A stretch of 63,839 nt of DNA, counting the filler, from Collodictyon triciliatum (taxonomy: Eukaryota): the NCBI GenBank assembly GCA_043381765.1. It is 14 parts of 14 records of this genome, joined end to end, with 100 filler letters (N's around TTAATTAATTAA, not from the genome) between each part and the next. Parts side by side here need not be neighbours in the genome. Positions count along the whole stretch, not along the records: positions 50,510 to 54,993 come from JBHJMP010006044.1; 13 more parts are not named here. The stretch is one strand, 5' to 3'. The notes under the pieces were generated by a model. That model did not search any database. It was not told the origin of the DNA and saw only the letters and a program-made list of their open reading frames with translations. This document shows positions 1-63,839 of this stretch, piece after piece. Numbering within the stretch: the stretch's first letter is position 1; every line of letters begins with the position of its first letter. A program made the translations under genes and the position numbers.

Positions 1-90
<90 letters not shown>
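1..90. repeat. (AAT)n microsatellite
   Basis: Perfect tandem AAT at the window start. Confidence 0.98.
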
Positions 91-91
<1 letters not shown>

Positions 92-147
92 GTAATAGTG
101 GTAGTAGTAGTTAGGTATGCAGTTAAATGAATGATTTCTGTGACCTT

Positions 148-3100
148 CTAAGAATCCATCAGTAAAATAAACAACCGTTCCCTGGTGGGTGCAGAATGAG
201 CTCGGCGCGTAGATACGTGCTTTGGTACGTCTACTTCATGAACATTGTTATGTCCTTTGGATAGTATTACTCCTGGCGCGTCTCCTGCCTTTGCGTCGAT
301 AATTGGCTGGGTGCGTCTAGAGTTGGATGCCAAATCCCGCCTCTTTGGGACGGCACTACTCACAAAGCTTTCATTCGTAGGTGGCTTTATTTCCCCCCGA
401 TGTTGGGAAATCAGTAAATGGAATTGAAGAAAAGAATAAAAAGAGTAGTTTAGGAAGCACTCAAATTGACATAATCCACTTGATCAGAATGGTTTTCTTA
501 AATGAAAATCTATCGAGTTGGACACATTATTTCTACAAACTTTTTTTATTTGCTTGACCGATTTCCCTTGCAGCACAAATGATCTAAGGGAGGGGTTTAG
601 TGCGAGTGTTACCAGAGAAACGTAGGATTGCATCAGTTGCCCTTTACAAAGGCCAAAAAAAAAAAAATTGACGATGAAATTGGATAAAAAATTCGATTGA
701 ATTCAATACACACACATATATATATATTGACAAAAGCATAGAGTATCTGTATAATCGGAGCTAGACCTAGGTGTTCTATGGACCGTCCTAGGAGATATAT
801 TTCTGGCGCTGGTAAATTTTGATTGTTCCTTGGAATCTAAGATTGGGCGACAGGGGCAGCTTGGAGTCAAGGGTGGTTTTGGGCGGGTAGTCTTAGGTTT
901 GGTATCCTGATCTCTCGGCTGTAAGATTGTTCCTGGTGAAGGGGGGATTTCTTGGATTTCGAACACTTTTTTCATATCAAGTAAGGGTAGCTGAGGGACA
1001 GACGTGTAGCGTTTCTCGAGGGAAACTGGAATGTCAGAGGAATCTAGATCTGATTCGCTACCGAGCTCCTCCTAATTGATCGTATGTTAGAATTGCACCA
1101 TTTTACTTCAGCCCTTATAATTTCCGGATATCAAGCGCGAAAAGATTGCTTACAAGGCGAACAATCGAAGAAAAAAAAAGCAGCTTTAAATTTCTAAACA
1201 CTTACAATTTGTTCGCTGATAGCATCGATGATATCTTTAGTCTTGTAGGCAAAGTCACGCTCAGCATATCTGTGATTTATCCGGGCTAGTATCGGTATCA
1301 AGGTTACATTATAAAGTAAATATGCTGTAGTATATCAAGGTGATACGAGTTTACATACTTATTATTCATTTGAAATAGTCAATTTGTTACGATAAATGAT
1401 AATGATAATATGAGTTATGAAAATTAAAATATCAAAATTAAAAACAACATATTGATAGAAAAAAGAAAAGAAAAGAAAAGAAAAGAAAAGAAAAGAAAAG
1501 AAAAGAAAAGAAAAGAAAAGAAAAGAAAAGAAAAGAAAAGAAAAGAAAAGAAAAAGAAAAAGAAAAATAAAAAAGAAAAGAAAAAGGCCTGAATGCATAA
1601 GATTTGTATATCTATATATTTGGGATGCAATTACCAGATAGAACTGGATTTTTGAGTAGACTAATAACACCAACAAGACCCTCCCGGTCGTATTGAAGAG
1701 ATAAGGGAGGAATTAAGTTATTGGCATTCAAACTCAGTAATGTGAGTTGACTGAGTCGACAAAGGGTTATTGGGAGATTTGGAATTTTGTTAAAGTTGAA
1801 GCTCAAGGAGCTCAGCTTGGAACACTATTTTTGATGTTATTTTGTTGGATAGAGTAATAATTAGCTCGAGTACGATAAACATAACAAATGTCAGTAAAAT
1901 GAACAATTTTATGTCATATTTGAAAATAAATAAACAAATAAATAAAATATATCGATCGAAAAATAAACCTTTCCAATATCGCCTGGTAAATTTGAAAGCA
2001 CATTGGAGGAGCCAGATATATACTCTATTGATTCCCAACTACCAATACCGTTTGGAAGAGATGAAATAAAGTTGTGGTCGAATATAAATGTTTTCATATT
2101 GATAAAATGGCTGCAAGAGTCAGGGAGCGATGATATGCTGTTGTAGGATATGTCCAGGTGTATAATATTTGAAAGGCGTTGACACCCTTCGCTGAGGGAC
2201 TCGAGATAATTGTGAGCTAGTACAAGAGATGTGAGGCTTGTGAGAGATGAAAAATCTCTGGAAATAAATATCAGCTGATTTTTTGACAGGTCTAGCGTCC
2301 CGAGACGGGCTAAATTTGTAAAAAATGACGGGAGACCGTTGAGCCGGTTTTGATGCAACCACAGATCTCTGAGGCCTGTCAGTCTGGTAACTGCAGAGGG
2401 AATTACGTCGATTTTTATTGAAAGATAGGTTCAGCCGAGTGAGATGGGTGAATGAGCTTATTCCTGGTGGTATCACGAGCAATCCAGACTCGCTATTTCC
2501 CTAAATTGAGAATTTCCTTTGTATAAAAATTCACTTCATTATGTGTATTAATCTTTAAAGATGAGGCGGACACAGGCTGGAAAATGAGAATGGTTGAGGT
2601 TATTTCTTTCTTTCTTTCTTCTTTTTTTTTAAATAAAAAACAGACGCCTCATGGATGGAAATGAGCAATAAATTTAAAATTAAAAAGCGAGCATGAAGCA
2701 AATTGTAAAGAATAACAATATATAATTAAAAATAGATAAACATGATTCGCGTGGGTCTATTTTCAAAGGTTCATAGACCGGTTGCAGACCTGTAGATCAA
2801 GAGTTCCAGTTAAAAGAGATGCTTCTTCTTCCAATCGGTCATGGGCACGGTTTAGGGCTGCATTAAAAAGGTCAGGGGCAAAGTCTGCCCGAAGGTCGAT
2901 GCTAGACGTCTTTCTACCAATATCTTTGATTTCTGTGGATTTATGAAGTGCTCTATTGGGTAGTTTCCCCTGAAAGCTCCGAGATGACCGGGATTCACTC
3001 TTGGAGGAAACCAGAGATAAATGTGATTCCGAATCTCGACCTTGCGAGTCTACCTCTGCAGCCTCGGGTAATGGGTGTGATTCTTCCGATTCAGATTTTT

Positions 3101-4235
3101 TTGAGATAGAGGTTGATTCCGACAGAGACGCCCGACTTCGCCTTGCTCTATTCCAGCTTGACCCAGATTCATTGGGAATGATGACATGCAGAGACCTTCG
3201 ACCTGGTGGCGGAGCCACTTTCTGATCAAATTGGATAGAATGGCTTGTCTGAATGGATGCTGATGAGGGTATCCGTTTAATGTGATGTCCATAACCGGGT
3301 TGCTGAGACTCCTGTATATCACCACACGATACATCGACTTTGGCATCGATATCTTCATCCGCATGCTCCACATCTTCCTCGTCGCTTTCTTGGAAGTTGC
3401 TCTGTTCCTCTTGGTCCAAATCCGTACCGCATTCCGACTCATGTTCCACACTGCGGCTCCATTCTTTCCCTGCAAAGTTAGCCTCCACGGTATGCATTGC
3501 AGGACTGGCACATACACTCGAAAGCGATGCATTCGAATCCACTTTGCGTCCAGGGTCATTTGTGAGTAGAATACAATGAAGTGCGGCTGCGGCGTGATGA
3601 TTTGGACGGTTTTTGTCTACTACGATATGTTGCCTTCGAAACCAGCTCCTGCGCATCATGGGAGGGCTCACGGTCATAGCGGGAGTCAAGAATCATTTTC
3701 AAAGGCTCCCCTCGGTATGATTCAACAGCCTTGATAAAGCCATCCAAGAAGCTTCCCTCTCCCTTGAGTACCTTTTTTGACCCGCGAGTCTGCAGTGGGA
3801 CGTCGGGACATGGTTACAATCACATCCAGGTGTTTTCATACAGCACTTTGAAAGGCACACATGAAATGAAAATGATACAATAGAGGTTATAAAAAGGAAT
3901 ATAAAGATAAATAAATTAAAAGACAACTACAAAATAGATAAAAGGGCACATAATAAGAGAAAAAAAGGAGAGAAAAAGGTGGGTGCACTACGTACAACAA
4001 ATACGTCTGGCTTTTCAAGTCTCTCAGAGGATATCTCTTCTCCCCAGGCTCGATCTTTCTGCTTCAAAACTCTAAAATAAGCGTTCGAGTTTGACGGATC
4101 GGTCAAGGCACACCATTCGCCAAGCAGTTCTGGCGCATGAATAATGACTGCAGGCTTGGGCGATCCAGCGTCTCGTGGAGAACTTTCTGCTCGTCTTCCG
4201 GGACTGCCAGCCGAGTTCCACGGCGTCAAAAACAT
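148..4235 (-). CDS. Multi-exon leucine-rich repeat protein with acidic and Ser/Arg-rich N-terminal region; one +1 frameshift at 2412-2416
   Basis: GT-AG spliced exons give LDLQ|GNSESGLLVIPPGISSFTHLTRLNLSFNK/IDVIPSAVTRLTGLRDLWLHQNRLNGLP...DIGK|CSKLSSLSFNFNKIPNLP, with LxxLxLxxNxL periodicity over about 2500-1700. The 3' exons (below about 1070) are less certain. Confidence 0.75.
1463..1586. repeat. (GAAAA)n microsatellite in an intron
   Basis: Direct reading. Confidence 0.95.
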
Positions 4236-4495
4236 ACGTTTCGTTCTCTGTGCTGCGCTCGATCGAACCTACTTTGAGTGTATCCGTCATGAACAGGCGA
4301 GAGAAAAGAGCGCGTAGGAAATGACTCAGTGCAGTCCCTGCTCTTCTTTTTTCTTCCTTGGCCCGCCTGCATTTAAATACTTCGTTTCACAAATTCATAA
4401 ACCTGGCATAAAAAAAAAGACTAAAAAAAAGACATAAAAAAAGACATAAAAAAAGACAAAAAAAAAAAAATAAAAAAAGAAAAAAAAAAAAAAAA

Positions 4496-4595
4496 NNNNN
4501 NNNNNNNNNNNNNNNNNNNNNNNNNNNNNNNNNNNNNNNTTAATTAATTAANNNNNNNNNNNNNNNNNNNNNNNNNNNNNNNNNNNNNNNNNNNN
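4496..4595. other. Artificial scaffold linker N-run/TTAATTAATTAA/N-run (first of 13)
   Basis: The same 100-nt linker with stops in all six frames also lies at about 9091, 13686, 18279, 22873, 27466, 32058, 36647, 41237, 45824, 50410, 54994 and 59575. Spacing is about 4.59 kb and slowly decreases. Confidence 0.98.
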
Positions 4596-4698
4596 ATGTA
4601 TGTATGTATGTATGTATGTATGTATGTATGTATGTATGTATGTATGTATGTATGTATGTATGTATGTATGTATGTATGTATGTATGTATGTATGTATG
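4596..4698. repeat. (ATGT)n microsatellite
   Basis: Direct reading. The same motif recurs at 22973-23077 and 23824-23932. Confidence 0.97.
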
Positions 4699-4922
4699 AT
4701 TTGTCGCTCGTTGATGTATGAGTCACTATATTAAATTTCACTATGTTGTCACGCAGGTTAGCTCAGCCGCTGATGGAAATACTTCGTAATTTTTATTAAT
4801 ATTTCGCCATTTGCTCCTTTTTCTTTTTCTTTTCATCTTATCGCTACTCTCATTTCTTCTTTTATGGTGATTCGCATAAATTTCATATATATATATATAT
4901 TTGGTTTCAAGAAGGTGAGGCC

Positions 4923-6299
<1,377 letters not shown>

Positions 6300-6641
6300 T
6301 GGCGATTTTCTGTCATTGTGAATCTGTAATTTTCCATGCTTGCGCTTTTCTCCTTCGAGAGAGGGTTCTTTTTTTTTTCTTTCTTGTTCTTTTTCGCCTT
6401 TAGATATTATTTAGGACTTTGCATTTTCTTTTCCTCGAACTGGTGTTCTAAGTTAGACCTCCATTCATGGAGTCTAAGAATAAAATGAAGATAACACAAC
6501 CCGAGCATTCCTTTACGTCGAATGTATATAATCCAAACTATCATTATTATTATTTTGGTTCCTCAAATGCATTTGTGTTTTAATTGTGGTTTCTCTTCCT
6601 TCTTTTTTAAAAAAAAAAAAAAAATCCTTTTCGAAACTGTG

Positions 6642-7048
<407 letters not shown>

Positions 7049-7991
7049 CTATACAAAATAAATATTATTCACCATAATCTGAACTTTCACACAATCAACG
7101 AAAATATCAATCGCTCCTATGCAGTTTTTTTTTTCTCTCTCTCTCAAACTGCATATGTGGACAACTACACGATTAGATAACTAAACAGAAAATGTATATG
7201 AAAGAAGACAAGAGCATATCCGTAATAATTCGTAAANNNNNNNNNNNNNNNNNNNNNNNNNNNNNNNNNNNNNNNNNNNNNNNNNNNNNNNNNNNNNNNN
7301 NNNNNNNNNNNNNNNNNNNNNNNNNNNNNNNNNNNNNNNNNNNNNNNNNNNNNNNNNNNNNNNNNNNNNNNNNNNNNNNNNNNNNNNNNNNNNNNNNNNN
7401 NNNNNNNNNNNNNNNNNNNNNNNNNNNNNNNNNNNNNNNNNNNNNNNNNNNNNNNNNNNNNNNNNNNNNNNNNNNNNNNNNNNNNNNNNNNNNNNNNNNN
7501 NNNNNNNNNNNNNNNNNNNNNNNNNNNNNNNNNNNNNNNNNNNNNNNNNNNNNNNNNNNNNNNNNNNNNNNNNNNNNNNNNNNNNNNNNNNNNNNNNNNN
7601 NNNNNNNNNNNNNNNNNNNNNNNNNNNNNNNNNNNNNNNNNNNNNNNNNNNNNNNNNNNNNNNNNNNNNNNNNNNNNNNNNNNNNNNNNNNNNNNNNNNN
7701 NNNNNNNNNNNNNNNNNNNNNNNNNNNNNNNNNNNNNNNNNNNNNNNNNNNNNNNNNNNNNNNNNNNNNNNNNNNNNNNNNNNNNNNNNNNNNNNNNNNN
7801 NNNNNNNNNNNNNNNNNNNNNNNNNNNNNNNNNNNNNNNNNNNNNNNNNNNNNNNNNNNNNNNNNNNNNNNNNNNNNNNNNNNNNNNNNNNNNNNNNNNN
7901 NNNNNNNNNNNNNNNNNNNNTTTTCTTTTCTTTTCTTTTTGGCAAAGTGATTTCAAGGTTTCCAAATAATATCGCGAATAATTATTGTTAG

Positions 7992-8990
7992 CGTATGGGT
8001 TCATTAAATACACCGCAAGAAATGAGGCTCTGATGGCAATCGCAGCTCTTGATGGAAAATGCAAATTACACGTCCGAATTTTACTTTAAATATCCTAAAG
8101 TATATTTATAAAGCGTGATAAATTGACAGTATAGCTTCATGCATGCAACAGCTATATACACGACAAGACTCGCCTAAAAAAATAATTCAGGGCTCTACCT
8201 TCCCTCTTGTGGCAAAGTTTGCAGACACTGAAAAAGATAAAATGAAGAGAACTCCGGTGCCCGCATTTACCCCTTCGTATGCCGGAAAGGTTTGTTGCCT
8301 ACAAAATATATTCAAATTTTACCATGAATAATGCTGTGTTGAACTGTCAATGTTATGTTGAAGAAAACCACCCAACTATTTTTTGAATGTTTTTTCTTTG
8401 ATTGAACGTCCTATCTACCAACCCACTGTATTTGAACTCTGCCCACGAATGATGCGTCATCTGTCTTGAAACATGTTTTGTGGATTTGTATGCCGTTGAA
8501 TGATATACTGTTATTGGTTCAAACAGGTCCCTGCACATCCAACTATGTTTTCAGGTGTTTTGTTGATGTCGTGCAATTTTTTTATTATTATTTGTATATG
8601 GGAAGAAACATTTTATTCAAATGATTGTACCTCTTGGACCTATGTTTCTGTTGTATTTTTGACCAATTGGTCTTTGTGCGACCATGTGTCCATGCATCTG
8701 GTTGTTTAAATAATTCCATGGATAAATTATATATGTATGTAGAAAAAGAAAATAACTATTGTTGATAAGCAAGATCTAATGCACTAACTGTACTGCCATT
8801 TAATCTTTACACAATCTTCGGTAGTAGGTGGTATGCATCAATATTCTTCTCAACCAATGACACCAGCCATGGGAAATTCGCAGTATAATCCTTATGGAAT
8901 GCCCATACACAACCCTTCATTTTTCCGACCCCCTCAAGCTGGGTCGAATGCCAGTATAAATAATTCACACCACAAGTTCAATCTAGAATT
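7992..8990 (+). CDS. CELF/Bruno/FCA-like RRM RNA-binding protein, internal exons
   Basis: AYGFIKYTARNEALMAIAALDGKCKLH|GSTFPLVAKFADTEKDK shows RNP1 plus the PLVxKFADT motif typical of CELF RRMs, followed by Pro/Gln/Met/Tyr-rich linker exons. Confidence 0.7.
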
Positions 8991-8994
8991 GTTC

Positions 8995-9090
<96 letters not shown>
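8995..9090. repeat. (TTA)n microsatellite
   Basis: Direct reading. Also at 22771-22872, 43384-43563 and 50510-50558. Confidence 0.97.
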
Positions 9091-9452
9091 NNNNNNNNNN
9101 NNNNNNNNNNNNNNNNNNNNNNNNNNNNNNNNNNTTAATTAATTAANNNNNNNNNNNNNNNNNNNNNNNNNNNNNNNNNNNNNNNNNNNNCAGGTTCACG
9201 AAGGCAACGCGGCCACCATCAGAGAAATCTCATTCAAAGAAGACGGCTCGTACATCACAACGCCAGGCTCCACCGCATTCCGCACACAAGATGCACAGCC
9301 AACCACAGCCGACCTGAATAACAAAGGAAAATGGCGCTCACGCAGACCAATCTCATACGACATTCCGCCGCCATTCTTTTTCCGCCTCAAAAGAGACATA
9401 TTGATGCTATTCATTAAAATCATTTTTATCTAATTCTTTATTTTTTTCCTCG

Positions 9453-12400
9453 CTATGGTTCGGTGAGAATATGTCTCTGCCTATTTTCTATACGCCTGGT
9501 TTCTTCCCTTTTTTTGTAAAACCAAATGGAAGCGCACAAAACCAAAAATCCAACGAGAGACTGAACGATTACCGACACCAAGAAACCATTCTTTGCTTCT
9601 CCATAATTCATATCCCTCGATTCAGAGTTGATCAATATGAATTTTCGCAGGGCTGTGATGGTTCGTGTTGGGCAAGTGCATGCGGTTACATTCTGTTGCA
9701 GTGTGTTAGTATTGCATATTGTGTTGTTCCACATTCCAGTACTTTTTTCCCATCCGACGCATTCAATCAAGTCTAAAAGAAAAAATGGTATTATCTCGCA
9801 GCCAATGAACAACATGAATTTTTTAAGGAATCTTCAAAGCTAAATAATATTATCCATAAGTGATTTTTCCCTACCAAACGAGCTATTGTATTCAACTCTT
9901 GTTGAAAGCGTGATATTGTATGAATATGGGGTTGTATAGTCATCCTGATGTTTCGCAGTTGCAAGGATGATTTTGGATACCAAGGTGCTGCAAAAAGTTA
10001 TTTTAATGCGTAAAACTATTGGTATGAAACGGGAAGCAAACTAACCTGGTATCATTTTGTGACAATATGGGAACCAGACCATCATTTATTATGATTAAGG
10101 CAAGAGGAATATTCTTTGTCGTATTTGAGGATGCCTTGACCGAAATATTGAATGCCCCGGTGTTTATAGAAGCATAAAGATCCTCGCCCAGCTCAGCTGT
10201 GGGGTTAACAATTAAGATGCATACTTTGTAAGTTGAAACAAGCAGAGTTAATACATATGTCTCATAATTAATCAAACCATTTTTTAAATTGACATCAAAG
10301 TTGGCATTTAATTCAAGTTCATTCTGGTTTATGGAAAGCTGTGAAGCTGATATTTCTTGTATGGATGCAATATTTTGTAATGCCGATGAGATTATTGATG
10401 TGATTATTGGTGTTGAGACCGAATTAGATCTCATGACTCCTTTTTCGATTATTATTGAGAGTGTTTCATCCAAGGTCCCAGTTAACATCTAATGAAAAAT
10501 GAAGAATTTTATTTCAAACTACGCAAAACACATGAAATTCTTATTATTACCAATATAGTTTCAGAGGACACGCTGTATCCTGCCTTTTTTAATTCATTTG
10601 CAAATTCGATAGTATTTGTTGAAAATTTAGTGATGCTTTCGACCATACGCAAGTCTTCTCTGAGTATTCGAAGACTTCTATACGTAACCTGCCCAGAACT
10701 TTGCAAAATAACATCAGTAACAAAAACGAAGTCTAACGAATATGATGTATCCGCGAAAAGCACAGTTGCAATATCCTTCATCTTCATCCATACCACATGA
10801 TCAGAAGAGTCACCTTGATAATCATCTATTGATAAGGTGTTACTCTCATTTAAATTTTTTAATGAAAGCTTGACATATAAAACAAAGAAGAGAAAATATT
10901 ACGGTAAACTAATGAGACTAAAAAAAAAAAGAGGAAAAGAGGAAAAGAGGAAAAGAGGGGAAAGAGGGGAAAGAGGGAAAAAGAGCAGAGAGAAAAGAGA
11001 AAAGAGAAAAGAAAAAGAAAAAAGAAAACGAAAACCAAAAAGAAGACGAAAAGAGAAAAAGAAAAAGAAAAAGAAAAAGAAAAAGAAAAAGAAAAAGAAA
11101 AAGAAAAAGAAAAAGAAAAAGAAAAAAGAAAAAGAAAAAGAAAAAAGAAAAAGAAAAAGAAAAAGAAAAAGAAAAAGAAAAAGAAAAAGAAAAAGAAAAA
11201 GAAAAAAGAAAAAGAAAAAGAAAAAAGAAAAAGAAAAAAGAAAATGAAAAATGAAAAAGAAAACGAAAACGAAAACGAAAAAGAAAAAGAAAAATGAAAA
11301 GAAAAAGAAAAAGGAAATGAAAATGAAACCTATGCAGGACAAAATCATGGACGCTGTTTCAATTTGAACGTATGTGTCCCTCGATAACTTCGTGATATTG
11401 TATTCTGGCTCGATCTTAGACAAGGCATCACTAATATTTTTTGGTTCAAACACACGAACTCTACATGAAATCTCTGATAAAGCCCCATACTTGTTGATGG
11501 CAATAGCAAAAACTGTTATATTCCCAACTGGAAGGTATGTGGAAACTTTCGGATCGAAAGAGGATTTTATCAATATTTTAGGCCTTTTGCCTCCCTTTGA
11601 ATACTTGAATTCAAATCTTAATGGTAATGAATCCTGGCTCGACGACCAACGTGACGTTTTGAAAACAAATTTTGTCTCCAGAGATGACCCTTCTTTCGGG
11701 TCGCAGCTTAAAATCCCCCCAATAGGAGGAAGAACAGGACTCACGACAGTTTCAGAGTAGCCGTAACGAGAGCTCTCATTATCAGGAGAAATCAACGTGA
11801 CATTGACAGCGACGACGTAATTTAATCCCCCAATGAAGTAGTCTGGAAGAAAACTTACAATATCTTGATTAAATGAAAAGATGGTATTTGACGTCTTGAT
11901 GATTTTGATACCATCGATATACCATGTGTATTGGAGGGGAAGGGAGGAAACCACGAGTGGCCTCACTTTTAGTTGAAGGGAAGCATACGGATTGAAAAAT
12001 TTCAAGTTTTCGTTCCCTTCTATTTCCAAGGGTATAGGGTCTCTATCAACTATGTTTATCCAGCATGTTTCAAAAGCATTTCTGGAGTCTTTTCTTGCTT
12101 TTATAGTAAAAAAGTATTTACCTATATTCAGTGAGTTTGGTATTATGAACAAAGAATCATTTTTCACTTGAAATTTATTGCATGATTCGCCTTTAGTATA
12201 TTGACATGACCATTCATAAGTAGGAATTTCATCGACGTTAGCAGAGTCCATGACCCTAACCGCTATCTGGTGGAGCTTATTAATTCCAACATCCTGGTTC
12301 GAACCAGTTATCAGCAGTGATATACCTCCTGGTTTAATTGAGATTAATGTATGTGCCTGCATTATTTCTGAATGCCCCAAATTAGCCACTTGGACCCCCA

Positions 12401-13315
12401 ATTTCATGTCTTGATTCAAAAAAAGGCTGAGTGTATTTGGTTGAAAGATAATTAGCTTCTGCGATGTTTCTATATCCGACAGTCCGATCAAAGATAGAGA
12501 CATATTTCTTGGATATTCGATGAACCATTGTATGGATATGGGCAGATAAGTCCCATTACATGTTACACTTTCTACTGAAACGCTAAATGTATTAGTTCTG
12601 GAAGGGTCAACAACTCTGGGATTTGAAATAGGAAACTCGATTTTAGGTGGATTTCCATGATGCTTTGTTATTATTTTCCTGGTCGTATCGTTTTGGTGCA
12701 GAAAGTTCATTACAGTTAATTCGATGACGATAGGAACATTAAATGGTATAGATAGAAACAAAGCACTTCCAGCTTCGACCACAATCTCAGAAGCAGTGAT
12801 TTGAAGAAGAGCTTTTTCAAGTTCATGAAGCCCAGTATGATTTCCTGTATTAACTACTTTCCATCGATAAGATAGCTCAAAAGCTCCACTCATCGATAAT
12901 GAGCCGTCCAGTTTCAGATCTGTACATTCTCCAAAATCTGAAGATAAAAGGAATGCTAATGGTTTGAGCGCAACCAAGGAAGTGAGAACCAACGAATTTT
13001 GTATGACTGAATAATTAAGAGAGTTGTAAGAGTTGCCCTGCGCACAAATAATAGAGGAATCTAAGAAATGTATTTCAGTGCCCAAGGGAACTGGATATTG
13101 AGGTCGGACTTTTAAGGTACTCGATGCTGACCACCAGCAAAAAGCTCTGATGCCAAATGAGTCCAAAGTGGCTGATGTGAAGTAATCAGAGCAATCCCCT
13201 ATCTGATTGAGAAGGACATGATATGAAGCGTTGAATCTTATTGATATGTCTGGGAGAGTATCAACATACGAGGCATAGACCGGTTCTGCATAGCACAATT
13301 TTTTCATCAATACAT
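9453..13315 (-). CDS. PKD1-like REJ-domain protein with a GPS-like motif and one visible TM helix (5' part missing)
   Basis: A large exon (13315 to about 11330) has REJ hallmarks (LDGSLS..LSYRW; PPIGG.L..DPKEG..LETKF.F....W; YLPVG.ITVFAIAINKYGA). Four further GT-AG exons lead to ECVGWEKSTGMWNNTICNTNTLQQNVTACTC and a hydrophobic segment FLVSVIVQSLVGFLVLCASIWFY-KKR. Confidence 0.8.
11050..11325. repeat. (GAAAAA)n purine-rich intronic repeat
   Basis: Direct reading. A similar tract lies at 48085-48425, and a pyrimidine-strand version at 26280-26573. Confidence 0.93.
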
Positions 13316-13330
13316 CTGGTAAAGAAAAAG

Positions 13331-13685
13331 ATTGGGATTGAGACTGAGACTGAGACTGAGACTGAGATTGAGATTGAGACTGGGACTGGGACTGGGACTG
13401 GGATTGAGATTGGGATTGGGATTGGGATTGGGATTGGGATTGGGATTGAGATTGAGATTGGGATTTGGATTGGAATTGAGATTGGGATTGAGACTGAGAC
13501 TGAGATTGGGATTGGGATTGGGATTGGGATTGAGATTGAGATTGAGATTGAGACTGGGATTGAGATTGGGATTGGGATTGAGTTTGAGATTGAGACTGAG
13601 ACTGAGACTGAGACTGAGACTGAGACTGAGACTGAGACTGAGACTGAGACTGAGACTGAGACTGAGACTGAGACTGAGACTGAGA
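13331..13685. repeat. Compound hexamer repeat (GAGACT/GAGATT/GGGATT/GGGACT)n
   Basis: Direct reading. Intronic, running into the scaffold end. Confidence 0.95.
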
Positions 13686-13899
13686 NNNNNNNNNNNNNNN
13701 NNNNNNNNNNNNNNNNNNNNNNNNNNNNNTTAATTAATTAANNNNNNNNNNNNNNNNNNNNNNNNNNNNNNNNNNNNNNNNNNNNCCCACACATCACCAC
13801 CTACTTTGGAACTACTTGCCTGATGGTTGAATGAAAGATTGTTGAGACGGGCTCAACAGCTAAGACTTTTAGAATAAAAAAAATTGTGATGCATAATAT

Positions 13900-27565: not shown

Positions 27566-28914
27566 TCTGTACCAGATTCACCAGTCTTATCAAGAAATTG
27601 CACGACAATGCAACAGCGAGGGTACTCACGGCACACGGACCTACAGATGCAATTCAAAGACAGAGCGGGGTGTATCAAGGCTGCCCACTTGCACCACTGC
27701 TCTTCAACTTTGTCGCTGACTGCATTGCAAACCACTTCCGAAACGAAAACAAGGTATGCAACCAACTGCTACTTCAATATGCAGACGACACAGCTTTCAT
27801 ATTGCGGTCTCCAGAAGGCGCTATCCTGGCAAATAAGTGCATGCAAGAATACACACGAGCTGTCGGCGGGAAAATCAACTACGACAAGACAGATGGAATT
27901 CTTTTTGGGTTTCAGGATGGACTTATGCTTCCAGGAAACATTGTGTGGAAGCCACCTTCACATCCACTCAAGTATCTTGGCATCATCTTCGGTCCACAAT
28001 CGGATAGCAAATGGACAAGCTTGGTTGAAGACATCAAGTCAAAAATATCAGTGTGGGGCAACTTTCATCTCTCGGACGTGGGGAAAGTAAGGTTGTGGAA
28101 CCAAGTGATGCTGTCGACCCTTATCTACAACATGATAGGCACTTTGCTGAATCCCCAAAGGCTGAAGGAGCTGAGAGACATCTGCCACAACTTCATCATT
28201 ACGGAGAATCAAAATTAAAAAAAACTGGAAGCAAGCCCGTATACCTCAGTTACTCCCGAAACACCGCGCCCTACTGCTCAATATCTCCAACAGAGAGAGC
28301 TGTGGATAGGTGCGCGTGTAGTCCATGCAGCAACGACCTCTCCAGATTGCACCATGTGCCATAGTGGAGTTGACTCTATCGAACACACATTTGTTAAGTG
28401 CTCTCTTGCTCAAAAAGTGGCAGAGTCTACCCACATGATGCTCTCTGAGCTTGATTATGCTCCCAACCAACTCAGCGCGTCAGACATCCTGTTTGGTCTG
28501 CAATAATAAATGACCCACAACTCTAGAATACTCGGGACAGTCACAAGGGGACATTTTCTGTGGCCCTTCTGGAGTGTGCGTGCATTCTATCGCTCTAATG
28601 ATTCGCCTGAACGAGAAATCAATGTATCCAGGCTTGAAAGCCTCGTGCAATACAGCTTCCTGAACAGCCTGCTGAAACGCGCCCGCATTCTTCGCTACTC
28701 TGACCGCAAACGATGAGAGATGTGGGAATGTGTCGTGCGATATCTCCCACAGCATATCCAACCTCTGCTACCCACACAACCCATCAACCAGTTAGGTCGC
28801 CCATCTGACCAACTCGCTATCACTGATTTCTTCCCCTTGATTTCATCATCATTACCAATCAGCATCACACAAAAAGGGAACCCGTATACCCCTCTTCTGA
28901 TTGTAATCCACTGA
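27566..28914 (+). mobile_element. Non-LTR retrotransposon (L1/Tx1-like) ORF2 fragment: RT domain and C-terminal CCHC (zf-RVT-like) region, internally deleted and frameshifted
   Basis: SGVYQGCPLAPLLFN, LQYADDT, KINYDKT and LKYLGI (27598-28218). CTMCHSGVDSIEHTFVKC at about 28349-28402 is a C-x2-C-x8-H-x4-C motif. Stops and frameshifts lie between the blocks. Confidence 0.9.
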
Positions 28915-29999
28915 TATGTCTATAATATACGTCTTAGCGATAAATTTATGTAATTGTGAAAAATTGCACGATTTGATATTGTTTTATAATCTATTATCAA
29001 TATTTTCCACATTTAAATTTTTCATCTGGAGCGTTAATCAGATCTCGTTAAAACCAACGAACTGACAACCAGATAAACCCGAATCCTGCCTTCTTTCACA
29101 ACGGTAACAACACATATGCGCCATCGGAAAAACTCGCCTGCTTGGGTGTTCAACAGTTGGAAATAAGCAGAAGAACAAAGCAAAATAAGAAAAGGGGTAC
29201 ATGTGATTAGAACAATCCTATTATATGCCAGGAGTTTCTCGACTTTAAAAAAGCATTGTTTTCTAGTTATTCGTGCAGTATCCTTCTTGTTTAAGTTCGC
29301 TCCACATAATCGGATGAATGCAATAACATATATCCCTTCATGGTTGTTTATTTTTAATTCTGAGTTGACTAAAGTTGGAGCCATGTTTTATTTTAGCTCA
29401 AACGCAGCTCTAAGTCATTTTTTAAACGAATAGAATGCTCTATCCTGAGCCAAAGTCGATCTCTCTAAATCGCTGAGTCTGCGCTGTTGATTGATGCCGT
29501 CATGCGTACGTACAAGAAAGTTTGCCTTTTACTATATTCGACTGAATCTTCAAGAGATTCAACTTTACAAAAGTGGACAAGGTGTGAATGGCTGAGAACA
29601 GACATGAATCGAAGAGATAATCAAGGAAATCATTTATTTATTTATTTTATTCTTCCTTTCAATTTTATGCAAGATGGTGTAGATGTTGATAATGGAGGAA
29701 ATCATATTATGGAAAAGAAGAAAGAGGCGGTGAGTTAGATAGGCGAGCTGTACACATGAGAACAGCAAGAAATTTTACTTCTGCACATACTCCTATGTAA
29801 ACGTCTATTTAATGCTTTTTCGTGCTTTATCGAAGCTCAGTGTTCATGATGAATTAACTTTTTAAAGGTGTTTGCTCTTTTGCGTAGCTGAATGATTTTT
29901 TTTATATTTTTCCTTTCGGTTTATACAAAATGGGGGTTGTATAGTTCTGAAAGAGTACATAATCGATATTTGAATACGAATTTGCTTATTGTTGAAGAG

Positions 30000-31450
30000 A
30001 GGCTCATTCTCTTGAACCCGTTTCAGAATGGTTTGTTACAGCAACAATACTAACTCGCTTTTCTATCAAAATGTACCAGATGGAGGTTTTTGGTACTGAT
30101 TCGTCGGACTTTATTTGCTCGAGCACTAATCAGGGACTTGAGACGAAGAAGTATTCGGTTATCAGGAATCGAATCCTGTGATTTGGCCTGTAGTCTGGGT
30201 TTTGTGCTTGCATCAAAGAGGTAAGGCGAGGTTTAGTCTCTATTCAGCTCCTCTACACATGTCTTTTCTCATAGAGTGTTTGTAATTACGAACGTGGATG
30301 TGGCGAGGGGTCCTTGATGAAAGAGAGTTGTATGATGTCATCTAGTCTATATCGGCTATGGTGGGTGAGTGTTAAATCTTGAAATTCTTCAATTCTATAA
30401 TTATTAATATTGAATAGGATGTTACTGAAGTAGATAATTGCAATTAATGATGGGGTGAACACATTTTTTTTTATTTTTTTCAGCATCCGCCATGCACTTT
30501 AGTAGTCACAAGTGTAACAAGATACAATTAGCCCTCGCTTACAGACATCATGCAACATGGTATGATATTACTTGGTGAATAACTCAGTATCTTAGATTTC
30601 ATTATAATTGACGTGATCTGTAATGATTTTGTATATTTTTTGAGCTGAACATTTTGTAAAATTTTCTTGGATTGCGTGGTGAAATGTAATCACTTTTTTA
30701 TGGTATGTAGTAAATTACCGTGCTGTATTTGATTGAATTTTTTCTACTTCATTAGAAATTTTATCTATGTTTGATGGCAATTTGCCTTTTAAATGTATTT
30801 TTATTCTCCCTTTCAGCTTGTACAAAATAGCAAAGGCTTTGGCTTTGGTTCACTAGCCATCATGGCATGGACGCTACTTGTTGACCAGGCGACGGACAAC
30901 TAATCACATATCAAGAATTGCACCTGCAGCATGGCCCGTAGTCTGGGTCTTATGCATGAATGAGAGAGGCGAGGCGAACTTTCATGACTTTCTCAACCTC
31001 TTTCCGCATGTCTTTTCTCACAGAGTCTGAGTGATGAAGAATGTGCAGAAGGCGAAGGAAGCCATTGAGAAAAGAGATGACAAGATGCCATCCAACCTTA
31101 TTGTCAGGAATGGGTGGTGGATTGTTGAATCTTGCTTCGCGTAAGTATATGCGTGTTATCCACATATTCGTTAGAAAATTTCCTCTTTATATTTACATAT
31201 TTTTATCTTTGGTTTGATGTAAGATGTAGTATGATGTCTTAAAAGACTAGCATATGTACCATTTTGTTGAAAGAAAAAAATATAGGCTATAGGAGCATAA
31301 AAGTGAGAGGATATGTCATACCAAATGAACCTGACTTCTAATCGTCAGTATCTGCATGGAGCGAGGGAGACACTCGTGAGGTTTGATACGGGTACTCCAT
31401 ACTAATGGAGACTGTTTGAGATGACCTTATCCGCGCTGTGCTGCATACAT
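30000..31450 (-). pseudogene. Degraded coding-like remnants, possibly a hAT-like transposase
   Basis: Broken frames such as GWHLVISFLNGFLRLLHILHHSDS, AAGAILD and YCCCNKP, interrupted by many stops. The family assignment is weak. Confidence 0.2.
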
Positions 31451-31654
31451 TTTTTTTAAAAAAATAATTTAATCGAATTGAGGTCAAGAGACTTTCAGAC
31501 ATCAAAGGAACGTGAGAGAACTCATCCACTAAGATTATGGCTCCTTTCTGGGATTTTACATGTTCGATATTGGCGTATAGTTTTTATTACGGATTCGTCC
31601 ATTACATGCGATGTAATTTATACTAATGCAGCGCTAATTTTGCCCTTTTTTTTA

Positions 31655-31900
31655 TGTTTTAATTTTCCATTATTTGATTCAAAGTGCACCAATGCTATGC
31701 CATACAAGGGGCGAGATAGGTGTGCGTGGTAGAGAGCAAATACGAGTAGGAGAGGACGCTACTCTGGAGAAGTTAGAACTGGATAGAAATCAGTGATAAC
31801 AAGTTGGTCAGGTGGCCATTCCAACTGGTTGATTAGCTGCGTGGGTAGCAGGGGTTGAACATGTTGTGGAAAGTATCTCGCGACACATACCCACTTTGCT
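31655..31900 (-). mobile_element. 5'-truncated LINE copy: ORF2 C-terminus, 3' UTR and tail
   Basis: The reverse complement aligns by eye with 28719-28835 (GTGGGTATGTGTCGCGAGATACTTTCCACAACAT vs GTGGGAATGTGTCGTGCGATATCTCCCACAGCAT). It ends in CCCCTTGTATGGCATAGC...GCACTTTGAATCAAATAATGGAAAA. Confidence 0.85.
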
Positions 31901-32469
31901 CTAGTATGTTAATTTTTAAACTTCTGTCATCATAAAATGTCTTTATTTAAATATGTTGAAATTGAAATTAAAAAAACTTTCTATCAGAACGATTCATGCC
32001 GATGCAACCCGTACTTGAGGATGGATGTAATTTAAAAAAGTATCAGTCGGTAAGATANNNNNNNNNNNNNNNNNNNNNNNNNNNNNNNNNNNNNNNNNNN
32101 NTTAATTAATTAANNNNNNNNNNNNNNNNNNNNNNNNNNNNNNNNNNNNNNNNNNNNAGTGAATTGCCTATAACTTGCACAATTTGAAAGGAAGAAAAAT
32201 AAAATGTATTTAAGAGCTAACACACCTACTCCTCAACACAGCCCCTCGATCAAGGCTCCTGCTGCTCTCATGTCATGGAATCCCGTTCGCGACCGGTCGC
32301 GGTATTCCAACCACCCTTTCTTAGCATATTATTTTGTCCTTTATTCTCTTGATCTTGACTGCTTACTGCTTGCTGAGAACAGTCATATTTGTTGAAAAAG
32401 ATGGAAAATGGACATCATAAAAACGATAAAAGAGATAAATAAAAGAAAGGTAACTAATTTTTTACTCTT

Positions 32470-33165
32470 ATGCGGGATCTGGGAAGGGAGGCCCTCTTCT
32501 CGCGCCAAACTGGTCAGACTGATCACGTCCAGATCTCTATGTTAGAAGAAAATGACCGACATGCTGATGTTCTTCATGACCAAGTGAAAAGAATGAAAGA
32601 AGTGTGGTTTTTCATTATTTTATATCTCACATTAACCCCTTTGAATCAAACAAAGGAGAAAAATCTCACACTCAACTATTCACAATAACATTCTCTGTCA
32701 CTGTTTTACCCTTTATTCGGTTAGATATGTTCACTGTCACTGTTATCATATTTTCTAACACTGGATGTTGTAGTTGTCCAGTACTATAGGTGAAGAAGTA
32801 CGCTCGCAAAGTAGACTCATTAAGCAGATGGTTTGTCTGAATTCTTTACTGCCAAATAATCTGTTTCATGTTTTTCTTGCATGGCGAGCTATGAAGGTAC
32901 TTTACACCGCAAGATTCTTCTGGCGGCACCCTGCCCGAAGATGTAAAAAGTATTATTTTTTGTTGGCTCATAATGACAGAGCATTTGCCACTAGGAGGTA
33001 GATATGAATGAAAACCAAAATCTGTTGGGGAGGACCATGACACGCTTGGATCAACTTGTATCTCAATCATGCACAGGCCATATGTGTATTCTTCTGGCAT
33101 TTGTTTTCTTTGTGCTTTTGCTTGTCTACTTCGTAGCAAAGTTTACCCGACCAGTGGGTGTGTAG
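32470..33165 (+). CDS. Bet1-like Qc-SNARE (exons 32470-32601, 32774-32830, 32995-33165)
   Basis: MLEENDRHADVLHDQVKRMKE|LSSTIGEEVRSQSRLIKQM|EVDMNENQNLLGRTMTRLDQL plus a C-terminal TM HMCILLAFVFFVLLLVYFVAK. Complete ATG-to-TAG model. Confidence 0.85.
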
Positions 33166-33619
33166 CTAGTGCGCCCTAGAGCTTTATTGCTACAATCTCA
33201 CATACCTTTGACACCCAACGAACCTGCGCTCTCTATCACCGGCACCAAGCCACTTCATTCGCAGCCCATCTTCCACCCTTACATCCTATTTCCTATTCCT
33301 TTCCTTGTTTCTTCTGTTGTGGCTGGGTGTGATAAAGTGGACTTCATACGCGTAGATCGTCAATGACCACGTACAAAAAAACTTGAAGTTGCGATCTAGT
33401 TCTACAAAAGCTGACCTATGCACATTGTGGGCTCCTTTCGTCCTTGCCTTGTTCGATGCATAGAAGACGCATTTAAAAAAAGATAAAAAAGAAAGAAAAC
33501 CGGGACAAAAAAGAGAAAACAATAACACCAAATACCCTCAGAAAGTCGTCCTCGCTACTACGACCTTCTCGAGAGATAGTAATAATTATTATTATATATA
33601 CAGATTCAACAATAGAGGA

Positions 33620-35642
33620 ATGCTTAGGGAACCCCAACTGGAGTCACATGTATCGGAGCGGGCTGACAAACGCGAGCTTTTTGGAGGAGCCGACAAGAAA
33701 CTACGCCTTGCTCAGATGCGCATTTTTTGGGTCACCTGGGCTTCTTACTTTGCTGTATACCTAACCAGAAAGCCGATTTCAGTTACAAAATCTACGCTAC
33801 AGGACGATTTGGAGCTCTCGTCCGCTACACTGGCCCTGTTTGATGTGGGCTATCTGTCCACCTATGCCATGGGTCAGTTCTTTAATGGTTGGCTGGCTGA
33901 TCGTCTTGGAGCCAGGATGATACTCGCTACAGGTAAGTAGTTTCGCCCTGTCAACCCGCATAATAACATAAAAAAGAAGAGATTATGCCTTGATATATAA
34001 TAGTGTGATATAACCCTCTTGAACTTAAAATCGAATAGAGGAAAAAAAAATCTTGAAAATAGTGTATTAGAATATCACTTTGAATCGAATAAAGGGAAAA
34101 AAATAGTGTATTAGAGTAGAATAAATATATCAAAATGCATTTTCGACGTCGAAAATTAGCAAACTCAAACACACATACACATCTCGATAAGATATCTTCT
34201 TCCTCTTCATACTTATGTATGGATATTATTACAAGTATTATTGAAGCCCTATATTAAAAACCTTGCACCACAGCCTAGTAATTTGTTTTGTTCTCATGTG
34301 CTGCTTACAAAAAACATTTATCCATGCCTGTGGCTTTTACTAAATCCATTTGCGTCTTATTATCTGAAATAGATCTAATGGGTTCAGGGTTTTGCTGCAT
34401 AACCTTTTCCTTCATGAAAAATCCATGGGGTTTGGGAATAATCTGGTCATTGAATGGTATATTTCAATCTGCAGCCTGGCCAGGATGTATCAAGGCTATC
34501 ACACCATGGTTTGCATCTCGTGACAGGGGATTCATGATGGGCTGGTGGAGTACATGCTACTCAGTTAGTTCCATTATTTTCTGTTTGACAGAGCTATATA
34601 TTTGCTTCCTTCATATCTTTTCTAGAATCCTTACCTCTTAGTTTTATCTTTGTCATATTATTTTAATGGTTGGAAACACAAGGTATCAAATATTCAAATA
34701 CTTTGTCACTTATACACGAACTATCTCTTTTAGCTCGGTGGGATAGTCGGAACATTGCTATCTACGTCCTTCCTTAGTATTCAAGGATGGGAAAGCGCAT
34801 TTCTTTACCCTGGAATTATAGTGCTTCTGGTTGGTCTCACTGCTCGTCTATTTTTGACAAACCATCCATCTGATATTGGCCTTGTATCACCGTATGATAA
34901 CGAAACTGGTAAAGAACAAATCATAGACCGGGATGTCAAGGAGGATACTCCTATTTTAAGGGACTCCGTCGTGTCAACATCTTCATTACCAGGCGATGGT
35001 ATAAATACGGAAAAAAACGAGCGATCGGATACTTCTTTTTTAACTGCCATACGCTTGCCAGGGGTACTCGACATAAGCATCGCCTACTTTTGTGTCAAGC
35101 TAATCGTATCATCTCTGTTCTTTTGGCTGCCTTACTATCTCGACGAAGAAGTTGGGTACTCGTCTACGACTGCTGGATATGTCTCTGCTATGCTCGATGT
35201 GGGCGGTTCTCTTGGTAGCGTAGTAACTGGGTATGTGTCTGATAGGTGGTTTAAAAGCCGTCGCATTCTCGTGGTGGTTCCCTGTTTTATAATGTCAGCC
35301 GCTTTTATGTGGGTCTACCTTTTGATTGGAAAAGAGGGGGTAGCCTTTAACTCTATCGTACTATGTCTGGTTGGATTTTTCATATTTGGCCCTGACACAC
35401 TACTAGCTGGTGCCGCAGCTCAGGACATTGGTGGTCGGTCATCAGCAACAGTTGCTGGATTGATAAATGGAATTGGTTCGTTGGGTGCAATTCTTCAGGG
35501 CCCAGTTACAAGTTTCACATCAAACCAGTACGGATGGCAATCCCTATTCTATCTATTGATGATAATGTGCGGTGCTTGCTGTTTTTCTCTCACAAGAATG
35601 TTGCTGATTGATATTCGAAAATACCGAATGCTCCTACCATAA
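33620..35642 (+). CDS. MFS organophosphate:Pi antiporter (OPA / SLC37 / GlpT-UhpC family), exons 33620-33932, 34373-34563, 34734-35642
   Basis: YFAVYLTRKPIS, YAMGQFFNGWLADRLGAR, NGIFQSAAWPGC, RGFMMGWWSTC, FFWLPYYL, GYVSDR, GFFIFGPD and VAGLINGIGSLGAILQG. Splice phases are consistent. Confidence 0.93.
34017..34115 (+). mobile_element. Two adjacent ultra-short LINE 3'-tail insertions with TSDs in MFS intron 1
   Basis: TCTTGAA[CTTAAAATCGAATAGAGGAAAAAAAAA]TCTTGAA (34017-34057) and AAAATAGTGTATTAGA[ATATCACTTTGAATCGAATAAAGGGAAA]AAAATAGTGTATTAGA (34056-34115). Confidence 0.8.
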
Positions 35643-36096
35643 CGCTCTCATTTTTTTTTTACAGTGTTTTCGTAATATATTCGACATAAACTGACATAAT
35701 GTTCTTGCGTTCGACTCATACGTCAGATTTTTAAAGAAGTCTTCATCTTAAAATAAAATACCACAGCGCCAAAGCATACCAATACGAGGTAGTGCGAATA
35801 ATCCTTTTATATAAAACAAATACAAAAGCAAGCAAATGGGAATGATTCGTATTCAATTGTTTCTCTCATCAAAATGTTTGAAACTCTGGCAACAGGTTTT
35901 TTTTTTTTAAAAAAAAGCCAAACCATAAAGTCGAGCTTGTCGAATAACCTCGCATTTCTCTGTTAAAATTATCAATACATGTTCATTTCACCTCAATAAT
36001 TTTCTAGATTATTTATAGTCCAATAAAACATGCAGACTCACAGAAAATAGAGCGATGTATTCACAAACAGTTTGTCGCAATGGCCAAAAACCTTTC

Positions 36097-36163
36097 AAAT
36101 GAAATAACATAATCCTCGCTGCACTTTGAATCGAATAAAGGGAAAAAAATCAAATAACATAAT
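36097..36163 (+). mobile_element. 33-nt LINE 3'-tail insertion with 17-bp TSD (one mismatch)
   Basis: AAATGAAATAACATAAT[CCTCGCTGCACTTTGAATCGAATAAAGGGAAAA]AAATCAAATAACATAAT. Confidence 0.85.
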
Positions 36164-36544
36164 AAAATCAAATCAAATAACATAGACTCGGCTCCTAAAA
36201 TAAAGAGTCTATACAAGTTCGAATTACGCGTGTGCGCGTATCCTAAAATCAGGAAAGGGAAACTGGATACCTGTTTCTCACCGAAAATATGAAATGACAT
36301 CGCTCCAGACATACTCATCGTGCAAGGAAAGCTTTCTATGATGTTGGTGGAGTGCAAAGAAATGACGCTCAGCCACAGCATCATTTTCACTTCTTTCTGG
36401 GTACTAAGCTCTCTCATACTGCTATCGACCGTATCACCCAACGCGCAAAACCTTAAGATATGTAACTCGCCTTCCCTCATTTCACTTCTGACCTATGACC
36501 CAGGTCCGTCCTCTCCTTTTGATTAAATGCCAGCTGCACTATTT

Positions 36545-36643
<99 letters not shown>

Positions 36644-36646
36644 TTT
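36545..36646. repeat. (TTTA)n microsatellite
   Basis: Direct reading. Confidence 0.96.
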
Positions 36647-36746
36647 NNNNNNNNNNNNNNNNNNNNNNNNNNNNNNNNNNNNNNNNNNNNTTAATTAATT
36701 AANNNNNNNNNNNNNNNNNNNNNNNNNNNNNNNNNNNNNNNNNNNN

Positions 36747-36864
36747 GAAAATGAAAATGAAAATGAAAATGAAAATGAAAATGAAAATGAAAATGAAAAT
36801 GAAAATGAAAATGAAAATGAAAATGAAAATGAAAATGAAAATGAAACTGAAACTGAAACTGAAA
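36747..36864. repeat. (GAAAAT)n microsatellite
   Basis: Direct reading. Confidence 0.96.
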
Positions 36865-37140
36865 GAGAAACAAGCAGAAAAAGAGAACGAACTGAAAACA
36901 ATCTAAAAAGAAAGCAGTTTCGATGAGACAAAAATGGATAAAAGAAACATTACAAGGGTGGACAGCAAGGAAAAGTCAAAAGAGCCGGGCGAATTGAGGG
37001 CGCAGCTCCGCGGTGAACTCGCACTCAAGATATACGTGTTTGGCAAAAAAGCATCACTGAACAAAAGAGCAGCGATCAAATTCCACCAGCAGAAACAGAC
37101 GAACGAACGGACAGACGGACAGACAGACAGCAGCACAGTA

Positions 37141-39702
37141 ATGGCGGAGGAAACTGCGGCAGAGCAACACAAGGCGCAGGCCGATGGGCCGATTGTCTTT
37201 GGGACGTGTTCGTGGACCGATCCGTCCTTGCTTGCGTGTGCAAAGTTTTACCCGCCTGGCTCGAGAAAGTCGCCCGAGGACCTCTTGGCATTTTATGCAA
37301 CGCAGTTGCCTTGTGTCGAGGTTGACATGACTACCTATTCCATCCCTCAACCGCATCGATGCGCCCAGGTGTGTCATTGAAAAAAAAAAATGCAACCTTT
37401 GATGTATATAATCATTGGTTTGATTTGGTTCGCCTTGAAATACAATTCTTGTTTGTGCGTGAGGTGTGCCGAGCCAAGAAAGATATCAGGCTAGGATAAA
37501 GTGCCTATTTTCTGGCCATTTAATTTTTCCACGGGGTTTCAATTGATGTTACTCTTTAAATATCATTTTAATACTGTTTTACCTAGTGGGCAAAGGTTTG
37601 CATCATCTCCCAGTTCTGTGTGGCAGCGGAAATACTGTGCAAATAATAACCTTATATATCATTCAAATCGCCCTCCTTTTTCGCAAAAATGTAGTCAACT
37701 TAATCACCTATTTTCTTTTACAAGACTTTTTAACTTTTTCTGATATCTATTTACCTTCCATAGGTTACCCCGAAGAATTTTGTAATTCATGTTAAGGTTA
37801 GCTTTTATTCATTTTGATACGTTTCCCTCAAAGCTTAACATTACATTGAACTCACCGCCATATCCCTGAATATACTTACTAAACATAAGGGAAAAAAAAA
37901 ACAACGGTAGGCATTTTGCATGTTTACCCAACGCTCAGCCGACCTTGCATCCCTACCTTATTCTATTCGAGCAGAGCTATGCGCAAAGAACACAAAGTTC
38001 TCATCTGTTATTCTGGAAGATGGGCAGGAATCCCGTGCACAATCACGTGTCTCCATCAGTGATTTGGGTGATCTTCTTCCTCAGCTTTGGAGAAGTTTCA
38101 ATGAAGCTATTCTCCCCATTTACGAGGCAGGAAAACTTGGCCTCGTCCTCTTTCAGTTTATGGAGTCATTTCGTTGCACATCCCACAATATCGATTACGT
38201 GATGCAATGCCTCGGCTATTTGGACCCGCGCTTCCAGTTTGCTATCGAATTCAGAAGTGATACTTGGGTCTCGTTGTCGCCAGCCCCGCTGTACATATCT
38301 AAAAAAATCGATGATACTGTTCGACTTCACCACACCCGAATTCGAAGCGCCGCATCACAAGCACTTATATCACCTCCTGATGTGAAAGACTCGAGTCTTG
38401 GATGTGGATTCATTCGGGCATCTGAACTACAGAAGAAGCGAACTCCGACTTACGCAGCTGAAACCGTGCGCTGGCTTCGTGAACTGAATGTTGTCTTGGT
38501 CACAGTAGATGATATGCGGATGAGTGACGATGGTAGCATGGTCAAACTCCCGATTTTTTTGGATTGCACACATCCTGAAATATCTTATATTCGGCAAGTT
38601 ATATTTCTTTTCTCTTTCTGCTCTCTGTTGCGTCGAGTCTGGATATGATAATCAAGATTTTAAGAGCTTACGAACAACAACATATTGGACCAACCCTCTC
38701 AATAAATCATGTCGTATATATTGATACTTATTTACTCGTTTCTCTTTTCAGCGTACATAGGAGAGTCGGACACGAAAGATTGCTCTCGGAGAGCGAGATG
38801 TGTGCATGGGCAGGCATGATTCCAAAGTACTTGGAAACGAACCACCATACAAAGAAGCTATTTTTTCTATGGAATACAAACTATGAAGACCAAAGGTTCT
38901 CTGCTCCCCTTCTTTTGTTTTACTTTTTTGGCTTTCCTTTCGCTTGAAATCTTATTCCCTTTATCGCAACCCGCTCACATCGAGCAGGCAAGCTACTACT
39001 CATCCATGCGGATCATCTCTAACGCCAACTACACAAAACCATCCTCATCACCGTGATCATACCCTAACAACCCTAGCATGGTGAACATATCACGATTCTC
39101 GTCTCTGATCCAGAGCCTCTTCTGCAAGTACAAGCCGCTCATTCCAACCACAGCAACGCCTGGCGAAACTCACCCTATCCACGTAAGAACGTCTTAAGCG
39201 CTTGCTCGCCATCCCCTTCCAACATCAAAGAGTGGACGATAGTCATGGCATGCTCACACTTATTCGATAGCGTCCGCTGATCTACGACTGGAAGGGAGCC
39301 CTGATGGCTGAAAAGTCCGCCAAGAAAGGCACAATCTTCCACTTCCTCAACTCCCCGACAAAGCCCATGCAAGGAAACCCGACCACCCCCAAAGACCAGG
39401 AGCCGATCAGCGCCACCTGCAGCACACAAACTCAGTTCCCCAGGCCCCACGAGGGTCAAAGCGAGGCTGCGGATGAATCTGAGGAAGCGGCCGTGCAAAA
39501 AGCCCCTCTGCACAATCGGTCTGTCCTCGCGTTGCTTCAGCAGGCCCAGAACCAGAGTCCAAAGTCACAGGGAATCCCACTTGGCGGATCGCTTGCTATG
39601 GAGCAGTTTGCCCACGCGGCCCACAGATCGCCAAAGAAGAAGCCGAGACTGGAGCCCGGGCAGAAGCCTTTGGCGTTTGTGATCACCCCGTCCTTCGCAT
39701 AG
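37141..39702 (+). CDS. DUF72 (YecE-like TIM-barrel) protein, 7 exons including a 9-nt microexon and a GC-AG intron
   Basis: IVFGTCSW..FYP..LAFYATQLPCVEVDMTTYSIP...Q|WAK|VTPKNFVIHVK|AFCMFTQ...KLGLVLFQF...FAIEFRSDTW...YIR|VHRR. Exons 37141-37368, 37587-37595, 37764-37796, 37911-38593, 38752-38895, 39077-39182, 39271-39702. Confidence 0.85.
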
Positions 39703-40452
39703 CGCCGCGTGTTCTCTCTGACTCCGGCTCACCCAGGCCGTGCATATCGTTTCCAATAAAAGAGCATTTCGGCTGTGAGTACAGTCCACGTCAACGAGGA
39801 GCAGAGACGCATGAAATACAATTGTGGAAAATTACGATATTTATCTAAATACTCATCTTGATTGGGACTAAATCTATCTTCGTGCTTTACAAAGGAAACT
39901 ATGCACATTTTACATTATTTCCAACAGTCGTGTAATCGTAATTGTTCGAATACTTGCATTAGGAAGCACAAGTACAGGAGAACATTCTAGACTTTAGATC
40001 TAACTTCTTTTTTCAGACGATCTTATCCATTGCAGACCAGATTTACAATTTTTATTTCCATTGGACAACCGCGTCGCGGGTTTCCATGACTTTGATCAAT
40101 CAGCGGCGTGGCCGGTGATGGCCTGAGCATTCTAGAAACCCGTACCCACTGGTGAAGTGCCGGGTGCATTGTAAGGGCCAAAAAGCGAGCAGGAGGCGTA
40201 CTGAGTTGTGTAGGCCATGAATACCTGATCAGTGAGACGCAATAGTTCTTTCTTTCCTTTATTCGGCTCAAAGAGTGAGATGCAACTCCATCCTGCCAAC
40301 TAGCTGCATGAGAGCCTTCCTGTTTCCCAATCACCAAGGACCGGGCTTCTGTGGCCTGACTTGCTTCGCTATGTAGCTTATGCTTGCCGAAATGAAATCG
40401 CCACCATTACTGCGTTCATCTCATAAAGCATTTTCCTTATCCATAGTTCACG

Positions 40453-41051
40453 ATGGCGCGCAGACAGCACCTTGTTGCCTTGTTATTGCTCGGCCTCTTG
40501 TTCGTTGCTTCCATCGAAGCTGCAAAGCGAGAGAAGATGAAGGAAAAAGAAAAACCAAAGACCTACAAACGTGGCGTACGTCCTTACTTAACTAAAGGAA
40601 CAACACCCGAAGCCAAAGTCATATGCACAACCTCTCAGAAAGAAACATGCTATCAAAGCGCGTTTTGCTCTAAGACACCACCTTATCCTCCTGAGATATT
40701 TTTGAACATTTTTTTCAGTGCAATACTTGTTATTAAAACAGGAAAAAAAAACTAGAAAACAAGAAAAGTACACTTCAAAATTATTCAGCATAAATGAAGT
40801 ATAAAAAAGAAATATTTATGTGTTCGGCGAATCAGTTATATTTTCCACTTGTGAGAGTTTACAAGGACTGATACAAACAGGATGGTTGGGGGAACGAGTA
40901 TGAAGACGAGCTGGACAAGGAATGGGAAGACTGGGAAGATCCAGAGCTGAAATACAAGCGTGACCAAGAGAAGCACAAGGGATATAGCATGGATAAGATC
41001 ACAGAAATGCTGGGTCGAGGAGAGGTCCCCACTTCTGGACCGAAGATGTTG
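40453..41051 (+). CDS. Secretory-pathway protein resembling the MESD/Boca chaperone, 5' exons only
   Basis: Signal peptide MARRQHLVALLLLGLLFVASIEA, a basic stretch, then DGWGNEYEDELDKEWEDWEDP...GPKML|. The order basic, acidic-Trp, start of the fold domain is as in MESD. Confidence 0.45.
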
Positions 41052-41112
41052 GTATGTTTTACTCAATACCTTCATTCGATTTTGGTTCTACTCACACTTT
41101 CACATTCCCTTT

Positions 41113-41236
41113 CACTATCACTATCATTATCACTATCATTATCACTATCATTATCACTATCATTATCACTATCATTATCACTATCATTATCACTATCATT
41201 ATCACTATCATTATCACTATCATTATCACTATCATT
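41113..41236. repeat. (CACTATCATTAT)n 12-mer repeat
   Basis: Direct reading. Confidence 0.96.
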
Positions 41237-41913
41237 NNNNNNNNNNNNNNNNNNNNNNNNNNNNNNNNNNNNNNNNNNNNTTAATTAATTAANNNNNNNN
41301 NNNNNNNNNNNNNNNNNNNNNNNNNNNNNNNNNNNNTTTTTTTGTTTTTTTTGTTTTTTCTTTGGTCGTTTACCAAACTGTCAGCTCTCTTCGCCTAGAA
41401 TACCTAGCGAAAGTTCTTGCTGGCTAATAGATAAAAAAAAAAAGAAGTATTATTGTTATTTGGTTTCCTTTCACTTTGTTGCATGATTGATATGGGCTTG
41501 ATAAGACGTAAAAAAAAAAAAAAAAGCGCTACTTCCTTGCTAATATTCTGGACTTTTTGAAGGCCCATGGACTGTATGTGAACGTGTCGACACAAGTCGG
41601 CGTCTGTGCGTTTCTGGTTAATCCGTTTGCTAGTACCAATAGCGCTTGTACGCTATTTCCCTTCATTTTACATTTATTCCATTTGCCTAGTCCTCTTGCT
41701 TTTGCACCCATGTTGTCTGGTGATATAGTTTCCTTTTATATATATAGAAAAATACAACTCTTCACATGGTGTCCAAGGCTGAAGTCGTATATATGACATC
41801 AAAGGCCAACTGCTGAATCTTTCTATAATGGTGGGAAAGACAATCTATTTATTCTACTTGAATACTGGGTAAGATGTTAATCTGAATAATTGCACTTTTC
41901 ACGCTCTTTTGTT

Positions 41914-41967
41914 AACTTTTCTTTACTAACTTCGAATAAAGGGAAAAAAACTTTTCTTTACTAACTT
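41914..41967 (+). mobile_element. 16-nt LINE 3'-tail insertion with perfect 19-bp TSD
   Basis: AACTTTTCTTTACTAACTT[CGAATAAAGGGAAAAA]AACTTTTCTTTACTAACTT. Confidence 0.85.
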
Positions 41968-42145
41968 TAAATTTAATATGTATTGTGTTTTAATACAACA
42001 GGAGGAAAAAAATATAGACTTTGATATTTAGTACTTAATTTACATCTATTGATGTATCAATTTCTTCATTTACAGTTTTTTTTTTTTTTGTTTTTTTGAG
42101 CAGCAAGGCGATCCCTATGAATAATCACGATATTTACTCATCTGA

Positions 42146-42226
42146 TTTTTTTTTCCTCTATTCGATTCAAAGTGTAGCGAGGTTAAGCCATACAAGGGGC
42201 AGGATGGGAGCGCATGAGAGAGCAAA
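42146..42226 (-). mobile_element. About 80-nt LINE 3'-end copy
   Basis: The plus strand reads TTTTTCCTCTATTCGATTCAAAGTGTAGCGAGGTTAAGCCATACAAGGGGCAGGATGGGAGCGCATGAGAGAG, highly similar to 45747-45823. Confidence 0.85.
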
Positions 42227-42884
42227 TGCAGCCTCTTTGAATATATTTCAACCAAACTTCCAGCAATACGCAGACAATAGAACACACCGCAGGAACAGTT
42301 TCTAATTACTAATTACTTCTCTGCGATCCTTTCTCTCTCTCTCTCTCTCTCCCCTTATTCTGTGATACCGATCAAGTGAAAGCCGGTGAAACATGACAAA
42401 TACCTATCAACTTGGTCACATCAAAATGAAAGAATTATAATTAAAATAATCAAAACACTCCATATTTCTTTACAAATGGGTCATGGAATCACTAGATTCA
42501 CGTAATTACAAAGATGCACTTTTTACATGGTATACTATTTTCAGGGGAACCTAATTGGGGGCATTGGCATAGCTGCCACCACCACCACCAATCCATTCGT
42601 TTCATCCATATACCGTGTATTTTTTTTTCAACAATATGTTTTTACCTTCTGTTAACACCTCGAAGTGTTTAGGCATTTGATTATCTTAATAATTGTCTTA
42701 TCATCCGAAAACATCAATTAGACGGCATTTCCAGGACTGCTAGGAATTTTTATTATGTTGTAGAAAAGGGCGAAATAAATTGGGGTTCTATCAATTAAGA
42801 ATCCAATTCAACGACATTTTTTGAGGGAGCCTCTCATATAAAGCTGGTAAAGTTTCCATGAGTGTCTCTGTTTCCGTTTCGGTT

Positions 42885-42951
42885 TGCGTTTGCGTTTGCG
42901 TTTGCGTTTGCGTTTGCGTTTGCGTTTGCGTTTGCGTTTGCGTTTGCGTTT
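42885..42951. repeat. (GCGTTT)n microsatellite
   Basis: Direct reading. Confidence 0.95.
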
Positions 42952-43087
42952 GTGTTTGGGCATCAACAAGCGTCTTGGGACCATACCATCTGCCTTTGCC
43001 TCCCATTTCCCTCCACCAAAAACCCATTAATCTTGAATTTACAGGCACTGATGCCTCACAAACATCGATGTTACCATATCCTGTCAC

Positions 43088-44448
<1,361 letters not shown>

Positions 44449-45746
44449 CTCCCTGCCGTTCTATTTCGATCAATCTTTTTTTTTTTTNNNNNNNNNNNNN
44501 NNNNNNNNNNNNNNNNNNNNNNNNNNNNNNNNNNNNNNNNNNNNNNNNNNNNNNNNNNNNNNNNNNNNNNNNNNNNNNNNNNNNNNNNNNNNNNNNNNNN
44601 NNNNNNNNNNNNNNNNNNNNNNNNNNNNNNNNNNNNNNNNNNNNNNNNNNNNNNNNNNNNNNNNNNNNNNNNNNNNNNNNNNNNNNNNNNNNNNNNNNNN
44701 NNNNNNNNNNNNNNNNNNNNNNNNNNNNNNNNNNNNNNNNNNNNNNNNNNNNNNNNNNNNNNNNNNNNNNNNNNNNNNNNNNNNNNNNNNNNNNNNNNNN
44801 NNNNNNNNNNNNNNNNNNNNNNNNNNNNNNNNNNNNNNNNNNNNNNNNNNNNNNNNNNNNNNNNNNNNNNNNNNNNNNNNNNNNNNNNNNNNNNNNNNNN
44901 NNNNNNNNNNNNNNNNNNNNNNNNNNNNNNNNNNNNNNNNNNNNNNNNNNNNNNNNNNNNNNNNNNNNNNNNNNNNNNNNNNNNNNNNNNNNNNNNNNNN
45001 NNNNNNNNNNNNNNNNNNNNNNNNNNNNNNNNNNNNNNNNNNNNNNNNNNNNNNNNNNNNNNNNNNNNNNNNNNNNNNNNNNNNNNNNNNNNNNNNNGCA
45101 GGAAAGCACGGGAGCAACCAGAAGAAAAAAAACAAATGTGTTGGAGGGAAACTGGATATTCCCCCGGCTCGGGTTTGTGTGACACCAGTCCGTCGATGGA
45201 AAAATTTCTGGAGATTCATTGAATATTCACACATTTGAATTCGGGTTAGTTTTAATGAGGTTTTTTATTTACTTTCTCAGTAAATTTAGTTACCTTTTTT
45301 TCCTATACGTTACTTATATTTTGGGCTTATTTGTTACATTTCTGTGAATCTTTTTCTCCGGCCAATCGCAAACTGCCTTTCGAAGGGAAAAAAATGTGTT
45401 GTCCGAGTGTTTTTCCATGAAGAATACCCTTTTTGGGTGAATTTCAAAGTGCGCGTGGCCGAGTCATCACCACGGGCATTGCTGTTTGTCGACGCAGGCC
45501 AACAAAATCCAAGAAAACAAACGAGGCGATGTTCTACCACATGCGTCCATTTTCTACTACACAGTCTCAACTATGTTAAGCTGATTTCACACTATTTTTT
45601 TATCAGTTATTTAGTGTAAGATTCACTTTTTGACATAATTTAGCTGATCGATCGCGCCGATCATGGCGTATAATATAATTTCCAAAATCATACCTTCGTC
45701 TGTTTGCTTTTATGGAAGTCTCGTTATTTTATGATGCAACCCAGTA

Positions 45747-45823
45747 TTTTTTTTCCTTTATTCGATTCAAAGTGCAGCGAGGTTATGCCATACAAAGGGG
45801 CGGGATGGGAGCGCATGGGAGAG
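45747..45823 (-). mobile_element. LINE 3'-end copy cut by the scaffold end
   Basis: The plus strand reads TTTTTTTTCCTTTATTCGATTCAAAGTGCAGCGAGGTTATGCCATACAAAGGGGCGGGATGGGAGCGCATGGGAGAG. Confidence 0.85.
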
Positions 45824-48800
45824 NNNNNNNNNNNNNNNNNNNNNNNNNNNNNNNNNNNNNNNNNNNNTTAATTAATTAANNNNNNNNNNNNNNNNNNNNN
45901 NNNNNNNNNNNNNNNNNNNNNNNCAACAAATTATATCTGAAATAAATATACCAATATACTATGGTAAAATCAAGCTACATGATTCAAATTTTATAATAAT
46001 GAAAATTCTTCATCTTGTACTTTATATTGAAATATTATATTAATTTCTTCACAAAGATTAGGATCATTTTTAGATTTTGGATTGTGTCGAGGTTTCGTCT
46101 GAAAACTATAAATTGCGCCTGTTTCTATTTACCTAAAACTACAATTTATTTGATACATAATTATTGTTTCTTTTGAAAACCAGAAAGAACTGGACTATTT
46201 CAAATAAATTGTAAGTTCATTCATAGAAATGATTTTCCTACAATATCGATGTCTATATAAAAACAACGATTTCATGATAATTACATTCAAATGTAAAAGT
46301 CAAAGCATGAATTACAACAAATAAACTGATGAATTAAAAAAGGAAGCACTTTACCTATTAATCAAATTTCAGTGATTTTTCTGGCATACTTTGTAATCAT
46401 GCGGTGGATAGCCTTATAATTTTTTTGAATTTCAATTCATTATCACAACTAAAAACAGTCCGTTCCGATAGAATATCGATCGTTCTTGCGTAACCATGGT
46501 AAATTGCTTTCAAAAGATGAAAAGAAAAGTGATTAAATGATTCATAAATCATTCGAGAAAAGTGAGAAATCTTGTGAATACTATTATGAACGTAGCTTCT
46601 AAGGTTAAACATTGAAACGAACAAAATAATTTTAGACATATAAACTTTGAAGTGTAGCCTTTCAATCATTTTGAATGAATCAGCTGCTAAGATGATGATT
46701 CAGAATTCATGGAAATTAAATGCATACAGACCAAGAAAATTCGTTTTGATTGCCATGAATCGAGCTTTTGACCGGAAAAAAGGCGCATTAGTTGAAGTAA
46801 TGAAGGACATGCATGTGGTTTGAATTTTTTGCATTTTTGTAGACAGTTATCCAGTAAGTTTACTGTTAGTACACAAATTTAGATGAAATCAACGTGCCAC
46901 GGCGAGTTCGATACTTCCCTTGACCATATAAATCGGGTTGTATATGTGATGTGGCTGATATCGATGAAATTGTATTGTAATTTTTTTAGTTGATAAATCT
47001 ATAAAAAAAAAAAAAAGATAAAAAAAAAGGAGGAAGGAAGGAAAAGGAGGGCAGGGTGGCCGTGTGGTTATTCACCTATGGGGGAAGTTTGTCCTTGGAT
47101 TAAATACACGGCAAGTCCTGGTAGTTCCAGCTTTTTATTGTTGCCCTATCATCGACCCTGCTGGTTGCATAGGGATGAGTTCCCCTTTCTGTTTCCATCC
47201 CAAGCTGACCTTCGTTCGAATCAGACTCGCGTCTCTGCTTTGAGACAAGCGCAACACTATGTCGGACTGTAGAAAAATACAACAGCCCCTTCCCTGGAAT
47301 CGAATGAAGAGAGGAAACATTCTGATTTTAGTACAACCACCAACAAATATCATGCACCGAATAAAAACGTTTGGAATGGAAATGACGAATAAAGTATTCA
47401 CCCTCCCAGAGTGGTTTTTTCCTCCAGTTGAACAGGCTCGTGGAAGGGAGGTATTACAGGGTATCAAAAGTAAACCTAAATTGTAAGATTATTATGCGCA
47501 TCTTACATGTAAACTCTTGATTTTACAAGAAATTGTATAGTTTAATGGCTGGACAGCATCGTCGATTATCTTTTTTTTAGAAGAAAAAAACCAAATCGGT
47601 AAATAATGGACACATTGCAGAAGTTCCAACACCCAATGCGATGCAGAAGAGACAACAATATTTTTTTCAATGGCCTTTCCAAGGCGTTGATATACCTTGA
47701 GGCGGCTAGTTTGGCACATATATTCGAAAAATAGTGAATGCAACACAACTCCACCAGGAAAATATGGAACAAGTTTTGTTTTAAATTATAGTTGGAATAT
47801 TTTGTGTCCTTTTTTTTTCATCTTGCGCACGACGAGAGATTTTGAGCTTGGCTGACTAGGCATTCACAAGAGAATTATAATGTGTGATATATCGAAAGGA
47901 AGCTTACATATAGCTTGACAAAAGCGATGAATGAGAGCATCATCGATCTCTGGTCGATGCGCGATAGTAAACCATGTCAAGTTTTCTTTCAGAGTCCAGA
48001 ACTTGTATGTAATTAATGTGTAGCGTTATCCAAAACCTCGACTTATTTGACATAAGAAAAAGAAATGAAATGAAAAAGGGATCAGAAAATGAAAATGAAA
48101 AAGAAAAGGAAAAGGAAAAGGAAAACAAAAAGAAAAAGAAAAAGAAAAAGAAAAAGAAAAGGAAAAGGAAAAGGAAAAGAAAAAGGAAAAGAAAAAGAAA
48201 AAGAAAAAGAAAAAGAAAAAGAAAAAGAAAAAGAAAAAGGAAATGAAAAAGAAAAAGAAAAAGAAAAAGAAAATGGAAAGAAAAAGAAAAAGAAAAAGAA
48301 AATGGAAAGAAAAAGAAAAAGAAAAAGAAAGGAAAAAGAAAGGAAAAAGAAAAAGAAAGGAAAAGAAAAAGAAAAAGAAAAGGAAAAAAGAAAAAGAAAA
48401 AGAAAAAGAAAAAGAAAAAGGAAAAAAAGGATTGTGAAACAGAGAATACAGACTGGACACTAACCTTGAAATGCACAGGAGAAGCATTTCATACGGTTCC
48501 AAACATCCAGCCTCTCCTGCGGGGCTGCATACTCGTTCTCCAGCGGCAAGAGCAGGGCTTTGGTGGATTCTTGTGGCATCGCTGAGCGCTGCTCTGGGCA
48601 TCTCGGAGCGTTTGGCAGAGGGACAGGATCGATCACAAACCAACTCTTCAGAGAGCGTGGATGAGTGTGATGGAAAGGCTGAGTGATCAGGTGGACAAAC
48701 TAAGAGACGGTCAACAGCCTTGATGAGTCTAAAGCGCGCTGAGGACTGCAGAGAGGATTTGGAGAAGGCCAAACAATAAAGCTGGATGCCAAGCTCTTCA

Positions 48801-49539
48801 ATGCGCTTACCACCCTTTCGGTGACCTGAAGCGGTGACAGAAGTATTCATACAATTCATATATTTCAGGTTCGTTAAGATTTTGAAAATTACCTTTTAAG
48901 TAAATTAGATGAATTTTTCCTTCAATTTTTCCATAAATGTGTTTGGGACACTATTTTTAATGGTATGATGAAGCGAATTCTTGTGTCGTACAAACGAATT
49001 GACACGTACAAATCTCAATGCACAATGAATTCGTATGGATGTTGGTATTATTTTAGTATTGTATTTGGATAGCAACGTTTTGCAAAAATAAACTTTTAAT
49101 CAATTAACCTAACTCTTTTCGAAAATATCCAGCAAACTATCTATAAATTCCAGTAATGTACTATATGGTGTTCGTATGTTGCACCTTGTTGTTTAGGAAA
49201 TCAGCCTTGTCACCGCGAGTATCTTATCTGCTCGCATGGTTCTAATCAATAAAGTGGCCGATGTAACCCGCCAACTTGCCGTGTTTTCTGGTCTTTTTTA
49301 ATCATTCCACTGAGCATTTAATAACATATTTTTTGTTTCTTCCCAACAGTTAATTAAGAGAAAACAAAGCCGAGGAAACCACCTTAGCCCCTAGGACAAA
49401 CATGAGATGTGTATGAGACTGTGGAAACCCCTGATTGTATGGTTGGATTTTTTGTGTTTTGGGTGGAAGAAAGAAGAAAAGAAAAAACAGGATAGAGAAG
49501 AGAGAAAGTGTTCTCACACACAGACTATTCTACCTGAGG

Positions 49540-50220
49540 TGGTTAACCTCCAATCTGATTTCTGGTTGTACTCGAGACTGACAGAGGAGCGGATAAAGTT
49601 GTCGGGTCGATGAAAGTACGCACATGGCTGTTGCTTTGAAAATCGATTTCGACGTTTCTGTTCAACCATCTTAGACAGTTTTTACATTTTTTTCATCTCA
49701 CATGATGAGTCTTTTGAGGAGACAGCGTGTCACTTTCCTTGCGTTTCTTGCTGGGAGATTCAGACAGAAAGAGATACATCGTTTTTTGTCTGGTATTAGT
49801 GGAAGTGGCGCTTGACCGTCCCCTGGTTTCGGAGCCATGCGTAGCCGGCAGTGGACTTTGCTTAACCGGAGTATGGATACGCGTTTGTGGTTTTAGAAAC
49901 ATACGCCCCTGCTTGCTCGGACTATCTTTAGTGTGTGAAGTTCCAAGCTTGGATTCGACTTGTGTTGTTTGCTCTTGCTCCTTGGTTCTCGGTGCGATGG
50001 GCTGGGAAGGGTAAACGGACTATCTTTGGTGGGCGCTGGTTCTTGTCACAAACAAGCTTCACCACGGCCGTGTCTGTGAAGAAGCCTTTGCCCTTTTTTA
50101 TATCCACGTGGGTCGGCCTGAACATCTTCAGCTCCACACGAAAGAGTTGCGGCCACACGTCCAGCGGTAGTTGGCAGAGCATCACCGAGGTCTCTGTTTG
50201 TTTACCTCTGCTGAATCTGA
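49540..50220 (-). mobile_element. Intronless, frameshifted basic ORF remnant, possibly LINE ORF1
   Basis: Broken frames (VMLCQLPLDVWPQLFRVELKMF...; KKRKESDTLSPQKTHHVR*KKCKNC) abut an RT fragment. No diagnostic motif. Confidence 0.3.
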
Positions 50221-50232
50221 ATATATAACGTA

Positions 50233-50409
50233 CTAGAAAACATCGACTGGAAATACCCAAACCACGCACTCTGATATCTGGGTATAAGGTTTGGGAGCGG
50301 CTGCACAGAAAAGTGGGACAAGCTGGTCAACAATATCAAGTCCATAATCGCCTCTTGGAAAAGATTCCATCTTTCAGACATTGGAAAAGCGAGGCTATGG
50401 AACCAACTC
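50233..50409 (+). mobile_element. LINE RT fragment, paralogous to 27930-28107
   Basis: LENIDWKYPNHAL*YLGIRFGSGCTEKWDKLVNNIKSIIASWKRFHLSDIGKARLWNQL aligns with LPGNIVWKPPSHPLKYLGIIFGPQSDSKWTSLVEDIKSKISVWGNFHLSDVGKVRLWNQV. Confidence 0.88.
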
Positions 50410-50509
50410 NNNNNNNNNNNNNNNNNNNNNNNNNNNNNNNNNNNNNNNNNNNNTTAATTAATTAANNNNNNNNNNNNNNNNNNNNNNNNNNNNNNNNNNN
50501 NNNNNNNNN

Positions 50510-50559
<50 letters not shown>

Positions 50560-50619
50560 ATCACAAATTAATACAGCAATAAAATATAAAAAAATCTGTA
50601 ATATCGCTAATAATTTTAC

Positions 50620-53600
50620 CTGTAAATAAGTTGCTATGTAAAAATAGAGTCAAAACTTTTGGAATCCAGCTGAAGTTTGTTACATTTCCTAAAAAAAAAA
50701 ATGACATAACTGAAAAAAGAAAAATTGTCTTTACAAAAGAATTTACCCAGTTCTTACCTTCAAGCAAATTTCCAAACAAGAATATTGTCGCTACTCCTGG
50801 TATTTGACTAAAATCTGGAACTGAACCTATATACGTGAAAAGTGAGTCCATAGGATTACGATGGGTTCTTGTCTAAAATCAATAACATAATTAAATATAA
50901 TACCTCTTAATTTATTGTTGTGTAGATACAGAGATCTTATTTCTCTTATGTTTGAAAAGTCTGGAATTGTACCTGTCGTGAATGAAATCAATTTTGTTTA
51001 TATTGTAACTAGTCGTTTTATATTAGGCTTTATCTATATTTTGGTGCTCAAACAAATTCTCACCAATAAGTTGATTATTAGATAAGTCCAGATAATTGAT
51101 AAAAGCTATTCCAGTAAAATCTGGTATGGTTCCTGGAAGTTCAAAAGTATTTTAATTTACATCTTAAAGATTTACTCAAACTAAAATGCAAAAAAATGAA
51201 TGTTTTATATTTTTATCATACTCACCACTTAGTTGATTGCCAGATATAACAGCATTATATATTCTGGGTATATTCCGAAAATTCGGTACTGTGCCTAAAA
51301 ATTAGTAGTTTTGGGAAATGTTTACCATGGACGTGAAAATATTATATGTGTTTCTTATCAAAAGAAAAACTATTTTTTGTTACCAGTTAGCTTATTGCTG
51401 TATACGTCTAAGTAAAATAGATCGTTGATGCTGCTGAAGTCTGGAATACTTCCTTGAATAAATTAAGCCATGCTGAGTTGGATACTAAATAAATCTAGGC
51501 ATATTAATTAAAAAGAAAATACCAGCGAAATCATTGCTAGATATCGACAGGCCCGAAAGATTCGGCAAGGAATTAAAGTCTGGAATGGTACCTGTCATAC
51601 GTAATCAGACATTTAAAATTCAGAAAAATTGTGTTATCTTTTTATCTGTTATTTGCTCGACTTCTTGTATTTATAGGGGAAAACATCACCGCATCAAAAT
51701 ATCGTGATTGTATGTGATTTGTATCATAATATTAAAATAAACCGAAAGTATGGTATTTTAAGATACATACGATTCAAGTTAATTTACTGGTATTTACCTC
51801 TAAGCTTGTTATCTGATACATCTATAATTGAGGCAAATGGAATTCCTTTGAAGTTTGGCATGGTTCCTAACAATATTTCCGAGGATTTTAATGACATGGT
51901 ATAGTTCCTGTAATAAGTTAGTATATAAATTATGTAAAATACAGAAAATTAAATAATTATACCTAAAAGTTGATTCCCTTTTACAGAAATTTCATACACT
52001 ATTGGTGCGTTCATAAAGTCTGGTATTGTGCCTACAATTTTTGGAATGACGGTTGTTTAAAATATTTTATTATGATATGAATTGAAATTTATATCGTGTC
52101 TACGAAATCATTAATTCCCTTGGTTTTTTTATACTTACAACCAGTTTTATCTCTCATTTACACATGAAAAAGGACGTGAATGGTATGCTTACCAATTAAT
52201 TGGTTATTATGGAGGTTAATTACGAAAATTTTTGGTGTACAAACGAAATCAGATATAGTGCCTAGAGATTAAAATGATCCCAATCTCGTAAGTTTCTCAA
52301 TAAATTTATAGGTTGAAGTGTATTATCACACTATTCGATTGTATTTAAATTGTGGTGACATAATTACCATTTAATTTGTTGTTGGAAAGAGATATGCCAA
52401 TTATGTATGGAGTATTGCAAAAGTCTGGTATTGTTCCTATAATATTAAGCTTAAAAATAATCCTGCCTGCCAATATTTTATACATTTATCAACTTGTTAG
52501 ATGTTAAATATAATATATTTGGTATAAGTAGGCAGATAGATTTATTTTTAAGTAAATAACCTCCTAACTGGTTACCAGATAAAATAAGGGCACCTATGTC
52601 GGGTATATTACTGAAATTCGGAACAGTTCCTGTAAATAGTTTACTCTGTGTGAAAAGTCTTTTTGATTAAATATTTTCGATACTACAAGATAAAATATAA
52701 CCCCCATTGATTAGACATGTTTAAATGTGTATTTGATTAACACAGCAGTACCGATGAATCGGTTATAATCCAAAAATAGCTCAACTATGCTAGGTATTCC
52801 TTTAAAATTGGGTATTTTTCCTTTTAATCGAATAAAGAGGAAATTCAGTTATTGTTACCCTTATCAAACAAAATAAATATTGTTCAAATATATTTCATGC
52901 ACAATATACTCAGAATGTAGTAAAGGGTGCACATATTATTTTTTAAAAGAAATTCTCTTTATTAAATTTTTCATTATATAATTCTTGTAGTAATATGCGC
53001 AAACCTGTCAGCAAGTTATCACTTAATTCAATTCCATAGATATTCGGGATGTTAAAATCAGGAATTGTGCCTGATGTTATTGATTGGTGTTAATTACATG
53101 ATTAAAAAGGATAATTGGATACTTTCTGAAATATTGGGTAACTACGCATCTTTAATTTTTATTTCAACCTGTAAGTTTGTTAGAATGTAATCTAATTTCT
53201 CTCACGTTTGGAAATAAATCAATATCAAAAAAATTTCCTATTTCATCAATAAAATTTCTTTTAGTAAAGTGCAGTATGGTATATGCATAAATTGCGCAAT
53301 AAAGACTCAACAAACCATCAATTGCAGTCTCATAAATCATGATTGCCTGGATGTTTGGCAGATACTTAAAATTTGGCAGAGTTCCTGTTTATTATTTTAT
53401 GAATGTATTTTAGGATCATAAGCCTATTTCACAATTAAGATAAAGAGAAGAATAAAAGACCTGTTAATTTTTCACTTTCTCCGATGGCCAAATGAGTGAC
53501 TTGAGTCAATCCCGAAAAGTTGGGAATAGTTCCCCTCAATTTATTACCAGCTATATTTATATACTGAATAATAGGCCACCCTTGAAAGTTGGGTATTGTT

Positions 53601-54561
53601 CCTGATAGTTGATTCAAATATATACTGAAGTAAATGAGATTTGGATTGAGAATGTTTGCCAATTTTCCATAAATTTCATTTTCAGTCAAGTCGATATTCA
53701 TCAAGAAAGGCAATTTTTCCAGAATGGAGGATATGGTTTTGATATCTCCTGATAGAAAATTATCGTCCATCCATAATCCAACAACTGGGCATGTATCCTC
53801 CTAAATTTATTTTCATTCATCTATCTATTTATATATTTTTCATATCATTATTAATCTATAATATGATATACAGTATTTCATAGATAATAAGAAAAAGATA
53901 GCCAGTGGTTTATAACAAAATATTAATCAAACCATGTATTCATCTTCTGTGCACTCTGTGTGGCACTCAATCCCAAACCATTCACAGATACCTGTATCTT
54001 TGTCCTTCCATCCACTATTTTCATACCAATTATCTCCATCTAAGGAGTCGTAGAGTTGTGAGAGAAGCTCATACTGACTATATGAAGTCTTTGGTTTAAT
54101 GTTTTGTGAGTTGAATAGTAAGGATGGCTTAGTTTCTTGAGAGATGCTATAGCCTATATTTAAATTATTATTTTTTTAGTGATTTGTGCAGGAATTTTGG
54201 TGTCCAATATTATGTCCTCGTCGTATTTTTCGACTTTATCTTCAGTATTTATTGGATATTCATCTATACCGACTTCATCCAAAGAAATCATTTTTGGATT
54301 CTCTATCTTCCCTAAAGAATTATCTGGACATTGCTCTTCATAATAATTTAGAAGATATTGGAGTGCATCCCCAGATTTCATTGATAAGAGCTCTTGCCGA
54401 GACAACTGGCAGCCGATTCTGAATTTGAACACATGGAGGTCTCATCAAGGAACTGACGAATGCGATAGTGCAAATTATCAATATTTGTGTTACCTTTCAG
54501 AACATGCAGCTGTCGAGATGAACGAAATAATTATCAAGAAAGTGATTATTATCTGATTCAT
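50620..54561 (-). CDS. Secreted or surface LRR protein: signal peptide, LRR N-terminal cap, then at least 16 single-LRR exons (3' end missing)
   Basis: Signal peptide MNQIIITFLIIISFISTAACSE; cap LYDSLDGDNWYENSGW...CEWFGIEC; a multi-LRR exon 53800-53461; then 69-nt (one 66-nt) phase-1 exons GTIPDF...LxxNxLxG between 53384 and 50620, all GT-AG. Confidence 0.9.
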
Positions 54562-54863
54562 ATCTAGGTTATTTTTGCTTCGCTCTGAAAGAAACCTTTT
54601 TGAGTGCCACTCTCTATGTACAAATAAAAGGTTTACAAATTCTTTTAAATCAATGACGTGAAATTTTACTTTTAATCGAATAAATGAAAAAATAGTGAAA
54701 ATTTTCATATTCTAGAAGTCGCATGGAACGAAAGGAACCTTGAAACAGCTGTAACATTATGCTGCTTTGATCGGCTTATGTATAGCTTGGTATCAACTGG
54801 TAAAAATTTTTCCATTCGACTATGGTAGATAAACATAGGTTGCTGGGAGACTTTGGTGGTTGC

Positions 54864-54993
54864 TTTGTTTCTTTGTTTCTTTGTTTCTTTGTTTCTTTTG
54901 TTTCTTTTGTTTCTTTTGTTTCTTTTGTTTCTTTTGTTTCTTTTGTTTCTTTTGTTTCTTTTGTTTCTTTTGTTTCTTTTGTTTCTTTTGTTT
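54864..54993. repeat. (TTTTGTTTC)n repeat
   Basis: Direct reading. A related (TTTTTTG)n tract lies at 55094-55190. Confidence 0.95.
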
Positions 54994-55280
54994 NNNNNNN
55001 NNNNNNNNNNNNNNNNNNNNNNNNNNNNNNNNNNNNNTTAATTAATTAANNNNNNNNNNNNNNNNNNNNNNNNNNNNNNNNNNNNNNNNNNNNTGTTTTT
55101 TGTTTTTTGTTTTTTGTTTTTTGTTTTTTGTTTTTTGTTTTTTGTTTTTTGTTTTTTGTTTTTTGTTTTTTGTTTTTTGTTTTTTGTTTTTATTTTTGTT
55201 TTTCCTTCTTTTTTTTCTACTATCATTTTGCATGATGCTGTTGTTTCCATTTAAAAATGGTATGATACTAAATCCTCCAC

Positions 55281-55987
55281 CTTGAAGATGTCTTTGACTC
55301 CGACGCGCAACAGAGAAATCACCAACTGGAAGGATATCTCCTTTGATTTTAGCTTTGCCAAAGCTTCTTCAGCGTTGCTCACGCGGTGAATATTCGGACT
55401 CTCCGAAATGTTCCATTGTTGAGCCCGTGATGAGAGAACCTCGGTCAGATTTCCATCCTCTGGAAGATACACAGATTAATCCATTTATATGATTTGTTTT
55501 TATTGAGACGAGTTAATAACGGAGACGGGAATCCGTCCAAAAAAATACATTATCTTGTTTTCTTGATATCACATAGTTAGATATATTGTTTCTTTCGAGA
55601 ATAAAGTGTTTGGATGCACCATAGGATATGCAATAGACTTGCCTTCAAAGATGAAAGAGTCATATAGACTTGCGACAAAAAGGATGTTGCGGACTCTTCT
55701 TGGCATCAGATAATCAAATACTGTTTTGTCGGTGTTATTTACAAGCAAAATACATGATTTATTAATAAGGAGAGGAGAGGAGAGGAGAGGAGAGAAAGAA
55801 AGGAGAATATGATGATACAGAGTGGGGTTGAGGGAGTGACTTTGTTGCTGTACAAACATTCTTCGTCTCTTGTTTGGACTCCGCGCAGAGGAACCGAGAA
55901 ATCAGTCAGCACCGATTGGATCGCAGGGTCGCGTCCTATTCCCCACGAGGCTCCGGCGTTCGATCCGGATTTGCCTCCGCTTGCCAT
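55281..55987 (-). CDS. N-terminus of a bacterial-type receiver-like/PEP-pyruvate-binding (PEP synthase/PPDK-like) protein, three exons
   Basis: Spliced EE|LFDYLMPRRVRNILFVASLYDSFIFE|EDGNLTEVLS...SESPNIHRVSNAEEALAKLKSKEISFQLVISLLRVG. From memory this matches the LM..R...IL.VAS.YD.F..EEDG...P....V...EEAL N-terminus of Bacteroidota-type PEP/pyruvate-binding proteins. Confidence 0.7.
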
Positions 55988-56022
55988 TTCTTCCTGATTT
56001 TATTATCTCGAAGATAGGCACT

Positions 56023-56065
<43 letters not shown>

Positions 56066-57359
56066 TAATAGTAGCAATAGTAATAGTAATATTGGTGTGT
56101 TGTGTTGTTCGTTTTGTATTCTGTTTTATTGTCCTCTATCGTGGCGCACTTTGATTGACCGCGTTGCGATTTGAGAAGCCACCAAGTAAAAAGGTAGGCT
56201 CAAGCGCCCAAAAAACACATACAAAAATAAAGGTTTGCTTGCTAAGATATCCTCGAGTATAACGAAAAAGTAGTCGTGTAAGAAAGACACAAAGAAAAGG
56301 AGAGAGCGCAGGAAGGAAGCCGGCCGACTCGCAGTCTGGGGTCGCATCAAATCGCACGCGTACCCAAAATGCACGAGTTCTGTGCCGCTGGCTTTGTTTC
56401 AGTCTGATTCATACCAAAACGAGTGGAATGCGTCGTATTCTCTTTTCCTCTAATTGGCAACAGGATTGTGTTTTGGCTTGTGTTTGTGTTGGTTTTTGCC
56501 GCACAGATGAACTCATATTACAAATCGCCCAGCCTTCTCATCATTTTAGTGCCTGGATCTTTAATTATCATGAAGAAATATCATCATGCGATGGTGTGGC
56601 ATTCTACTCACACAATTCTCGGCTTAGAAGCATATATTTTAGATGATGGTATAAATCCCACATTTGGGTTATTCTTGCTTCAGAAATGTGATGNNNNNNN
56701 NNNNNNNNNNNNNNNNNNNNNNNNNNNNNNNNNNNNNNNNNNNNNNNNNNNNNNNNNNNNNNNNNNNNNNNNNNNNNNNNNNNNNNNNNNNNNNNNNNNN
56801 NNNNNNNNNNNNNNNNNNNNNNNNNNNNNNNNNNNNNNNNNNNNNNNNNNNNNNNNNNNNNNNNNNNNNNNNNNNNNNNNNNNNNNNNNNNNNNNNNNNN
56901 NNNNNNNNNNNNNNNNNNNNNNNNNNNNNNNNNNNNNNNNNNNNNNNNNNNNNNNNNNNNNNNNNNNNNNNNNNNNNNNNNNNNNNNNNNNNNNNNNNNN
57001 NNNNNNNNNNNNNNNNNNNNNNNNNNNNNNNNNNNNNNNNNNNNNNNNNNNNNNNNNNNNNNNNNNNNNNNNNNNNNNNNNNNNNNNNNNNNNNNNNNNN
57101 NNNNNNNNNNNNNNNNNNNNNNNNNNNNNNNNNNNNNNNNNNNNNNNNNNNNNNNNNNNNNNNNNNNNNNNNNNNNNNNNNNNNNNNNNNNNNNNNNNNN
57201 NNNNNNNNNNNNNNNNNNNNNNTTTTTTTGTTCCTTTCTTCCTTTCTTCCTTTTGTATCTATCACAAAGAAATGTTGAGGTCTTTTTCTCGAAGGACGTT
57301 GGCGTTTTTTTCTTTCCATCTTTGATTGCTTTTCACCACGCTCTTGTTTATGCCCGAAG

Positions 57360-58082
57360 GCCAGTGTTTCTACTCCCAAAGAATCATTTCTTCTGGGCGC
57401 CGACGGATATTCAGTCCATCAAACCGGACCACTTCAGCATGCTTGATGTCTTCCACCCCCAGATTGGTTTGTAGATGTAAAGTAGAACAGCGTCTCGCTG
57501 CTTTCCATACGTGCAGTCGCGAGTCATTTGTGAATAATGGCCAACTAAAGAAAAACCGTCCGAGCGAGTGATGCCTGATGAGGCCTTGCTGATGCTTTGC
57601 TTTGCTTTGCTTTCCCCCCTCAGAACTGCTGCTGATTGGGGCTGGCGAAGAAACGACGTGGCTTACTCCAGCATTGACCGAATACCTCAAGAAGAGAAAG
57701 ATTCCTTTTGAGACCATGAGCACAGTTCTGTAGCACTTGTCTATTTATCGTTATCACCGTGTCATATCTCACGACACAATATATAATTTCAAGATAATGA
57801 CGGCGATGATGAAAAAAAATACGCCTGATTTCAACTTAACAATTGGGGAGGGCGCCTTGGAAGATGTCACCTAACTTTTTTTCTTTGCTTGCTTGCTTGC
57901 AGAGAAACGCAATATCTACTTTCAATGTGTTGAATCAAGAGGATCGGCTCGTTGCTGCAGGCATTATCCCGCTTCGCGTTTCTCCTTCATATATCCACGT
58001 ATATGCTTTTACTTCAATGGTTTACAAAGCACACTTTTGTCTCTTTAGATTTCCTGGTATAGTGAGTACGTTAGGATGGTAG
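57360..58082 (+). CDS. NDUFAF3: NDUFAF3 / Mth938-like (DUF498) complex I assembly factor, 3' exons
   Basis: GPVFLLPKNHFFW...FSMLDVFHPQI|ELLLIGAG...EYLKKRKIPFETMST|RNAISTFNVLNQEDRLVAAGIIP. The exact stop is uncertain. Confidence 0.85.
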
Positions 58083-58266
58083 AGAAAAACTAACATTATT
58101 ATATCATATTTACGCACTGCATTTGTTTTAACTGCTCTGCCCGATTTTCCAAAGGACATCAGCCGCCTCCAAATTCAAAAATAATAAAACTCAGCTCATG
58201 TTTATATATTTCTGTATGTCATTCTCCCATTCTGTGAGTTTATTGCGTCGCTATTTAAGTCGCTGT

Positions 58267-59395
58267 TCAAATCTTTGATGAGGCCTGGGTTGGGGCAGAG
58301 GCTGCTCCTTTTTGTTCGCTGATGAGAGCATCCAAATCCTCCTGAATACATTCATTTCATATTCCTGTATCATTAGATTCTTCTGTGCCGTTAAATAGGA
58401 CGATGATGATGATTATAGTGATTATGGTGATGATAATAGAAATCAAAATAGAAACGAACTTTAATCAACAGAGACTTATATGATGATTGCTTATTCACTA
58501 CCTTCCATCCAAGAAGCTCTGCAAGTTCCTTCACACCACCATCGCATGTGCCTTTGTGCCACACGTCTCTCTTCTGGGTCTTGTCGAAGAAACGGAATCC
58601 ATCGCCTATTTGCAAAGATAAATATTTGACGCAGGCTAAAGAAAAGGAATCGTAACATATGAAAATAAATGGAATGCATGAAAGGGAAGAGCGATTATGC
58701 AGTAATGGCACGATGAAGAAAGCATGGTGAGTGATGAAAATTAGATGCAATTATCCCTTCCGCTTCGGATTTACTTTCATTTCCTTCCCCCTTTTTTATT
58801 TTTATTATAATTTTTGTTCTTGTTTTGTCCAGGTAGAAAATAGACTTGATTTTCATTTTGAAGCGATTGTTTACCTGAATAACTCCCGTCTTCTTCCATA
58901 TCGGCCTCTCCAGCTTGCTCCAGATTAATGAGGAGTCTTGGGGCCTCGTCTGGTGGCTGTCGTGTAGAAGGAGCGTTTGGTTAAAACATAAATAATTGCA
59001 AAATGCCCAAGATATGGTCTATGAAAACACTTTTCTACGCTATCACAAGTTGCAAATCATATATTTTATTTTATGTTCATTTCACATGTATAAACAAAGT
59101 AAAACCATGTTGATGAGCGCAGCGAAAGGGTATACTGTAAGTGAAGTGCCCATCACAATGAGCAAATCACAAATTTTGAAGTCCTTCGTTAAGTACAGAT
59201 AAATCAGTTACTTCATCTATGTGTTCAATACATTTCGAAGCAATTGATTCTAAAAGAAACACGCGTGATATCGGGAAAAAAAAACACTTTGAATGAAACA
59301 AAGAAAAAAACATCAGAAAAATCTATTTGAAAAATTTCAGTTATGTGAATAGAATGAAGGTCAAACAAACCTTCATCAAGCACGTAAAGAATTTT
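58267..59395 (-). CDS. Class I sirtuin (SIRT2/Hst2-like) NAD-dependent deacetylase, 3' exons
   Basis: KFFTCLMK|DFKICDLLIVMGTSLTVYPFAALINM|PPDEAPRLLINLEQAG...|GFRFFDKTQKRDVWHKGTCDGGVKELAELLGWK|EDLDAL. Confidence 0.9.
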
Positions 59396-59497
59396 CTGAA
59401 TAAAATTGGTTAGAATCGTGGGATAATAACAAGTTCATGGGAATATTACTTTATTATTTTCAAAATGAAAAGAAAGGCAAAATAAATAATGAATAAA

Positions 59498-59574
<77 letters not shown>

Positions 59575-59821
59575 NNNNNNNNNNNNNNNNNNNNNNNNNN
59601 NNNNNNNNNNNNNNNNNNTTAATTAATTAANNNNNNNNNNNNNNNNNNNNNNNNNNNNNNNNNNNNNNNNNNNNTTATTCTTTTTTTATTCTTTTTTTAT
59701 TCTTTTTTATTCTTTTTTTATTCTTTTTTTATTCTTTTTTATTCTTTTTTATTCTTTCATGCGTTACCATTTGTTTTTAATCTTAATTTTCTGGTATTTT
59801 TGTTTTGATTTCTTACATAGA

Positions 59822-62610
59822 ATGGCGCAACTCTCAGAAAGAGTCCATATCATATCGTCATTGTGCCATATCATTCAAACATCTTTTGGCCCCAAGGTTC
59901 TTTTAGTTATAACCAAGCCTCGCTTATCACGCCTATGCTTTTATTGCCCGTTTATACCCTCTTTTTTTTCTTTGGCTATTAATGATATTAAGATAACGAC
60001 CCAATATTATTTGAAACCATTAAAAACGCCCTATCCAGACTATTAATGGTGTCGTGCTTGCCGTCATAGGGAGGAGACAAGCTACTTGTTGATGAATTTG
60101 GACAAGTCACACTTTCAAATGATGGAGCCACGATACTTAAGTGCTTTCATCATTGATATCGGCTGTTAGATAAGATGCAAGATGTAATCCATTCGAAGAC
60201 AAAAAGAGTTCTAATTAATCCAAATGTTTTTCTATGCTAGGCTGATGAACATTCAACATCCATTTGCCAGACTATTGGTTGATCTTTCACTGAGTCAGGA
60301 TGTATGAATTTCGCTCATTCGATGCTATACATGTTATCCATTCCTCCTCCTCTTTTCTTTTTGTTTGTTTGTTTGTTTGTTTGTTTGTTTGTTTGTTTGT
60401 TTGTTTGTTTGTTTGTTTGTTTGTTTGTTTGTTTGTTTGTTTGTTTGTTTTGTTAGTTTTGCTTGTTTTGTTTGTTTTGTTAGTTTTGCTTGTTTTGTTT
60501 GTTTTGTTTGTTTTGTTTGTTTTGTTTGTTTGGTTTGTTTGGTTTGTTTGGTTTGTTTGGTTTGTTTTGCTTGTTTTGTTTGTTTTGTTTGTTTTGTTTG
60601 TTTTGTTTGTTTTGTTTGTTTTGTTTGTATGTTGTTTGTTTTTGCGTCAGCCATGTGTAATATGATTTATCCTTGTTTGATAAGCTTTGCTCTTTGTTTT
60701 TATATTTTTGACCATCAACCATTAGAGGCGATTTCCTTTTTAAAAAAAAAGTATATAAAAAAATCTTCTTACAGGCTCGTGTCGGAGACGGAACTACATC
60801 GGTCACTCTATTCGCGGGTTTTCTATTCGAGTAATTTGCGCTGCCTTCATCCGTAGATTCACCATTTCGCTTGCTTCATCATCTGATTTTTTTTCTCTAA
60901 CCCGCAGCACATAACGCGAAACATTAAAGGGCTATTTGTAAAGTGTTATTTCGTAAATAACCGCAGTGTTTTTTGAATTGTTAATCACGCTACAAACAAA
61001 AACAATCGATTATTTTCCATGTGGCTTTTAGGGAGACAGCAAAGCTCATTCAAAATTTTGGCATTCACCCTATGGTGATAATATCGGGTATTCAATCTGC
61101 ATTACATATATGTATTGAAAAAATGACCAGTCTATATCCACATGAGGTTTGTCTGAAAATAGACCATATTTGCATCATATTATTCCTTAGATTGTGCTGT
61201 GCGTATTTTTTTTAATAAAACGAAAAGAAAAAAAAGGAGAAATATAACTAGATCAAGGAGGAAAGTGACTTATATAATATTTCTTTATTAATAAAGCAAG
61301 AGAATCAAACAAGTGCCTATGATAAAAGTCATCCAAGTTTTCACGGGATGCTTTCCATTGCTCGCACTTCCCTGCAATCTAAAATTGTGCGGTCTGAAAT
61401 AGAACATTACAGTTTATTGGGTAAGTGGCTCGCTCAACTTTTAAAAGACAAAGCGATAATGGATTATTGTGTCTGACACAACTGAAAGTTTTCATTCATC
61501 AATCTCAAAAGCATGTCAAGCAGCTGATATGCTAACATCGGATCAAGAGGAATTACATCTATCAAGAGTTTCTCACATTCATATTCCCCATGGAAAATTT
61601 TTAGACTCAAAAGTGTGTGATAGAACAAGATGAAATATCATCAAAATGAAATGAATTATAGAAACAAACATGTATGTGTGTAAATGTGTGCCATTTCAAC
61701 TAAGGTAATAGAGGGTTATGCGTTTGCCTGTGGGAAAAGAGTACCACCATTTGTAGCTCCGAGCCCCTCAATCATTTTAGTGGATTTTCATATGAAATTA
61801 CAACCCTTAAATACAGGAATGCTAACAGGGAAAGTAATACCTGCTGAATACATTCTTTATCATAAACACTGCCTCGTAATTCTTACAATTTTAACGATGA
61901 TTTAATTGATCCTTAGGGATCGATTCAATCCTTGTCGACCGCATCCATCATTAGGATGCTGATAGCAAAGAATGTGTCTGCTATATTTTGTACACAAACC
62001 ATCTCCACAGAAGTTTCAATTCAGCTCGAATTCTCCAGCGTGAGTTATACTGATTCCAGAGAGAAACACACAAAATGTTGCATTCTATATATAGATAACG
62101 CGGTATTTCACAGATTAACTTTGTTGAGAGCATTGCCTCCAAGGTTCGTTGATTATTATTATTGTTTTGTTATAGCGAAATTATATCTTTGAGGAGCACC
62201 GACATATGCAGTGAAACTTAATTGTACTTTATAATCTTGTAGACTCTTCTGGCCCTTTCCAGTATATTTAATCTCAAAGTATTCCATTCGTGGGAGGAAA
62301 TCATTAGATTCGCGCATAGTTCTGCAGGTAATCAATCGATGCAAAAAAAATAAATAATAATGGAACTGAATACCGAGGTTAGTTTGTATGAAAATCGGGG
62401 AAATTTTGTGCGAATCCAAGTGGTTTTCTAAATCAAAAATGTAAATTGGGTCCGTTACCGCAGAAGCGACGACATCCGACATTAATCGCATATATTGCGA
62501 GATAATTCACGACGTTTCAGTAATTGTGGTGGTTCCGAACGACAAAAACTCCCATCTCTCCATTGTGCATTGCTCACCTTCGAGCATAATTTGCGGTGAG
62601 GCTGAAAGGG
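59822..62610 (+). CDS. Divergent group II chaperonin (CCT/TCP-1 fold; possibly BBS10/MKKS-like), multi-exon, 3' end not traced
   Basis: IIQTSFGPK|GGDKLLVDEFGQVTLSNDGATILK|LMNIQHPFARLLVDLSLSQD|ARVGDGTTSVTLFAG...GIHPMVIISG...IARTSLQSK...SK|VIEGYAF. Confidence 0.85.
60360..60627. repeat. (TTTG)n / (TTTTGTTTG)n intronic microsatellite
   Basis: Direct reading. Confidence 0.95.
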
Positions 62611-63839
62611 TTTGTGTGTCAGATTGAATTCATAATTCGCATGCAATAGGTTCCCTAAAAATCAAGACCATTGAATTCAAAATATTATTTGTATTACTGC
62701 GTGACAATCGCTCTCTACATTTTTATATTATTTTTTTTGGTATTATACTGCTTTTTTATGTTTTTTTATGTTTTTTATGTTTTTTTATGTTNNNNNNNNN
62801 NNNNNNNNNNNNNNNNNNNNNNNNNNNNNNNNNNNNNNNNNNNNNNNNNNNNNNNNNNNNNNNNNNNNNNNNNNNNNNTTTTTTTATGTTTTTTTTTTTG
62901 TTTTTTTGTTTTTTGTTTTTTGTGGTCTTGAAAAGGTATGGTGCTAATGAAATACCGTATTAATTAATGAATCCATATATAGAATATATGTATGGAATTT
63001 ACATAAAATACATTAAAAAGCAAACGATTTGATTTTTGTAAGAATAAAATAATATAAAATACTGGAACAGATATAATTGTCTAAGAAAAATGTATGAATG
63101 GCAACATAACATATACACCAACGTCACAACATAATTGTATGTGACGTCTATATCAACCCAGCACATAATTCAATGAAAACCCCGAAGCTCTTGGTTCCAG
63201 AATTGGTGCATGGGATTGTGGCTTGTGGCAGGCAACAAACAAACACCCACATCAACCAACACTTGTGCAATGACAGTGGCGAATGATTCTTCTCTTCTAA
63301 CTTATTTTTTTTTCTATGTTCATTCTCATAAGTTCTTTTTCAATTGAGGGTTCATAATTTTTCAATGCAACCACACCCACCGACTCGTACTTAAGGAGAA
63401 CGCAAAGCTTTTCAGCCGACAGGCAAGCGAAAGACTCCAAGCAGGTCGACAAGAACGAACCACAAAATCCCAAAGACCTGACAAACCTGCCAAAGCACCC
63501 GCCCCAGAATCTGCGCCGATTCCTCCCGCCTTCAAAACCACCCGCGAAAAGCGCACAACCTCACGATATAATAGACATCCGCAGAACATTAATGCATAGC
63601 GCAGTTCTCTCGAGCTGTCACAATCTTGGACCGCAACATTCCACCCTGGCGAGATTAATCAAGCGCGCGTCCAGACAGACGGCCGCTTGGCTCGGTCTCT
63701 GGCGAAAGATCAATCGATCGATCGATTTCCATTCCCTTTTTTTTCTTTTTTTCTTTTTTTCTTTTTTTCTTTTTTTTCATTGTCATTACGGAGCCAAAGT
63801 CTGCTTCTAAACTTTGGTGACTGAGTGATGGTCTCCTTC

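Follow-up and report, generated by a model that had tools for sequence, protein, structure and literature searches.

A protist gene with at least sixteen consecutive exons that each encode one plant-type LRR

Genes with one LRR per exon

The placement of a single LRR on each exon is a layout already known, to which the gene described here adds another case. It occurs in plant ERECTA-type receptors; our literature search found no paper on 72-bp LRR exons in ERECTA. In the brown alga Ectocarpus, as the first-pass annotation of the present DNA had pointed out, the layout is found in the ROCO genes, where every LRR has a 72-nt exon to itself, beginning at the G of G-x-x-P (PMC3341825). Dynamic shuffling of these exons has been argued from two kinds of sign, namely spare or inactivated LRR exons within introns and on the non-coding strand, and LRR domains that have recombined between recent paralogues (PMC3341825). 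The Ectocarpus LRR-kinase genes have the same layout with no trace of shuffling, as far as the available part of that paper describes them, and the layout alone therefore does not imply shuffling. Such exons, called type I, are described from ROCO genes, from some LRR-kinases and from other LRR loci (Zambounis et al. 2012, PMC3341825; Teng et al. 2024, PMC11378527). Nucleotides 3–71 of the 72-nt exon encode 23 residues, which leaves the final nucleotide to form the split codon with nucleotides 1 and 2 of the following exon (PMC11378527). Here and below, the papers given by PMC number are drawn on for those parts of their texts that were available.

Comparable arrangements are described elsewhere among eukaryotes. 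LRR genes of Tetrahymena are built from tandem 90-bp exons with uniform phase 2 introns and are interpreted as products of clonal exon expansion (Xiong et al. 2019, PMC6564038). Vertebrate gonadotropin receptors have in-phase exons of similar size that encode one LRR each, an arrangement seen as a mark of exon duplication (cited in PMC11378527). In the plant SERK genes the first LRR has an exon of its own, exon 3, and an isoform without that exon is reported (PMC3061892). Literature searches found nothing in print on an array of 69-bp phase-1 LRR exons, which is the arrangement analysed here.

Exon structure and relatives of the gene

The gene lies on the minus strand within a window of 63,839 nt, by which we mean the whole stretch of DNA that was analysed and to which all coordinates refer. 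Sixteen consecutive exons proposed in the first-pass annotation (Table 1) are each preceded by AG and followed by GT; 15 of them are 69 nt long, one is 66 nt long and none has 72 nt. Since a G stands at both ends of every one of the 16, each junction restores a G/GN glycine codon, split in the standard phase 1. This codon had been described throughout as the glycine of GTIP, which is correct for the phase-1 glycine in all 16 exons and incorrect for the motif in array exons 2 (G-N-F-F) and 16 (G-N-V-T). With 16 of 16 exons symmetric, in phase 1 and divisible by three in length, any exon could be skipped, duplicated or swapped in frame, as had been claimed. The joined frame of the array is open over 367 codons. 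Sixteen is a lower bound for the exon count, as the piece of sequence that carries the gene ends at 50510 inside a TAA-type (trinucleotide) microsatellite. The 15 array introns measure 69–206 nt and have a G+C content of 22–29%, as against 25–45% in the array exons, the exon value being the higher in most cases.

Computed over the 15 array exons of 69 nt, the column profile has a period of 23 residues and the consensus L-x-x-L-x-L-x-x-N-x-L-x-G-x-I-P-D/N-F-x-x-I-P-x. Column entropy is low (0–1.8 bits) at G1, I/V3, P4, D/N5, F6, I9, P10, I/V12, I/L15, L17, N20 and L22, intermediate (2.2–2.3 bits) at repeat positions 18, 19 and 21, and high (2.7–3.4 bits) at positions 7, 8, 11, 13, 14, 16 and 23. 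The contrast between a conserved scaffold and differing exposed residues, which had been noticed by inspection with several peptides quoted as examples, is thus reproduced by the low and high column entropies, and the quoted peptides are present. Both strands of the whole window were scanned mechanically for in-frame, LRR-like exons of 63–75 nt with AG and GT at their bounds, which gave 15 matches, all of them array exons. Array exon 2, which has no G-x-I-P start, was missed, and no LRR-like exon of 63–75 nt was found outside the array on either strand of the window. The motif AGGNACNATNCC matches nine times in the window, compared with 0.30 matches expected, and none of 100 shuffles reached nine. 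All nine matches are in the LRR gene, seven at exon starts, one within exon 4 and one within intron 8.

Upstream of the array, four further exons could be modelled (Table 1). Exon 1 consists of 22 full codons and 2 nt, with a hydrophobic stretch after the ATG at 54561 that resembles a signal peptide as judged by eye. The junction between exons 2 and 3 was chosen by frame continuity, two open frames being joined through a Gly codon. Exon 3 matches PF08263 (LRRNT_2) with 24.8 bits, above the curated cut-off of 20.7 (E=2.7e-5; 53933-54112, minus strand). The order of a signal peptide and an LRR cap ahead of the array, proposed earlier, accords with the signal-peptide-like start and with a cap domain that scores above its cut-off. 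On these two features the protein looks extracellular. Exon 4 passes the Pfam cut-off for LRR_1 (21.7 bits against 20.6), with LRR_8 and LRR_4 below theirs, and two of its LRRs begin with G-T-I-P-N-F as in the array. The complete model of 20 exons, four upstream and 16 in the array, is open over 626 codons with no stops and has GT-AG ends on all 19 introns; 626 codons is a lower bound, as the 3' end of the gene is cut off and the model covers its 5' part only.

Among proteins of solved structure, the closest in sequence are ectodomains of plant LRR receptor-kinases, headed by FLS2 (E=7.8e-28) and followed by MIK2, by an entry listed as "Receptor-like protein kinase 5", which we take to be HAESA, and by ERL1/2. 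Homologues were sought with exon 4 alone (113 aa) as the query. Of 491 candidates from a word-indexed search, 123 proteins reached E<=0.001, with identities of 23–45%, and an exhaustive HMMER search found 17,773 proteins at E<=0.001, the best 150 of which are 29–46% identical to the query. These relatives are generic long LRR proteins, many of them metagenomic and probably bacterial. Of nine of these matches and the single match of the REJ-domain ORF described below, four bear a source name, and none of the names is informative. Protein and metagenome searches with the exon-4 query found no orthologue or paralogue. Four metagenome loci match exon 4, at 39% identity. One of the four was considered as an orthologue and rejected, since it carries an uninterrupted, bacterial-style ORF of 1,764 codons.

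The window is not one continuous locus. It consists of 14 pieces with 13 linkers between them, and the piece lengths drop almost steadily from 4,495 to 4,481 nt, apart from a last piece of 4,165 nt that is cut by the window end. Microsatellites occur at the ends of most pieces. What the window strings together are thus small scaffolds, unplaced and ordered by size. The LRR gene is alone on a piece of 4,484 nt (50510-54993), whose G+C content of 29.7% is the lowest among all pieces, and the neighbouring pieces provide no genomic context for it. Elsewhere in the window there are uninterrupted ORFs of 928 and 727 codons, so the intron-per-repeat layout is a property of the LRR gene and not of the whole assembly. 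An Rfam search of the window returned no match.

Three further observations concern the window and its other pieces. An MFS transporter ORF has its best matches, at 54% and 69% identity, in the transcriptome of Diphylleia rotans (EukProt), and its next matches are bacterial at about 40% identity. This one gene, from a piece other than that of the LRR gene, makes a protist source plausible, perhaps with kinship to the collodictyonids. A REJ-domain ORF on another piece has one match, a EukProt entry at 23% identity. Small shares of sequence words, of 0.05–0.09, were found in seven sequencing runs (six freshwater and one subsurface metagenome) and are uninformative on habitat or expression.

Table 1. 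Features of the LRR gene and its surroundings, in window coordinates. A slash within a donor sequence marks the splice point.
Feature	Position	Strand	Basis or remark
Exon 1, ATG and hydrophobic signal-peptide-like N-terminus	54494..54561	-	donor AG/GTAACA
Exon 2 of the gene model, acidic non-repeat spacer	54270..54418	-	3' boundary inferred; donor G/GTATAG
Exon 3, LRRNT_2 N-terminal cap	53933..54153	-	PF08263 match
Exon 4, about 4.5 LRRs without introns between them	53461..53800	-	Pfam, structure relatives, exon HMM
Array, 16 single-LRR exons and 15 introns	50620..53384	-	AG/GT bounds, phase-1 Gly junctions
Array exons 1–4	53384-53316, 53237-53169, 53070-53005 (66 nt), 52820-52752	-
Array exons 5–8	52629-52561, 52436-52368, 52261-52193, 52031-51963	-
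Array exons 9–12	51866-51798, 51591-51523, 51452-51384, 51294-51226	-
Array exons 13–16	51132-51064, 50972-50904, 50826-50758, 50688-50620	-
LRR-exon-start relic in intron 8	51867..51909	-	AGGNACNATNCC pattern match
Start of the intron after array exon 16, into TAA-type microsatellite	50510..50619	-	gene cut here
Artificial linker (44 N, TTAATTAATTAA, 44 N)	50410..50509	.	joins two unrelated pieces; one of 13 such linkers

Divergence of the repeats and traces of rearrangement

Pairwise identity between array exons has a mean of 49.7% and a maximum of 65%. First, second and third codon positions are 49%, 64% and 36% identical, and as composition alone would give 30% at third positions, silent sites are nearly saturated. 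A column-permutation test found both the maximum (P=0.23) and the spread (P=0.28) of pairwise identity to be ordinary, and within-column permutation of residues identified no pair of array exons closer than the shared consensus predicts. Signals of a recent duplication are absent from the array. The introns have no mutual similarity, in keeping with the impression gained from inspection, their Smith-Waterman scores averaging 16.4 as against 15.8 for shuffles. A single pair, introns 9 and 12, scored 37, above the shuffled maximum of 28.

These figures, together with the gene model, bear on the idea that the locus is a dead or unexpressed fragment, a functionless pseudogene or remnant of assembly, which we consider very improbable. 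The gene is truncated by the end of its piece and the homologues of exon 4 are at most 46% identical to it (best 150 of 17,773), as might be expected of such a fragment, but the gene is truncated where the assembly breaks off in a microsatellite. Moreover, although the piece has only 30% G+C, the 20 exons keep a frame of 626 codons open, GT-AG ends are kept on 19 of 19 introns, conservation is far higher at second codon positions (64%) than at third positions (36%) and exon G+C exceeds intron G+C in most cases, all of which speak against a dead fragment.

How the repeats came to have one intron each is a separate matter. The repeats might have multiplied without introns, which were then inserted independently at a proto-splice-like ...G/G... 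site before G-x-I-P. The introns without common sequence would fit such parallel gain, as would exon 4, which holds LRRs of the array type with no introns between them. The exon HMM matches inside exon 4 at 53601-53538 and 53532-53495, and an internal repeat junction at 53592-53603 resembles a spliced exon-exon joint. Intron loss from the 5' repeats would explain exon 4 equally well, however, and duplication of one exon-intron unit with later divergence is much more parsimonious than 16 consecutive gains at exactly one codon position. Published arrays of this kind are also read as clonal exon expansions in the available parts of their descriptions (PMC6564038, PMC3341825), and parallel intron gain is on balance unlikely.

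A nucleotide HMM built from 15 array exons, whose own matches are therefore found by construction, was used to look for further copies. It returned 28 rows, 17 of them at E<0.001, which correspond to the 16 array exons and one site in exon 4. At E<0.2 neither the introns nor the plus strand gave a spare LRR exon. The sole trace of one at the locus lies in intron 8 and is a relic of the start of an LRR exon; of the nine pattern matches, the 12-nt match at 51898-51909 alone falls inside an intron. Intron 8 presents a TACTAAC box, then CAG and, over 11 nt, a copy of the beginning of an LRR exon; if this CAG served as an acceptor, an in-frame TAA would follow after 5 codons. From the relic it follows that the array has undergone a rearrangement or partial duplication at least once.

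The first-pass annotation had gone further and suggested a combinatorial recognition system, in which the symmetric exons act as cassettes and regulated skipping, or frequent genomic shuffling within a gene family, produces many different LRR surfaces. Every array exon is frame-neutral, the variable positions are the ones predicted to be exposed and the relic in intron 8 records some past rearrangement, all of which are compatible with this proposal. Precedents can be cited as well, since brown-algal genes with the same exon register are reported to have splice variants that differ in LRR content (available part of PMC11378527) and the SERK isoform that omits one LRR exon is in frame (available part of PMC3061892). 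The locus itself does not bear the proposal out: save for the 12-nt relic there are no spare or reverse-strand LRR exons, no exon pair is closer than the consensus predicts and the introns are unrelated. Variability of exposed residues between repeats is, furthermore, typical of every LRR protein and no sign of diversification, and the introns are short, at 69–206 nt. Short introns accompany intron-defined splicing, in which retention is commoner than exon skipping. A combinatorial receptor is thus improbable here. Decidedly doubtful is the wider proposition that a little-sampled freshwater protist lineage outside plants and stramenopiles, possibly near the collodictyonids, builds extracellular LRRNT_2-capped receptors from arrays of frame-neutral 69-nt LRR exons, and that these cassettes are skipped, or exchanged among members of the family, and so vary the binding surface.

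Comparison and significance

We favour, with a probability of about 0.6, the explanation, drawn from a single locus, that an extracellular LRR protein of plant type is encoded here by an old and stable gene, whose repeats grew by tandem duplication of an exon-intron unit and are spliced constitutively. The sequence would represent the 5' part of a gene for a secreted or cell-surface protein with an LRR ectodomain of the plant-specific type, in which a signal-peptide-like start is followed by a short acidic spacer, then by an LRRNT_2 cap and then by 20 or more LRRs of 23 residues. The last 16 of these, each on one symmetric phase-1 exon, would have arisen by old tandem duplication of a single exon-plus-intron unit, and the exon copies appear to have diverged to saturation since then. 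From that divergence we infer that the array is now stable and most likely spliced constitutively. The predicted product is one long solenoid, and the variable residues of its concave face (the x of x-x-L-x-L-x-x) may form a ligand-binding surface.

The brown-algal type I arrays are among the described systems closest to this gene, as far as the available parts of PMC3341825 and PMC11378527 describe them. Common to both are one LRR per exon, an exon start at the G of G-x-x-P, a uniform intron phase and LRRs of the plant-specific type, and the brown-algal arrays, with 13–17 exons, are similar in size to the present array of at least 16. The junction codon is split in the same 1+2 manner; PMC11378527 labels this 'phase 2', whereas the usual name is phase 1. 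The register is equal and the present exons, at 69 nt (23 residues), are one codon shorter than the brown-algal exons of 72 nt. The proteins differ in their domains, as brown-algal ROCO proteins are described with ROC-COR domains, while the present protein combines a signal-peptide-like start with an LRRNT_2 cap, and both argue for an extracellular protein and not a ROCO. The intronic and reverse-strand LRR exons of the ROCO type are absent from the present locus, save for the 12-nt relic, and in this it resembles the Ectocarpus LRR-kinase class in the form that the accessible text gives it.

With the ectodomains of plant LRR-RK, RLP and PGIP type the gene has in common the LRRNT_2 cap and the repeat L-x-x-L-x-L-x-x-N-x-L-x-G-x-I-P. 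Plant LRRs are usually 24 residues long, whereas the present repeat has 23, and exon 4 is at most 46% identical to any of the best 150 of 17,773 matches. SERK exon 3, one LRR on one exon, is like the present array exons (available part of PMC3061892), whereas for the plant LRR-RLKs covered by the available part of PMC10588794 each LRR domain is said to be encoded by a single exon. The Tetrahymena genes, as presented in the accessible part of PMC6564038, are likewise protist LRR genes with tandem exons of one length and one intron phase. Their exons, however, are of 90 bp, in phase 2 and of another repeat type, as against 69 nt and phase 1 here, and they number thousands of genes, young species-specific expansions among them, where the present locus has one old-looking array. 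Gonadotropin receptors, in the account available from PMC11378527, carry the animal 'typical' LRR type on a GPCR with few exons, in contrast to the plant-type LRRs and at least 16 exons of the present gene.

One-LRR-per-exon arrays are the raw material for receptor diversification by exon shuffling or splicing, as has been proposed for some protists. The present locus is probably an example of repeat growth by exon duplication and gives no evidence for a diversity-generating system. If the cassette reading were true, it would provide an independent cell-surface counterpart of the idea that brown-algal ROCO genes are immune receptors subject to exon shuffling, and interest in the gene would rise if the genome showed a gene family with exchanged exons or if cDNA revealed many isoforms. 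What the locus adds is the intron position of brown-algal arrays in an LRR protein of plant type, apparently extracellular, from a protist that is unrelated and has been little sampled. This shared position would mean either that the exon-intron unit is very old or that the G/G before G-x-I-P is a recurrent site of introns.

Composition of the window

The window chains scaffolds of ~4.5 kb through short linkers in an order nearly sorted by falling length. Pieces lying side by side here are not adjacent in the genome, and a gene that reaches the end of a piece is cut there.

Features located in the window
Feature	Position	Strand	Details
Linkers (n=13)	4496-4595, 9091-9190, ... 59575-59674		44 N, TTAATTAATTAA, 44 N
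Second LRR ORF	1912-2430	-	LRR_8 matches; intron-free across 173 codons
REJ-domain ORF	10902-13685	-	928 codons, uninterrupted; Pfam REJ, 88 bits
WD40-repeat ORF	20578-22758	+	727 codons, uninterrupted; 7 matched stretches, WD40 family
Reverse-transcriptase fragment	27568-28215	+	RVT_1
MFS sugar-phosphate-type transporter ORF	34734-35639	+	Pfam MFS_1
DUF72 ORFs (n=2)	36907-37377 and 37911-38645	+	each matches a different part of DUF72
Intron 12	51225-51133		LRR gene
Intron 9	51797-51592		LRR gene
TACTAAC box, CAG and 11-nt copy of LRR-exon start	51867-51909	-	inside intron 8, LRR gene

Introns of the LRR gene

Within intron 8 of the LRR gene (numbered along its array of 16 single-LRR exons), the TACTAAC box and CAG are accompanied by a copy of the LRR-exon start, the whole arrangement preceding the intron's true acceptor by 41 nt. 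It is either what remains of an exon that was lost or duplicated in part, or a decoy acceptor whose use would result in a premature stop. Introns 9 and 12 share one local alignment scoring 37, as compared with a maximum of 28 for shuffled introns.

Other reading frames in the window

The second LRR ORF is unrelated to the LRR gene with the exon array. The WD40 ORF, in contrast to that gene, contains no introns. The REJ ORF extends into an SQ-type repeat at the end of its piece, and the one relative found for it is distant (23% identity). The RVT_1 fragment is probably a retroelement remnant. The two DUF72 ORFs, whose piece has the highest G+C in the window (43.8%), may belong to a single gene that an intron or a frameshift divides. 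The top matches to the MFS transporter ORF are transcripts of Diphylleia rotans (54-69% identity), followed by proteins from Myxococcota at ~40% identity. The transporter may be a bacterial-type gene common to collodictyonids.
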